Assembly: GCA_038896535.1 (NCBI GenBank)
Contig: JAWACY010000001.1
Span: forward strand, 346,750 to 410,749
DNA from: Candidatus Anstonellales archaeon
GTDB taxonomy: Archaea > Micrarchaeota > Micrarchaeia > Anstonellales > J096
Length of the DNA: 64,000 nucleotides
Direction of reading: 5' to 3'
The number at the start of each line of letters is the position of its first letter. Within the stretch, counting starts at the first letter, position 1. Shown here piece by piece: positions 1 to 64,000 of the stretch. The notes beneath the pieces were generated by a model that saw nothing but the letters and a program-made list of their open reading frames with translations, was not told the DNA's origin and did not search any database. A program made the translations under genes and the position numbers.

Positions 1-1
1 T

Positions 2-598
2 ATGGACAGTGCAATTAAGGTTGAGACAAATGTTCTGCTAGAGTCTAATGGCATTTTATTCAAAGCTGAAGGCGTTAAAATAGAGGAGCAAGGCTGGTTA
101 AAGGCAGTTAAAGGGCTTTATGATTTAAAGGAAAAAGCCATAGCAGATTTTAAAAAAGGCGAGAAAGTAAGAATAGATGATAAGAAGATTGTAAAAGAAA
201 GGACAAAACCACCAGCTAGGTATAATGAAGCAAGCCTTATAAAAGAGCTGGAAAAAAGAGGCCTAGGCACAAAAGCAACAAGAGCTGTTATAGTTTCAAC
301 GCTTTTTTTGAGGAAATACTTGTTTAAGCAAAAAGATGGAATACACGTTTCTGCTCTTGGCATAGCTGTTTACAGAACACTTGCAGACCATGTGCCTAAT
401 ATATTAAATGAGAGTTTAACAAGAGAAATAGAAGAGGATTTAGAAGAGATAGCAAAAGACCCAAATAAAAAAGATGCAGTAATAGAGAAAGCAAAAGCAA
501 TAATAACTGACGCATGCAAAGCATTTAAAGAAAGAGAATTAGAGATCGGGACTACTTTCTTCGATGCTATAAGGAGTATGAGGGTCTTCTCTAAATAA
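2..598 (+). CDS. topA: DNA topoisomerase IA, C-terminal part (begins before the window)
   Basis: TKPPARYNEASLIKELEKRGLGTKATRA and LTREIEEDLEEIA are type IA topoisomerase core motifs. Confidence 0.93.
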   Translation: MDSAIKVETNVLLESNGILFKAEGVKIEEQGWLKAVKGLYDLKEKAIADFKKGEKVRIDDKKIVKERTKPPARYNEASLIKELEKRGLGTKATRAVIVSTLFLRKYLFKQKDGIHVSALGIAVYRTLADHVPNILNESLTREIEEDLEEIAKDPNKKDAVIEKAKAIITDACKAFKERELEIGTTFFDAIRSMRVFSK

Positions 599-1324
599 AT
601 TAAAGAGCTTTGCTACTAAGCTGTTTTTTCTTGAAAAATGCTTTAGGATATTGAATTTTTTTCTATTGCTTTTTGACCCATCTTTTATTTTATAAATGCT
701 TATTTCATCTTCATTTATTTCTAAAAATCCAATATAAGCATCTATATTGTTAATTAAATAATGAACAGCCCTTTCTTTGTCATTTTTTGGAAACATGCTG
801 CTAAATGTTTCATAAAATTCATTTATAGCCCCGGCATCTGCTATTGGATAAGCCAGCATGTATCTTGATTCATCTTTGCTGAATATAAAATATTTTCTCA
901 ATGCAGCCATATGCTGTGCTATTTGCTTTAAATATTGATTCAAGCAATAAATATCGCCCCTTTTCATTCTCTCTATTCTTGACCTTATATCATAACTGCT
1001 TTTTACTTCTATAAAAGTGCCTTTTAACTGGCCGATCTCATTTTTTTCTTCTAATATCATTATATCTATTATCCCTATATTTCCAGCCCCTCCATTATTA
1101 TTAGAGTGCAGTGTTAAACAAACTTCCATTGCTGTAATGAATGGCTCCCTCGATAATATAAAAGGATTTTCATACAAGAAATGCTTTATTAATCTGTGTA
1201 AAGGTTTTTCATTTGTATGCTTTATTCCCTGTCCTTGGAATGTTCTTACTTCTCCATTATTTGCTATTAAACCAGCCCTTTCTCCCTTCCATGTTATTAA
1301 TAACTCGTTATGATTGCCCTCCAT
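539..1324 (-). CDS. hypothetical protein, PD-(D/E)XK nuclease-like
   Basis: H...K..L helix followed by GIIDIMIL...FIEVKS and a downstream Q..Q, resembling the restriction-endonuclease-like fold. Confidence 0.55.
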   Translation of the reverse strand: MEGNHNELLITWKGERAGLIANNGEVRTFQGQGIKHTNEKPLHRLIKHFLYENPFILSREPFITAMEVCLTLHSNNNGGAGNIGIIDIMILEEKNEIGQLKGTFIEVKSSYDIRSRIERMKRGDIYCLNQYLKQIAQHMAALRKYFIFSKDESRYMLAYPIADAGAINEFYETFSSMFPKNDKERAVHYLINNIDAYIGFLEINEDEISIYKIKDGSKSNRKKFNILKHFSRKNSLVAKLFNLFREDPHTPYSIEESSPDL

Positions 1325-1375
1325 TAAAATAATTTAATTAGAAAGGTTTTTATATATAATATGTTTAATATTTTT

Positions 1376-1819
1376 ATGCAAGCGAAACTCGTAATTAAAT
1401 CTGTATTTGAGCATGGCCAGCAAATACCAAAAGAGTATACATGCGAAGGCAGGAACATAAGCCCAAAACTCATTATACAGGGTTTAGATGAAAAAGTCAA
1501 GTCAATTGCAATAATAATGGACGACCCTGATGCGCCTATGGGAACTTTTGTACATTGGGTCGTATGGGACTTGCCTCCAGGCAATGTTGAAGAAGGAACA
1601 AAAAAAGGCGTTAATGGCATTACGAGTTTTAACAGGCTCGGATATGGGGGGCCATGTCCACCAAAAGGGCATGGCAAGCATAGGTATTATTTTAAAGTTT
1701 ATGGACTTGATAAAAAGCTCGGGCTGAAGGAAGGGCTGAGAAAAGAGGAATTATTAAAAGCAATGGAGGGACATGTCATTGCATATGGAGAGCTGATGGG
1801 AACATATGAAAGAAAATGA
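1376..1819 (+). CDS. YbhB/YbcL family (PEBP/Raf kinase inhibitor-like) protein
   Basis: IPKEYTCEG.NISP, MDDPDAP.GTFVHWVVW, GYGGPCPP.GHG.HRYYF. Start moved to 1376 based on the TATA box at ~1347. Confidence 0.93.
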   Translation: MQAKLVIKSVFEHGQQIPKEYTCEGRNISPKLIIQGLDEKVKSIAIIMDDPDAPMGTFVHWVVWDLPPGNVEEGTKKGVNGITSFNRLGYGGPCPPKGHGKHRYYFKVYGLDKKLGLKEGLRKEELLKAMEGHVIAYGELMGTYERK

Positions 1820-2210
1820 CATAAAAGGAAAAGACAATGTTATTGCTGTTGTTGGAGCAAGCAGAGAGCATTATAAGTATGGGTTTAAAGTTTTTTACAC
1901 ATTGCTTGTGAATGGCTTTAATGTTTATCCGGTAAATCCAAATGCTGATTTTATAGCTGGCAAGAAGTGTTATGCATCAATAAGGGATATTCCAGAAAAG
2001 CCAGATATTGTAATAACAGTCACAAAGCCAGAGGTTACTGAAAAAATTATTGATGATTTAAAAGGAATGAAAATAAAAGTTTTTTGGATGCAGCCAGGGA
2101 GTGAAAGCAAAGGAGCAATAGAAAAATGCAAAAAACTGAATATAAATTATAGTGCAGGAAAATGCTATATAAAGGATGAGCTTAAAATAGATTTTGCTGT
2201 GATAGAATGA
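1806..2210 (+). CDS. CoA-binding protein (YccU-like)
   Basis: IAVVGAS, VYPVNP, Y.SI.DIP..PDIV, WMQPG. Confidence 0.9.
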   Translation: MKENDIKGKDNVIAVVGASREHYKYGFKVFYTLLVNGFNVYPVNPNADFIAGKKCYASIRDIPEKPDIVITVTKPEVTEKIIDDLKGMKIKVFWMQPGSESKGAIEKCKKLNINYSAGKCYIKDELKIDFAVIE

Positions 2211-2725
2211 AAAAAGCAACATTTGCTGGTGGCTGCTTTTGGTGTATGGAATATGCATTTAGCAAAATCCAAGGCATTGTTGATATAAAAGTTGGTTATG
2301 CAAATTGTAGAATAAGAAATCCAAATTATGAGAGCGTTAGCAAAGGCAATACGGGATGTTATGAAGCAGTGCAAATAACTTATGATGAAAATAAGCTAAG
2401 CTATGAAACATTGCTGGATGTTTTCTGGCATAATATAAATCCAGAAGATGATGAAGGCCAATTTTCAGATAAGGGGGAGCAATATAGAACTGCTATTTTT
2501 TGGCATAGCCAAGAGCAGAGACAAAAAGCAATAGAATCAAAAAATGCACTGCTCAAAAAAGGAATATTTAATGAAATAAGAACAAAAATCATAAAATTTA
2601 AGAATTTCTATATTGCAGAGGATTACCATCAAGCATATTATAGGAAAAATCCAATAAGGTTTTTTGTTTATGAATCATTATCTGGAAGAAAAGCATTTAT
2701 TGAGAAAGTTTGGGGCAAGCATTAA
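2207..2725 (+). CDS. msrA: peptide-methionine (S)-S-oxide reductase
   Basis: FAGGCFWCME, GQF.D.GEQYRTAIF, FY.AEDYHQ.YY. Confidence 0.96.
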   Translation: MKKATFAGGCFWCMEYAFSKIQGIVDIKVGYANCRIRNPNYESVSKGNTGCYEAVQITYDENKLSYETLLDVFWHNINPEDDEGQFSDKGEQYRTAIFWHSQEQRQKAIESKNALLKKGIFNEIRTKIIKFKNFYIAEDYHQAYYRKNPIRFFVYESLSGRKAFIEKVWGKH

Positions 2726-2736
2726 TTGCTAGCATG

Positions 2737-3798
2737 TTAAGATTTTTTGAATGGCTCTAAAATATCATCATAGCTAAGGCCTAATCTTTCTTTATAATTT
2801 TTGTTTAAAAGATACCTAGCTATTTCACTTATCTCCTCCCTGCTTTTTTCTATCAATGTTCTTTTCCCCATATCTTTTAATAATATTGATTTTGCTAATG
2901 AATGTCCATCATTATTATTTATTTCCAATTCTGTTTCTAAGAATAACTTCGGGTCAGAAAAGGCAAGTTCTGCTAGGTAGCTTCTATATTCCCCAAATAT
3001 TCCAGTATGCCTATCAAAGATAAGAAAATCAAAAGCATGTTGCAGTTCATGCTGTAAAATTGGCTCAAATCTAACTTTGCCAGTAGGAAAAATTATTATA
3101 TTGATATGCCAATCATTTTTAGCAGTTAAGCCCACTTCAATACAATCTTTAGCTGGGTAAGAGCTAAACATATAAGCAGCCATTATATTTATTGCTCCAA
3201 GTTTTTTATACTTATTAAAAAAGCCGACTCTCAGCTTATACTCATATGGTTGGTTATCATAATAAATGCCAAATTTGAATAAATCTTCATATAGATTAAT
3301 TTTTCCCATATAATCATTTAAGTCAATAAAATAGTTGTCTAATATTGAATCAAGTTTATGCTTTTTTCTTAACAAACTTTTATTTTTTGGCTTTAATGCA
3401 AGAGAAATATTAATAATGAGGTAATTTAACATTAATTCTTTAATTAGTGATAATGCTTTTTCATCTTTAATAATTTTTTTTAATCTTTCTTGAATGACTT
3501 CATATAATTTTTTTTCATTGGGTTTAATTTCGTCAAAATTATTAATGTCAATATCCTGCCTTTTTGTCATATGCTTAATTGTAGCAAAAAATCTTGATAA
3601 TAAGTTAATGTCCCCAATATTTCTTAAAAAATAAAAATAAGCCTTAGGCTTTGATGACCTTTTTATTGTTTCAAGAACTTTTTCTTCTAATTTTTTAAAG
3701 GCCCGCCTGCCCCTTTCAGTTTTACTTTGCATTTTAGATAATGGCTTTTTATAGAATGATTCATTTACAATGTTATATAGGCTAAGCTTGGCTCGCAT
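2737..3798 (-). CDS. hypothetical protein with HExxH zincin-like motif
   Basis: 353-aa ORF with ILQHELQHAFD followed by GEYRSYL (candidate third ligand Glu). Confidence 0.6.
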   Translation of the reverse strand: MRAKLSLYNIVNESFYKKPLSKMQSKTERGRRAFKKLEEKVLETIKRSSKPKAYFYFLRNIGDINLLSRFFATIKHMTKRQDIDINNFDEIKPNEKKLYEVIQERLKKIIKDEKALSLIKELMLNYLIINISLALKPKNKSLLRKKHKLDSILDNYFIDLNDYMGKINLYEDLFKFGIYYDNQPYEYKLRVGFFNKYKKLGAINIMAAYMFSSYPAKDCIEVGLTAKNDWHINIIIFPTGKVRFEPILQHELQHAFDFLIFDRHTGIFGEYRSYLAELAFSDPKLFLETELEINNNDGHSLAKSILLKDMGKRTLIEKSREEISEIARYLLNKNYKERLGLSYDDILEPFKKS

Positions 3799-4417
3799 AT
3801 TTCTCCCCTACCATTTTTTCAAATTCATTTAACTTATGTTTTATTTTTTCAATCACTTCAGCATAATGTTTTCTTGGCACTACATTCAAAAGATTTAGAA
3901 CAATTTTTTCTGCGCATAAGGCCAATATTTCCTCATACACTATTATGGCAATTTCTTTTTCTTTTAATTCATTTATATTTTGATCAGTGCCAAGTTTTGA
4001 AATTGAAAAATTAAACCTTCCTTTGTTTTTTGCACACCCTATATGAAATGTTTCATGCATCAATAAAGCAATAAAACTAAAGTCATTTTCAATTACATTA
4101 TTTATGCCTTGCTTTGTTATTACTATTTCATAAAGATTTTTTCTTTCTGCTTTTCTTCTTGAATTATTATATACATTAAAATATGACAACTCATTAGTTA
4201 TTGCATTATTTACATTAATAATATTTGCCTGCCCTGCTATAAGGCCGTAAATGCTCATTCCCTCTATAAGAAGATATTTTGCTTTTTTTAGTTCTTTATT
4301 TATTGTTTCTTTTATGCTGTCTTCATTAACCCTTATTTTTAACTCTAACTCTGGCTTGTATTCAAAGTGTTTTTTTATTATGCCCCTTGCTTTTTGCTCA
4401 AGTAAAAGCAATTCCAT
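3782..4417 (-). CDS. hypothetical protein with HExxH zincin-like motif
   Basis: 211-aa ORF with LLMHETFHIG and downstream YEEILA; overlaps the start of the next gene. Confidence 0.6.
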   Translation of the reverse strand: MELLLLEQKARGIIKKHFEYKPELELKIRVNEDSIKETINKELKKAKYLLIEGMSIYGLIAGQANIINVNNAITNELSYFNVYNNSRRKAERKNLYEIVITKQGINNVIENDFSFIALLMHETFHIGCAKNKGRFNFSISKLGTDQNINELKEKEIAIIVYEEILALCAEKIVLNLLNVVPRKHYAEVIEKIKHKLNEFEKMVGEKYASQA

Positions 4418-4478
4418 TTTCCCAATCCCAGAATTATTCTTATCATGCCTTTTTTAAATTTATCTATGTTTATAAATT

Positions 4479-5981
4479 ATGCTTGTTTTTAATCATTGGG
4501 CTTACAAAATCGCTGAAAAGATAATGAGAGAAAAGCCAGATGGAAAAATAGTCATAACATCTGGCATAACAACTTCTGGCCCTGCACATTTAGGCACTGT
4601 AATAGAAGGGCTTATGCCAAATACAATAAAAAAAGTGCTTTTAGAATACAAAAGAGATGTGGATTTCTATTTTATTGCTGACATAATGGATGCTTTTGAT
4701 TCTGTGCCAAGAGATTTGATGCAATTTAAAGAATTTCTTGAACCACATTTAGGAAAACCGCTTGCCTTTGTGCCTGATCCATTTTCATGCCATGATAGCT
4801 ATGCAGAGCATTTTTTACAAGAAGCACTTTATGTATTTAATGCCTTTGGCATAAATCCAATTGTTAAAAGGGCGCATGAGTTATACAAGCAAGGAGCATT
4901 TGAGAAACAAACTATAATATTAATTAACAATTTTGAGCGCGTTAAAGAGATTGTTGAAAAAACATCTGGCAGAACATTGGGCAAGGATTGGCATGTTATC
5001 ATGCCAGTATGCGAAAAATGTGGAAAAATAGCTACAACGACAATAACCAAATGGGATAAAGAAGGAAATTATGAATACATATGTAATAAAGATGTTGGCT
5101 ATACAAAAGGCTGTAATTATGAAGGCAAAAGTAATATAAAATATGGAAATTATAAATTACAATGGCGTTTGCACTGGCCTAGTTGGCACTATTATTTTAA
5201 TACAACAGCAGAAGGGGGCGGGCTCGATCATTTTACAAAAGGCGGGAGTTGGGATACAGCAAAAGAAATACATAAAGAAATTTTTAAGAGGAAGGAACCA
5301 ATTGGTTATAGATGGGGATTTATTCTAGAGCATGGAAGAAAAATGAGCAAGAGCAAAGGCGTTATATTATCTGCATTGGAATTAATAAAGTTACTTCCAC
5401 CAAAGATTATTGCCTATCATATACTAAAATATGATTTAGAAGAAAATATGAATTTTAATCCAGAAAAGGAAAGCATTCTTAATATCATTGAGGATTATGA
5501 AAATGCTTCTCAAATTACTGATAGAAGCACAAGGGCATTAGAGAAAAAGGCAGCTGCATATTATTTAAGTAATCTCGGTTTTAAGGACTGGCAGGGCAAT
5601 TTTAGAGATTATTTACTTTATTACAGCATTTATAGGGATTGGGATAAAGTAAAAATACATCTGCCATATGATGCTGATAAAATAAAGGGTTATATATCAT
5701 ATTGGTTTGATAAGGATTTTGTTCCAGAAGATTATAATTTTTCTTATAAACCAGAAAAGGCAAAAGGCAATGTGAGGGTATTTATTGAATCATTAAAAAA
5801 TGATATGGATGCATTAGCAATTCATAATGCTGTTTATGATTTTTGTAAAATGCACAATATTAATGCATCAGAATTTTTTGCTGAAATATATAAAACGCTT
5901 ATTGGAAAAAACAAAGGCCCAAGATTAGGAAAATTAATATATGCTTTAGGCGTTGATAGGGTTAAGAGAGATGTTCTTTAA
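4479..5981 (+). CDS. lysS: lysine--tRNA ligase, class I
   Basis: SGITTSGPAHLG, CEKCGK, KLQWRLHWP, KMSKSKG, GPRLG. Confidence 0.96.
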   Translation: MLVFNHWAYKIAEKIMREKPDGKIVITSGITTSGPAHLGTVIEGLMPNTIKKVLLEYKRDVDFYFIADIMDAFDSVPRDLMQFKEFLEPHLGKPLAFVPDPFSCHDSYAEHFLQEALYVFNAFGINPIVKRAHELYKQGAFEKQTIILINNFERVKEIVEKTSGRTLGKDWHVIMPVCEKCGKIATTTITKWDKEGNYEYICNKDVGYTKGCNYEGKSNIKYGNYKLQWRLHWPSWHYYFNTTAEGGGLDHFTKGGSWDTAKEIHKEIFKRKEPIGYRWGFILEHGRKMSKSKGVILSALELIKLLPPKIIAYHILKYDLEENMNFNPEKESILNIIEDYENASQITDRSTRALEKKAAAYYLSNLGFKDWQGNFRDYLLYYSIYRDWDKVKIHLPYDADKIKGYISYWFDKDFVPEDYNFSYKPEKAKGNVRVFIESLKNDMDALAIHNAVYDFCKMHNINASEFFAEIYKTLIGKNKGPRLGKLIYALGVDRVKRDVL

Positions 5982-6108
5982 TATATTTGCTTTTTTATTT
6001 TAATATATTGCTTTTATATTTTTTAGAAATGTACTTTGATTTTCTTTTATTAACACAACTCCATCAAATCAGCAACATTTTTAAATATTTTGCTCAACTT
6101 AATTAAAT

Positions 6109-7353
6109 ATGAAATTAAAAAGAATGATATATGCAACTTTACTAGGCTCTTCTTTATTAGTGTCTCCAACAGTTAAAAATACAATTAAAGATAACGAACC
6201 CTTTAAATCAAAAGAACCTTTAATATCAATTGTAGAAGAAGTCAATGCTGGGGCTGATTATACAAACGCAAAATATTGGGGAGTAACTGTATGGGAAAAA
6301 TTGCTGTTAAATGAAAATTGGTTTAAACAAATAAAAGCACAGACAAAATATATTGATGTAGATGAAATGAGAAGGAGAAGGAATAATGATTTATCATCAC
6401 CAAAATTAAATTTAGAAGATTTAGCATATGCATATGCTCATCTTGATAAGCCACAATTTAGAGACTTGTTAAAAGTTAAGGAAATTAATATGCATGTTGA
6501 TCCTTGGCCTTATGTTTTTGAAGTTTATAAAGACGGCAGTATAGGAAGAGGGCCAACAGCTTATATTTTAGAGCACATGTATTTGTTTCCGAATGATTAT
6601 AAACTTTTGAAGCTATGGGAGTTATATGGTGACGTAACTTTTGATATACTTGAAAAGGCATCTATATTAAAAAAGTATACTGAAATTACTATGATGGTAT
6701 TAAGAGAAGAGTGGCCAGAATTTTTATTAGAAAATTTTAAATATCCAGTAACAAGAATTATTGAGCAAAGACGATTCCCCCATAAAGGGTTTTTGATCGT
6801 TACTAAAGAACCACCAACTATAACTGCATTTCATGATTTTTATGATAATGAGCTTAATACTGATGGAAAAAAATATATCAGCTTATATTATTCAACTGGA
6901 AAAGAGTTAAAGTATATTACAGGTTATACTGACCACGATTATTTAAATAGTAATGAAGTTACAGTACATATGGCAACATTAAAAGATAAAGATGGAAAAG
7001 ATATTGAAGTAATGGTTACTGTTGACCCACAACAGATAAACTTTGTTGTTGTAAGAGATAATGGGAATTTGCTTATGGAAAAATGGGTACGCCATGACTT
7101 AAAAGGAGCTGAAGGTGATATAAGGAAATTTAAACTTGGTATAGAGAATCCAAAATCATATGAAACGGCAATATTTTATCATCAACAAGATGGCAGAGAT
7201 GGAGTAGGAGTATTACTTTACAATAAAACCAAAAATGATGCTTACATAGCCTTTTTTATGCCAGATTATTCTTATGGTCTTGGCTATGCCACAAATGTTG
7301 TTATAGATAATAATAGCACAAAAGATTGTGATGGAGTAAATAAGCTAAATTAA
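6109..7353 (+). CDS. hypothetical secreted or surface protein
   Basis: 414-aa ORF with basic-hydrophobic N-terminus (MKLKRMIYATLLGSSLLVSP) and a beta-rich C-terminal half. Confidence 0.7.
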   Translation: MKLKRMIYATLLGSSLLVSPTVKNTIKDNEPFKSKEPLISIVEEVNAGADYTNAKYWGVTVWEKLLLNENWFKQIKAQTKYIDVDEMRRRRNNDLSSPKLNLEDLAYAYAHLDKPQFRDLLKVKEINMHVDPWPYVFEVYKDGSIGRGPTAYILEHMYLFPNDYKLLKLWELYGDVTFDILEKASILKKYTEITMMVLREEWPEFLLENFKYPVTRIIEQRRFPHKGFLIVTKEPPTITAFHDFYDNELNTDGKKYISLYYSTGKELKYITGYTDHDYLNSNEVTVHMATLKDKDGKDIEVMVTVDPQQINFVVVRDNGNLLMEKWVRHDLKGAEGDIRKFKLGIENPKSYETAIFYHQQDGRDGVGVLLYNKTKNDAYIAFFMPDYSYGLGYATNVVIDNNSTKDCDGVNKLN

Positions 7354-7390
7354 ACGCACAATTTATAATATTTTCTTTTTATAATAAATT

Positions 7391-8776
7391 ATGGTTAGCT
7401 TTGGATCAAACCAGAAAGAAAACAACCAAACAAAAACAAAAACCCAAATATTGGGTAAAATAATAAGTGAACTAGAAAATTTGCAATCGCCTAATATAAG
7501 AATAAGAGCATTAGAAAAATTAAAGGAAGTTATTGAAGAGCTGAAAAGTAAAATTAATAATGGTACATTAGATGAGAAAACTCTTGTAGATAAATTGAAA
7601 GAAAAATTCGGTAATTTTGATGAGAGGAGGATTAAAACTTTAATTGGTAAAATTATTGGTTTTGTAACTGGCCAAAATTCAGCACAGGATTTAGTTAATG
7701 AAATAAATAGTGGCATTGTTGTGTTACAAGCCGCACTTGCACTCAAAGAAAATGAACAAACAAAAAATTCACAAACACAGATACAAACAGTAGCCAGTTT
7801 TGCTTATATTGAATACTTGTTAAAAAATACTAGTGCTGCTCATGTTAGTTTTGCTGCTGTAATAGATGGGTTTTTTAAGGCGCAGACTTTTCAAGACTTT
7901 AATGGAAAATTGAGCTTAAATAATAATGATGTTGCAAAGAGAATATTCGATGCCCTAAGTTATGCCTTTGCTACTAAAGAAGAAAGAAAAGAGCCTAAAT
8001 TTAACGGAATAAGAACAAATATAGAAAATTGGAAGAAAGAAAATGCCGTAAGTTTGGAATTTTTGGACAACTATTTTAAATTTATTCTTGTTACAATTTC
8101 TGCCAGTAATGAAGCGGCGCGCCCCTTTAGAAGAGCAGCAGCTGAAGAAGCCAAAAAGGATGGAACTCAAAAACTAGCCACAGAACTACATCAGTCATTA
8201 GTTTATCTTAAAAGGGAAGGCTATTTAAGCGATGATGAATATGTAAGAGCTACTCAAGAAATTGCTAATATAACAGGTTTTTACTCATTGGGGGCTCAGT
8301 TTTTGGCTCAAGAAGGTTTTTATAAAGAAGCAAGAGAGCTTTTGCTTTTAGGCGAGTATGTAAATAAGTTGGATCAATCATTTTTAAATGTTAAAGAACT
8401 GATTGATGAACTGATTGATGAAATTAATAAATTGGTTGATGCTAAAACAGAAGAAGAAAAGAAAAAAAGAGAAGAAATAATTGAAGCAGTTACCAATGAA
8501 ATAAATGGAGCCGGGGAGTTAGCAAAAATGATTGTTGCTGAAATGAAGAAATTAAATTTTGAGGAAGATGAAGGAGAGGAATTTAGAAGAAAAATAGAAG
8601 AAGAGCTGAAGGAAATAATAAAAAAGCTGGATGAGAGAATTAAAGAAGTTGAAGAAAAAACAAACGAGCTTAAAGATGGAAGTATAAAAGGAAAATTAAA
8701 TCTGGCAATTGAAAAAGCGCTTGAAAATATTGAAAATATTAGAAAAGAACATATAGGAGATAGGAGATTAGTTTAA
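7391..8776 (+). CDS. hypothetical helical/coiled-coil protein
   Basis: 461-aa E/K-rich ORF with no recognised motif. Confidence 0.7.
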   Translation: MVSFGSNQKENNQTKTKTQILGKIISELENLQSPNIRIRALEKLKEVIEELKSKINNGTLDEKTLVDKLKEKFGNFDERRIKTLIGKIIGFVTGQNSAQDLVNEINSGIVVLQAALALKENEQTKNSQTQIQTVASFAYIEYLLKNTSAAHVSFAAVIDGFFKAQTFQDFNGKLSLNNNDVAKRIFDALSYAFATKEERKEPKFNGIRTNIENWKKENAVSLEFLDNYFKFILVTISASNEAARPFRRAAAEEAKKDGTQKLATELHQSLVYLKREGYLSDDEYVRATQEIANITGFYSLGAQFLAQEGFYKEARELLLLGEYVNKLDQSFLNVKELIDELIDEINKLVDAKTEEEKKKREEIIEAVTNEINGAGELAKMIVAEMKKLNFEEDEGEEFRRKIEEELKEIIKKLDERIKEVEEKTNELKDGSIKGKLNLAIEKALENIENIRKEHIGDRRLV

Positions 8777-8785
8777 CATTTTTAT

Positions 8786-9115
8786 GTGCTGGTAGAAATG
8801 AACAGTATAAAGCATTTTTTCATATCTCATAAAAAAACAAAAGAAATGCTTGAGTTTGCTGGTAAAATAGGCGATATTGATAGTATTGGGTTTCTAAAAG
8901 TTGATGAAAAAAATGTTGGGCATTTAACAAAGCATTTTAGCAATTTCCCTTATTTTGTTGTTTTTGTTAGCTCATTAAAACAGCCTTGCTGTACAATAAC
9001 AAGAGCAATAAAAATGAAAAGAGAAATTGAAAAAAACATCGGCAATAAGATTTTTTATTCTACATTTGCTACACATGCCTTAGATGAAAACGATTATATT
9101 GTATATTGTTTTTAA
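8786..9115 (+). CDS. hypothetical protein
   Basis: 109-aa ORF filling the gap before aspS on the same strand. Confidence 0.5.
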   Translation: MLVEMNSIKHFFISHKKTKEMLEFAGKIGDIDSIGFLKVDEKNVGHLTKHFSNFPYFVVFVSSLKQPCCTITRAIKMKREIEKNIGNKIFYSTFATHALDENDYIVYCF

Positions 9116-9139
9116 AATTATTCTAAAAAACATCTTATT

Positions 9140-10390
9140 ATGTATAGAACACATTTTATAGAAGAAGCAAAAAAACAATTAGAGAAGGAAGTCATACTTT
9201 GCGGTTGGGCAGAGCATATAAGAGATTTAGGTAAGGTTGTATTTGTAATATTAAGGGATTATACAGGAAGGATACAATGCGTTATAAAAGACAGGAGCTT
9301 AATTAATGCACAAATAAATAGGGAGGATGTAATAAAAGTTAGGGGCATTGTGAAACCTGTGCAAAATGCTCCATATGGGGGAATAGAAATAGCAGTTAAT
9401 GAAATAGCAATAATAAATTCTGTTAAAAAAACATTGCCAATAGACCCCACAGAAAAGGTTAAGTCAGAATTAGAAACTAGATTAAATTATAGGTTTATTG
9501 ATTTGAGGAAGGATGAAGTAAAAAATATTTTTATTGCAAAGAGCATAGCAGCACAAACATTTACAAAAATATTGAGCAAAAAACGTTTTATACAGATACA
9601 GCCGCCTTCAATAATAGGGGCAGCAAGTGAAGGCGGAGCAGAAGTTTTTGAAGTGCAGTATTTTGAGAAAAAGGCTTATCTTGCGCAGAGCCCTCAATTG
9701 TATAAACAGCTAGCAGTCATTGGAGGCCTTGAAAGAGTTATGATGATAGCAACTGTTTTTAGAGCAGAAAAGCACCACACTACATATCACTTAAATGAGA
9801 TAACATCGATGGATGTAGAAGCAGCATTTTTTGATCATAAAGATATGATGGCCTTGCTTTCAGATGTTTTTTATGCAATGCTAAAGGAGATGAAAAAAAT
9901 AAATAGCAATATTAAGTTAGTAAAGCCAATAAAAGTAGAATACAAAAAGGCAATAAATAAATTGATTTCAGAAGGGTTTGATATTGAATATGGAGATGAT
10001 TTAAACAGAGAAGCAGAGCAGAAATTATGTGAGATTTTTGGCGATGCTGTTTTAATACACAGCTGGCCTACAAAAATAAGAGCATTTTATTCTATGCCAT
10101 ATGAGGACAATCCAGATTTATGTAAGAGTTTTGACCTTCTTTATAAAGGATTGGAAATAACAAGCGGAGCACAAAGAATACATGATGCAGATATGCTGAA
10201 AGAACAAATTAGAAATAAGGGGTTAAATATAAATGACTTTCAGCACTATATAGAAGCATTTTACTATGGAGCGCCCCCGCATGCTGGATTTGGGCTAGGC
10301 CTTGAAAGATTTATCATGAAAGCACTTGACATAAATAATATAAGAGAAGTTATGTTATTCCCGAGAGATAGGACAAGGCTTATGCCATAA
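9140..10390 (+). CDS. aspS: aspartate--tRNA(Asp/Asn) ligase, archaeal type
   Basis: MYRTH start, OB fold, AYLAQSPQLYKQ, FRAEKH, SGAQRIH, GAPPHAGFGLGLER, FPRDRTRL. Confidence 0.96.
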   Translation: MYRTHFIEEAKKQLEKEVILCGWAEHIRDLGKVVFVILRDYTGRIQCVIKDRSLINAQINREDVIKVRGIVKPVQNAPYGGIEIAVNEIAIINSVKKTLPIDPTEKVKSELETRLNYRFIDLRKDEVKNIFIAKSIAAQTFTKILSKKRFIQIQPPSIIGAASEGGAEVFEVQYFEKKAYLAQSPQLYKQLAVIGGLERVMMIATVFRAEKHHTTYHLNEITSMDVEAAFFDHKDMMALLSDVFYAMLKEMKKINSNIKLVKPIKVEYKKAINKLISEGFDIEYGDDLNREAEQKLCEIFGDAVLIHSWPTKIRAFYSMPYEDNPDLCKSFDLLYKGLEITSGAQRIHDADMLKEQIRNKGLNINDFQHYIEAFYYGAPPHAGFGLGLERFIMKALDINNIREVMLFPRDRTRLMP

Positions 10391-10444
10391 TCTGATGTTA
10401 TAAAAATGATCGGTTTTTAAACCTTTCTACACACTATTTATAAC

Positions 10445-11020
10445 ATGGCAAACGAAAATGAGGGTGAAGGAATTATTAATGAGAATGAATATAGCAGATT
10501 AAAATTTGGCGCCGAATTTGATGAATTAAAAAACGAGCTAATTGGAAAGCTAGAGGGCCTTAAAAAAGAAATAGAAAACAAAGAAGAAGAAAAAGGAGAT
10601 GGTAGGGCGGATATTATAGCATATTTAAATTCAATAAAAGATGGAGTTTATAGAGTTACGCTTGATCTTGATAAAGATAAACTACACGAAGATCAAGAAG
10701 AGAAAGCAAAACTGGAACTTTTTATTTTATTAAATGAGGCACTTGATGAATTAAAGGCAGAATTAAATGAACAAAATGTTTTTAGCAAAGAAGCATTAGA
10801 AAAAAAGGTTGGGGAAAAATTAAATGAAAGACAAGAAAGTGAAGTTAAAGGGCATTTAGAAAAAATGCTTAAAGAAATTGGTTTGATAAAAGGACAGGAA
10901 GAGAATTTAGTTAAAACAAATATGCCATCTCTTAGTAATGGAGGAAATCAGTCACTTAATGCTGAAGGAGAGGGAATAAATAATATGCTGGCAGTGCAGG
11001 GAATGATGAACAATATATAG
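10445..11020 (+). CDS. hypothetical acidic protein, possibly frameshifted (may continue to 11202)
   Basis: 191-aa ORF; a -1 frame is open from 10984 to 11202 (see findings). Confidence 0.6.
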   Translation: MANENEGEGIINENEYSRLKFGAEFDELKNELIGKLEGLKKEIENKEEEKGDGRADIIAYLNSIKDGVYRVTLDLDKDKLHEDQEEKAKLELFILLNEALDELKAELNEQNVFSKEALEKKVGEKLNERQESEVKGHLEKMLKEIGLIKGQEENLVKTNMPSLSNGGNQSLNAEGEGINNMLAVQGMMNNI

Positions 11021-11201
11021 ATATAAATGCATTAGCTGTTGCCTTTGCTGATTTGCTTGTTGCAAAAGAGAGAATGATAAGAAGTAAGCATGATAAACAT
11101 GTTATACAAAGTTCTGGCCAAATAATTAATAAGGTAAAATCTGCTTTGGCCAGTATGGAAGATGAAAAGAAAAAGGGTTTTTCAATTATGTTAGGTTATT
11201 A

Positions 11202-12077
11202 ATGGCAGAAAAAAGAGAAGATGATAGTAGGAGAATATACAGGTTTTCAAGAGCATTAAGAAAGTATAGATGGCTTTTGCCAATATTCACTATTTCAACA
11301 ACATTGGCCGCAACAACATTTCTAGTCAGTGGTTGCATTGTTGCTGGCATTTCATTATATAGCTTATCAGCAGTAGCAAGGGGCATATCATCTTATGTAT
11401 CAACAAATGCATTATTAACAGCAACTCAAAGGCTTTATGCAACAAAGTTAAAGAGAAATAAAGAAAAAAGGATAGCAGCATGCCTTATATTTGATCATGA
11501 AAAAGCATTGAATAAGGCATTAGATGCATTAAATGAAGGCATAGGAGATAATACAGTGGAAAATATGGTTGAATATGCAGAAAATTACAGAAAATCAAAG
11601 TTTGCAAAACACATATTCTCAGCTCTTGTCGGCATTTCATTGGCATATGCTGGTTTAGCAAAAGCAACATGCTATGTTGATTCATTATCAAGCAAAATAG
11701 CAAGCATATCAACATTAAAAGAACAGCCAATAACAGCAATAAAAGAGGGGGCAAATGCAATAACAGATGATAGCATTTTTATAGCAAAGAAAGGAGAGGG
11801 CATATGGCATATATCAAGAAGAGCATTAGAATACCATTACGGAGAAGCATTTAAAGCATTGACTGAAAAAGAGAAAATAATGCTGATTGATAGGCTTAAA
11901 GATAAAATAATAGAAAACAAAGCACTATTTGGCTTGGAAGGGCATGAAGTAATAAATAGGAGTATAGAAAAAGGTGGGCCTTGGTTAAAGTTGGGTGCAA
12001 AAATAGATAATTTAACAGATAAAGAGCTAATAAATAAGGCAATTGGAAAATATGCGCATCTATTAGCAAGGAGATAA
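11202..12077 (+). CDS. hypothetical membrane protein with possible LysM-like C-terminal domain
   Basis: Hydrophobic segments plus AKKGEGIWHISRR...WLKLGAKI, similar to the LysM pattern. Confidence 0.55.
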   Translation: MAEKREDDSRRIYRFSRALRKYRWLLPIFTISTTLAATTFLVSGCIVAGISLYSLSAVARGISSYVSTNALLTATQRLYATKLKRNKEKRIAACLIFDHEKALNKALDALNEGIGDNTVENMVEYAENYRKSKFAKHIFSALVGISLAYAGLAKATCYVDSLSSKIASISTLKEQPITAIKEGANAITDDSIFIAKKGEGIWHISRRALEYHYGEAFKALTEKEKIMLIDRLKDKIIENKALFGLEGHEVINRSIEKGGPWLKLGAKIDNLTDKELINKAIGKYAHLLARR

Positions 12078-12125
12078 AAGGCTAAAAATAGGCAAAGTAT
12101 TAAATAATTAATGTTATTATTTTTT

Positions 12126-12956
12126 ATGCTCTTATTTGGAACAGCAGGCATTCCTTTATCTAGCGAAGGAAATGATACTGTAGCAGGGATAAAAAGGGTA
12201 AAGGAGCTTGGCTTGGGTGCAATGGAGCTGGAATTTGTAAGGAGCGTTTATGTAAAAAGTAATGAAGAAGCAGAGAGAATAAAACAGGAAGCAAAAAAGC
12301 AAAGCATAAGATTAAGCGTTCATGCTCCATACTTCATAAATCTCAATGCTTCAGAAAAAGCTAAATTAGAAGCAAGTAAAAAACGCATTTTAGATAGTGC
12401 AAAAGCAGCCTATTTATGCGGGGCAAATGATATAGCAATTCATTCTGGTTTTTATTTAGGGAATGAAAAATCAGCTGTTTATGAAAAAATAAAGCAGGCT
12501 TATAAAGATATAAGGAAGAAAATGAGAGAAATGGGCATAGATAGCATAATACTCAGGCCAGAAATGATGGGCAAACCAACCCAATTTGCTGATATTGATA
12601 CAATAATAAGGTTATGTAATGATGTTGAAGGATTATTGCCATGTATTGATTACGCCCATTATCAAGCGCTTTATGGAGAAAAAGTAAATAACTATGATGG
12701 CTTTTGTGCATTACTTGATAAAATTAAGGATGGCCTTGGAAAGCAGGCATTAAAAAATATGCATATCCAGTTTTCCGCTGTTGAATATACAGATAAAGGA
12801 GAGAGAAACCACACTACATTTGATGAAGGAACGCTTAGATGGAAAGATATGGTAAAGACATGGAAGCATTATAAAATAGAAGGAATAGCAATAAGTGAAA
12901 GTCCAAATATAGAGGGAGATGCAATAAAAGCGATGTCAGAATATAAAAAGGCATGA
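12126..12956 (+). CDS. nfo: endonuclease IV / AP endonuclease family 2 (TIM barrel)
   Basis: FGTAG.P, SVHAPYFINL, HSGFY, RPEMMGK..QF, PCIDYAH, ISESP. Confidence 0.88.
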   Translation: MLLFGTAGIPLSSEGNDTVAGIKRVKELGLGAMELEFVRSVYVKSNEEAERIKQEAKKQSIRLSVHAPYFINLNASEKAKLEASKKRILDSAKAAYLCGANDIAIHSGFYLGNEKSAVYEKIKQAYKDIRKKMREMGIDSIILRPEMMGKPTQFADIDTIIRLCNDVEGLLPCIDYAHYQALYGEKVNNYDGFCALLDKIKDGLGKQALKNMHIQFSAVEYTDKGERNHTTFDEGTLRWKDMVKTWKHYKIEGIAISESPNIEGDAIKAMSEYKKA

Positions 12957-13083
12957 AAATGTCAAAAACAGAATATAAATAGAAAATTTGCCTGCACTTG
13001 CTATTGCTTTTTATTCCTGCTTTATAACCACAAAATAACCACAAAATATTTAAATACTTTAAAACAATATTTAGCGTGGGAGG

Positions 13084-13884
13084 ATGGAGAGGCGAATAGT
13101 GGTTGTAAAACCCCATGAAAATGAAAAAGAAGCTATAAGGCCATTTGAACTGCCCCTTTTAAAAGAGCTTAGAAAAGCTGGTTTTGATTGTATTAGAGCG
13201 AGAACAAGAAGCAGGTTTAAATTCTATACAAAAGCAAAGCAAGCTGTCGAGCAAAGATTTGCTAAAGAGAACAGGTTTTATTTAAACAGAATCCTTGAGT
13301 TTGTTTTTTCTTCTTTGGATTTTATGTCAAGGATGAGAAGAGCTTTGAAATTGAAAGAACATTATGGAATTTTAGAACTGCATTCATACAGGGCCAAAAG
13401 AGAAGATAATATAATGATATTTGGTAAGGAAGATTTAACAAATGCCATTGAAGATGCCATAACATCTTTTACAGAGATGGCACAAGCTATGTGCTCAGGA
13501 AAAGGCATTAAGGTCAAAAACCTTTTTGGCATATCAGGGCTGGAATTTGAGGAAACAGAAAGAGTTGAAAGTGAATTCATTTCAAATGTTTGCTCAGTTG
13601 CTTGTGGAAAGAACATAGAAGCGCTGTTAAAAGAACTTAGAACTTTACTAGATAGGTTTAAACTAGATAATCATAGCTTTAATATGATTGAATTTCCTGG
13701 AGTAATTGATGTAAAAGAGAGCTTGAAGAATGAGGGCATTGTATTTAATGGCTTTTCATCAAGGTTTGAGTATCTATATTTATGGTTAAAGTTAAAACAG
13801 ATAGACGCAGAAAATTATGATATTGAAGAAGCTGCAAGGTTGGTTGCTTCTTTATATAAAAATAGACATTATTATGTTTCATAG
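13084..13884 (+). CDS. hypothetical protein
   Basis: 266-aa ORF with GGAGG upstream; PHENE and ELHSY motifs, no confident family. Confidence 0.65.
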   Translation: MERRIVVVKPHENEKEAIRPFELPLLKELRKAGFDCIRARTRSRFKFYTKAKQAVEQRFAKENRFYLNRILEFVFSSLDFMSRMRRALKLKEHYGILELHSYRAKREDNIMIFGKEDLTNAIEDAITSFTEMAQAMCSGKGIKVKNLFGISGLEFEETERVESEFISNVCSVACGKNIEALLKELRTLLDRFKLDNHSFNMIEFPGVIDVKESLKNEGIVFNGFSSRFEYLYLWLKLKQIDAENYDIEEAARLVASLYKNRHYYVS

Positions 13885-13902
13885 CTATTTCTTTAAAAAA
13901 AG

Positions 13903-13918
13903 CAAAGGTTTTTAAATA
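13903..13918 (+). promoter_or_regulatory. archaeal BRE-TATA promoter, probably leaderless transcript
   Basis: AAAGGTTTTTAAATA about 20-25 nt upstream of the ATG at 13939; similar motifs at ~1342 and ~53470. Confidence 0.6.
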
Positions 13919-13938
13919 CATAAAATATCTTTTTAATT

Positions 13939-14907
13939 ATGGCCCGTTGCTGTAATTCAGTAAGTGTTTTGTCTTTGAATATTAACACAGGTCATGGGCC
14001 ATTCAAATCTTTTCATGAGAGATTAGAAAGAAAAGAGCTGGAAGAGAATTTAGATAAAATAGCATCTTTTTTGAGAAAGGCAAAACCAGAAGTTGTTTGC
14101 TTGCAGGAAGTTGATCTATGCTGGGATGGAACGCATTGCATAAATCAAGCATCTTATATAGCAGAAAAAGCTGGCTATAATTATTATGTCTACCATATTT
14201 TTCATAAGAAAATTGGCGTTCCATCATTTATAAATAGCCCAACAATAAGTTCTATATTTAATAGAGACACTGGAATGGCCATATTAAGCATTTATCCTAT
14301 TACTGCTCATGGCTATTACAAGTTTGGTTCAAGTAAAAACAAGGCAGTTGATTGGTTGAAAAATATTATGAATGAAGCAAAAGGTTATATGTGGGCGGAT
14401 ATTGATAAGCAAGGGGTAATTTATACAGTTATAAATCTGCATTTAATAAATGATATAGTTGGCACTGTTATTGGCTTTTTAACTGGCAAATTCATATATA
14501 AAGGCGGGAAAATAAGGGAGAAGCAATTGACAACATTGTTAAGGCATTTAGATGAATTCTTTGGCAAGAAAAATGTAATTATAGCTGGCGATTTTAATTC
14601 TGTTCCTGAATCTTTGCAAGGTTGTTTTAGCAATAATATACATGGCTTAGAGGAAGATGATTATAGAGGGGACAGCACGTTAGAAATATTAAAATCCTAT
14701 GCTGAAAGGACAAAAAGATTTTTGCTTTTGCCATTTATTTCATGCAGGAAGATTGATGAAGCAAGAGATTATTTTACTTATCCAGCAATTAAGCCACAAA
14801 GGCCAATAGATTATATATTCCCCCCTTATGCAAAATCTTATTGTGTATTAAAAGAGCTATTGTCTGATCACTTACCAGTATTTAGCGAGGCAGAGGTTTT
14901 GTCATGA
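13939..14907 (+). CDS. endonuclease/exonuclease/phosphatase (EEP) family protein
   Basis: SLNI, CLQEVD, G.AILS.YPI, NLHL, IIAGDFN, IDYIF, SDHLPV. Confidence 0.92.
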   Translation: MARCCNSVSVLSLNINTGHGPFKSFHERLERKELEENLDKIASFLRKAKPEVVCLQEVDLCWDGTHCINQASYIAEKAGYNYYVYHIFHKKIGVPSFINSPTISSIFNRDTGMAILSIYPITAHGYYKFGSSKNKAVDWLKNIMNEAKGYMWADIDKQGVIYTVINLHLINDIVGTVIGFLTGKFIYKGGKIREKQLTTLLRHLDEFFGKKNVIIAGDFNSVPESLQGCFSNNIHGLEEDDYRGDSTLEILKSYAERTKRFLLLPFISCRKIDEARDYFTYPAIKPQRPIDYIFPPYAKSYCVLKELLSDHLPVFSEAEVLS

Positions 14908-15221
14908 AAAATGAAATAGATTTTTGGAAAATAAGATTGCCAGCCATAATTGGAAGAGTTCAAAAATCAAAGGAGAAGACAAGGCAGAAATGGATAAGCA
15001 ATACTTCAAGACACGTTGAAAGACTTTTGAAAGCAGAGACAACAATAAGTGCTAGATTAGATGATATAACAGATGAAAGGGAGAAAGAGAGGTTAAGAAA
15101 AGAATCAGAAATATTAAGGCAAAAAATAAATCGTATAATAACGCATTTTCGTCAAATATGGCGTTTTTGGGAATGCTTGGAGGCCTTCAATGAAGAAAAT
15201 GGCAAGAATTGGTTTAACTAA
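14904..15221 (+). CDS. hypothetical basic helical protein
   Basis: 105-aa ORF, ATGA-coupled to the EEP gene. Confidence 0.55.
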   Translation: MKNEIDFWKIRLPAIIGRVQKSKEKTRQKWISNTSRHVERLLKAETTISARLDDITDEREKERLRKESEILRQKINRIITHFRQIWRFWECLEAFNEENGKNWFN

Positions 15222-15501
15222 GCATAGCAAAGAAAAGCAAGAAAAAATCAATAAACTTAAAGGCATAACAAAGACAAGTAAGGGAAAAATAGAGCAGCGC
15301 CTTTATTTATCAGAAGGAGATTTTATTATTTATGGTTACAGGGATTTAGATGGAAAAATGATAGAGGGAAAATACAGCATAATATTGAAGCACAAAAATA
15401 ATAAGATAGAGCAAATAATGATAGTTAAAACAAAAAATGGCAGAGAATTAATAGTAAAGCATGAGAATATTGATAAAATTCCTGATATTGCATATGACTA
15501 A
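15190..15501 (+). CDS. hypothetical protein, weak RelE/DUF4258-like resemblance
   Basis: IGLTKHSKEK N-terminus followed by beta strands. Confidence 0.5.
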   Translation: MKKMARIGLTKHSKEKQEKINKLKGITKTSKGKIEQRLYLSEGDFIIYGYRDLDGKMIEGKYSIILKHKNNKIEQIMIVKTKNGRELIVKHENIDKIPDIAYD

Positions 15502-15539
15502 TATTATAAAAGATTTTTCTTAATAATCTAATTTATTTA

Positions 15540-15625
15540 GCAGGGGTCGCCAAGTCTGGTCAAAGGCGCAGGGCTTAGGACCCTGTCCCTTAGTGGGTTC
15601 GTGGGTTCAAATCCCACCCCCTGCA
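15540..15625 (+). tRNA. tRNA-Leu(UAG)
   Basis: GCAGGGG/CCCCTGC acceptor stem, CAGGG-CTTAGGA-CCCTG anticodon arm, long variable arm, GTTCAAATC T-loop; CCA not encoded. Confidence 0.97.
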
Positions 15626-15630
15626 TAGTA

Positions 15631-15770
15631 AGAAGGCAATGCCCTTATATATGCGCCTTCTTACAAACATCCCACCGCTATTATACGCTTGTTGAAGAAG
15701 GCAATGCCCTTATAAACATGCCTTCTTACAATCTTCCAACCCTTATTATAAACTTGTTGGGGAAGGCACT
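15631..15770. repeat. 65-bp imperfect tandem repeat (two units plus the start of a third) with internal inverted repeats
   Basis: Units start at 15631, 15696 and 15761; units 1 and 2 match at 53/65 positions; AGAAGGC...GCCTTCT hairpin in each. Confidence 0.85.
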
Positions 15771-15950
15771 AAATTATTATTGGCTTGTGGAAGGTGGCGA
15801 GTTGGCTAAGAAATCCATTCTTATAATATCTGACATTTTTATCTTCTCCTTATATAATAAAGTCTGAGTTGGAAGGTAAAAGAATATGGAAGTTGGTTGT
15901 GGTAAGTCGGTTGATTAAATTATTGGCAGTTGATAAAGATTAAAGAAAGC

Positions 15951-16940
15951 TTATAAAACATCTATACTTGTTATGTTTTCATCTTTTTTTCCGCCTGTGC
16001 CTAATATTGATGGAGATTTAACCCCAACAATAACTGCAGTTACATAAATTTTGTCTTTCATATTATCATTTATTCTTGCCCCAAGTTTTACATTTGCATC
16101 TTCTCTTAATGATTCTGTTATGCCCTCCCCTATTTTAACAGCCTCGCCAAGCGTTAAATCCTCTCCTCCTTCTATGTGTATAAGGGCCCCATGTGCATCT
16201 TCATAATCAACTTCAAGCAATGGATGGTAGAGTGTATTTTTTACTGCATCCTCTACCCTGTTTGGCCCTTCTCCTTCTCCTAATGAAATCATTGCAAGTC
16301 CTCCTTTTCCTTGCACAATAGCCCTTAAATCAGCATAATCCATAGGAATTAATGATGGTAAAACAATGCTGTCAGATATGCCTTTTACTGCCCGATTCAT
16401 AACATTGTCAGCAAGTTCAAAAGCTTTATCAACTGGTAAATTTGGAGCATATGAAAGGAGCTTATTATTGTCTATTACTATAAGTGTATCACATACTTTT
16501 GACATCCTTTCTATGCCTTTTAAAGCATTTGCAATCCTTGACCTCTCAAGTTTGAATGGATATGTAACAACACCTATTGTTATTGCCCCAATGTCCTTTG
16601 CTGCTTGTGCAACAATAGGGGCCGCGCCAGTGCCAGTTCCTCCTCCCATGCCAGCAGAAATAAAAACTAGCTCGTTCTCAGATAGGGTATTTTTTATTTC
16701 TTCATAACTTGTTTGAGCGCATTTCTCTGCAATTTCAGGATTTCCGCCAGCCCCAAGGCCCCTAGTAAATTCTTTCCCTATAAGTAATTTTTTGTGTGCA
16801 TGTGTAACTTTTGTTAAATGCAATGCGTCTGTATTTAAAGCAATTGTTACTGCACTTTTTATGCCTGATTTATAAAGCCTTGTTATTGCATTGCATCCAG
16901 CTCCACCAACCCCAACAGCAGCAATTTTTACTTCTCGCAT
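15951..16940 (-). CDS. ftsZ: cell division protein FtsZ (FtsZ2-like paralogue)
   Basis: GVGGAGCN, NTDA.HL, GLGAGG, GMGGGTGTG, IDNNKL, DYADL. Confidence 0.96.
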   Translation of the reverse strand: MREVKIAAVGVGGAGCNAITRLYKSGIKSAVTIALNTDALHLTKVTHAHKKLLIGKEFTRGLGAGGNPEIAEKCAQTSYEEIKNTLSENELVFISAGMGGGTGTGAAPIVAQAAKDIGAITIGVVTYPFKLERSRIANALKGIERMSKVCDTLIVIDNNKLLSYAPNLPVDKAFELADNVMNRAVKGISDSIVLPSLIPMDYADLRAIVQGKGGLAMISLGEGEGPNRVEDAVKNTLYHPLLEVDYEDAHGALIHIEGGEDLTLGEAVKIGEGITESLREDANVKLGARINDNMKDKIYVTAVIVGVKSPSILGTGGKKDENITSIDVL

Positions 16941-16988
16941 GATATATATTATAGTAATAATTTAATAAATTTATGCCTTATTATTTTC

Positions 16989-19397
16989 ATGGCTATTGAA
17001 ACGCAAGAAAATGAAAGAAATGGAGATAAATCAATGGGCAATTATAATAGAGAAATAGAATTAAAATGGCTTGAAGTTTGGGAAAAAGAACAAATATATA
17101 AATTTGAAGAAAATAACGATAATGTTTATGTAATAGATTCCCCACCACCATTTACTTCTGGCAAATTGCACATGGGCCATATGCTATCATTTACAATGTT
17201 TGACATAGCTGCAAGATATAAAAGGATGAAAGGATATAATGTTTTATATGCTCAAGGCTGGGATACACAAGGTTTTCCTACAGAAGTTAAAGTCGAGGCC
17301 AAGTATGGAAAACTTCCAAGGGAGGAATTTATTAAAAGATGTATTGAATGGACAGATGAGCACATTGCTTATATGAGATGGCAAGCAAAGAGGTTTGGCT
17401 TTTCTGCTGATTGGGATAGGGAATATATAACATATAAACCAGATTACCATAAAAAAATACAGCTTTCATTGATAATGATGTATAAGAACGGCCTTATATA
17501 TAGAGAGGAGCATCCTGTATTTTTTTGCACTAATTGCGTATCTGCCATTGCAAAAGCAGAAACTGAAGATAAGGAGAGGGAGGCAAAGATTTATGATGTT
17601 GTGTTTGAACTTGATGGGAAGCCATTTATAATAGCAACAACAAGGCCAGAGCTTATTCATGCTGTTGTTGCAATAGCAGTTAATCCAAATGACGAGAGAT
17701 ATAGAAATCTTGAAGGAAAATATGTTATAACACCAATAGGAAAAAAAGTGCCTTTAATATATGATAATGATGTTGATATGGATTTTGGCACTGGGGCTGT
17801 TATGATAGCAACATTTGGCGATAAGCAGGATGTTATATGGTTTTATAGGCATAAATTGAATTATATAAAAGCGATGGATGAAAACGGCTTTATAATAAAT
17901 TCAGGCGTAATAGATGGCATACACATATCTGAGGCAAAAAAAAGCATGGTGGAGTGGCTCAAACAAAAAAATCTCATTGTTGGAGAAAGGGCATTAAAAC
18001 AGGTTGTAAAATTGCATGATAGATGCAAGCAGCCAGTCGAGATATTAATGTCAAAACAATGGTTTGCTAAATTAATGGATCATAAAAAAGGAATAGAGAA
18101 AGTAGCAAGAGAAATAAAATGGTATCCTGATTTTGGCATATATTATTTACTTGATTGGCTTAATACACTTGAATGGGATTGGGTAATAAGCAGACAGAGA
18201 TATTGGGGCACGCCTTTGCCATTCTATTATTGTGAATCATGCAATGAAACGCAAGCAGCAGAGGAGCATGAGTTGCCATTTTATCCAGAAAAAGCAAGCA
18301 ATAAAACATGTAAAAAATGCAAAGGCAAAATGATTCCAGAGCAAGCAACAGCAGATGTTTGGATAGACTCAAGCATAACGCCTTTGATAATAGCAGGTTG
18401 GCCTGAAAAAGGATGGGAAAAGCTTTATCCAAGTGATTTAAGGCCGCAGGGCATTGAAATAGTTAGGACATGGGCATTTTACACGGTTTATAGATGCTAT
18501 ATGCTGACTGGAAAGAGGCCTTTTAAAGCAATATTGTTGAATGGCAATGTCTTAGGCCCTGATGGAAGGAAGATGAGCAAAAGCCTTGGCAATGTCATAG
18601 ACCCAATGCAACTTGTTGATCAATACAGCGCAGATGCAGCAAGGCTTTGGGTGGCATTAAGCGGGAATTTAGAAAAGGACAAGCCATTCAATTACCAGCA
18701 AATAAAAAGAGCACATTCTCTTGTTGTGAAATTATGGAATGCAGCAAGATTTATATTAATGCATGCTGATGCTGAAAATATAAAACATATAATGGAAAAA
18801 AACATGAAGCTCGAGCCAATTGATATGGCAATAATTGAAAAACTAAAAATGACGAGCCAAAAAATAAACAATAGCATGGAGTCATTTGATTATTACAATG
18901 CAATAACAGCATTGACTGATTTCTTCTGGCTGGATTTTTGCGATACTTATATAGAGATAGTGAAAAAAAGGCTGAAGGAAAATAAGAATAAAGAAGAAGC
19001 TTTATACACATTGTCTTATGTTTTTCAAAATATAATAAAATTATACGCCCCATTTGCACCTTTTATTACTGAAGAGCTTTATAGAAATGCATTTGCCAAT
19101 GAAGGCAGTATACACAAAAAGCACTACCCATATTTTGATTCATATAATTATGCATATGTGCATTATTTCGATATGATGAAGAAGGCTTTATCAATGATAA
19201 GGAAAAAAACAAAAGAGATACAAGATAAAGGTAAAATAAATTTAGAAATTCATAAAAACAGAGAAAAAAATGAAATTTTGATAATACTAAATGGAGAAGA
19301 AGAGCATATAAGTGTTGATAATGAAATATTAAATGAAATAGAAAAAAATGGATTAATAGAAAAAGCAAAGCACGAATTAAATTATCTAATAAAATAA
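16989..19397 (+). CDS. valS: valine--tRNA ligase (alternative start 17034)
   Basis: PPPFTSGKLHMGH, ATTRPE, FGTGAVM, WVISRQRYWG, KMSKSLGN. Confidence 0.95.
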   Translation: MAIETQENERNGDKSMGNYNREIELKWLEVWEKEQIYKFEENNDNVYVIDSPPPFTSGKLHMGHMLSFTMFDIAARYKRMKGYNVLYAQGWDTQGFPTEVKVEAKYGKLPREEFIKRCIEWTDEHIAYMRWQAKRFGFSADWDREYITYKPDYHKKIQLSLIMMYKNGLIYREEHPVFFCTNCVSAIAKAETEDKEREAKIYDVVFELDGKPFIIATTRPELIHAVVAIAVNPNDERYRNLEGKYVITPIGKKVPLIYDNDVDMDFGTGAVMIATFGDKQDVIWFYRHKLNYIKAMDENGFIINSGVIDGIHISEAKKSMVEWLKQKNLIVGERALKQVVKLHDRCKQPVEILMSKQWFAKLMDHKKGIEKVAREIKWYPDFGIYYLLDWLNTLEWDWVISRQRYWGTPLPFYYCESCNETQAAEEHELPFYPEKASNKTCKKCKGKMIPEQATADVWIDSSITPLIIAGWPEKGWEKLYPSDLRPQGIEIVRTWAFYTVYRCYMLTGKRPFKAILLNGNVLGPDGRKMSKSLGNVIDPMQLVDQYSADAARLWVALSGNLEKDKPFNYQQIKRAHSLVVKLWNAARFILMHADAENIKHIMEKNMKLEPIDMAIIEKLKMTSQKINNSMESFDYYNAITALTDFFWLDFCDTYIEIVKKRLKENKNKEEALYTLSYVFQNIIKLYAPFAPFITEELYRNAFANEGSIHKKHYPYFDSYNYAYVHYFDMMKKALSMIRKKTKEIQDKGKINLEIHKNREKNEILIILNGEEEHISVDNEILNEIEKNGLIEKAKHELNYLIK

Positions 19398-19423
19398 AAA
19401 TCTACTAAAATAAAAATGTAAAA

Positions 19424-19858
19424 TTACCTGCTAAAATAGAATTCTACCAATGTAACATTTTCAGTATCATTTGTAATAAAAAGCCTCTCTATTTTTGCTT
19501 GTCTTATGCCAATAATGCATTCTCCACTATCTGTTTTCCCATAAGATTGCTTGCCTATCTTTACGCATAAATTACCAGTAATGCTGAAATCATTAATGTA
19601 GCTTTCTACACTTTTTTTTATGTCTCTATCATTTTTTAGTATTGGAGTGTTGTTCACCAATATGCTGTAATTTTCATTTTCACTCGTTAATACAAGCATG
19701 TGTTTTATTGCTTCCCTTCTTATGCTTTCTATATTTGATGGGTCTTGTTCAATTGAATACTGCCAGTAAAGTAAAAGAGCACCAAAAGCAAGTATTGCTA
19801 TAACGCCAGCAATAAGGACATCAAAAGAAAAATACTGGCCCTTTTTCATATTTTTCAT
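19424..19858 (-). CDS. class III signal peptide pilin-like protein
   Basis: KKGQ followed by YFSFD and a hydrophobic helix. Confidence 0.8.
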   Translation of the reverse strand: MKNMKKGQYFSFDVLIAGVIAILAFGALLLYWQYSIEQDPSNIESIRREAIKHMLVLTSENENYSILVNNTPILKNDRDIKKSVESYINDFSITGNLCVKIGKQSYGKTDSGECIIGIRQAKIERLFITNDTENVTLVEFYFSR

Positions 19859-19862
19859 GTTA

Positions 19863-20351
19863 TCATTCCCTTAATTCAATCTCATTCATTTTAGTTGTTA
19901 AATTATAAAAAACAGAAACATTGAATGATGTTGCATTAATAATGAATACATTAGTATTTCTACACACATTAATATCACATATGCTACATACATTGCTTTC
20001 GCATCTTACAGGAAATTTCAATTCATTTGCTGTACTTATGTTGTAATCCTCTATTTCTAATATCAGTGTTGCATTTTTATCTTTATTTATTAAATATAAT
20101 TTGTATTCTTTTGTCCCTATCCTTTTTGGCAATGTTATCGAATAAGTAAAGCCATCCCCGACAGAATAAGCAGAATTTAATACAAGCACAAACCTCTGCA
20201 TTATCTCACTTGCTGCATTGTAATAAGAGCTTTTTATTTGTGCATTTCCATATGTATAAATAAGGTTATAGATAAAGAAAAATGCAATCAGGAAAATGCC
20301 CGAGAAAACGAGCATTTCAATAGCTATCTGCCCCTTCATTTGTTCCACCAA
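19863..20351 (-). CDS. class III signal peptide pilin-like protein
   Basis: MKGQIAIEML plus hydrophobic helix; later G.GF...I.LP..IG..EY motif. Confidence 0.85.
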   Translation of the reverse strand: MVEQMKGQIAIEMLVFSGIFLIAFFFIYNLIYTYGNAQIKSSYYNAASEIMQRFVLVLNSAYSVGDGFTYSITLPKRIGTKEYKLYLINKDKNATLILEIEDYNISTANELKFPVRCESNVCSICDINVCRNTNVFIINATSFNVSVFYNLTTKMNEIELRE

Positions 20352-20354
20352 TAA

Positions 20355-20795
20355 TCAACCACCTATAGTTATATTTACATTACCATTATTAATAGAGCAT
20401 GTAACATTTATATTAATAAACCCACTTTTTCTTTCTATAGTCCCGCCAACAATTTCTGCCTGTACATTTAACTTTCTTATATAGCTATTTGTTCCGCTAA
20501 GTTTAATATATAAATTTTTATTTTGATCGTTGAATATTGTAAAGTTAACTTCTCTTGGAAAAAAAACCTGCACTATTTTATTTGATGGGCATGATGAGAA
20601 AGCCTCTTCTATACCAGTTTTTATCTTAAATAAAGCCAGGTTTTCTTGCTCATTCATTATCTGCTCTTGTTTAATCCTATCTTGTGATAAGAGTAAGAGT
20701 GTTAAAGGTATGAATATAACAAGAAAAAGTACTAAAACAGTCAAGAATTCTACGCTGAACTGGGCTTTTTTTATTTTAGCAACCATTTTTAGCAT
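20355..20795 (-). CDS. class III signal peptide pilin-like protein
   Basis: KKAQFSVEFL plus hydrophobic helix. Confidence 0.85.
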   Translation of the reverse strand: MLKMVAKIKKAQFSVEFLTVLVLFLVIFIPLTLLLLSQDRIKQEQIMNEQENLALFKIKTGIEEAFSSCPSNKIVQVFFPREVNFTIFNDQNKNLYIKLSGTNSYIRKLNVQAEIVGGTIERKSGFININVTCSINNGNVNITIGG

Positions 20796-22437
20796 CTTCC
20801 CATTTGCAAGATATGTTTTCCAACCCTAATGTTTGTGCCAAATCCTTGCTTATAGCAAATCTTCCTATACTTAAATCAGATCTTTTACACATGCTAGCAG
20901 TTTTACATCCTGGAAAACCTTTAATGACTAAAATATCATTAGGAGTAAAGCTCTTGTTATACTCATAATCTGCCCTGCTAATTGGTATTAAATCATTCCC
21001 TGCTCTTTTTGTAAATTCCTTTGTTATTATGAATGAAAATATTCCTTTCTCACTGTCTTTTTGCTCATATCCATTTACAAGCATTCTTTGGAAGAAATTT
21101 GGTGGAGCAAGATCATGCTGGCCAGCCCATTTTACATAATAGCCATTTATTACTATATCTCTTGCTAATTCTATATCATATACACTTATATTTTTAAGGT
21201 CATATTTTCTATTTCCAAGTTCATCGTCATTGGCATCGCTGGCATTTACATTTGTTAATATCAAGTAATAGTTCCCATCTTTCATATTTGTTATCATTTC
21301 ATTGTATAAGCTTTCATTTAACAACAAAAACATCTCATCAACTTTTTTGTTTTTTAATACAATTTCACATCTCCTACTGCTGCTTACATAAAAGTCAATT
21401 GCATTGAACATTTCTTTTTCATACTCTTTACCATCACAAGGATCACGAGGATTATTGCTGCTTATTGTTATATTTTTCCCTGTCCCATTTACTATGAATC
21501 CTTCTGTGCCGAAATTAGATATTTCATTAAAAGAGCCATAACTAATGATTGGTTGTAATGAATCATAATTTGGCTCTTTTCTTAATGAGCCATAAACCCA
21601 GCTTTGGCCAATGCCCTCTATTTCTGTTTTGCTTATTTTTATATTTTTCTTTTGATAAATTAAATTTATTGACGGGAATGTTTCTATATTATCCTTAAAT
21701 ACAACGCCCCTTGATATGTTATTGTAGCCATTGCTCTTTAATATGCCATTAACAAGTGCATCAGGCATGCCATCTATTGTTATATTTGTATATATATTAA
21801 ATGACCCCTTTAAATAAGATTGCTTTGCTTTATCTCTTATTGTAATATTGTATGTAGTATTAATTTCAACTGTCCCGTAATTCTTTAATAAAATTGTTGT
21901 TTTGCCTTTTGCATCTCCCTGCTTTGATGCTGATATGCTATAATTTAAATCAGAAACATTGAATTCTGCTATTTCAAGACCGACATTTTTCATGCTGTCA
22001 TTTAAATCTTTTATCAAGCCAGTCAAATTAAATGTTGAATTCAGCCCTATAGAGTCATTAAAGTATGAGCTATTTGCACTGCCATAAATCATAAGCTCAT
22101 ACAATGCCTTTACTACATTAGTTGTGTTTTCTCCATTTTCATTATCTGGATTTATTTTATGCTCTGCTGTATGATTAGCTAGCTTATATAAATTATCATA
22201 TAACAAATCTTGTGTTAATTTCTCAAGCGCATCTTTATTTAATGGGAGAAACTTTGCCTTATAGCTCTCTAACTTTATAGATTCAGAATAGCTGAGCCTT
22301 GTTTGTTCTATTTCAGCCATTTTTATTGCTAGTAATGAAGATATGATGATTAATGCAATAATTGCAGCAAGAGAAAGGAAAAATCCCCTGTAATTTTTAT
22401 AATTTTTATTAAACATACGAACCACATATTCACGCAT
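20776..22437 (-). CDS. large pilin-like or adhesin protein with class III signal peptide
   Basis: RGFFLSL plus TM helix, then ~510 aa N/S/T-rich extracellular region with several Cys. Confidence 0.75.
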   Translation of the reverse strand: MREYVVRMFNKNYKNYRGFFLSLAAIIALIIISSLLAIKMAEIEQTRLSYSESIKLESYKAKFLPLNKDALEKLTQDLLYDNLYKLANHTAEHKINPDNENGENTTNVVKALYELMIYGSANSSYFNDSIGLNSTFNLTGLIKDLNDSMKNVGLEIAEFNVSDLNYSISASKQGDAKGKTTILLKNYGTVEINTTYNITIRDKAKQSYLKGSFNIYTNITIDGMPDALVNGILKSNGYNNISRGVVFKDNIETFPSINLIYQKKNIKISKTEIEGIGQSWVYGSLRKEPNYDSLQPIISYGSFNEISNFGTEGFIVNGTGKNITISSNNPRDPCDGKEYEKEMFNAIDFYVSSSRRCEIVLKNKKVDEMFLLLNESLYNEMITNMKDGNYYLILTNVNASDANDDELGNRKYDLKNISVYDIELARDIVINGYYVKWAGQHDLAPPNFFQRMLVNGYEQKDSEKGIFSFIITKEFTKRAGNDLIPISRADYEYNKSFTPNDILVIKGFPGCKTASMCKRSDLSIGRFAISKDLAQTLGLENISCKWEDAKNGC

Positions 22438-22489
22438 TATATTTATAAATTTCTATAAATTTCTACGCCCTATCTTCTACACCAGTTTT

Positions 22490-22981
22490 CTACACCCCTA
22501 TTTCTATTGTTGTATAATTTAATACGACCCTGCCTATATTTGCAGTTGTGTTCTTCTGGCTGCAAAATGGGTCTGGTTTGTATAAATAATCTTCTTTCAC
22601 ATAATTTATAATCAAATAGTTATCTTTTACAAGCCCGATATCTGCATTTTTCTTTTTTTCTGCTTCTTCAACTCCGCCTTCAGCAGTCAAGCAGGTCATT
22701 TTGAAATTGTATTTTTTTGGTATAGCATTATTTATAGTATCACAGTTTATTGATGATAATTTATTTGTTATTGTATATGCATTTATATTATAAGCATCAA
22801 GCGATAAGATCTTTAATTGATATATTACTGGCTCATTCAATGCCGTGAAGCCAGAAAATGAAATAAGCGTTGATATAATGAATGTTATTATGATAAGTGC
22901 TATGAATGCATCTAATGAATAGATAAATGCCTTAAAATGCCAGTTTTTAATTTTCTTATTGCTATTATTTTTGTTTTCCAT
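22490..22981 (-). CDS. class III signal peptide pilin-like protein
   Basis: KAFIYSLDAFIAL plus hydrophobic helix. Confidence 0.8.
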   Translation of the reverse strand: MENKNNSNKKIKNWHFKAFIYSLDAFIALIIITFIISTLISFSGFTALNEPVIYQLKILSLDAYNINAYTITNKLSSINCDTINNAIPKKYNFKMTCLTAEGGVEEAEKKKNADIGLVKDNYLIINYVKEDYLYKPDPFCSQKNTTANIGRVVLNYTTIEIGV

Positions 22982-23153
22982 AACATAAAAAATACAGCAT
23001 AAAACATTTAAAAAGCATGTGCAAACTTTATGAAAGCTTTATGAAAGCTTGAAATGTTATCAAAATTTACTAAAACTGATAATAAGAAAAAATTAGATAG
23101 ATTTTTAAATATTTCCCTATAATAAAAAATAACGCTTTGCTGCATGCTGCCTT

Positions 23154-23420
23154 GTGCGGGTGGTGTTATTGGTAAAACAAAAAAGAGCAAGAGAAGGAAC
23201 AGAAATATTAAACTATTTTTTGAATCCTAAAGTTGAAGTGTTAGATGAAAAAGAAAAAGAGGCAGTGTTAAAGAAATTTAATATAACAGAAGATAAGCTG
23301 CCAAAAATAAGAAAAACAGACCCATTGGCAAGGGCCCTTGATTTAAAAGAAGGTCAAGTGATAAAGATAATAAGAGATGATGGAACAGGAGAATATGTAT
23401 ATTATAGAATATGTGTTTAA
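23154..23420 (+). CDS. rpoH: DNA-directed RNA polymerase subunit H (Rpo5)
   Basis: L.PK.EVL, LPKIRKTDP, G.VIKIIR, YYR; lies upstream of rpoB. Confidence 0.93.
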   Translation: MRVVLLVKQKRAREGTEILNYFLNPKVEVLDEKEKEAVLKKFNITEDKLPKIRKTDPLARALDLKEGQVIKIIRDDGTGEYVYYRICV

Positions 23421-23618
23421 GCATATTTATAGGCATATGCATTTAAGCACATTCATTGCATGTTTGCATGCATTTCATGTTTGGATGCATTTTAAGCATG
23501 CAGCATAAAGCTTTGTAAATAAGTGCCGATATGGTGTATAAAGTATGGCCTGGCCGTATGGCCGTATGGAGCATTTATGAAAAAGAGGTTGGATGCATGA
23601 ATGAATATGATATTATTG

Positions 23619-23666
23619 ATGGAATTGATGGAATATTAGAACATGGAATTGATGGAATATTAGAAC
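23619..23666. repeat. 24-bp perfect tandem duplication in the rpoH-rpoB spacer
   Basis: ATGGAATTGATGGAATATTAGAAC x2. Confidence 0.9.
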
Positions 23667-23883
23667 GGGATTGGGAAAATGGAATTGCTTTTGCCTTAAA
23701 TGGCAGTGTATGGCATGGTGTATGGCATATTGATAAATGGCTATATGCTCTTATGCATTATAATCATATTATGCATTATAATATTTCTGCCCGCAATATT
23801 TTTTATGCCCATAATAAATATGATGGGTATGGTTGGTATGATGGGCTTATATTGGGATTATTTATGGGGGCGATTATTTCTTA

Positions 23884-26800
23884 ATGGGTGAAAATATGAA
23901 AGATGAATTAATTGAAGCATATTTTAAAGAAAACTCTCTTGTAAAGCAGCAGATTGATTCATTTAATAGGTTTTTAACACAGGGATTGCAATCTATAATT
24001 GATGATGTTGGAATAATAAAAACAAACGTTGAAGGATTTGAAATTAAGCTTGGTAAAATAAGGGTTGAACCGCCAAGGTTTTATGAGATAAAAGGCGGGT
24101 ATAGGCAAATACTTCCAGCAGAGGCAAGATTAAGGAATTTAACATATGCAAGTCCATTATTTTTAGAGATGATACCAGTGCATAATGGTGTAGAGCGTTC
24201 ATCTCCTATAGAAGTTTTTATAGGAGAACTGCCAATAATGCTAAAATCTAAAGTTTGCTATCTATCACAGATGACAAAAAATGAACTCATAGAAGCAGGG
24301 GAAGACCCTCTTGATCCTGGAGGGTATTTTATCATAAATGGAACAGAGAGAGTACTTGTCAGCTTAGAAGATTTAGTATTGAATAAAATACTGGTAACAA
24401 AAGAAAAAGAGGGCGAAGTTGTTGCAAAAATATTTTCAACAAGAAAAGGTTTTAGAGCAAAATGCAGTATAAAAAGAACAAAGTCAGGGCATTGGGTGCT
24501 TGATTTCCCATCAGCTCCTACAAAAGGAGTTAGTTTGATGCCAATACTTTATGTCTTAGGGTTTGAAAAAAATGTAGAAAGCCTTTTTGACATGTCAATG
24601 ATTGAAGTTGCAAACGATGTTGCATTTAATAAACATTATGATGCGATAGATGAGCCATATAAAGAATGGCTTTCAAAAAAATTGTCTCCAGGCCAGCCAA
24701 AGGAATACAGAGACCAAAGGATGTGGCACTTGCTTGATGAGTATTTACTCCCGCATTTAGGCAATACAATAAATGACAGAAAGAAAAAGGCATTTTACCT
24801 TGCAAAAATGGCTCAAAGGACAACTCTTGTTGCTCACAAAAAGCTTATTGCAGATGACAGAGACCATTATGGGAATAAGAGAGTCAAGCTTTCTGGAGAG
24901 CTTATGGAAGAACTTTTCAGGCATGCATTTAATTTCTTGACAAGAGATATTGTATATCAAGCAAGCAGGGTTGATGTAAGAGGAAGAAAACTGCAAGTCC
25001 ATACATTGGTAAGGCAGGATGCATTAACTGACAGAATTTTATATGCAATGGCAACAGGCAATTGGATTGCTGGCCAAACAGGAGTTAGTCAATTACTTGA
25101 CAGGGTAAGCTGGTCAGCAACAATAAGCCATAGGAAAAGGCTTATATCGCCATTGAGCAAAAGACATCCTCATTTCCTGGCAAGAGATTTACATGGAACT
25201 CATTATGGCAGGATATGCCCTGCAGAAAGCCCTGAAGGCATAAGCATATCACTTGTAAAAAACTTTGGCCTTATTGCAGAGGTAACAACTGGAGTGGAAG
25301 AGAAGCCAATTATTGATATATTAAAGAATTTTGGCATTTTAAATGAAGTTCAAAATCCTAGTAAATATGCTCATATTTATGTTAATGGCGATTTCATAGG
25401 ATTTTATCAAGATGGTAATGCATTAGCCCAGAGATTGAGAGAAAAGAGAAGAAATAATGAGATAGATAGTCAAGTGAATATTTATTATAGAGAAAAGACA
25501 AACGAACTTTTTATAAATACTGATAGAGGAAGAGTGAGAAGGCCTTATATAGTAGTAAAAGAAGGGAAGCCATTAATAACGCAGGATATTCTAAAAAGAT
25601 TAGTTCAAGGCCAGCTTAGTTGGAGCCATTTAGTTAGAATAGGCGCTATTGAATATTTAGATGCTGATGAGGAAGAGAATGCATTTATAGCATTTGATGA
25701 GAGTAAGATAACAAAAGAGACAACACATCTTGAAATTGATCCAGTAACAATAATGGGTTTTGTTGGTTCATTAGTGCCATTTTCAAATTACAACTCAAGC
25801 CCAAGGCTTACTATGGCTTGTGCCATGCAAAAACAAAGCCTTGGGTTGTATGCTTCAAACTTTAATCAGAGATTTGATACAAAAGCATATGTCATGTATT
25901 ACCCCCAACAACCAATTGCTCAAACTGCAATATATAAAACATTGAATTTGAAGAGAAGAGCAGCAGGCCAGAATTTTGTTGTTGCATTAACTAGTTATAG
26001 GGGCTGGAATATAAGCGATGCTCTCGTAATAAATAAAGGGGCAATAGACAGAGGCTTGGGAAGGGCTATGATGCTCAGGACTTATGAAACAGAAGAAACT
26101 ACATACCCCTCAGGACAAAAAGATTATATTGAAGTGCCATCTCCAAAGGTTGAGGGCTACAGGGGGGAAGAAGCTTATAGACATTTGGATGTTGATGGAA
26201 TTGTTTTCCCTGAAAGCATTGTTGATGAAAAAGATGTTATTGTTGGAAAGGTATCACCCCCAAGGTTTTTGGAAGAGGTCTCAATATTCGGTCTTGTTGA
26301 GGAAAAAAGAAGAGAAAATTCCCTTGTTGTTAAAGCAGGAGAAGGCGGGAAGGTCGATAGCGTATTGATCGCAGAAGGGCCTTCAGGAAATAAAATAGCA
26401 AAAGTAAGGCTTAGAATTGAAAAAGTGCCTGAGATAGGAGATAAGTTTGCTTCAAGGCATGGACAGAAAGGCGTTATTGGCCTTGTTGTAAATCATGAAG
26501 ATATGCCATTTACTGAATCTGGCGTAGTGCCTGATTTAATAGTTAATACTCATGCGATCCCTGGCAGAATGACAGCAGGGCATTTGCTAGAAATGCTTGG
26601 ATGCAAAGCAGCATGTTTGAAAGGCGAGCTTCTTGATGCAACGCCATTTAGAAATACAAATGTGCAGGAAATAGAAAATATTTTAAAAGAGCATGGATTT
26701 GAAGAAAGGGGAGAAGAGTGGCTCTATGATGGAATAACAGGAGAAAAAATGAAAGTAAAAATCTTTGTTGGCGTTATATATTATCAAAGGCTTCATCATC

Positions 26801-27189
26801 TTGTTAGCAATAAGATGCATGCAAGAAGCAGAGGGCCAGTCCAATTACTAACATTGCAACCAACAGAAGGAAGGACTAGAGAAGGCGGCCTTAGATTTGG
26901 CGAGATGGAAAGAGACACATTAATAGGGCATGGAGCAGCAATGTTATTGAGAGAGAGGTTACTTGAAGAGAGTGATAAATCGATACAGCTCGTATGCAAA
27001 GAATGCGGAGCCCTAGCATATGTTGACCATGTTAAAAAGCAAAACACATGCCAGCTTTGTAATAGTTCTAATGTTAAAGAAGTTGAAATAAGCTATGCAT
27101 TCAAACTTTTGCTTGAAGAAATAGAGGCATTGAACATATTCCCTAGGCTTATTATAGATAAAAAAGTTGAAATATTAGGAGGCGATTAA
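23884..27189 (+). CDS. rpoB: DNA-directed RNA polymerase subunit B (Rpo2, unsplit)
   Basis: GGYFIINGTERV, GDKFASRHGQKG, EGGLRFGEMERD, C-terminal Zn ribbon. Confidence 0.98.
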   Translation: MGENMKDELIEAYFKENSLVKQQIDSFNRFLTQGLQSIIDDVGIIKTNVEGFEIKLGKIRVEPPRFYEIKGGYRQILPAEARLRNLTYASPLFLEMIPVHNGVERSSPIEVFIGELPIMLKSKVCYLSQMTKNELIEAGEDPLDPGGYFIINGTERVLVSLEDLVLNKILVTKEKEGEVVAKIFSTRKGFRAKCSIKRTKSGHWVLDFPSAPTKGVSLMPILYVLGFEKNVESLFDMSMIEVANDVAFNKHYDAIDEPYKEWLSKKLSPGQPKEYRDQRMWHLLDEYLLPHLGNTINDRKKKAFYLAKMAQRTTLVAHKKLIADDRDHYGNKRVKLSGELMEELFRHAFNFLTRDIVYQASRVDVRGRKLQVHTLVRQDALTDRILYAMATGNWIAGQTGVSQLLDRVSWSATISHRKRLISPLSKRHPHFLARDLHGTHYGRICPAESPEGISISLVKNFGLIAEVTTGVEEKPIIDILKNFGILNEVQNPSKYAHIYVNGDFIGFYQDGNALAQRLREKRRNNEIDSQVNIYYREKTNELFINTDRGRVRRPYIVVKEGKPLITQDILKRLVQGQLSWSHLVRIGAIEYLDADEEENAFIAFDESKITKETTHLEIDPVTIMGFVGSLVPFSNYNSSPRLTMACAMQKQSLGLYASNFNQRFDTKAYVMYYPQQPIAQTAIYKTLNLKRRAAGQNFVVALTSYRGWNISDALVINKGAIDRGLGRAMMLRTYETEETTYPSGQKDYIEVPSPKVEGYRGEEAYRHLDVDGIVFPESIVDEKDVIVGKVSPPRFLEEVSIFGLVEEKRRENSLVVKAGEGGKVDSVLIAEGPSGNKIAKVRLRIEKVPEIGDKFASRHGQKGVIGLVVNHEDMPFTESGVVPDLIVNTHAIPGRMTAGHLLEMLGCKAACLKGELLDATPFRNTNVQEIENILKEHGFEERGEEWLYDGITGEKMKVKIFVGVIYYQRLHHLVSNKMHARSRGPVQLLTLQPTEGRTREGGLRFGEMERDTLIGHGAAMLLRERLLEESDKSIQLVCKECGALAYVDHVKKQNTCQLCNSSNVKEVEISYAFKLLLEEIEALNIFPRLIIDKKVEILGGD

Positions 27190-30686
<3,497 letters not shown>

Positions 30687-30688
30687 AC

Positions 30689-31036
30689 ATGGCAGAAAAA
30701 GAAAGTAAAGAAGTAAAAAGAGCAGTCAGAAAAAGAGAAAAAAAGGAAAAAATAGGTGATATAGAGAAAAAAATATCTGTTTTGGTCGAAACAGGAAAAA
30801 TATTGGTTGGAACAAGAAAGTCAATAAAAGCATTGTTAACAGGCAATCCAAAACTTGTTATATACGCCTCTAATATAGATGAGCAAAAAAAGGATGAAAT
30901 AAAAAAACTTGGAGAGAAAGCGAGCGTAAAAACAATTGAGTTCAATGGCAGTTCAATACAGCTTGGAAAATTATGCGGGAAAATATTTCCAGTAAGCGTT
31001 TTGGTTGCACTTGATTTGGGAGAAGCTGAATTTTAG
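30689..31036 (+). CDS. rpl30e: ribosomal protein eL30
   Basis: TGKILVG, KLVIYASN, LGKLCGK.FPVSVL; canonical position after rpoA2. Confidence 0.92.
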   Translation: MAEKESKEVKRAVRKREKKEKIGDIEKKISVLVETGKILVGTRKSIKALLTGNPKLVIYASNIDEQKKDEIKKLGEKASVKTIEFNGSSIQLGKLCGKIFPVSVLVALDLGEAEF

Positions 31037-31047
31037 CAAGTGAAAAA

Positions 31048-31476
31048 ATGCAGGAAATATCAGAAACTGAGCTAAAACTCTCTAATTTTTTTACTGAATT
31101 TACTGGCGTTATTCCATCCTTAGTTGTTGCTTTAAATGATGCAGTTGCTTTTGTTGTTGATAAAAGGGTAATGTCAAAAGTACTTGGCAGAAATGGGAAA
31201 AATGCAGAAATAATGGCAAGAAAAATAAATAAAAAAGTATATATTTTTGCTGATGCAAAAGAGCTTGAGCCATTTGTCAGGAATTTATTATCAGATGTTA
31301 AGATCATTGCATTGGATATAAATAGAGTTATGGACAAAGATTTTGTAACTGCATTCATAATGGAAAAAGATAAATCAAGAGTTATAGGCAAAAACAAAGC
31401 AAGAATACGCCTTACAGAAGAGCTTTTAAAAAGAAAATTCAACGCAATGTTTTATTTGAGAACTAAAGTTATTTGA
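31048..31476 (+). CDS. nusA: archaeal NusA (two KH domains)
   Basis: VLGRNGKN and VIGKNKAR KH motifs; synteny after rpl30e. Confidence 0.88.
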   Translation: MQEISETELKLSNFFTEFTGVIPSLVVALNDAVAFVVDKRVMSKVLGRNGKNAEIMARKINKKVYIFADAKELEPFVRNLLSDVKIIALDINRVMDKDFVTAFIMEKDKSRVIGKNKARIRLTEELLKRKFNAMFYLRTKVI

Positions 31477-31677
31477 TATGAGTTGGTAATGTAAAGGTAG
31501 TGCAAAAAAGTCTGGCAAATTTTTTATTTCATTTTATTGAATCAAAATGCTTCTTCGCTCCATTAAAATTCCTCAGCAAGAAATACAGCATTAATATTCT
31601 TACAAAAAATAAAAGTTGAGAAATTAAATTCTAGGCAAAAAATAAAAAATAAAAAATTCTAGGAGTTAGAAAGATAT

Positions 31678-32220
31678 TTATTGCACTCCAGTTGTCAATA
31701 CTTTGAATGATACCCTTGCTATTCTGCTTTCTACAAAGTCAGTGGTAAAGTTATATTTTATTATTACAACTCCTTGAAAATCTTGATTTTGCCCCATTTG
31801 AAGTCTTGTTTTTGTTCCTTGTTCATAGCATGGCACATTCTTTAATTCTATTGTCTGGCCTGGGCTTAATTGAACTGTGCTTACTCCTGGCTGTAGGCCA
31901 GAACTGACTACATCTTTTATAGAGCTAAATGGTTCATTACCAGTAAATTCACTTCTAACGCATGTTATGTTTATCAAATTTATTGCTTTATCCTTTTGAT
32001 TTATAAACCTAAAAGAAACATTAACGCTTCTATCTGTTCCAGAAATCTTTGTAGTAGCAATTAAATCAGAGCATGTAAACCCTTGGTCTGCAAGGCAGAA
32101 CTCACCAGAGCTTCTAAACCTAGTCAAATAAAAGACTAATGCACCCAAAACTATAAGAATAACAAATATGGCCCACCCATATGTCATTAAAAATTCTATT
32201 GCTGCCTGTGCTTTTTTCAT
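31678..32220 (-). CDS. archaeal type IV pilin (class III signal peptide)
   Basis: MKKAQAAIEFLMTYGWAI plus hydrophobic helix and a Cys pair. Confidence 0.9.
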   Translation of the reverse strand: MKKAQAAIEFLMTYGWAIFVILIVLGALVFYLTRFRSSGEFCLADQGFTCSDLIATTKISGTDRSVNVSFRFINQKDKAINLINITCVRSEFTGNEPFSSIKDVVSSGLQPGVSTVQLSPGQTIELKNVPCYEQGTKTRLQMGQNQDFQGVVIIKYNFTTDFVESRIARVSFKVLTTGVQ

Positions 32221-32370
32221 ATGACCACCAAATTATTTAATATAGGAATATTAATAAATGTTTGCTTTTATATACTTGCTTACACTTAAATAACCTTTAA
32301 TTCACTCAATGCCCAATCAATGCTAATCAATGCCTTAATCAAATAAATTATAAGAGAAGAATACAAATAT

Positions 32371-32649
32371 GAAATACCAAGGGAAATAAAAACCAAAAGA
32401 AATACAAGCTAAATTAAGCGGAACAAAAGATGAAGAAGGGAAAAATGCATTAAAGATAATAGTAATAATAAAAGATAAATCTGGGAGAGAAATTCTAGGC
32501 CTTAAAAGAGTTCAATGAAAAACTTCAATGAAATACTATATAAAAAGATAAAAAAAGAAATTCTTGATGAAAAGGAATTAATAGAAATAATAAAAGCAAT
32601 TAAAGAATGTGATGCAAAATATATTGAGAAAATTTTCTCTTCTTTGTGA
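32371..32649 (+). pseudogene. degenerate, internally deleted copy of the gene at 42334-43065
   Basis: EIPRE / EIQAKL.GT..EE.KN.LKIIV at the 5' side and a near-identical 3' end (...GAATTAATAGAAATAATAAAAGCAATTAAA...TTTTCTCTTCTTTGTGA); frameshifts and stops present. Confidence 0.85.
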
Positions 32650-32750
32650 TGTTGTGATTTAATTGTGACGTAATTATAAATTATAAATTATAAATATAAA
32701 AACAGCATATAAAAATTTAAATAATTAAACCATTACTCTAAGATACATAT
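32647..32750 (+). repeat. dispersed promoter-like repeat, copy A
   Basis: TGATGTTGTGATTTAATTGTGACGTAAT...TATAAAAACAGCATATAAA shared with 39107 and, in its 3' part, with 42284. Confidence 0.85.
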
Positions 32751-32874
32751 ATAGGCTAACAGGGACAAACTAGTAAGGAAGGCAAAAAGAACAAAAGAGG
32801 CAGCGGGAATAATGCAACAACATAAAATGATAAATGAAGAACAATTAACAAGAGCAGAAGATACGCTATTGATA

Positions 32875-33918
32875 TTAACCAATGTTGAGCATTAAACTGC
32901 TTACAAATGCTGTTGCAATGAAGAAAATGATATATGCTGTTATCAGCATCAATGGAAAGAATCTAAATGCCTGTCTTTTTGTGCCAGTATAAGCTACACT
33001 TACAATGAAGCTTGCTATGAAAACGTTTATGAATATTGTTATAATAGAAAACCACAGGAATTCCCTTGATGAAAATGGGGGTTTTGATAATGATATATTT
33101 ATACCTCCAACACTTGTTGTTTGCTGGCCTGAAGTAAATGTAAATGTTTTTTCCAGAGTTTGTATAAGCATATTTGTAACAGCCAATACTGCAGGCACAC
33201 CAATAGATGACGCAAAAATAAGAAATATGATAGAAACAAGCAGGCTTGTTCTTATCTCTTTTTTACTAATGATTATATCTCTCGCCTCATCAGCAGTTTT
33301 TTCCAAAACAACAGCAAGCTCACCACCAGATTTTAATGCCTCTTTTATCATGCTTAAAGTCCTTGATAATATTGGAGAGTTAAACCTTTTGCTTAGATTA
33401 TCTAACGCTTTGTCCATTGGCGTGCCAGCAAATGCCTCCTTTATGCTTGCTTTAACCTCAATAGATAATATGCCAAATTCTGGTTTTGCTGCTTGCCATA
33501 ATGCCTGCTCTAATGTCATCCCGCCCCTTATATTTGATGAAACTAAAGAAAAAAAGTCTGGTAAAACAGATTCAACAGCATTTCTTCTCATATCTGATTT
33601 AAATACATAATAACCATAGATGAGAGTTGCAATAAAGAAATACAAAACAATGCCGAATATTGAGTAAATAATGAAGGACAAAACCTGTATTTGTGCTTGT
33701 TCTTTTGTAATATCTGATGCTATGCCATAAAATATTTCATTAATTGGCTTGAATAGAAATAATAATATGAATAGCATGGCATAAATCAATGTTAAAACAA
33801 TTGCAATGCCAATGAATGTATCTCCATCTATGCTAGAACCAGATTGTTTTATAAATGAATCAACATCATTAACAGTTTTTTCAGGCATTAATCTACCTAT
33901 TGTTTTTAATATCTCCAT
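32875..33918 (-). CDS. type II/IV secretion system F-family (TadC/FlaJ-like) membrane platform protein
   Basis: LPDFF....SNIRGGMTLEQAL, FGILS.E, SGGEL..VL and TM helices. Confidence 0.9.
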   Translation of the reverse strand: MEILKTIGRLMPEKTVNDVDSFIKQSGSSIDGDTFIGIAIVLTLIYAMLFILLFLFKPINEIFYGIASDITKEQAQIQVLSFIIYSIFGIVLYFFIATLIYGYYVFKSDMRRNAVESVLPDFFSLVSSNIRGGMTLEQALWQAAKPEFGILSIEVKASIKEAFAGTPMDKALDNLSKRFNSPILSRTLSMIKEALKSGGELAVVLEKTADEARDIIISKKEIRTSLLVSIIFLIFASSIGVPAVLAVTNMLIQTLEKTFTFTSGQQTTSVGGINISLSKPPFSSREFLWFSIITIFINVFIASFIVSVAYTGTKRQAFRFFPLMLITAYIIFFIATAFVSSLMLNIG

Positions 33919-33922
33919 AATA

Positions 33923-34786
33923 TCAGTCCATTATTGCATATCTTGGTCTTGTGCTGTCAACTGCAGCCAGGAAAAGAAATTGTATAAGAGCCAATACAAC
34001 AGCCACTCCAAGCAAATAAACAAAAGGCATTGAAAGGCCTGTTTGCGGGGAAAATGATAAAAATACCATCAAGAATACAATGCCCAAAGCAGGTAGTATA
34101 ACGCCAATAATAAGATAAAACATGACAAGCGGGTTAAGCTTTTGTCCATATTCCTTTATTTCAAGAAACTGCTCTTTTGATATCTGATTGACAACGGCAT
34201 TTAAGCTTGCAGCTATATCAGCTCCTGATACAACAGCATTTGCTAATTGTATTAAAACCCTTTTTAATGCTGATGATGGCGTTTTTTCTGCAGCATCCCT
34301 CAAAACAAATGTTAAAGGCTCTCCTAATGAAACCCTCTCAACAATTCTTTTGAATTCTTTACTTACCCTACCATAACCTTTTGTCAATCCAACCATTGCA
34401 TCAAAAAGCGTTGAACCAGAAGAGAGCGATATTATTAAATGCTTCACTGCAAATACAAGATCGTAATCTATTTCTTTCTTTCTCCTCAATAGCAATACAT
34501 CAACACTATTTATGCTGACGAAATAAAATATTATGAATAAAAATACAAAAAGCACAGAAAAAACAATAAGCATTAATGATTCTGATGTTATTACTGAATA
34601 GCTCCATAAAAAAAGTCCAGCAACAGCACTTATGAATAAAGACATTATAAAAGATACGAAAATCACATTATCAAAATACTGCTCTGGTGTAAATACACTT
34701 TCTGCAGCAATAAGTTTTTTCCTTAAATCTGGGTAATATGGTAATAAGAGATCAGAAATTTTTGATATTATTGGCAATCTTATCAT
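33923..34786 (-). CDS. type II/IV secretion system F-family (TadB/FlaJ-like) membrane platform protein
   Basis: SGSTLFDAM, YG.VSKEF..IV....LGEPL, SGADI...L and TM helices. Confidence 0.9.
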   Translation of the reverse strand: MIRLPIISKISDLLLPYYPDLRKKLIAAESVFTPEQYFDNVIFVSFIMSLFISAVAGLFLWSYSVITSESLMLIVFSVLFVFLFIIFYFVSINSVDVLLLRRKKEIDYDLVFAVKHLIISLSSGSTLFDAMVGLTKGYGRVSKEFKRIVERVSLGEPLTFVLRDAAEKTPSSALKRVLIQLANAVVSGADIAASLNAVVNQISKEQFLEIKEYGQKLNPLVMFYLIIGVILPALGIVFLMVFLSFSPQTGLSMPFVYLLGVAVVLALIQFLFLAAVDSTRPRYAIMD

Positions 34787-36030
34787 GAAAATGCCTCCTT
34801 TGCTTCTTGCTCATTCATGCCCATCTCAATAGCAATAAGCTGTTTTGCTCTTTTGATTGCATCTTGTTTTGATATTTCCCCTCTTAAATAGCTGTAAAAT
34901 ACTTTTCTGTCTTTTGCTCCGAGTTCATGCAAAAGCTGTGCCTCTTTCATTGCATTTATCTTTTCCATTATCTCTTCTCTCTTTGTTTTTTTCTCTTCCA
35001 CAATTTGCTCTTGCTTTACTTCTTCTGATATAATTTCTTTTTTCTCTTTCGTTTCTTCTATAGGCATTGCTACAATTTCTTCCTTTACTTCTTTTTTCTC
35101 TTCTTTTTCTTTTGGTTTGTATTCATTTACTAAATTATCTATTGACGAGTAATCTGGCTCTTTTAATGGAACTTTGATCATTTCTATAATAGCATTGTGC
35201 ATTGTTTTTAAATAATCCTTATATTCATTTGCTGCTGCCTTTATTGCTTCATAAAGTTCTTGCTCACTCATATGCTGCTTTTGTTCATTTGCCGCTGCCT
35301 TTATTGTATTTACCGCCTTTTCTATATCATTTTTTAACATTGTTTCTATCTGTTTTTCATTATCTTCTTTTCCTTTACCCTCTATTAATGCCTTTATTTT
35401 CTCTATCTCAGCCTTTATAACAACTCTTTTCTGCTCTTGCTTTTCTTTGAGCAATTCAGTTGTTAATTGTATTAGCTTAGCAGATAATTGAGATTTTGAT
35501 AACCCCTCATAACTTGTTTTTAATGTTTCAACTCTTTTATTTGCTTCTTCTAAGGCTTGCTCCTTTTTCGGTATGCTCAAACCAAGGCCAGGCTTTTCTT
35601 TCATATTATCCTTCATATTATCTTTTTTAAATGGCATTTCCTTTTTTAAGTTATCTGTTTCTATTTTTTCCATCCTTTCTATTTTTTCCGCAACCTTTGC
35701 TTCTTCCTTTTGTTCTTTTTTTTGTTCCTTCCCATATTCAGGCTTTTCTGTTTTTGTTTCTACTTTCTCTTCCTGAGTTTTTTCTTTTATTTCAGCAATC
35801 TTGGCTTCTCTTTGTTGTTTTACATTAGCATATGCAGCCTTTCCATAAGCAGTAATGAGCTTTTGGCTCTTTTCTATATTCTGATAAATATTTAATAAAT
35901 CTGCATATAGCAAAACATTAATTTCTTCTTGCACTAAATAAGAGCCTTGCTCTCTTTCCAGCTTACCGCTTGTTATTTTTGATTCTTTTATGATTTTCAA
36001 TGCTTCATTAAAATTCATTGAAACACCCAT
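34783..36030 (-). CDS. hypothetical E/K-rich coiled-coil protein inside the pilus operon
   Basis: 415-aa ORF overlapping both neighbouring genes. Confidence 0.75.
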   Translation of the reverse strand: MGVSMNFNEALKIIKESKITSGKLEREQGSYLVQEEINVLLYADLLNIYQNIEKSQKLITAYGKAAYANVKQQREAKIAEIKEKTQEEKVETKTEKPEYGKEQKKEQKEEAKVAEKIERMEKIETDNLKKEMPFKKDNMKDNMKEKPGLGLSIPKKEQALEEANKRVETLKTSYEGLSKSQLSAKLIQLTTELLKEKQEQKRVVIKAEIEKIKALIEGKGKEDNEKQIETMLKNDIEKAVNTIKAAANEQKQHMSEQELYEAIKAAANEYKDYLKTMHNAIIEMIKVPLKEPDYSSIDNLVNEYKPKEKEEKKEVKEEIVAMPIEETKEKKEIISEEVKQEQIVEEKKTKREEIMEKINAMKEAQLLHELGAKDRKVFYSYLRGEISKQDAIKRAKQLIAIEMGMNEQEAKEAFS

Positions 36031-37511
36031 TGCTTATCTTTCTCAGCCGCATTTACAACTTCTTCTGGATAGCTATAATATGTGCTTACTATATGCCCTA
36101 CTTGGTCTATGTCAAAATATTTCTTATTTACCATCCAATTTAATATTACTGATTTTTCTTGAATATCTGCTTTTATTTCTTTTTCATTAAGCCCTGCATA
36201 AAGCTCAAGTAAATTCGCTATTCTCACAAGATTTCCAGATTTTATTATTGTATCCTTTCCTGCATCCCATCTGTATATGTTGTTTAATTTTCCATTCTTT
36301 AATACTTCTGTAAATTCAAGCGTTCTCCTTAAATTGTATCTTCTATGCCTGAATTGAACAACAATGCCTGCAACTGCATCAAGCACTTCATTTGGCAAGC
36401 TTATAGGAGGAGTTGTTAATCTTGTTATTGTTTGCTCGCTATTATCAGCGTGTAATGTTGCATAGACACTATGTCCAGTATGCATTGCTTCAAACATGAC
36501 TTCTGCTTCTTTTTGCCTCCTTATTTCTCCTACAATAATTCTATCTGGCCTCATCCTTAAAGAGTTAACGAGCAAATCAAGCATTGTTACTTCTCCCTTT
36601 CCTTCTGGATTTGGTTCTCTTGTTACTAATGGCACCCATTGCAAGTATTTAGGCAATGTTAACTCCCTTGTATCTTCAATTGTTATTACTCTCTGATTTG
36701 CTGGAATAAAGCCGGCTATTGCATTAAGAAATGAAGTCTTCCCGCTTCCAGTGCCACCAGAAACTATTAAGGATAGCTCATTCTGTATGCAGAGCCATAT
36801 CAGTGCCATGACTTCTATGCTTATTGTATCAGATGCTATAAGATTTGTGACAGTCCAAGGATTTCTCGAGAATTTTCTTATTGTTAATGTATTGCCATAA
36901 GATGATATGGGGAACAATGTGGCATTAACTCTATCCCCAGTTGATATATGTGCGTCAAGCAATGGGTTTAAAATATTTATCTGCCTACCAACCTTTCTTG
37001 CTATGAATGCAGCATAATTATATATTTCCTCATCATCTTTCATTTTCAAGTTTGTTCTGCACCACCCGAATTTTTTGTGATAAACCCATATATTATCATT
37101 TGGTCCATTCACGACTATTTCTTCAAGCATCTCGTCAGAAACAAGTATATCAAGATCACCAAGCCCTATTGTGTGCTGTATTAAATATGTTGCGAGTATT
37201 GCCTTTTGCTCTTCTGTTATGTCTGGGAAGCTTTTTTCAAGTATTGCTATTGCCCTATTGTAAAATTTTTTCTTTATTATTTCTGCTTTTTTTGGATCTA
37301 GTATTTCAGATAAATCAACATCAACTCCAACAAGCAAATCTGCTTTTAATTTCGTTTCTATAATTGTTTTTGTTCCAACACCTATGCCTGGCACTTTTAT
37401 ATCATATGTTGGTACGAAATCTTTTTTTGTTCTTATTACTGTTGCTTGTACAGGAATATTTTCGCTATAAAATGTGTATTTTCCCATTAATTGCTCATTT
37501 GTATTTGGCAT
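36015..37511 (-). CDS. type IV pilus assembly ATPase (CpaF/TadA/FlaI family)
   Basis: GGTGSGKT Walker A, TIEDTREL, LRMRPDRIIVGEIR, HTGH...TLHA. Confidence 0.95.
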   Translation of the reverse strand: MPNTNEQLMGKYTFYSENIPVQATVIRTKKDFVPTYDIKVPGIGVGTKTIIETKLKADLLVGVDVDLSEILDPKKAEIIKKKFYNRAIAILEKSFPDITEEQKAILATYLIQHTIGLGDLDILVSDEMLEEIVVNGPNDNIWVYHKKFGWCRTNLKMKDDEEIYNYAAFIARKVGRQINILNPLLDAHISTGDRVNATLFPISSYGNTLTIRKFSRNPWTVTNLIASDTISIEVMALIWLCIQNELSLIVSGGTGSGKTSFLNAIAGFIPANQRVITIEDTRELTLPKYLQWVPLVTREPNPEGKGEVTMLDLLVNSLRMRPDRIIVGEIRRQKEAEVMFEAMHTGHSVYATLHADNSEQTITRLTTPPISLPNEVLDAVAGIVVQFRHRRYNLRRTLEFTEVLKNGKLNNIYRWDAGKDTIIKSGNLVRIANLLELYAGLNEKEIKADIQEKSVILNWMVNKKYFDIDQVGHIVSTYYSYPEEVVNAAEKDKQWVFQ

Positions 37512-37622
37512 TAAACCACCATATGTTTTTTGATAGTTTTGTTTATAAGCTTTTCTATAGCTTTCTTATTTCCATATCGGCAATATAAAAAATTTATAAA
37601 GCCTTTGTATATATTTTTTTCA

Positions 37623-38315
37623 ATGGTAGATTTGAGCAAGGCAATTATTGGGAGGATAGAAAAAAACGGGCAGAAGTTTGAGCTTTATTTAGATCCTGAC
37701 AAGGCATATGAATACTTAGAAGGCAGGAAAAAAGATTTGGCAAACATCCTTGTTGTTGAGGAAGTTTATAAAGATGCTAAAAAAGGAGAGAAGCATAGCC
37801 AGCAAGCATTGAAGCAAGCATTTGGTAGTGATGATGTTTATGTTGTGTTAAAGGAAGTGCTTGATAAAGGAGAAGTCCAGCTAACAACAGAGCAGAAAAG
37901 AAAGATGGCAGAACAAAAGAGGAAGCAGGTTATTGCCTTAATAGCAAGAGAAGTGGTTGATGCAAGAACAGGAGCGCCAATCCCTATGCAGAGAATAGAG
38001 CTTGCAATGGAACAAGCAAAAGTACATATAGACATGTTTAAAAAACCGGAAGAGCAGATGGAGGATGTGATAAAGGCTTTAAGGCCAATATTGCCAATGA
38101 AAATAGAAAAGGCAAAAATAGCAGTTAAAGTGCCTGCACAATATGCTATGCAAGCATACGGCATATTGAAATCTTATAATATAGTAAAAGAAGAATGGGC
38201 TAATAATGGAGATTTGCTTGTATTGCTAGAAATGCCTGCTGGTCTGCAAACGGAGTTGTATGATAAAATAGGAAAATTAACACAAGGACAAGCACAAGTA
38301 AAAGTAATAAGATGA
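37623..38315 (+). CDS. ribosome maturation factor SBDS/Sdo1
   Basis: G.KFEL..DP, VYKDAKKG, GEVQLTTEQKR, RIELAMEQAKVHID. Confidence 0.95.
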   Translation: MVDLSKAIIGRIEKNGQKFELYLDPDKAYEYLEGRKKDLANILVVEEVYKDAKKGEKHSQQALKQAFGSDDVYVVLKEVLDKGEVQLTTEQKRKMAEQKRKQVIALIAREVVDARTGAPIPMQRIELAMEQAKVHIDMFKKPEEQMEDVIKALRPILPMKIEKAKIAVKVPAQYAMQAYGILKSYNIVKEEWANNGDLLVLLEMPAGLQTELYDKIGKLTQGQAQVKVIR

Positions 38316-38398
38316 AAATTAGTATTTTTGATGCAAGCGAACCACATAGCTGCCAATAGCATTATAAATTTATGTTTTATATATAATTAGTGATTTCT

Positions 38399-38989
38399 AT
38401 GCTATATATCCCTGGAGATGAAATAAAAGAAAAAATAAAGATGCATCCAACAGCAACAAGGTTAGAAAATGGCAAGATTTATGCAAATGTAATAGGCATG
38501 GTCTCTGATAATGTTTTTAAGCCTTTTGAATTGGCATATGTAGCCAATGTTGGAGATTTAATTGTTGGTGTTGTTTATGAGAAAAAGCCAAATGTAATAT
38601 TTGTTGATACGAGCACATCTTATACTGGCCTTGTAATGGCGAAAGCAATAAGAATTGAAATAAAGCAAGGAGACATAATATCAGGCAAAGTAAGTAAAAT
38701 AGAGGAGAGTGATATAATTTTATCAGACATATCCCTTCTCTCTAGCAGGAATGAAATAGGCACTTTAATAAGCATTCCACCTTCAAAAGTTGCTAGAATA
38801 ATAGGCAAAGATGCTACTATGATAAGTCTAATAAAGGAAAAAACATCATGCAAAATAGTAGTTGGAATGAATGGCTATATTTGGATACAGGGGAAAAATG
38901 CTGAAAAAGCAGTTAAAGCAATATTGTTTATAATTAAAAGAGCACATTTACAAGGCCTGACTTCAAAAGTAGAACAAATACTTGCTTAA
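38399..38989 (+). CDS. rrp4: exosome RNA-binding protein Rrp4-like (S1 + KH)
   Basis: Y...VGDLIVG, P.KVARIIGK, IVVGMNGYIWI, H..GLT..V; lies after SBDS. Confidence 0.88.
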   Translation: MLYIPGDEIKEKIKMHPTATRLENGKIYANVIGMVSDNVFKPFELAYVANVGDLIVGVVYEKKPNVIFVDTSTSYTGLVMAKAIRIEIKQGDIISGKVSKIEESDIILSDISLLSSRNEIGTLISIPPSKVARIIGKDATMISLIKEKTSCKIVVGMNGYIWIQGKNAEKAVKAILFIIKRAHLQGLTSKVEQILA

Positions 38990-39106
38990 CTGCTTTACTA
39001 TTTATGTTTTACTCCTTTATTGCTTTACCGCTTTACTGTTTATTGCTTTATTGATTACTTTCGCTTAAATTTATATTGAGCTTCTATATTCTTTTTTATG
39101 TAATTA

Positions 39107-39195
39107 TGATGTTGTGATTTAATTGTGACGTAATCATAAATTATAAATATAAAAACGGCATATAAATAATTAAAAACTCTTACTTGAAAATACAT
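39107..39195 (+). repeat. dispersed promoter-like repeat, copy B (no downstream ORF)
   Basis: 5' part matches 32647; 3' ~47 bp matches 42284-42330 with one mismatch; ends in ATG TAA. Confidence 0.85.
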
Positions 39196-39257
39196 GTAAG
39201 GGGCAATAATGTAAAATAATAAAGGAAAAACGGAAATTTTGGGAATATACATTCTTA

Positions 39258-39331
39258 GGGCTCTTAGCTCAGACTGGTAGAGCGCTCCCTTGGCATGGGA
39301 GAGGCCGGGGGTTCAAATCCCCCAGAGTCCA
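39258..39331 (+). tRNA. tRNA-Ala(GGC)
   Basis: GGGCTCT/AGAGTCC acceptor stem with G3:U70, CTCCC-TTGGCAT-GGGAG anticodon arm, GTTCAAATC. Confidence 0.97.
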
Positions 39332-39380
39332 CTAAAAACAAAGCTTGCATTTTTAAACACTTTTAATAAATATTAAATAC

Positions 39381-40415
39381 ATGTATTTATTGAAATTTTT
39401 TAAGACAAGAGAAAAGAAAAAAATATATTCAGATTTTGTATCAAATATAGCAAAAAAGCACGGATTAAAATTACAAAATACGGATATAAAGAGAATTGCA
39501 AATGCCTTAATTATGTTTGATGATGACAAAGAGATGCTCAAGCAAGTATTGAAAACTATTGATATGTTTCTTAAAAGCAAAAAAAGGCAAGCATTAATGT
39601 TTTCAATAGATATAATAAAAAGTCCATTATTCTTAGAATTAAAAAAACAAAGGTCAATGTATTTATATAATTATATAGAATCTCTTGCTTCAATTAAAGA
39701 AGCGCATAATATGACAAATGAGAGTATTTTGGCAATATTATCAAATGAAAGCATTATCTCAGTTATAAGAGATATTAATAATACAAGTGCTTGTATTGCT
39801 ATGTTTGAATATTTTATAAATACCTATTATAATGTAAAAAGTATTGATAAACTAGAAGAGAGAGTTAGGGGGATAAATAGATATAAAATTGGTATTATTA
39901 AATTATATGCTGATTTAGTCAAAAGCCATAGATTTAAAGATTTTTCATTTGCAATCCTTGGGCACGATGAAAATAAAATGAAATTCATTTATAGCCAGTT
40001 AGCAAATAATGAAGTATATAAGTTCATAGAATACTTAATTAATATTGATGAAGAAAAGGGAGCAGAGATATTAAAAGATTTTTATACGCTTATTTACAAG
40101 ACAACAAATAATGAAAGCATTTATCTATATTCAAATGATCTTGTTAGTTGTTTAAAATGCTATAGAGATATAAACATTATTGCTATAATATTAAAAGAGC
40201 TTATATCTGCATACGATGTTCATTTTAGATTTAATTCAAGTCCAGCAACGTTGTTAAAAGCCAGTATAAAAAGGCTTATTGAAGAAAAGAATATTAAAAA
40301 AATAAGCCATATTGCTGAGCAGAGAGATGGAAATGAAACATCTTATGCTATTGCCAATACATATATTGATATAAAAACTGAAATAAAAAATGTTATATTG
40401 GGTAATGATATATAA
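39381..40415 (+). CDS. hypothetical protein
   Basis: 344-aa I/K/N-rich helical ORF with no recognised motif. Confidence 0.65.
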   Translation: MYLLKFFKTREKKKIYSDFVSNIAKKHGLKLQNTDIKRIANALIMFDDDKEMLKQVLKTIDMFLKSKKRQALMFSIDIIKSPLFLELKKQRSMYLYNYIESLASIKEAHNMTNESILAILSNESIISVIRDINNTSACIAMFEYFINTYYNVKSIDKLEERVRGINRYKIGIIKLYADLVKSHRFKDFSFAILGHDENKMKFIYSQLANNEVYKFIEYLINIDEEKGAEILKDFYTLIYKTTNNESIYLYSNDLVSCLKCYRDINIIAIILKELISAYDVHFRFNSSPATLLKASIKRLIEEKNIKKISHIAEQRDGNETSYAIANTYIDIKTEIKNVILGNDI

Positions 40416-40440
40416 TAGGAATAAGAAAAGAGGCAGTATA

Positions 40441-41340
40441 ATGAATGCAAAAACATGCGATCACTGTAATAATGAAAGCATTGTGCATTTAGCTTATGCA
40501 AATAGAAACCTTTGCCAGCAGCACTTTTTTAATTTAATAGAAAAAAGGTTTTCTTTTTGTTTAAGACAAGAGGGAATGAAACCAAAGCAAAGAGTTGCTG
40601 TTGCTTTAAGCGGGGGGAAAGATTCAACAACATTGCTTTATTTATTAAATAAATTAAAAAGCAAAATACCTATGGACATTTTTGCAATAACAATTGATGA
40701 AGGCATTGCAGGATATAGGCCAAAAAGCATAGAAAAAGCAGCGATAATGTGTAAAAAACTTGGTATTGAGCATCATATAGTAAAGTTCAGTTCAGAAGTT
40801 GGCAAATCACTTGATGAAATAATGGAAGATAAAGATGATGAGCCTGCTTGTAGCTATTGCGGTGTATTCAGGAGATACCTTCTTAATAAAGCAGCTAAAG
40901 AGCTTAATGCTGATTTGATTGCTGTTGGTCATAATTTAGATGATACCGCACAGACGATATTTATGAATTTATTGAGAAACGAACCATCGCGGATTTTGAG
41001 ATTTTTTAAGCCAATAATAGAACCAGAGGATTTTGTTAGAAGAATAAAGCCTTTGATGTATATTCCAGAAAAGGAGATAGCTATATATGCAATATTGAAA
41101 GGGCTTGAGTTTGATGATGGGGAGTGCCCATATGCGATGAGGAGTATAAGATATTACATAAGAGATATGATAAATAAACTTGAAGACAAAAAACCTGGGG
41201 CAAAGTTTCAGATAGTTAAAAGCATGCTTTCATTATTATATGAAAAAGAACAGAATAATGAGATAAAGAAATGTAAAGTATGCAAAATGCCAACAAATAG
41301 CGAAACTTGCATGTTCTGTCATTTAAAGAGTATTATTTAA
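40441..41340 (+). CDS. tRNA 2-thiolation protein, TtuA/Ncs6/NcsA family
   Basis: N-terminal Zn finger CDHC...LC..H, PP-loop SGGKDS, CSYCGVFRR, GHNLDD, ECPY, C-terminal CKVC...CMFC. Confidence 0.92.
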   Translation: MNAKTCDHCNNESIVHLAYANRNLCQQHFFNLIEKRFSFCLRQEGMKPKQRVAVALSGGKDSTTLLYLLNKLKSKIPMDIFAITIDEGIAGYRPKSIEKAAIMCKKLGIEHHIVKFSSEVGKSLDEIMEDKDDEPACSYCGVFRRYLLNKAAKELNADLIAVGHNLDDTAQTIFMNLLRNEPSRILRFFKPIIEPEDFVRRIKPLMYIPEKEIAIYAILKGLEFDDGECPYAMRSIRYYIRDMINKLEDKKPGAKFQIVKSMLSLLYEKEQNNEIKKCKVCKMPTNSETCMFCHLKSII

Positions 41341-41368
41341 AAAATCTTTTAGCAGTTTTTTATTCATT

Positions 41369-41441
41369 GCTCCGGTCGTCTAGTGGTCAAGGATACTGGC
41401 CTTTCACGCCAGAGACCCGGGTTCGAATCCCGGCCGGAGCA
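41369..41441 (+). tRNA. tRNA-Glu(UUC)
   Basis: GCTCCGG/CCGGAGC acceptor stem, CTGGC-CTTTCAC-GCCAG anticodon arm, GTTCGAATC. Confidence 0.97.
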
Positions 41442-41443
41442 TA

Positions 41444-42037
41444 TTATTTGCCTAAAACTTTTATCCCATTATCACTTGCCACAATGACATTTCCATCTTT
41501 GAATGTACAGTATTCAAATATTGACTCGATATTATTGCTTATTGTTTTTATTCTCCAGCTTTTGTTAAAGTCTACCTGCTTCCAAAATAGAGCATCAAGT
41601 TCAAAAAATTTTATATCCATTTTCTCATCTGCAGGATGAAAAACAAATACCTTTAATTTGGGTGCCCTATCAAGCTTATTCGCCATCTCAAGTTCTTTTT
41701 CATCAATAATGCCATTTATTATATAACCATTTGCAAGCATTACGCTAAAAGTGCCTGGCATTGGAAATGCTTTTATTTGTTCACTGCTATTTATTGTTTT
41801 TTTGCTTTCATTATTTTGTTCTTTTACAAGAATATATATTGGACAATTTATCATATCTTGAAAATGTTGTTCTTTTTCCTGTACTTTTTTGTATTCATGA
41901 AATTCTAAATTCTCATTTATCCTAGATACCAAAGGCTCAAAATGTATAAATATAGGCATCAAAGCCGGCAAAATAAAAGTTTTAACAAATTTTTCTTTTT
42001 TCATCCCCATTCCCCAATAAAATAATTTTATAAGCAT
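41444..42037 (-). CDS. hypothetical protein, possible N-terminal membrane anchor
   Basis: 197-aa ORF with a basic then hydrophobic N-terminus. Confidence 0.6.
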   Translation of the reverse strand: MLIKLFYWGMGMKKEKFVKTFILPALMPIFIHFEPLVSRINENLEFHEYKKVQEKEQHFQDMINCPIYILVKEQNNESKKTINSSEQIKAFPMPGTFSVMLANGYIINGIIDEKELEMANKLDRAPKLKVFVFHPADEKMDIKFFELDALFWKQVDFNKSWRIKTISNNIESIFEYCTFKDGNVIVASDNGIKVLGK

Positions 42038-42283
42038 TTAAAAATATTTATGTATTAATAATGAATGTTAAAAATGATTTAAAAATGATAGTTAGTTATA
42101 ATAGTTAGTTTGTATTAATAAGACATAAGTTGTTATCCTGTCCAAATAATTGCCAATAATCTTTTCAAATAAGATATAAATGATCTGGAAGATGAAGGTT
42201 TATTTAAGATTTAAGCATTTCTGACAGCAGCCAATTATTAAATAATTACAATGAATAGAAACTGATGAAAAGAAAGTAAAAAT

Positions 42284-42333
42284 TATAAAAACAGCATATA
42301 AATAATTAAAAACTCTTACTTGAAAATACACAT
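42284..42333 (+). promoter_or_regulatory. dispersed promoter-like repeat, copy C (upstream of the intact gene)
   Basis: TATAAAAACAGCATATAAATAATTAAAAACTCTTACTTGAAAATACA immediately before the ATG at 42334. Confidence 0.7.
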
Positions 42334-43065
42334 ATGAGCCAACAAAAACAGAATACTGAAGAACAAACAAGACCGAAGAAAGTTAGAGTATGGCAACGAC
42401 TAATAAAAGCAACAAAAGAAATAAAAGAAAGGTTAAGATTAAGAAGAGCAGAAATTATAATAAAACAAAACAAAGATAAAATACCAAGGGAAATACAAGC
42501 CAAATTAATAGGGACACAAAACGAAGAAGAGAAAAACACATTAAAGATAATAGTTGCTAATATTTTGACAAAAATTAATAATGATTATACAAGAGAAGAG
42601 GCATTCGAAGCTCTTAACTCCATCTTACAAAACCCCAATTTCAAATCAGAATGGCTAACCGCAGAATTAGGGGAAAAAATCTCATCAATAGCAAATACAA
42701 TAATAAAAAATACACCAGAACAATCAACAAGATGGGCATTTAAAGCTCTTAATTCCCTCTTACAAAACCCCAATTTCACCCCCAAATTTATACCACTAAT
42801 TGAAATAATGATAAAAGGTAAAAAAGGCCCAGAAATTCAAAAAACCTTAGAAAAGTTCAATGAAATTATAAAAGAAGAAAAATCAATAGTATTATTACAA
42901 GATCTAGCCAATAAAGATGAAAAGATAATAAATGAAGCTGTTGCAATTATGCTTAACCCTGTTTTCTTTAATAATCTTCCTGATAAAGAGGAATTAATAG
43001 AAATAATAAAAGCAATTAAAAAATGTGATGCAAAATATATTGAGGAAATTTTCTCTTCTTTGTGA
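42334..43065 (+). CDS. hypothetical helical-repeat (HEAT/ARM-like) protein
   Basis: Two ~46-aa repeats, AFEALNSILQNPNF and AFKALNSLLQNPNF; unusually A/C-rich coding strand. Confidence 0.8.
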   Translation: MSQQKQNTEEQTRPKKVRVWQRLIKATKEIKERLRLRRAEIIIKQNKDKIPREIQAKLIGTQNEEEKNTLKIIVANILTKINNDYTREEAFEALNSILQNPNFKSEWLTAELGEKISSIANTIIKNTPEQSTRWAFKALNSLLQNPNFTPKFIPLIEIMIKGKKGPEIQKTLEKFNEIIKEEKSIVLLQDLANKDEKIINEAVAIMLNPVFFNNLPDKEELIEIIKAIKKCDAKYIEEIFSSL

Positions 43066-43183
43066 TTCTGAATTTTAATTTACCCATTACACATTATTAC
43101 ACATTTAATGTCTTAGAATTTAGCTTGCATTATGGCTTGCATTAAATGATAAGTATTAATAATAGTTTTACCACATTAAATAA

Positions 43184-43795
43184 ATGGAATCATTAAAGGC
43201 CATGGTTGAATATTTAAAAGATGCTGGCTTTTTAACCAAGCCAGATGTTGAGCTAGCCTTTTTATCTGTTGATAGAGCCTTTTTTGTCCCTGATCAATAC
43301 AAAGATTATGCTTATGCTGATATAGCAATCCCAATAAAAGAGAATGTAACAATATCCGCCCCTTCTGTAATAGCCAGAACAATAGAGCTAAGCGAGATAA
43401 AAATTGGGAGCAATGTATTGGAGATAGGCACTGGCTCTGGCTATAGCACTGCTTTAATAAAACACATAATAAAAGATGGCTTGCTTTATTCTGTTGAAAT
43501 AGATAGCTTGGCATATGAATATGCTAAAAGAAAATTGGAAAAACTTGGCCTTGCTGATGAAATAAAGCTATTCAATGCAGATGGAAAAAATATATTTTTT
43601 AAAGAAAGCATGTTTGATGCAATTATATTGCATGCCTCATTCAATAGAATATATGAAAATTGGAAAAGGCAGTTAAAAGAGCATGCTTGCATTGTTGGGC
43701 CTTATGAAAAAGAACCTTTTTACCAATTTCTTGTTAAATATAAAGATGGAAATCTTATATTTGACATTCCTGTTTTATATGTGCCATTAATATAG
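43184..43795 (+). CDS. pcm: protein-L-isoaspartate O-methyltransferase
   Basis: AF..VDRA.FVP, AY.D, TISAP, VLEIGTGSGY, FDAI. Confidence 0.9.
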   Translation: MESLKAMVEYLKDAGFLTKPDVELAFLSVDRAFFVPDQYKDYAYADIAIPIKENVTISAPSVIARTIELSEIKIGSNVLEIGTGSGYSTALIKHIIKDGLLYSVEIDSLAYEYAKRKLEKLGLADEIKLFNADGKNIFFKESMFDAIILHASFNRIYENWKRQLKEHACIVGPYEKEPFYQFLVKYKDGNLIFDIPVLYVPLI

Positions 43796-43857
43796 TGCTA
43801 TAAAGTCATCGCTATTCATTTGGTATGATTTTTAAATTTTACTTCATTTATTTATAT

Positions 43858-44763
43858 ATGTTAATGTGGTTTAACAATAAACTTATAGATGAAAAAGATT
43901 TTTCTATACATCCTTTAAGCCATAGCCTGCATTATGGTGATGCTGCATTCGAAGGCTTGAGGGCTTATAATTTGGGTAATAAAAAAACTGGGATTTTTAG
44001 AATAAGAGAACATGCCAACAGGCTTGTTTACAGCAGTTCTGTATTGATGGGGAAAAAAGTGCTTACAGTTGAGGAAGTAGAGAAGGGCATCATAGAAACA
44101 ATAAGGGGGAATAAGATAAGTGAAGCTTATATAAGGCCAATATTTTTTCTTGGAAATGGGACAATTGGTATAAACAATCTTGATAAAAACCAGAGGTTTT
44201 TTGCTGTTATGGCCTTGCCTTTTCCTCCATTCCTCGATAAAAATAAAGCGATAAGGGTTTTGATATCAAGTTATAGAAAAACGCCTAGCATATGCCAGCC
44301 AGCAAATGCAAAGATATCTGCTAATTATGTTAACAGCATCCTAGCAAGCAGAGAAGCAAGAATTTCTGGTTATGATGAAGCGCTTTTATTAAATATACAT
44401 AATAGAATAGCGGAGGGCCCTGGAGAGAATATATTCATAGTAAAAAATGAGAAACTATTTACCCCACCATTAGATGAAGATTTATTAGAAGGCATAACAA
44501 GGGATAGCATAATTAAATTGGCAGAGCATATGGGCATTGAGGTTATAGAAAAACCTATAAGCATTGCTGAATTATTGAATGCAGATGAAGCATTTTTTAC
44601 TGGAACTGCTGCTGAAGTTGTTGGCATAGGAGAAGTTTCTGGTTATAAAATAGGGGACGGGAATATTGGGGGCATAACAAAAAAATTGCAATCATTATAT
44701 GAGAAAGCAACAAAAGGAAAAATAAAGGCATTTAGACATTGGGTAAAAGAAGTTAAGCTTTAG
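43858..44763 (+). CDS. ilvE: branched-chain amino acid aminotransferase
   Basis: HSLHYG...FEGLRAY, YIRP, AKISANYVNS, EGPGENIF, LEGITRDS, FFTGTAAEV. Confidence 0.95.
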   Translation: MLMWFNNKLIDEKDFSIHPLSHSLHYGDAAFEGLRAYNLGNKKTGIFRIREHANRLVYSSSVLMGKKVLTVEEVEKGIIETIRGNKISEAYIRPIFFLGNGTIGINNLDKNQRFFAVMALPFPPFLDKNKAIRVLISSYRKTPSICQPANAKISANYVNSILASREARISGYDEALLLNIHNRIAEGPGENIFIVKNEKLFTPPLDEDLLEGITRDSIIKLAEHMGIEVIEKPISIAELLNADEAFFTGTAAEVVGIGEVSGYKIGDGNIGGITKKLQSLYEKATKGKIKAFRHWVKEVKL

Positions 44764-46568
44764 CCTGCTTGATTCATAAAAAATTTCTTTACATAATAAA
44801 GATAATTTGCAGTTTCTAATACATCATGTGGAAGCATTTTCTTATATGAAGAAAACCTATCATCCATAAAAATAATTGCTGCTTTATCGCTCTCTTTTCT
44901 TATTGCTCTTCCGCTTGCTTGCAAAGCTTTTATTATTGCTGGATATATATAAGCATATGCCATTCCCTTGCCAAATTTTTTATCATAGTGCTCAATAAGT
45001 GCTTTTCTCTCTAATGTCATTTCATCTAATGCAAGGCCTGCAATGACCAATATCTTTATTTCTCCTTCTGAAAAATCTATTCCCTCAGCAAAAGAGCCAC
45101 CTTGAACTGCTAACAATAATGATTTTTCAGCCCTAAAAAGTTCAAGCAGCATTGCATTATCTTTTGGCTTTGCATCTTTTTGTTGCATTAAAATTGGATA
45201 ACTCTTAACCCTTGCTTTTACTTCCTCCATGAATTCAAATGAAGGGAAGAAAACGGCAACACCGCCAGGGCTTATGTTAAATAAAGAATCAATAGCATTG
45301 GCATATTTCTCATACATCGCATTACCCCTTATCTCATATTTTGATGTGAATCCCTTTGCTATAAGCATTAATCTATTACTTTTCGGAAATGGGTCCTCAT
45401 AAGTTTTCATGACAGCATTTTCAAGGCCAAGTATATCTTTATACATCTCAATTGGCTTCAATGTCCCGCTCATGAATATTGATGCAAATGCCTTATTAGA
45501 TATCCTAGTTATTATTGAAGGATCGAGACATTTCTTGCTTATTGATATGCCCCTATCTGTCTTTTTTATTATTCTAACGCTAGCATCATTTTCTTGCCAT
45601 AATGACAAAAATGATGCAATCTTAGTGCAAAAGCTATTTTTGTTTGTTTGCTTAGTATATTCTTCTCCAACGCTTGCAAAATAATGCATAAGCTCTTCAA
45701 TATTATCTGGCAAGTATTTTTCCAGCTCATCTTTTGTTAATAGACTCTCATTTTTGCCCAAAAGTTTTTTTTCTTCAAGCTTTTTGAATGTATCTACCAG
45801 GCTTATCTTATCAGCATTTATCTGTTCTTGCTCTTGTTCTGCCTTTTTTGCCATCAAGCTAGTTATTGTTTTTGATAAATATTGCATAAGCCTTGCTGGT
45901 AGATTATGTGCTTCATCAACAATTATTATGCTGTCTTCAACATTTTTCTTCGCCTTTTTAAGTAAAACTTCCCTTATCTGAGGAATGAAGAAATGGTAAT
46001 AGTCAGCTATTATAATATTTGCATCTCTTGATACTTTTAACATAAGTTCATAAGGGCATGCTTCATGCTCAATACCAAAATTAATGATTTCTTTATGGCT
46101 TGGTTCTTTGTAATATATTTTTACTTTTTTTATCAACTCTTCTGCTTCCATACTCTCTTTTTGATTATAACCTATTGCCCTTCTATGATAATAACATTGT
46201 TCATTTTCTCTTAAACTCTGACATGCTGTATAAAAATTGTCATGGTCCAACTTTGAGATAACAGAGAAAAGACATGTATAGCGCCTGCCTATTATATCAC
46301 ATGTCCTTATTGAAGTGCCATATTTCGCATTTATTCCCTTTACAACATCAATTGCTATGTTGTGCTGGCTTATCTTTGGCGTCAAAAAAAATACGTTTAA
46401 TCCTTTTTCAAGAGCCACTGTCAGGCTTGGGCCAAGAACAGCATCAGTTTTTCCCAGCCCCATGGGAGCATGAGCAAGCATCTGCTTATTAGATTCGATT
46501 GCAATGATTACATCATTTATGAGCTTATCCTGATATTTTCTGAATTTATCATGCCTGAATAAGAGCAT
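44760..46568 (-). CDS. XPD/Rad3/DinG-family Fe-S helicase
   Basis: FRKYQ Q-motif, APMGLGKT, Cys cluster ending in CPYE, IVDEAHN, SGTL, GSFAEGIDF, QASGRAIR. Confidence 0.93.
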   Translation of the reverse strand: MLLFRHDKFRKYQDKLINDVIIAIESNKQMLAHAPMGLGKTDAVLGPSLTVALEKGLNVFFLTPKISQHNIAIDVVKGINAKYGTSIRTCDIIGRRYTCLFSVISKLDHDNFYTACQSLRENEQCYYHRRAIGYNQKESMEAEELIKKVKIYYKEPSHKEIINFGIEHEACPYELMLKVSRDANIIIADYYHFFIPQIREVLLKKAKKNVEDSIIIVDEAHNLPARLMQYLSKTITSLMAKKAEQEQEQINADKISLVDTFKKLEEKKLLGKNESLLTKDELEKYLPDNIEELMHYFASVGEEYTKQTNKNSFCTKIASFLSLWQENDASVRIIKKTDRGISISKKCLDPSIITRISNKAFASIFMSGTLKPIEMYKDILGLENAVMKTYEDPFPKSNRLMLIAKGFTSKYEIRGNAMYEKYANAIDSLFNISPGGVAVFFPSFEFMEEVKARVKSYPILMQQKDAKPKDNAMLLELFRAEKSLLLAVQGGSFAEGIDFSEGEIKILVIAGLALDEMTLERKALIEHYDKKFGKGMAYAYIYPAIIKALQASGRAIRKESDKAAIIFMDDRFSSYKKMLPHDVLETANYLYYVKKFFMNQAG

Positions 46569-46610
46569 AAATTATTGTTGAAAAACCCTTTTAAATACTT
46601 ACAATAAATA

Positions 46611-47618
46611 ATGCATATGCGAGATAAAAAAGAAATTGATGATTATCTGCCTTGGACTGAGAAATACAGGCCGAAGAGATTAAATGAAGTCATAGGGCAA
46701 GAGCAGATTGTTAAGGTTATGAAAGCATTTGTGGAAAAAGGAACTATGCCACATTTATTATTCGCTGGCCCTCCTGGGGTTGGCAAAACAACAATAGCAA
46801 TTGCAATTGCACATGAATTATATAAAGATCAGCTAGCAGGAAATTTTCTTGAAACTAACGCAAGTGACGAGAGGGGTATAGACATTATCAGGGGAAAAAT
46901 AAAAGAATTTTCACGTTCATTAACTGCAAATGATGTGGGCTTTAAGATCATATTCTTAGATGAAGCAGATGCATTAACACAAGATGCCCAACATGCATTA
47001 AGAAGAACTATGGAGATATTTTCAAAAGAAACTAGGATGATATTAAGTTGTAATTATTCTAGCAAAATTATAGAGCCAATACAAAGCAGAACAGCAATTT
47101 TTAGATTTTCACAGCTTGACGAGAAAGATGTTGAGAAAATGGTAAAAAGAATAGAGAAAGGAGAAAATCTGAAAGTAAGCGATGAAGCAATAAAGGCACT
47201 ATACTATATATCAGAAGGCGATTTGAGAAAAGTAATAAATATATTACAAGGAGCAGCTTTTATAGATAAAAAAATAGACGAGGAAATAGTGTATAAAATA
47301 GCTGGCAGGGCGAGTCCAAAAGAAGTGAAAGAACTTTTGAAAATTGCTTATGAGGGCAGGTTTAATGAAGCCAGAAAGATGGCAGAAGCCCTTATGTTTC
47401 AAAATGGATTAAGCGCAGAAGATATATTAATACAATTTTATAAAGAACTCTTCCATATGCAAATATCAGATAATGAAAAAGCATTTATTGCAGAGAAGAT
47501 TGCTGATTATAACTTTCGCATTGTTGAAGGGGCAAATGAAAAAATACAGCTAGATGCATTATTGGCCCAGATTGGATTGGCAAGGCAATTAACAAAGCAC
47601 AGCACTAAAAATGATTGA
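46611..47618 (+). CDS. rfcS: replication factor C small subunit
   Basis: PWTEKYRP, GPPGVGKT, NASDERG, FLDEAD, IIEPIQSR. Confidence 0.96.
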   Translation: MHMRDKKEIDDYLPWTEKYRPKRLNEVIGQEQIVKVMKAFVEKGTMPHLLFAGPPGVGKTTIAIAIAHELYKDQLAGNFLETNASDERGIDIIRGKIKEFSRSLTANDVGFKIIFLDEADALTQDAQHALRRTMEIFSKETRMILSCNYSSKIIEPIQSRTAIFRFSQLDEKDVEKMVKRIEKGENLKVSDEAIKALYYISEGDLRKVINILQGAAFIDKKIDEEIVYKIAGRASPKEVKELLKIAYEGRFNEARKMAEALMFQNGLSAEDILIQFYKELFHMQISDNEKAFIAEKIADYNFRIVEGANEKIQLDALLAQIGLARQLTKHSTKND

Positions 47619-47653
47619 TAAAAATGGCTGATGAAATAAAGCCAATGTGTTCA

Positions 47654-48574
47654 TCACTTTATCATTATAACTCCTTTTCTTGCCATTCTTAAATCAAAAG
47701 TTCTAAAACCGCTGGGCAATTTTTTCAGTATTGAGGCTATATCATTTTTCGTTTTTTCAATTAATATTCTCTCTTTTCTCCTTTTTTTATTATATAATAT
47801 TGCTATTGCTGGCCCAGAACCAGATAAAAAGCAAGGCAGGCTAGATGCATTTATTGCTTCCTCAAGAATTGATGTGTTATGCAAAGCAAGCCTATAAGGT
47901 TGATGTATTTTATCTTTCACAAGTTCAAAAAGTTTTTTAGTATTTCCTTGCTTCAATGCTTCTATTATTGATATGGCCCTTTGTAAATTATATAATACAT
48001 CATCTATTTTATATAAATCTGGCAAGGCCTTCCTTGCCTCGCTTGTCTTTGTCCTTAAATTTGGTAGAAAGATAAAAACATTGTATGGGCATTCTTTATA
48101 TATATCATAATTAAAAGGCTGGTTCATAACACTTACGAGATTGCCAAAAAGACATGGTAATAAATTATCATAATGTCCTTCGATTTCATAAGCAAGCTTC
48201 AATATCTCATCATAATAATTTCTATAATTAATGCCGTTAAAAAATGCTGCTGCCAATATGCCTGCAATAATAGCTGTTGCTGAGCTTCCTAAACCAGAAC
48301 ATGGAGGGATTTTATTTATTGCCTCAACTTTTATTTTATTAAATGAACCAAACTTCTCTGATGCTTTTTTGTATGCTTCATAAAATATATCTCCATCTAA
48401 TGAATGTTCAAATGCATAAATTTTATAGTAACTGCTTCTCTGGCATAAAAATACATTCCTTAAATTTAATGCCATTCCTAACGTATCAAACGCAGGACCA
48501 AAATTTGTTATTGATGCTGGCAATGATATGGCCAAATGCTCGCTTTCATAATGCTTATTTATTACTCTTTGCAT
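47654..48574 (-). CDS. thrB: homoserine kinase (GHMP family)
   Basis: PASITNFGPAFDTLGMAL, IP..SGLGSSA, EGHYDN, T..AR..LP, HQPYR, LSGSGP. Confidence 0.88.
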   Translation of the reverse strand: MQRVINKHYESEHLAISLPASITNFGPAFDTLGMALNLRNVFLCQRSSYYKIYAFEHSLDGDIFYEAYKKASEKFGSFNKIKVEAINKIPPCSGLGSSATAIIAGILAAAFFNGINYRNYYDEILKLAYEIEGHYDNLLPCLFGNLVSVMNQPFNYDIYKECPYNVFIFLPNLRTKTSEARKALPDLYKIDDVLYNLQRAISIIEALKQGNTKKLFELVKDKIHQPYRLALHNTSILEEAINASSLPCFLSGSGPAIAILYNKKRRKERILIEKTKNDIASILKKLPSGFRTFDLRMARKGVIMIK

Positions 48575-48704
48575 AATATATTATAGGCTGGTAAAATTTT
48601 ATAAAAAATAGCTAAAATTTTGCTTGATGAAAGATTAAGGAAAGGTATTTAAATTTTACTATTACAATTACTAATATAAATTAAAAAGGAGGAAAAGGTC
48701 TCTG

Positions 48705-49847
48705 ATGGAGGCTGTTGCAGAGGGCGATAAAAGCTCGAATATCGATGGCCCGCCTTTTGCTTTAGTTAGAAAAATTAGCGAAAGTTCTGCTGGGCCTTTA
48801 AATTTAAATTCAGAAAACAGAGGGTTTGCTGTCAATATAATTAATGCTAATGAAAATGCTGATAGGGCATTAAGTAGCAAACAAAATATTAAAAGAATTT
48901 TTCTAAATGCTGATCCTTTAACTGATGAACTTGATTTTGATAGTCCTGATAAAGATGTTCCTGATAAAGATGTTGATGAAGGAGATGGGGAAGATAATGA
49001 TAATGAAGAGCCCCCAGTTATTTTAGATGAAGAATACTTAGCTGAATTATTAGAAGAGCTATTCTTATCTGCATTTTGTGGAGAAGATGATGCTGAAATT
49101 GATGGAGTTGATGATAAATATGAGGGGGAAGATGAATTTAAAGATGCAGAAGATAGCAAAGAAAATGAAATTGAAACATTGAATGGGGGAGAAGAAAATG
49201 AAGGAGAGGGATTAACCCATAGTTCAGAAGAAGTTGATGAGGGAGAAAATGTGGACAATGAAGAATTTGATGAAGGAGAAAATGAAGAGGAAGAAATTAA
49301 TAGTGTTGAAACAAATACTGAAGAGGGCTTGGATGAAAAAGATGAAACAAGCATCGAAATTAATGATGGAGAAAGCGAAGTTGATGAAGATGATAAAGAT
49401 AGCATAGAAAATGAAGTAATTAGAGATTCTGAAGAAAAAATTGAAGAAGAAATTGAAGAAGATGGATTAGGTAATACTGATGCTGAGAACGATGAAGGAA
49501 AAAATGAAGAAGGGGAAGATGAAAAAATAGAAGATGAAAATGTTGAAGAAGATAATGCTAGCATTGAGGGAGTTGATGATAAATATGAGGGAGAAGATGA
49601 ATTTAAAGATGCAGAAGATAGCAAAGAAAATGAAATTGAAACATTGAATGAGGGAGAAGAAAATGAAGGAGAGGGATTAACCCATAGTTCAGAAGAAGTT
49701 GATGAGGGAGAAAATGATAATGAATTTGATAATGAATTATTTGATATTAGCAATAACGAAAATGAAATTGAATTTGATTTAACAAGTAATGAGCAAGTTG
49801 AAGATCAAGGAATTGATTCACATTTTGAAGATGACTTATCTGATTAA
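48705..49847 (+). CDS. highly acidic low-complexity protein with internal duplication
   Basis: 380 aa dominated by D/E/N/G; GGAGG upstream. Confidence 0.75.
   Translation: MEAVAEGDKSSNIDGPPFALVRKISESSAGPLNLNSENRGFAVNIINANENADRALSSKQNIKRIFLNADPLTDELDFDSPDKDVPDKDVDEGDGEDNDNEEPPVILDEEYLAELLEELFLSAFCGEDDAEIDGVDDKYEGEDEFKDAEDSKENEIETLNGGEENEGEGLTHSSEEVDEGENVDNEEFDEGENEEEEINSVETNTEEGLDEKDETSIEINDGESEVDEDDKDSIENEVIRDSEEKIEEEIEEDGLGNTDAENDEGKNEEGEDEKIEDENVEEDNASIEGVDDKYEGEDEFKDAEDSKENEIETLNEGEENEGEGLTHSSEEVDEGENDNEFDNELFDISNNENEIEFDLTSNEQVEDQGIDSHFEDDLSD
49098..49715 (+). repeat. ~153-bp near-perfect direct repeat (49098-49250 and 49563-49715)
   Basis: Both copies encode GVDDKYEGEDEFKDAEDSKENEIETLN.GEENEGEGLTHSSEEVDEGEN; offset 465 bp. 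Confidence 0.93.
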
Positions 49848-49856
49848 CCTTTTATT

Positions 49857-50894
49857 TCATGTCTTTAATTTTCCTCTTACTTTAACGTATGTTGCATAAT
49901 CAATATATTGTTTATTTTTAATGAAGTACTCAAGCTTAATTGATCTGTTCTGCACTTCTTTAATTTTATCCTTAACTTCAAATATAAATGAATCGCTGCC
50001 AGCACCAGAGCCAAAGCTCGTTAATAAAATCAGTTCTCCTGCTTTTGCATTATCCAATACGTTTGCCAATGCAAGCATTGATGCCCCGCTGTACGTATTA
50101 CCAATATAAGGAACAAGCAAGCTGTGGGACATTTGTTTTTTATCAACGCCAAGCTTTTTTGCAATACTTAAAGGGAATTTTGCATTCGGTTGATGGAATA
50201 TGACATGAGAAAAATCGGATATTTTATAACCAGTTTCATCAAGTGCTTTTTTTGTACATTCATATACGTGCCTAAAATATCCAGGCTCTCCAGTAAATCT
50301 GCCTCCATGAGATGGATAAAGTGCATGTGCCCTTCTCCAAAAATCTGGTGTATCTGTTGTATAAGAGCATGTATACAATATTTCAGCAATGACATTTTCA
50401 TTTCCTATTAAAAAAGCTGCTCCACCACTTGCTGCACTATATTCAAGTGCATCCCCTGGCTTTGATTGTGCTGTATCTGCCCCTATTGCAAGCCCATATT
50501 TTATATTTCCTGCCTTTACCATACCAAAAACTGCTTGCATTGCTGCTGTGCCTGCTTTACAAGCAAACTCCCAATCTGCTGCTGTTGAAAATGGAAAGGC
50601 ATCTATTGCTTCTCCAACTATTGTTGCAGTAGGCTTAACAGCATATGGATGGCTTTCGCTTCCAACATATATTGCCCCTATTTCTCTTGCTTCTATGTCA
50701 ACCCTTTCTAAAGCTATTCTTGCAGCTTCAACTGCTATTGTGGCAGTATCTTCATCAAAATTTGCAACTGCTTTTTCTTTTATGCCCAGCCCTTCTTCAA
50801 TCCTTACTGGGTCTTCTCCCCATACATGCGCTATAACATTAGATTTAATCCTTAATTTAGGCACATATCCGCCATATGAAACAATGCCGGCCAT
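49857..50894 (-). CDS. hydroxymethylglutaryl-CoA synthase, archaeal type
   Basis: GIVSYGGYVP, VGSESHPYAVKP, EFACKAGT, DFWRR, FHQPN, GNTYSG, SFGSGAGSD. Confidence 0.95.
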   Translation of the reverse strand: MAGIVSYGGYVPKLRIKSNVIAHVWGEDPVRIEEGLGIKEKAVANFDEDTATIAVEAARIALERVDIEAREIGAIYVGSESHPYAVKPTATIVGEAIDAFPFSTAADWEFACKAGTAAMQAVFGMVKAGNIKYGLAIGADTAQSKPGDALEYSAASGGAAFLIGNENVIAEILYTCSYTTDTPDFWRRAHALYPSHGGRFTGEPGYFRHVYECTKKALDETGYKISDFSHVIFHQPNAKFPLSIAKKLGVDKKQMSHSLLVPYIGNTYSGASMLALANVLDNAKAGELILLTSFGSGAGSDSFIFEVKDKIKEVQNRSIKLEYFIKNKQYIDYATYVKVRGKLKT

Positions 50895-50951
50895 AAAAAA
50901 AGCACAGCACAAGCATATTAAAACATAACTATTGCTATTTCGACTTTTTAT

Positions 50952-52061
50952 TTATCCAACAGCCAAGTAAAATATTTCTGGCCAGTAGTAGGATGTTAGA
51001 TTTTCGTTTTCTTTTTCATCCAGCTCTTTTGTGATTAATTTTGCTTTTTCATAAGAATCCATTAGCGTTGCGTACATTATTTCTCTTGCTTGTTCTTTTG
51101 CTTTTTCATTTACATAAAGCAGGTTTAAAAATGTCTTTAATGTATTAGACATGTGCAATATAATATTTAACTTATTATTTTGCATGATATCAATGCTGGA
51201 AAGATTTGCAACTAATTTCTTCTCTCTAGAATAAACAATTTCATCAAGACCGAACCAAGAATAGCTATTAAGGCAGGAATAAAATGAGGCAAAGCATATC
51301 TGCTTGATAAATTCTTCATTCAACCCATCATTTAAAATCTGAAAATTAACTTTTGGATTAAAAACAACATTTATATATTTCCTGCAGTCCTCATCAAAAT
51401 CAACTCTTTTGCCTTTATGCATAAAAAATGACAGGTTAAAAAGGAATAAATTATTATTTTCAGCAATGCGTTTATTTAAACCTATTAATTGATCAGCAAC
51501 TATAGAATCTTGTTCAAATGACTCTGCTAAATATTTAATAAGCTTTGCGAAATATACTGGAAAATTAGAATAATCATAAAAAGCACTCTCAAAGAATGCC
51601 CACAAATTAAAATCTTTCTCTTGAAACATTGACTCAAAATGTAAATATTTTAGCTTTGGCGTTAATAAGCAGGAATAAATACCATAATTTGAGTATGTCA
51701 AAATAAGCTCGCTATTTTCAATTGCAATTTGCTTGAAGTTTTTTAAGTATAACAATGTATTTTTCCCTTCTTCATCGTTGTTTCCTTTAAAAATGATCCT
51801 TAAAACTGGATTCATATGAACATCAAATGTTAAATATAGATCGCTAAATTCTGGGAATTCTATCAATCTTAGCATTTCTATATCTTTATCTAAAAATTTA
51901 TATTCTTTCTCTATCTCATTAAGGTTCATAGCAACATAAAATAATTGTTGCCTATTAAATCTACTTTTAATTATGCTCTTTTGCTGCTTTATTTTTTCTT
52001 GTATTGGTTTTATTGCTTGCCTGTAAGAAATAAAATCCTTTATTCCGTTTATTTGTTGCAT
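50952..52061 (-). CDS. hypothetical protein
   Basis: 369-aa ORF with no recognised motif. Confidence 0.65.
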   Translation of the reverse strand: MQQINGIKDFISYRQAIKPIQEKIKQQKSIIKSRFNRQQLFYVAMNLNEIEKEYKFLDKDIEMLRLIEFPEFSDLYLTFDVHMNPVLRIIFKGNNDEEGKNTLLYLKNFKQIAIENSELILTYSNYGIYSCLLTPKLKYLHFESMFQEKDFNLWAFFESAFYDYSNFPVYFAKLIKYLAESFEQDSIVADQLIGLNKRIAENNNLFLFNLSFFMHKGKRVDFDEDCRKYINVVFNPKVNFQILNDGLNEEFIKQICFASFYSCLNSYSWFGLDEIVYSREKKLVANLSSIDIMQNNKLNIILHMSNTLKTFLNLLYVNEKAKEQAREIMYATLMDSYEKAKLITKELDEKENENLTSYYWPEIFYLAVG

Positions 52062-52199
52062 TATATATTTATTATTGCATAAAATTAAAAAACCATAATG
52101 TTACATTAATGTACATAACAGTGTTATCAAATATCAGTATGCAAAAAAATTGCAAAAATTACCAAAAACCTTTTTAAGCATTTCTAACAAAAAGGGTTT

Positions 52200-53393
52200 A
52201 TGGTTTCTAATCTTGAAGAACTATTAAACAAAAAAAGCATCATAAAAGACAGGAATGCCTTATCCCCTCATTTTATCCCTGATAATATACTTTATAGAGA
52301 TAGCGAAATAGAGGCAATAGCAAGAACAATAGCCCCTGTATTAAAGCAAGAAAAACCAAAAAATTTATTCATATATGGCAAAACAGGGACAGGAAAAACA
52401 ACATGTGCTAAATATGTAATAAAAAAAGTAAGTGAGGTAAAAGAACGCTATAACGTTAATGCAGAATTTCATTATCTAAATTGCAGGGTTTATGATTCAA
52501 GATATAAAATAATGCAGAATTTCTTGAAAAACTATTATCCAGAAATAGAAAAATCTGGTTTTGGTCTTCCATATTTTTATGAGAAGCTTATCGATGCACT
52601 ATCACAAAATAAATATATTGTATTAGTACTTGATGAAATAGACATAGTTAAAGACCTTGATGAACTTATATATACACTTATAAGAATAAATGATGAAGCA
52701 AAAAATGGTAGCTTATCAATTGTTGGCATATCAAACAAGCTAAGCTTCAAAACAAAACTTGATCCAAGGAGTAGGAGCAGCCTTTATGAGACAGAAATTA
52801 TATTTTCACCATATGATGCTATACAATTGAGGGGCATATTAGAGCAGAGAATAAAGATTGCCTTTGAGCCAAATACAATAGCAGGCAATGCGATAAGCTT
52901 AATATCCGCTATAACTGCTCAAGAAAATGGGGATGCAAGATATGCATTAAAACTTTTACATACTGCTGCTGAAGTTGCAGAGCAAGAAGGCAGCAATATA
53001 GTAGAGGAAAGGCATGTCGAAAATGCAAGAAGGCTCGTTGAATATGACATAGCTGCTGAAGCGATAAAAACATTGCCATTACACCATCAACTTATTCTTT
53101 ATGCGCTGGCAAAGATGACGCTTAACAATAAAAATAGGGCATTAGTTGATGAAGATGGGGGCTATTTCTTTTCTGGCGATCTTTATGATTTCTATACAAA
53201 AATGTGCAGGCAGTTTTATAAAAAACCAAAATCCGCAAGGAGTTATAGAGATTACATAAATGAACTTGAAAGCCTTGGCCTTGTATCGACTGTTTTTACA
53301 AGCAAAGGCATAAGAGGGCATACAAGATTGATAAAGATAGGCCATAATGCAGAAGACATTGTCAATATAATAAATAAAAGATTTGACTTGTAA
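52200..53393 (+). CDS. cdc6: Cdc6/Orc1 replication initiator
   Basis: YGKTGTGKT, YLNC, VLDEID, LDPR..SSL, GDARYAL, C-terminal winged helix. Confidence 0.96.
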   Translation: MVSNLEELLNKKSIIKDRNALSPHFIPDNILYRDSEIEAIARTIAPVLKQEKPKNLFIYGKTGTGKTTCAKYVIKKVSEVKERYNVNAEFHYLNCRVYDSRYKIMQNFLKNYYPEIEKSGFGLPYFYEKLIDALSQNKYIVLVLDEIDIVKDLDELIYTLIRINDEAKNGSLSIVGISNKLSFKTKLDPRSRSSLYETEIIFSPYDAIQLRGILEQRIKIAFEPNTIAGNAISLISAITAQENGDARYALKLLHTAAEVAEQEGSNIVEERHVENARRLVEYDIAAEAIKTLPLHHQLILYALAKMTLNNKNRALVDEDGGYFFSGDLYDFYTKMCRQFYKKPKSARSYRDYINELESLGLVSTVFTSKGIRGHTRLIKIGHNAEDIVNIINKRFDL

Positions 53394-53467
53394 ATTTATT
53401 TGTAAATTTATTTGGTAAATGATAAAAATATGATAAAAATATAAAAAAATTAAAAATAAGCAAGAAA

Positions 53468-53483
53468 CGAAAGGTTTAAATAT
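53468..53483 (+). promoter_or_regulatory. BRE-TATA upstream of the structured RNA candidate
   Basis: CGAAAGGTTTAAATAT about 22-25 nt before the first stem. Confidence 0.6.
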
Positions 53484-53503
53484 TTTACGCTACATATTTA
53501 TTT

Positions 53504-53635
53504 AGGACCAAACTGAAAGGCTGAAAAAAGAACTGGTAACAGTGTTCTGCCCTTTTCAAGGGAAATCCTTGAAATAGGGATCTTGTTTCCCTTCGGGGAA
53601 TCAAGAAGTTAAGCCTTTCGGGGTCAAACTCCTCT
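53504..53635 (+). ncRNA. unidentified structured non-coding RNA (four-way junction)
   Basis: GC-richer island with a closing helix (53506-53522 / 53612-53625) and three hairpins with GUAA, GAAAU and cUUCGg loops; promoter upstream and T-tract at 53641. Confidence 0.7.
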
Positions 53636-53930
53636 TTAAATTTTTTATTTAAATTTTTTATAATCTTAGATGAGCAACTTATTGACAAAGTTCTTGATAT
53701 CTTGATAAAAAGATTATAGAAAAAATATTATACATATATAAAAATATGAGATATGAAAATATTATAAAAATGCAGGGTAAAATATATTGGAGTTAGCAAT
53801 AGGTAATATTTTATATTATCAACAAACTGAAAATAGAATGAGAGAAAGAACGATACAAAAAAGATATTACTACAATATAAGATAAGCTAATAAAGTAAAA
53901 ATTTTTTAACTGTTGGATATAAATTAAATT

Positions 53931-55433
53931 ATGTTTCTTGAACTTGTTGACACGACATTAAGAGATGGAGAGCAGGTTTATGGATTAAGCTATAAAGCAG
54001 AAGAGAAATTTATAATAGGAAGGTTCATACTGGAAAAGTTGAGAATTGATAGGCTCGAATGCGCTAGTGCATTAACTGAGAGCGATAAAAAAGCAGTCAG
54101 CATGCTCTCAACATTTGCAAATGATTATTTAAAAAAGCCTTTTTGTGTTGAAGTGCTGGCATTCTTGAATAAAGAATCAATAGACTGGGCATATGATGCT
54201 GGATGCAGGACTGTTAATATATTGGCAAAGGGCTCTAAGCAGCATTTAACAAAACAACTTAAATTAGATGAAAAGGGGCATAAAGAACTTATAGAATATG
54301 TATTTAATTACGCAAAAGACAGAGAAATGAGAGTAAATATTTACTTAGAAGATGTATCATATGGAATCCAAGAAAACAAGGATTATGTTTATGGTTTACT
54401 GGAATTCCTTGAGGGCCTTGAGCCAAACAGAGTTATGCTTCCAGATACAAGAGGGATTTTATGCCCAAGCCTTGTCAATGATTTATTTAAACCAGTATTA
54501 AAAGAATTTAGCAAACTTATTTTTGATTTTCATGGCCATAACGATTATGGGCTTGCATTGGCAAACAGCATTGAAGCAGCAAACATAGGATTTAACGGTA
54601 TTCATGGGACAATAAATGGCATGGGCGAAAGGACTGGCAATACTCCTTTAGAAGAGCTTATAGTAGCAATAAAGGATTTCACAAAAAGAAGGGTGAATGC
54701 TCAAGAAAAACACTTATATACTGCCAGCTTGATAGTGCAAAAATTCTCAGGAAAAAGTGTAGCTTTCAACAAGCCTATTGTTGGTGAATATGCATTTACA
54801 CACACTGCTGGCATTCATGCGGACGGAGAAAGAAAAGCAGGCCTTTATACATCAAGGCTCAGCCCAGCAAGATTTGGCAGAGAGAAGCAATTTTCAATAG
54901 GAAAATTATCAGGAAAGGCAAATATAAAAGTTGTGCTCGAAGAGCTTGGCATAAATATAAGTGATGAAGAGGCAAAGGTATTAAAAGAGAAAATTTCTAC
55001 ACTTGCCGGAAAGAAATTAATTATATCAGAAGCTGATATCATATATTTATTGGGGGACATAAAGAAAGATAAAAACATAACAAGATTAATTAAAATACAT
55101 GACATAGGCATAGAAAAACAGAATGAAAAATATGTGTGCAAAATGAAAATGTCAATAAAAGAAAATGAAGAAATATTTGAAGAAAAACAGGACAATTTAT
55201 TATTATGTATATTAGAAATAATAAAAAAAGCAAGCAAAAAACACGGTTTTTTTGTTCCTTTTATAGATGGTTATGAGATAGCAGATAATGGAGGGCTTGT
55301 ATTGACAACAATAAAATGTAAGAGCAGGAAAGGAAAAATATTCAAAACATATGGAAATGATAGTGATCTGATAAAATCGTTTGCATCTGCTATTGAAAAG
55401 GCAGTTAACTACGAAAACATTGCTTTAAAATAA
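53931..55433 (+). CDS. cimA: (R)-citramalate synthase / isopropylmalate synthase family (DRE-TIM)
   Basis: DTTLRDGEQ, N.LAKGS..H...QL, NIYLED, LPDT.G, FHGHNDYGLA, GMGERTGN, AGIHADG, GKLSGKA. Confidence 0.75.
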   Translation: MFLELVDTTLRDGEQVYGLSYKAEEKFIIGRFILEKLRIDRLECASALTESDKKAVSMLSTFANDYLKKPFCVEVLAFLNKESIDWAYDAGCRTVNILAKGSKQHLTKQLKLDEKGHKELIEYVFNYAKDREMRVNIYLEDVSYGIQENKDYVYGLLEFLEGLEPNRVMLPDTRGILCPSLVNDLFKPVLKEFSKLIFDFHGHNDYGLALANSIEAANIGFNGIHGTINGMGERTGNTPLEELIVAIKDFTKRRVNAQEKHLYTASLIVQKFSGKSVAFNKPIVGEYAFTHTAGIHADGERKAGLYTSRLSPARFGREKQFSIGKLSGKANIKVVLEELGINISDEEAKVLKEKISTLAGKKLIISEADIIYLLGDIKKDKNITRLIKIHDIGIEKQNEKYVCKMKMSIKENEEIFEEKQDNLLLCILEIIKKASKKHGFFVPFIDGYEIADNGGLVLTTIKCKSRKGKIFKTYGNDSDLIKSFASAIEKAVNYENIALK

Positions 55434-55453
55434 CTTTGTTAAAATTTAATTAC

Positions 55454-56032
55454 ATGGCAGGAAAAGAAACAAAAAATAAAAAATATGAGATTGAAAAAAT
55501 AATAAAAAGGCTTAAGGGTTCAAGGTTCCCAAATGTGCTAAGCAATAAGGAGCTTTTAGAAAGCATGGAAAAAACAAAAGAAAAACAAGAGCCAATAGCT
55601 GTTGTCTTAACTTGTAGTGACAGCAGGGTAATACCAGAATACATATTTGGAGCAAAACTTGGAGAGCTTTTTGTTATAAGAACTGCCGGTAATATGCCAG
55701 ATAAGAACAGCATGGCAAGTATTGAATATGCATTAGAGCACTTGAAAGTAAAAGTCATTGTTGTTTTGGGCCATACAAATTGTGGAGCAGTAAAGGGAGC
55801 AATAGCATTAAGGCAAGAGATGAAAAAATGGCAGAAGGATAGTTTCTTACCATATTTATTAGATAGCATAGCAGAAAACATAAAAGAAGCAAGAAATGTT
55901 GATGAAGCAATTTATATGAATGCAAAAAAAATAAAAGGCATCTTAGAAGAGAAACTAAAAAAATATGAAGTAAAAATTGTGCCTGCAATTTATGACATTG
56001 GAGATGGAAGTATTAAATGGCTTGATAGCTAA
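55454..56032 (+). CDS. beta-class carbonic anhydrase
   Basis: LTCSDSRVIPE, GELFVIRTAGN, SIEYA, LGHTNCGAV. Confidence 0.94.
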   Translation: MAGKETKNKKYEIEKIIKRLKGSRFPNVLSNKELLESMEKTKEKQEPIAVVLTCSDSRVIPEYIFGAKLGELFVIRTAGNMPDKNSMASIEYALEHLKVKVIVVLGHTNCGAVKGAIALRQEMKKWQKDSFLPYLLDSIAENIKEARNVDEAIYMNAKKIKGILEEKLKKYEVKIVPAIYDIGDGSIKWLDS

Positions 56033-56048
56033 TTATTGGTAGTTAGAC

Positions 56049-57266
56049 ATGGAAGAAATAGAAAGCAAAAAGTTCTATGAATTTAAAAAAACAATAAAAA
56101 AACTGAAAGAAATAAGGGGCACTGGAACTCAGCTTGTATCATTTTATATTCCAGCGGGCTATCCTATACCAGAAGCAGCTGCAAAAATAAGAGAAGAAAT
56201 AAGCCAAGCACAAAACATAAAAAGTAAACAAACAAGGACAGCAGTAATATCAGCATTAGAAAGAATATCAAATGCATTAAAGCATTTTAAATCAACGCCA
56301 GAAAAAGGGCTTGTCATGTTTGCAGGAAATATCAGCAATGACCCATCAAGGGAGGATATACAGATTTTTATAATAGAGCCATTATATAGGCTAGGGCAAA
56401 GTATATATAGGTGTGACTCATCCTTTTTTTTAGAGCCATTGGAAAAAATGCTTGAATCAACAGATAGCTATGGCATTGTCGCAATAGAAGGCAGAGAAGC
56501 AACACTTGCATTGTTAAGGGGAACAGAAGTAAATATAGTTGAAAGGATAGAAAATCAAGCACATGCAAAAGTAAGAAAAGGCGGACAAAGTGCAAGGAGA
56601 TATGAAAGGCTCATAGAAGAGGCAATAGAAAGATTTTACAAAAAGGTTGGCGAAGCAATGGATAAACATTTTCTTGGCAAAGTTAAGGGCATAATAGTTG
56701 GTGGCCCTGGCCCAACAAAAGATTATTTCTTAAAAGAAAGTCCATTCAATTACCAGCATAAGATCCTTGGTGTTGTCGATACTGGATATGCTGATGAAAA
56801 TGGAGTTTATGAAATAATGAATAAAATGGAGGGCATAATAAAAGAACAAGAAGCAGTAAAAGAAAAAGCACTTTTAACAAGATTTATATCAGAAGTAGTA
56901 AAGGGTGGCAAAGCAATTTATGGCTATGCTGAAGTGGTTGAGGCAATAAAAACAGGGAGGGCATTTAAAGTGCTTGTTTCAGAAGGTCTTGACCAAAATT
57001 ATTTTCTCTTCAAATGCCAAAAGGATGATACAACAATTGAGATAATAACACCAAAAGAGCAGGCACATAAAAAAAGAACTAGTCCAGAAACATGCCCGCA
57101 AGACGGGACATTAATGACAATAATAGAAGATGAAGATTTAACTGATCACATAATAAAAATTGCAATGGAATCAAATATTGACGTTGAGGTCATAAGCACA
57201 AATACACAAGAAGGCCAGCAATTTCTCAAAGGATTTAAAGGCATTGGCGCATTTCTAAAATATTGA
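56049..57266 (+). CDS. prf1: peptide chain release factor aRF1
   Basis: GTQLVSFYIP, NIKS, YRCDS, KGGQSARR, GPGPTK, F.GIGAFL.Y. Confidence 0.97.
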   Translation: MEEIESKKFYEFKKTIKKLKEIRGTGTQLVSFYIPAGYPIPEAAAKIREEISQAQNIKSKQTRTAVISALERISNALKHFKSTPEKGLVMFAGNISNDPSREDIQIFIIEPLYRLGQSIYRCDSSFFLEPLEKMLESTDSYGIVAIEGREATLALLRGTEVNIVERIENQAHAKVRKGGQSARRYERLIEEAIERFYKKVGEAMDKHFLGKVKGIIVGGPGPTKDYFLKESPFNYQHKILGVVDTGYADENGVYEIMNKMEGIIKEQEAVKEKALLTRFISEVVKGGKAIYGYAEVVEAIKTGRAFKVLVSEGLDQNYFLFKCQKDDTTIEIITPKEQAHKKRTSPETCPQDGTLMTIIEDEDLTDHIIKIAMESNIDVEVISTNTQEGQQFLKGFKGIGAFLKY

Positions 57267-57405
57267 GCAAACCATAAATGTTGCCAAAATCTTCAATACA
57301 TCATATTAACATTTTTATTTTGTCTTTATTTTGTCTATTTGTCATCCTTCTAGTATAAGTAGATTGATATTAACAATTCATCATTTAATGAATTTAATGA
57401 ATTCT

Positions 57406-57840
57406 TTACTTAACGATCTTTATGCTTTTTCCTTTTAATCTGACTGGTATTGATACTACTGCTTCTAATGGCAAAACTGTATATTCATCCTTTGCTTTAT
57501 CAACAGAAATGACTCTTGCTTTTTCTCCTTTAAATGGACCAGATACAATTTCAACAGTATCGCCAATTTTAATTTCTTGTTCTGGTTTTTCTTCGATCTT
57601 GAACATTGCAATGACTTGCTCATCTTGCATGGGCTTTTGCAACATGCCTTTAACATGCTTTATGCCTGAAATTGCTTCATAAGCAGCATTCTCATCATCT
57701 GTTTCAATGAATACATAACCTCTTACTGGCTCATGGAAAAAAACAGAATAAATTGGCAATTTATTTGCTATTACTCTTTTTTCTATCATCATAGTTACTA
57801 TCTTTTCTTGTTTTGTTGCTACTCTTACAACATAAAACAT
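57406..57840 (-). CDS. spt5: transcription elongation factor Spt5/NusG
   Basis: NGN domain (QEK.V, GYVFIE) plus KOW (GDTVEIVSGPFKG). Confidence 0.95.
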   Translation of the reverse strand: MFYVVRVATKQEKIVTMMIEKRVIANKLPIYSVFFHEPVRGYVFIETDDENAAYEAISGIKHVKGMLQKPMQDEQVIAMFKIEEKPEQEIKIGDTVEIVSGPFKGEKARVISVDKAKDEYTVLPLEAVVSIPVRLKGKSIKIVK

Positions 57841-57849
57841 GCTTCCACC

Positions 57850-58008
57850 TCAAAACAAAAACATTAATGTGTGTATTATAAAACCAATGAGCCCTATTAT
57901 TATTATGAGCAAACCTACAACCCATGCTTTTCTGGCAAGTTCTTCATCATTTGGCAGCTTAACCTTCTTTGTTACAAATAAAACATCCTTTATTACTGGC
58001 AACTTCAT
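57850..58008 (-). CDS. secE: protein translocase subunit SecE (Sec61-gamma); not in the ORF track
   Basis: Manual translation MKLPVIKDVLFVTKKVKLPNDEELARKAWVVGLLIIIIGLIGFIIHTLMFLF; KxP..EE and G.IGF.I motifs; canonical ftsZ-secE-spt5 synteny. Confidence 0.9.
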   Translation of the reverse strand: MKLPVIKDVLFVTKKVKLPNDEELARKAWVVGLLIIIIGLIGFIIHTLMFLF

Positions 58009-58020
58009 TTTATCACATTA

Positions 58021-59145
58021 CTAACCTATATCATCTATAACAAAGCTACTGTAATCTTCTGCTTTCTCTTGGTCTAGGCTAAATTCCTCAAATGAAACGC
58101 CAGCAAGAACAACAAGCACTCTTATTGTTGACTTCTTTAAGTTTGGTTCGGTTCTGGCGCCAAATATGATATGTGCATCAGGGGCAATTCTTTTTGCAGT
58201 TTCTCCTACTATGTATTCAACTTCTCTTAATGATAAATCTTCCCCGCCAACTATATTTATCAAAGCTCTTTTTGCTGTGCTTATATCAACATCGAGTAAT
58301 GGACTGTTCAATGCAGTTTCTATTGCTATCTTTGCCCTTTCTTGTTTATCAACATCTGCTGTTGCTTCACCAACGCCAATAACTGCATAACCAGCATCTT
58401 TCAATACAGTCATCAAATCCGCAAAATCAACATTCACAAGTCCTGCTTTTGTTATTAGCTCTGTTATATTCTTTACTGAACCGGCAAGCACTTCATCACT
58501 TATTTTAAATGCTGTATTCAACGGCAAATCTGGGGCTAAGGATAAAAGCTTGTCATTCTTTATTAAAATAAGCGTATCTACACTTCTTTTTAATTTCTCT
58601 AATCCTTTTATTGCATTTTCTCTCCTTGTTTTTCCTTCTGAAGTGAAAGGCATTGTAACAATTGCAACAGTCAATGCATTTAAGTCCTTTTTTGCTATTC
58701 TGGCAACAACTGGAGCAGTGCCTGTTCCTGTACCACCTCCCAACCCACATGTAACAAAAACCATGCTGGCATCTTCAATGTTCTTTTTTATATCATTAAC
58801 TGCTTCTTCTGCTGCTTTTTCACCGCATTCTGGATAGCTTCCACACCCCCTGCCTTTTGTCAATTGTTTTCCTAGCAGTATCTTTTTATCTGCTTTAACT
58901 GTAAGTAAATGCCTTGCATCAGTGTTTGCAGCAATTGTTAAAGCCCCATCTACATGCAATTCAAAAAGCCTGTTTAGTGTATTACAACCAGAGCCGCCGC
59001 ACCCAACTACATAAACCTTCGGCTCGCTCTCTTTTATGAATTTCAATATTTCATTATCTCCCACATCATCTGCTATTGCTTTTTCTTCATTGTCTATAAC
59101 ATTTTTTGCATGTTGCTTTATATTTTGCATTTGCTGCTCTTCCAT
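58021..59145 (-). CDS. ftsZ: cell division protein FtsZ (FtsZ1-like)
   Basis: VVGCGGSGCN, NTDARHL, GLGGGTGTG, NDKLL, GLVNVDFAD. Confidence 0.96.
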   Translation of the reverse strand: MEEQQMQNIKQHAKNVIDNEEKAIADDVGDNEILKFIKESEPKVYVVGCGGSGCNTLNRLFELHVDGALTIAANTDARHLLTVKADKKILLGKQLTKGRGCGSYPECGEKAAEEAVNDIKKNIEDASMVFVTCGLGGGTGTGTAPVVARIAKKDLNALTVAIVTMPFTSEGKTRRENAIKGLEKLKRSVDTLILIKNDKLLSLAPDLPLNTAFKISDEVLAGSVKNITELITKAGLVNVDFADLMTVLKDAGYAVIGVGEATADVDKQERAKIAIETALNSPLLDVDISTAKRALINIVGGEDLSLREVEYIVGETAKRIAPDAHIIFGARTEPNLKKSTIRVLVVLAGVSFEEFSLDQEKAEDYSSFVIDDIG

Positions 59146-59220
59146 AAAATCACCTATAAAAAGCAATATTTATTATTTAACATATCCATTTTTAATTCCT
59201 TCTGCTATATATTTTTAACT

Positions 59221-59421
59221 ATGTCAGAATTAAAACTCAAAAACGATAATTTTAAGAGGGGCGTTTTTTATTCAAGATTGGCAAGAAAAATAGAAACATT
59301 GATTGAAGAGGGAAGATTAAATAAAGGAGATGAAGAAAGAGCATTAAAGTTATTGAAGGAATGCTGGAGCAAAGCCCATGAATATATTGATAAATTTTGC
59401 GAAGAAAAAGTAAAGAAATAA
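59221..59421 (+). CDS. small hypothetical protein
   Basis: 66 aa from the ATG at 59221 (MSELKLKNDNF...), divergent from ftsZ. Confidence 0.5.
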   Translation: MSELKLKNDNFKRGVFYSRLARKIETLIEEGRLNKGDEERALKLLKECWSKAHEYIDKFCEEKVKK

Positions 59422-59562
59422 AAAAGAGAAGTGAAAGAAAATTGAAAGAACGGGCAAGAAAAAATTGATGCTTTATTTAATTACATAATGCCTTTAAACA
59501 TACTCACTTTAACTACATGCCTAATTTTTGCCTAATTTCTACCTATATTTACCTAATTTTAA

Positions 59563-60531
59563 CTACATACTTAATATTTCATGCTCTTTTTGTTGATTTG
59601 GTAATTGAATGCATATAAAAGCATTTAAAAAGTTGTTTTTTATTTCCTCATTTTCTATACCAAGGCCTTCTTCCAAAGCAGTTATTATACCCCTACAATG
59701 TGCATGTCCAACAACAACTGCTAATTTGTCATATTCATTTATTAATGCCCTTATTGCATCAGCAAATGCCAAGTCGCGCAAATAAAGCAAAAAGAAAAAA
59801 CGCTTCCAGTCATTTATAGAAGTGCTTTTTGTATACGGCAATAAGTCAAATGATATGCCTTTTAATGTGCTTTCTCCAATAATAAAACTATTAATACTTA
59901 ACATTGCAAGAAATTCTCCAACACCAAAATTTAAAAATTCCTTTTGTGCTTCAATAGTGTCAATCTCTATTATTTTATCAAAGGGGTATTTGGATAATAA
60001 GTAGTTTATCGCTTTATTTATAGAGCCAAGCTCAATATCAGCAATTGGTATTAACTTGCATAATTTATATGCAACTTTTGCAAATGCATGAATGCTATTT
60101 CTCGAATGAATACATAAGCCATCATCTTTTACATGAGATTCAAATGCAAGGCATTCAATATCAAATAATTTTATAAACTTTGTTAAAAATTTCTGTGCTT
60201 CAAAAGCATATGCACTATTATTTTTATGATCAATACCAATTATGTATAAATTTTTCTTGCCAATGATTTTGCTTTTCTCTTCGAACAATAACTTTGTAAC
60301 TGATTGCAAAAAATTATAAGGCCTTTTTCTTAACAATCCAGAACTGCCAATTTTTATTATTTTGCTCCTTTCATTTTCGCTTAATGGCTCTTTTGCCCAT
60401 GCATTTTTATCATGTTTTTTAAATGCTCCCTTGTTCTCATAATATTGCTGCAACTCAATATTTATTTTATCTCTCAGGCTCATTAAAATTTTAAAATTTT
60501 CATTTTTTTCAAAATTTCCCATTTTGCACAC
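59563..60531 (-). CDS. TraB/GumN/Tiki (EreA/ChaN-like) family protein
   Basis: LYIIGIDH, LAFES, RD...A..I, AVVVGHAH..GI. Confidence 0.65.
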   Translation of the reverse strand: MCKMGNFEKNENFKILMSLRDKINIELQQYYENKGAFKKHDKNAWAKEPLSENERSKIIKIGSSGLLRKRPYNFLQSVTKLLFEEKSKIIGKKNLYIIGIDHKNNSAYAFEAQKFLTKFIKLFDIECLAFESHVKDDGLCIHSRNSIHAFAKVAYKLCKLIPIADIELGSINKAINYLLSKYPFDKIIEIDTIEAQKEFLNFGVGEFLAMLSINSFIIGESTLKGISFDLLPYTKSTSINDWKRFFFLLYLRDLAFADAIRALINEYDKLAVVVGHAHCRGIITALEEGLGIENEEIKNNFLNAFICIQLPNQQKEHEILSM

Positions 60532-60675
60532 ATTTATATAATTAATAACAAAAATTTATAAACGTTGCTATAAGCTTAATATAACCCTATGTTTGCTATG
60601 TGTTTGCTATGCCTTTATTTTGCCATTGCCTTATATTTGTTTAATTTACAAAATTTATTTAAATTTATTTTAAAC

Positions 60676-61053
60676 TTATTTTAAACTACATCCTGCAGCA
60701 TCTGCAAGCTTATCTAAAGGTTGAGTGCCTTCTAGCACTTTACCATTTATCTTCCATGTTGGATATGCTTTTATGCCCTCTTTTTTGCATATCTCTATCT
60801 GTTCTTGCCTATTATTTGGATCGCAATTAATATATTTTATAAATCTGAATGAACTGCCAAACATATTTTTTTGTTCTCTACAATGCGGGCACCAATCAGC
60901 ACCATACATAACAGCATCTTTACTTGATAAGCATTTTGCAAAATTATCATATTTCCCTTGCTCTGGCTGAAAACCAACGTAGTAATAATAGAGAAAGCCA
61001 AATAATAATATAACTGCTATTAATATTGCAATGCTTTTTTTATCAATTTGCAT
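60676..61053 (-). CDS. membrane-anchored thioredoxin-like protein
   Basis: N-terminal TM helix, MYGADWCPHC, YINC, GIKAYPTW. Confidence 0.9.
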   Translation of the reverse strand: MQIDKKSIAILIAVILLFGFLYYYYVGFQPEQGKYDNFAKCLSSKDAVMYGADWCPHCREQKNMFGSSFRFIKYINCDPNNRQEQIEICKKEGIKAYPTWKINGKVLEGTQPLDKLADAAGCSLK

Positions 61054-61089
61054 ATTAAAGCTTAAAAAAGACATTTTAAAAATATTTTT

Positions 61090-61809
61090 ATGGAAGAAAT
61101 GAGAGTTATTGGGCTTGATACACTAAGGGGCATAGCAATAATGCTTATGATAATTGATCATGTTGCAGCAATAATATATTTTCAGCCAATAAATGAAAAT
61201 ACAATTAGATTTTTAACAAGATTATCAGAGCCCATTTTTGTCATTTTATTTGGATATTTTCTTTATGGAAGGAAAAAAGAAAATAAGTTTTTGACAAGGG
61301 CATTGCAAATATTGGCAGCCGCAATTTTTGTTAATATTTTTTACTTTCTTATAATTGGTAAAGCAGAAATATTGTTAAGCATATTGCTCGTTTACACAAT
61401 TTTCATGATTTTTGATAAGGCAGTTTTGCTTTTCCCCTTATTTGCACTATTAAGCTTTAATGACATAACAGTAAAATTCTTAGATTATCCATTAAGCATA
61501 GTATTCATGCAGGCTTGTATTGGCTATTTAATAAGAAGTAAAAGCAATCTTTCTTTTTTTGCAATAACGATATTTTTGCTCACTTCATTATTATGGCCCA
61601 GTCCTTATTTCTATACCATAATATTTACAATTCCGGCAATTTTATTATTAATAATTTTTGAAAAGCATTTTAATAAATTAAAAATTGAGCCACTAACAAC
61701 ATTTGGAAAATACCCATTATCATCATATATTTCTCAATACATCATTATTGTTCTTCTAGCATTATATTTAAACCCAGATTTGGCATTATTATTAAGCTTA
61801 AAAATATAG
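61090..61809 (+). CDS. integral membrane acyltransferase-like protein (DUF1624/TraX-like)
   Basis: R..GLDTLRGIAIMLMIIDH, P.FV.LFG, G.YPL..Y..Q and multiple TM helices. Confidence 0.7.
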   Translation: MEEMRVIGLDTLRGIAIMLMIIDHVAAIIYFQPINENTIRFLTRLSEPIFVILFGYFLYGRKKENKFLTRALQILAAAIFVNIFYFLIIGKAEILLSILLVYTIFMIFDKAVLLFPLFALLSFNDITVKFLDYPLSIVFMQACIGYLIRSKSNLSFFAITIFLLTSLLWPSPYFYTIIFTIPAILLLIIFEKHFNKLKIEPLTTFGKYPLSSYISQYIIIVLLALYLNPDLALLLSLKI

Positions 61810-61843
61810 GATAAATTTAAAAATATTAATAGGAAAATCTATC

Positions 61844-62542
61844 ATGCTGAATATTGATAAACCAACAAAGCAAGCAATCATTATAAGCATTGCTGTGATT
61901 CTTGCTTTCTTTATCTTCTATTCTGGTTATAGCAAAGAAAAAAAGGCGCTTGATTTTTCTTTGCTTTATAAAATAATAAGCTTTGAAGATTACACATTCT
62001 CAATAAAAGAAATAAATAAGCTTTCAGCTCTTGCTGGTTTAACATTACTTGCAATGGCATTTTTGCCAGGCCCTTTATCTAAGCTATGGCCACAAATATT
62101 TAGCAAATATTTAGTATTGAGAAAACCTATAGGCATTATAGGGTTCTTGTTAATTTTATTACATTCATATCTATCATTTGTCTATTATTATAAATCAGAC
62201 TTTTATGGGGCTTTGTTTAACAATCCAAAAGTATCTGCCTTTATAGCTGCTTTAATAGCATTTATCATATTCACAGCAATGGCTTTAACATCAACAAAAG
62301 AAGCAGTTAATAAGATGGGATACGAAAAATGGAAATTATTACAAAGAACTGGTTACATAGCACTTGCCCTATCATTAATACATTTTATAATAATAGAAAC
62401 AAAGCCTGACATAGGATTTGATGTAAGGCCATTTGCTTATATTGCTTTGATAATAGCATTATTAACATTATTATTAAGGATATATGTCCATATAAGAAAA
62501 GCACCAGAAAGAAAATCTTATGAAGAGCATTTCAGAGCTTAA
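61844..62542 (+). CDS. ferric reductase-like transmembrane (MsrQ/YedZ-like) protein
   Basis: RKPIG......LLH, ALTS....NKMG...WK.LQR..Y......H. Confidence 0.85.
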   Translation: MLNIDKPTKQAIIISIAVILAFFIFYSGYSKEKKALDFSLLYKIISFEDYTFSIKEINKLSALAGLTLLAMAFLPGPLSKLWPQIFSKYLVLRKPIGIIGFLLILLHSYLSFVYYYKSDFYGALFNNPKVSAFIAALIAFIIFTAMALTSTKEAVNKMGYEKWKLLQRTGYIALALSLIHFIIIETKPDIGFDVRPFAYIALIIALLTLLLRIYVHIRKAPERKSYEEHFRA

Positions 62543-62556
62543 AATTAATAAACAAA

Positions 62557-63720
62557 TTAATAAACAACTGATATTTTGCCCTCTAAAATTTTATAAGTCA
62601 ATTCTGGCAATAGTTCTAAATGATATAAAATGATATCTTTTAATTTCTGCTCATCGCGTTGTTTGCCATATATCTCAGCTATTGCCATCTTCGGCTTTGT
62701 TATCTCTTGTCCTATTCTGGAAAGCAAATAAACATTTACATCAAGCCCTTGCTGTTCAAAAATATCATTAGCTATGAGGTTAGAGCATATTGAGTAAAGC
62801 TTTCCTACATGGCTTACAGGGTTTTTTCCTGCGCTTGCCTCAAGAGTCATTGGCCTAAAAGGAGTTATAAGGCCATTTGCCCTATTTCCCCTTCCAACGC
62901 TTCCATCATCTCCTGCTTCTATGCTTGAGCCTATGCATGTAATATATATGCTATCTCCCTTATCTGCTGTATTTATTTTAACTTCAACATCATCGCCATA
63001 TACTTTCTTAGCTTGCTTTTCAGCCAATTCTTGTATTTTATTTTTCTTTTCCCAGTAATCACTAACGCTATCAATGTATTTCGAAACAAAGGCCATTGCA
63101 ATTGTTATGCTTGCTTCATTTCCCTGCCTTGAACCCATGACTTTTATATCCTCTCCTATAAAAGGGAATTTCTTTTTTATTAAATTGCTATTAAAAAACA
63201 GCTCTAAATCCTTAACAGTTTTTTCAAGTTTTGTTAACGGAGCATAACCAACACCAAAACTTGTATCATTCGCTAATGGTACTTTGCTTCTCATAAATAA
63301 CTCAGTTAAATCCTTAGATCCCTCTTTTATATTTATTTCATAATCAAAATCTTTTTCCACATCAGCATTTCTCAATCCTTTCAAAATTTTTTTTGCTGCA
63401 TTTGTTGCTATATCATCAATATCTATCTTTTTTCCATTCCAATTAGATGTTGCTCTGCCAGTGATATAAACAAGTGGTTTTTTAATGAGCATTCCTCCAT
63501 TAAATTCAACGCGTGCTTTTCCACCGACAATAAGCCCCTTATCGACATTATGGTGTGCTATAAAACCAAAATTTTCTATATAACATTTACATAAATCCCT
63601 GCTTGTTTGCTCAACAATCATATCTATCAGTGTATCTGGATGGCCAAAGCCTTTTCTTTCCACAATCTCAATATCTTTATACTGCGGTGGTAAGCAGGTA
63701 GTCTGCCTTACAACAAGCAT
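62557..63720 (-). CDS. mat: S-adenosylmethionine synthetase, archaeal type
   Basis: EIVERKG.GHPD, HHNVDKG, LANDTSFGVG, GEDIKVMG, GRGNR.NGLITP.RP, GKNPVSHVGK. Confidence 0.96.
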   Translation of the reverse strand: MLVVRQTTCLPPQYKDIEIVERKGFGHPDTLIDMIVEQTSRDLCKCYIENFGFIAHHNVDKGLIVGGKARVEFNGGMLIKKPLVYITGRATSNWNGKKIDIDDIATNAAKKILKGLRNADVEKDFDYEINIKEGSKDLTELFMRSKVPLANDTSFGVGYAPLTKLEKTVKDLELFFNSNLIKKKFPFIGEDIKVMGSRQGNEASITIAMAFVSKYIDSVSDYWEKKNKIQELAEKQAKKVYGDDVEVKINTADKGDSIYITCIGSSIEAGDDGSVGRGNRANGLITPFRPMTLEASAGKNPVSHVGKLYSICSNLIANDIFEQQGLDVNVYLLSRIGQEITKPKMAIAEIYGKQRDEQKLKDIILYHLELLPELTYKILEGKISVVY

Positions 63721-63728
63721 AATAATAA

Positions 63729-64000
63729 TTAGTATAGATTTTTTAAATTATCTCTTAAAACCGCAGTGAAATTTATTGTTAAAATCTCTTCTTTTTTTAA
63801 TTCTTTATCCAAATAATAAGCTGCTCTGCCTTCTTCATTTGTTAAAGCATGAAAAAGGCCTGTAACAACTATAGCCCTATGCCCCTTATTTATTATTTCA
63901 CTTATTCTTTTATACATATTTATATCTCTTTGTTGCATAAATTCTTGATAATGCATATTTAATGTTAAAAATTGCTCAGCATCTTTATCTATGCATAAAA
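63729..64000 (-). CDS. C-terminal part of an EreA/ChaN/TraB-like protein (begins beyond the window)
   Basis: RD.NM...I......RAIVVTGLFH motif; frame appears open to the window edge. Confidence 0.55.
   Translation of the reverse strand, partial: LCIDKDAEQFLTLNMHYQEFMQQRDINMYKRISEIINKGHRAIVVTGLFHALTNEEGRAAYYLDKELKKEEILTINFTAVLRDNLKNLY

What the first reader, a model, noticed from the sequence alone, without database searches (positions are those of the whole stretch)
53468..53650. Candidate novel structured ncRNA transcribed just downstream of cdc6
Seen in sequence: a ~120-nt GC-richer island in very AT-rich DNA folds as a four-way junction. The closing helix is GACC-(AAA bulge)-CUGAAAGGCU (53506-53522) paired with AGCCUUUCGG-GGUC (53612-53625), including a U-G pair. 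P2 (53529-53548) has a GUAA GNRA loop. P3 (53550-53579) pairs CCCU-UUUCAAGG with CCUUGAAA-U-AGGG around a GAAAU loop. P4 (53581-53606) is capped by cUUCGg. A BRE-TATA (AAAGGTTTAAATA) lies about 25 nt upstream and a T-tract follows at 53641. Established: cUUCGg and GNRA loops and G-U pairs are hallmarks of functional RNA, which favours the + strand. I did not find tRNA, SRP or RNase P signature motifs. Inference: a stand-alone ncRNA of unknown family. GAAGUUAAGCC next to the closing helix recalls the 5S rRNA loop B/helix II motif, but the overall fold is not 5S. Alternatives are a cis-regulator of the downstream cimA-carbonic anhydrase-aRF1 genes or an origin-associated element.
Basis: partly seen in the sequence, partly recalled or inferred. 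Interest (0 to 1): 0.82.

Follow-up and report, generated by a model that had tools for sequence, protein, structure and literature searches.

The report
Orphan four-way-junction RNA gene
A small, tightly folded RNA gene of no known family sits between two housekeeping genes of a tiny hot-spring archaeon, and one sister species keeps the same fold through matching base changes, so it is a real RNA whose job is still unknown.

Summary
Window 53506-53625 (+) folds exactly as described: a closing helix with an AAA bulge and three hairpins (-52.9 kcal/mol, z -5.7). Rfam gives no family.

A single-sequence covariance model found one full-length homolog, in a sister species (G003, 78 bits). The two are only 60% identical, yet 43 of 43 pairs are kept in both and 15 pairs change on both sides. 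The G003 copy has different neighbours. In all three other genomes of the genus, cdc6 and cimA abut; only this genome has a 537-bp AT-rich spacer holding the RNA gene. This argues against a cimA leader and against an origin element.

The TATA box lies 31 nt before the first helix, the spacing seen at this genome's 5S and SRP RNA genes. A T6 run follows.

It is not RNase P RNA. That RNA is undetectable here, but the genome encodes a protein-only RNase P (HARP).

The helix base has 3-4-3 bulge-helix-bulge geometry like the organism's 16S processing stem. Endonuclease cutting and circularisation are therefore possible but unproven.

The RNA was found in 2 of 151 genomes of the order. Function is unknown and no expression data exist. 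Verdict: a real, novel, very narrowly distributed structured RNA gene.

The parts
53470..53482 (+). Putative BRE plus TATA box (TTTAAATA at 53475-53482)
   Evidence: Sequence. The TATA starts 31 nt before the first helix base, the same spacing as at this genome's 5S rRNA gene (-31). By my own count on the, 89 sequence it is -30 at the SRP RNA gene. This is an inferred promoter; no transcript data exist.
53505..53505 (+). Predicted transcription start (plus or minus 2 nt)
   Evidence: Inferred from the usual archaeal spacing, with the TATA box centred about 26-27 nt upstream (recalled rule; a paper passage gives 26 nt for Thermoproteus). Not measured.
53506..53509 (+). P1a 5' strand (GACC), a 4-bp helix with 53622-53625; candidate central helix of a BHB-like motif
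   Evidence: Fold. Kept as GACU/GGUC in G003. BHB scan.
53510..53512 (+). Conserved AAA bulge
   Evidence: identical in G003.
53513..53522 (+). P1b 5' strand, 10 bp with 53612-53621
   Evidence: Three of 10 pairs change on both sides in G003.
53523..53528 (+). A-rich junction strand J1/2 (GAAAA conserved)
53529..53548 (+). P2 hairpin, GUAA loop (UAA-type loop in G003); apical CUG-UAACAG conserved
   Evidence: (2 of 7 pairs compensatory).
53550..53579 (+). P3 hairpin, 12 bp with a conserved bulged U and an NAAAN pentaloop
   Evidence: (5 of 12 pairs compensatory).
53581..53606 (+). P4 hairpin capped by UUCG. The U-U mismatch in this genome is a G-C pair in G003.
   Evidence: (5 of 10 pairs compensatory).
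53607..53611 (+). Junction strand J4/1 (AGUUA), part of the 5S-like word; not conserved in G003
53612..53625 (+). 3' strands of P1b and P1a
53626..53628 (+). AAA (AAU in G003) after the helix; candidate second bulge of a BHB-like motif
   Evidence: The pairing beyond it is only 2 bp (AG/CU here, GG/CC in G003).
53641..53646 (+). T6 run, likely archaeal terminator
   Evidence: The SRP RNA gene shows a T6 run shortly after its end and the 5S gene a T-rich tract. G003 has no T run of 5 or more there.
53394..53930 (.). 537-bp AT-rich spacer between cdc6 and cimA that carries the RNA gene; present only in this genome
   Evidence: By my arithmetic on the tblastn coordinates, cdc6 and cimA are about 13-37 nt apart in G001 and G002 and G003. 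The spacer is single-copy in the genome.

Best explanation
This is an independently transcribed gene for a compact, structured, trans-acting small RNA of about 120-140 nt. It belongs to a new and very narrowly distributed family.

Shown: the four-way-junction fold; its conservation by compensatory changes in one sister species; the coding strand; and the absence of any conserved gene neighbour.

Inferred: it has its own BRE/TATA promoter, with the geometry of this genome's 5S and SRP RNA genes, and an oligo-T terminator. It has been relocated in evolution, because here it lies in a spacer that splits a gene pair that otherwise abuts.

Nearly all conserved unpaired bases are adenosines: the AAA bulge, GAAAA in J1/2, the UAA and AAA loops, and the single A between P3 and P4. 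The hairpins are capped by stable loops. That pattern fits a tightly packed tertiary fold that binds a protein or ligand. It does not fit an antisense regulator.

Most likely mechanism, inferred with modest confidence: a stable RNP scaffold or protein-binding RNA. Its base carries a 3-nt bulge, 4-bp helix, 3-nt bulge motif, which lets the tRNA-splicing endonuclease trim it. RtcB, or the Rnl3-type ligase also encoded here, could then close it into a circle of about 116 nt (53512-53627). That would be a stabilising device in a thermophile. I put the circularisation step alone at about 0.3.
For: Fold:
- -52.9 kcal/mol, z -5.73.
- the G003 copy folds on its own into the same four-way junction, -62 kcal/mol, z -5.03.

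Homolog and covariation:
- Model R1, built from this sequence alone, hit G003 full length at 78.2 bits, E 1.2e-18. BLASTN had found nothing there.
- The two copies are identical in 81 of 134 columns.
- 86 of 86 cells pair, and 15 of 43 pairs change on both sides. Zero of 500 shuffles reach this, and slid controls give 0-2 such pairs.
- An alignment made without the model (MAFFT plus RNAalifold) still gives 35 pairs, 9 of them compensatory.
- Several pairs are G-U in one or both copies; these would be mismatches on the other strand.

Stand-alone gene:
- In G003 the neighbours are a Big_7/CarboxypepD_reg surface protein upstream and Rieske and TtuA-like genes downstream.
- cdc6-cimA abut in G001, G002 and G003.

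Promoter geometry:
- The TATA starts at -31, as at the 5S gene. By my count it is -30 at the SRP RNA gene.

BHB-like base:
- My scanner recovers the canonical intron motifs of 4 of 6 intron-bearing tRNAs. The excised lengths match ARAGORN's for Tyr (22) and Ile (25).
- It also recovers a textbook 12-4-12 motif flanking 16S rRNA.
- It finds the same polarity at the base of this RNA in both species: GACC/GGUC with AAA and AAA here, GACU/GGUC with AAA and AAU in G003.
- The 16S central helix (GGUC/GACU) is the strand-swapped twin of the G003 helix.
- The 2-bp outer pairing changes A-U to G-C between the species.

Enzymes present:
- Two tRNA_int_endo genes, RtcB, and an Rnl3-type ligase next to HARP.
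- Papers: passages of PMC4090602 and PMC3239211 define the 3-4-3 motif. Passages of PMC4731332 and PMC7714728 show such motifs yielding circular non-tRNA RNAs.
Against: - No transcript evidence: no RNA run is available.
- There are only two family members, so covariation rests on one species pair. The alignment was fitted to the model.
- Two of the four genus genomes (G001 and G002, each 88% complete) show no copy by model or pattern. That is odd for an essential RNP RNA.
- The BHB reading is weak in one defining part. The outer helix is only 2 bp, and two chance pairs have probability about 0.14. The predicted start at about 53505 would leave at most 1-2 nt of it in the transcript.
- RNAfold does not predict the outer pairing. 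In G003 it prefers a different 4-bp closure.
- The same scanner also finds a BHB-like geometry inside the SRP RNA that is unlikely to be used, so false positives occur.
- The 5S and SRP RNA genes share the promoter and terminator layout but have no such motif at their base.
- No protein partner is identified.
Confidence: 0.55

Rival explanations
1. It is a selfish or accessory RNA element, for example an escaped archaeal BHB intron, a small mobile cargo, or a novel self-cleaving ribozyme. It moves between loci and has no core cellular role.
For: - Patchy distribution: 2 of 4 genus genomes, 2 of 19 in the family and 2 of 151 in the order.
- Different loci in the two species.
- Here it lies in a 537-bp insertion into an otherwise tight cdc6-cimA junction.
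- The base is BHB-like.
- The cdc6 stop sits in the first of three tandem 12-nt units.
- An imperfect 26-nt AT-rich inverted repeat flanks the promoter and RNA (I1).
Against: - It is single-copy in the genome.
- The inverted repeat is low-complexity AT (81% match) and there is no clear target-site duplication.
- No transposase, integrase or homing endonuclease lies nearby.
- No match in phage or plasmid records, and none confirmed among 26 viral contigs picked by pattern.
- It has a proper promoter. Strong purifying selection on the structure across about 40% sequence divergence suggests a function.
Confidence: 0.15
2. It is a cis-acting 5' leader, riboswitch or attenuator controlling the downstream genes (cimA, carbonic anhydrase, aRF1).
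For: - In both species it lies upstream of, and on the same strand as, protein genes: 305 nt before cimA here and about 170 nt before a Rieske gene in G003.
- G003 has no T run of 5 or more after it.
- A T6 run just after a structured domain is what an archaeal attenuator could look like.
Against: - The downstream genes are unrelated in the two species.
- G001, G002 and G003 express cimA directly behind cdc6 without this RNA.
- About 285 nt of 10-25% GC spacer follow the RNA, and TATA-like boxes sit about 28-30 nt before the ATG of cimA and of the G003 Rieske gene. Both genes therefore have their own likely promoters.
- No riboswitch family matches.
Confidence: 0.07
3. It is a DNA-level feature of the replication origin next to cdc6, or a chance cluster of palindromes.
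For: It lies in a long AT-rich spacer beside the only cdc6/orc1 gene, and the spacer has short AT-rich direct repeats.
Against: - Compensatory changes and G-U pairs indicate selection on one RNA strand.
- The G003 copy is on a contig without cdc6.
- The spacer is absent from 3 of 3 other genus members.
- Zero of 200 shuffles fold as well.
Confidence: 0.03
4. It is a very divergent or reduced form of a known universal RNA: RNase P RNA, 5S rRNA, SRP RNA or a disrupted tRNA.
For: - RNase P RNA is not detectable in this genome or genus, and relatives' RNase P RNAs are already short at 179-241 nt.
- The word GAAGUUAAGCC resembles this genome's own 5S.
- The overall outline is cloverleaf-like.
Against: - The relatives' short RNase P RNAs all keep the CR-I to CR-V words, and this RNA has none of them.
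- The genome encodes a full-length HARP protein-only RNase P: 173.8 bits to PIN_5 and E 2e-41 to solved 'RNA-free ribonuclease P' chains.
- Pop5, Rpp30 and Rpp29 are not detected.
- There is no synteny with the RNase P RNA loci of 5 relatives.
- 5S (73.1 bits) and SRP RNA (75.8 bits) are found elsewhere.
- 43 tRNAs cover all 20 amino acids, and there is no T-loop here.
- The 5S-like word is not conserved in G003.
Confidence: 0.02

Closest known systems
BHB-processed, circularised non-tRNA RNAs of archaea: pre-16S/23S rRNA circles, the permuted SRP RNA of Thermoproteus, and the 5'UTR intron of Haloferax HVO_1309
   Same: - A 4-bp helix is flanked by 3-nt bulges in the correct polarity at the base of a structured RNA.
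- The helix has the same sequence as this organism's own 16S processing motif, strand-swapped.
- The endonuclease and RtcB are encoded.
- Passages of PMC4731332 and PMC7714728 show that such motifs release circular RNAs.
   Different: - Those RNAs have long outer helices or leaders (12 bp at this genome's 16S; a 23-nt leader in Thermoproteus). Here the outer pairing is 2 bp and the predicted leader is almost nil.
- Those RNAs have known functions. This one has none, and its cleavage is untested.
GC-rich structural RNA genes in AT-rich thermophiles (the Hgc RNAs found by GC-content screens; recalled from Klein, Misulovin and Eddy 2002, not read here)
   Same: It is a GC-richer island in AT-rich intergenic DNA of a hot-spring organism, with its own promoter, a stable fold and no known function.
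   Different: There is no sequence or structure match to any Rfam family, which to my recollection include Hgc families. This RNA is far more narrowly distributed: 2 species.
5S rRNA
   Same: - About 120 nt.
- Same TATA spacing, and a T-rich tract after the gene.
- A shared GAAG-UAAGCC word next to a purine-rich/pyrimidine-rich helix in this genome.
   Different: - It is a four-way junction with three short-loop hairpins, not the 5S three-way junction.
- The 5S model does not score it.
- The word is not kept in G003.
- A normal 5S gene exists.
Four-way-junction riboswitches and self-cleaving ribozymes (hairpin, twister-sister, SAM-I, yybP-type; shapes recalled, not tested beyond Rfam)
   Same: Similar size, four-helix junction, A-rich junction strands, patchy distribution.
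   Different: None of their Rfam models matches at E up to 10. The helices here lack the conserved internal loops these families need. No cleavage or ligand is known.

Membership tests
Any Rfam 15 family (4227 models) | Bit score at or above the family's gathering threshold | tested here: not met
   (whole window): only 3 tRNAs elsewhere. (53350-53750, E up to 10): 7 weak rows. The best is E 0.48, on the minus strand of the AT-rich flank. All are far below their thresholds.
Archaeal RNase P RNA | Conserved regions CR-I to CR-V and the P4 long-range helix | tested here: not met
   RF00373 and RF02357 find nothing in the genome at E up to 10. Relatives' 179-241-nt RNAs keep GAGGAA-UCC, ACAGAAACG, GAUGAAACG, GAAUGC and ACAGAA-GG-UA. 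None of these is in the candidate, and a motif scan of the genome found no GC-rich candidate.
Archaeal RNase P RNA | Partner proteins (Pop5, Rpp30, Rpp29, Rpp21) encoded | tested here: not met
   Pop5 is in 0 of 19 family genomes against 22 of 22 in the other families. Rpp30 is in 0 of 19. Rpp29 is not found in G000. Rpr2 gives only sub-threshold hits, 16.5 bits against a cut-off of 29.3. HARP is present instead.
5S rRNA | Three-way junction with loops A-E, scored by RF00001 | tested here: not met
   The true 5S is at G000:C2:170234-170349, 73.1 bits. The candidate gives no 5S row at E up to 10 and folds as a four-way junction.
tRNA (including intron-bearing or permuted) | 7-bp acceptor stem, T-loop GUUCRANYC, anticodon arm | tested here: not met
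   ARAGORN and RF00005 find nothing at the locus. There is no T-loop word in the sequence. 43 tRNAs cover all 20 amino acids.
Splicing-endonuclease substrate (hBHBh' motif) | Central 4-bp helix flanked by two 3-nt bulges on opposite strands, each 3' of its helix strand | tested here: met
   met in both species. The scanner's polarity was checked on tRNA introns and on the 16S processing stem. The definition comes from passages of PMC4090602, PMC3239211 and PMC4731332.
Splicing-endonuclease substrate (hBHBh' motif) | Flanking helices h and h' on both sides | tested here: inconclusive
   The inner helix is 10-11 bp. The outer helix is only 2 bp, with one compensatory change. It is not in the MFE fold and may lie at or before the predicted start. 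Relaxed motifs are cut by some enzyme types (passage of PMC3239211). The type of this organism's enzyme was not determined; there are two tRNA_int_endo genes, of 362 and 181 aa.
Splicing-endonuclease substrate (hBHBh' motif) | Observed cleavage or a circular junction | not testable with these tools
   No RNA run is listed for this DNA.
Riboswitch or cis-regulatory leader | Conserved linkage to the regulated gene or pathway | tested here: not met
   The downstream genes differ: cimA-type here, Rieske/TtuA-like in G003. Three genus members have cimA without it.
Replication-origin element | Conserved position beside cdc6/orc1 | tested here: not met
   The G003 copy is on another contig than cdc6. 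The spacer is absent in G001-G003.
C/D-box or H/ACA guide sRNA | Conserved C/D boxes with a K-turn, or a pseudouridylation pocket plus ACA | tested here: not met
   By inspection of the two-species alignment. The only CUGA is GUGG in G003. There is no RUGAUGA, no ACA after the stem (AAAC / AAUC), and no large internal loops.
MITE or IS-type mobile element | Multiple copies, terminal inverted repeats, target-site duplication | tested here: not met
   It is single-copy. Only an 81%-matching AT-rich inverted repeat was found.

The most novel reading that the evidence does not exclude
It is a dedicated gene whose only product is a structured RNA of about 116 nt, cut out at a minimal bulge-helix-bulge motif by the tRNA-splicing endonuclease and closed into a circle. 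That would be a free-standing 'intron without a host gene' that has hopped between loci within one genus of hot-spring nano-archaea and acts as a heat-stable protein-binding or catalytic RNA. It would be the first stand-alone circular-RNA gene family of unknown function in such organisms.
Probability: 0.2. Interest if true: 0.75.

Novelty: new variant of a known kind. Interest (0 to 1): 0.52.

Why it matters
Tiny symbiotic archaea have shed most non-essential genes. A well-promoted, strongly structured RNA kept under selection in a 0.75-Mb genome is therefore likely to do something.

It belongs to no curated RNA family. If it is cut and circularised at its base, it extends the list of RNAs that borrow the tRNA-splicing machinery.

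The narrow distribution (two species) and the lack of expression data limit what can be claimed now.

The side observation may matter more to specialists. This lineage appears to have replaced the RNase P ribonucleoprotein by the protein-only HARP enzyme. A 2019 survey (passages of PMC6380272) reported no such case for any archaeon and no HARP in any DPANN genome.

Tried and rejected
RNase P RNA idea. It was prompted by the missing RNase P RNA. I rejected it after seeing the conserved words in relatives' RNAs, a motif scan, the missing RNP proteins, the HARP gene, and the lack of synteny with the RNase P RNA loci of 5 relatives.

5S-derived idea. Rejected.

More homologs. All of these searches gave nothing new:
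- BLASTN in 40 relatives: only short chance matches.
- R1 on the cdc6-downstream loci of 29 relatives: 0 hits at E up to 10.
- R2 on 19 family genomes and on 151 order genomes: the same 2 hits each.
- R2 on G001 and G002 at E up to 10: 0 hits.
- An end-motif pattern in G001-G003: only the known G003 copy.
- Metagenome contigs, first pattern: 0.
- Metagenome contigs, second pattern: 52 loci, 0 confirmed by R2 at E up to 1.
- Species genomes by pattern: only the G003 contig.
- Viral contigs by pattern: 26 loci, with only two 15.7-bit partial rows at E 0.34.
- Phage and plasmid records: no match.

Expression. No RNA holder is listed. Contigs of 4 further DNA runs (2 studies) carry the stretch with no differing letters over the RNA, so there is no population variation to use.

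BHB motifs elsewhere. None at the base of 5S or SRP RNA, and one implausible internal hit in SRP RNA. None convincing in 14 other GC-rich intergenic islands. Those islands and two tRNA-flank arrays gave no Rfam hit at E up to 0.1 and only weak R2 rows of 11 bits or less.

Spacer repeats. The 537-bp spacer matches only AT-rich low-complexity DNA elsewhere in the genome.

Other. The minus-strand ORF 53485-53688 (67 aa) has no Pfam hit and no counterpart in G003. Supplementary files of the papers were not opened. The HARP genome lists in the supplements of PMC12153264 and PMC6380272 could bear on whether HARP-only archaea are already recorded.
Full report
WHAT IS THERE

The window is G000:C1:346750-410749 of a 751,790-bp, 5-contig, 32% GC archaeal genome. 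It is 91% complete. Runs labelled hot-springs metagenome hold this DNA.

Between a Cdc6/Orc1 gene (52200-53393) and a cimA-type HMGL-like gene (53931-55433) lies a 537-bp spacer of 10-25% GC. Inside it is a 38-43% GC island.

- P1a, 53506-53509 with 53622-53625
- an AAA bulge
- P1b, 53513-53522 with 53612-53621
- P2, 53529-53548 (GUAA loop)
- P3, 53550-53579 (GAAAU loop, bulged U)
- P4, 53581-53606 (UUCG loop)

The MFE is -52.9 kcal/mol and z is -5.73; 0 of 200 shuffles fold as well. The opposite strand is weaker (z -3.9).

IS IT A KNOWN RNA?

No. Rfam at gathering thresholds finds only three tRNAs elsewhere in the window. A permissive scan of 53350-53750 lists seven chance-level rows, the best at E 0.48. 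ARAGORN finds nothing at the locus.

The genome has a normal 5S rRNA, an SRP RNA, and 43 tRNAs covering all 20 amino acids.

IS THE STRUCTURE CONSERVED?

BLASTN of the 133-nt stretch against 40 relatives found only short chance matches. A covariance model built from this one sequence and its MFE structure (R1) found a single full-length hit among 41 genomes. It is G003:C47:4697-4827(-), in the same genus, at 78.2 bits and E 1.2e-18.

The two copies are identical in 81 of 134 columns. Even so:
- All 43 modelled pairs are standard pairs in both copies.
- 15 pairs differ on both sides and 6 on one side.
- No shuffle out of 500 reaches these values, and sliding the partners by 1-3 columns leaves 0-2 compensatory pairs.

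That alignment was fitted to the model. An independent MAFFT plus RNAalifold run still gives 35 pairs, 9 of them compensatory. The G003 sequence folded alone gives the same four-way junction (-62 kcal/mol, z -5.03).

The G-U pairs fix the + strand as the functional one. The U-U mismatch in P4 of this genome is a G-C pair in G003, so P4 is a plain 11-bp hairpin.

The conserved unpaired bases are almost all adenosines.

CONTEXT

In G003 the RNA lies between a Big_7/CarboxypepD_reg surface protein and Rieske plus TtuA-like genes. The TtuA ortholog in this genome is elsewhere, at C1:387184-388077.

Conversely, cdc6 and cimA are separated by only about 13-37 nt in G001 and G002 and in G003. The 537-bp spacer with the RNA gene is therefore peculiar to this genome.

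The spacer is single-copy. It has only low-complexity AT-rich repeats, including an 81%-matching 26-nt inverted repeat around the promoter plus RNA. The cdc6 stop codon lies in the first of three tandem 12-nt units, 53388-53423.

These facts argue against a conserved cis-regulator of cimA and against an origin-bound element. They show the gene has changed place within the genus.

PROMOTER AND TERMINATOR (INFERRED)

TTTAAATA starts 31 nt before the first helix base. The 5S gene has TTTAAAAA at -31. By my count on the printed sequence, the SRP RNA gene has TTTAAAAG at -30.

A T6 run follows 16 nt after the helix. The SRP RNA gene has a T6 run at a similar distance and the 5S gene has a T-rich tract after its end.

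cimA has its own TATA-like box about 28 nt before its ATG, and so does the G003 Rieske gene. No transcript data exist.

DISTRIBUTION

With the two-sequence model R2, the RNA is found in 2 of 19 family genomes and 2 of 151 order genomes. It is not found in G001 or G002 even at E up to 10 or by an end-motif pattern.

Pattern scans of metagenome, species-genome and viral collections, followed by model checks, gave no further member. Neither did phage or plasmid records.

THE RNase P DETOUR

RNase P RNA is undetectable in this genome and in all 13 genomes of genera g1, g4 and g5. It is found in the 28 other relatives, sometimes only 179-241 nt long. I therefore tested whether the candidate is an extreme reduction.

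It is not:
- The short RNAs of relatives keep all the conserved words, and the candidate has none.
- There is no synteny with the RNase P RNA loci of five relatives.
- The genome encodes a full-length PIN_5 protein (173.8 bits). It matches solved 'RNA-free ribonuclease P' (HARP) chains at E 2e-41.
- Pop5 is absent from 19 of 19 family genomes but present in 22 of 22 others. Rpp30 and Rpp29 are not found.

HARP is present in 13 of 13 genomes that lack the RNA, and the 23 genomes without HARP all have the RNA.

HOW MIGHT IT BE MADE AND WORK?

The base of the closing stem has the geometry of a bulge-helix-bulge motif. A 4-bp helix carries a 3-nt bulge on each strand, each bulge 3' of its helix strand. 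Passages of PMC4090602, PMC3239211 and PMC4731332 give this definition.

A simple scanner I wrote recovers:
- the canonical motifs of 4 of 6 intron-bearing tRNAs here, with excised lengths equal to ARAGORN's for Tyr and Ile;
- a textbook motif (12-bp, 4-bp and 12-bp helices) around 16S rRNA;
- the motif at the base of this RNA in both species.

The 16S central helix is the strand-swapped twin of the G003 helix. The 2-bp outer pairing changes from A-U to G-C between the species. Two endonuclease-family genes, RtcB and an Rnl3-type ligase are encoded. Cutting inside both bulges would release 116 nt (53512-53627), which could be circularised. This is known for rRNA precursors, a Haloferax 5'UTR intron and the Thermoproteus SRP RNA (passages of PMC7714728 and PMC4731332).

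Against this reading:
- The outer helix is only 2 bp, with a chance probability of about 0.14.
- The predicted start leaves almost no leader.
- The MFE folds do not contain the outer helix.
- The scanner also flags an implausible site inside the SRP RNA.
- 5S and SRP RNA, with the same gene layout, lack the motif.

I therefore rate circularisation at about 0.3.

The A-rich conserved junctions and the capped hairpins point to a compact tertiary fold that binds a protein or ligand. They do not point to a base-pairing regulator. This is inference only.

VERDICT

This is a real, independently promoted, structured RNA gene of a new family, so far seen in two species of one genus. It has relocated within that genus. 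Its function is unknown.

Noticed in passing
G000:C3:41917-42453 (outside the window) and relatives G001-G018: This small-genome archaeon and all 13 genomes of genera g1, g4 and g5 lack a detectable RNase P RNA and Pop5/Rpp30. All 13 encode a HARP-type protein-only RNase P. The 23 relatives without HARP all have the RNA. Passages of a 2019 survey (PMC6380272) say HARP was absent from all DPANN genomes and never occurred in archaea without RNP proteins. I did not verify this organism's phylum.
   Followed up: partly
G000:C3, locus L133 1492-2040 and 2037-3089: The HARP gene is followed on the same strand, overlapping by 4 nt, by an Rnl3-type RNA ligase (RNA_ligase plus Lig_C/Pab1020 C-terminal domain). 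A section of PMC12153264 calls this tandem arrangement rare (10 instances).
   Followed up: partly
window 15626-15913 (after tRNA-Leu 15540-15625) and 16 other clusters genome-wide: Tandem arrays of a 10-bp-stem hairpin with a loop of about 14-18 nt, in units of about 48 or 66 nt. In about a dozen cases they start 3-4 nt after the 3' end of a tRNA gene. There are 63 copies in this genome and none in 40 relatives, including the same genus. There is no Rfam match. The spacers repeat, so it is not CRISPR.
   Followed up: partly
G000:C1:324885-324985, minus strand (outside the window): A probable tRNA-Pro(GGG) that ARAGORN missed. It has a 7-bp acceptor stem and a T-stem enclosing a loop of about 26 nt with a small hairpin, which suggests a non-canonical T-loop intron. 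This would imply a splicing endonuclease with relaxed specificity.
   Followed up: no
G000:C1:10785-10791 with 12353-12359 (outside the window): A textbook bulge-helix-bulge motif (12-bp outer helix, 4-bp helix, 12-bp inner helix) in the 16S rRNA processing stem.
   Followed up: partly
G000:C2:43230-43430 (outside the window): Three copies of a 37-nt repeat separated by unique spacers of about 36-39 nt. It looks like a small CRISPR array.
   Followed up: no
G000:C2:48000-48140, C2:108540-108620, C1:1350-1420 (outside the window): ORF-free intergenic tracts made of G-rich GGGTT/GGGAT-like short repeats. No Rfam match.
   Followed up: no
window 53388-53423: Three tandem 12-nt units (two identical, one diverged). 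The first contains the cdc6 stop codon, at the upstream edge of the spacer that carries the RNA gene.
   Followed up: no
G000:C2:154171-154324, tRNA-Met: An unusually long intron: 64 nt by ARAGORN, 79 nt by the BHB scan. It contains C-box-like and D-box-like words and may hold a guide sRNA.
   Followed up: no
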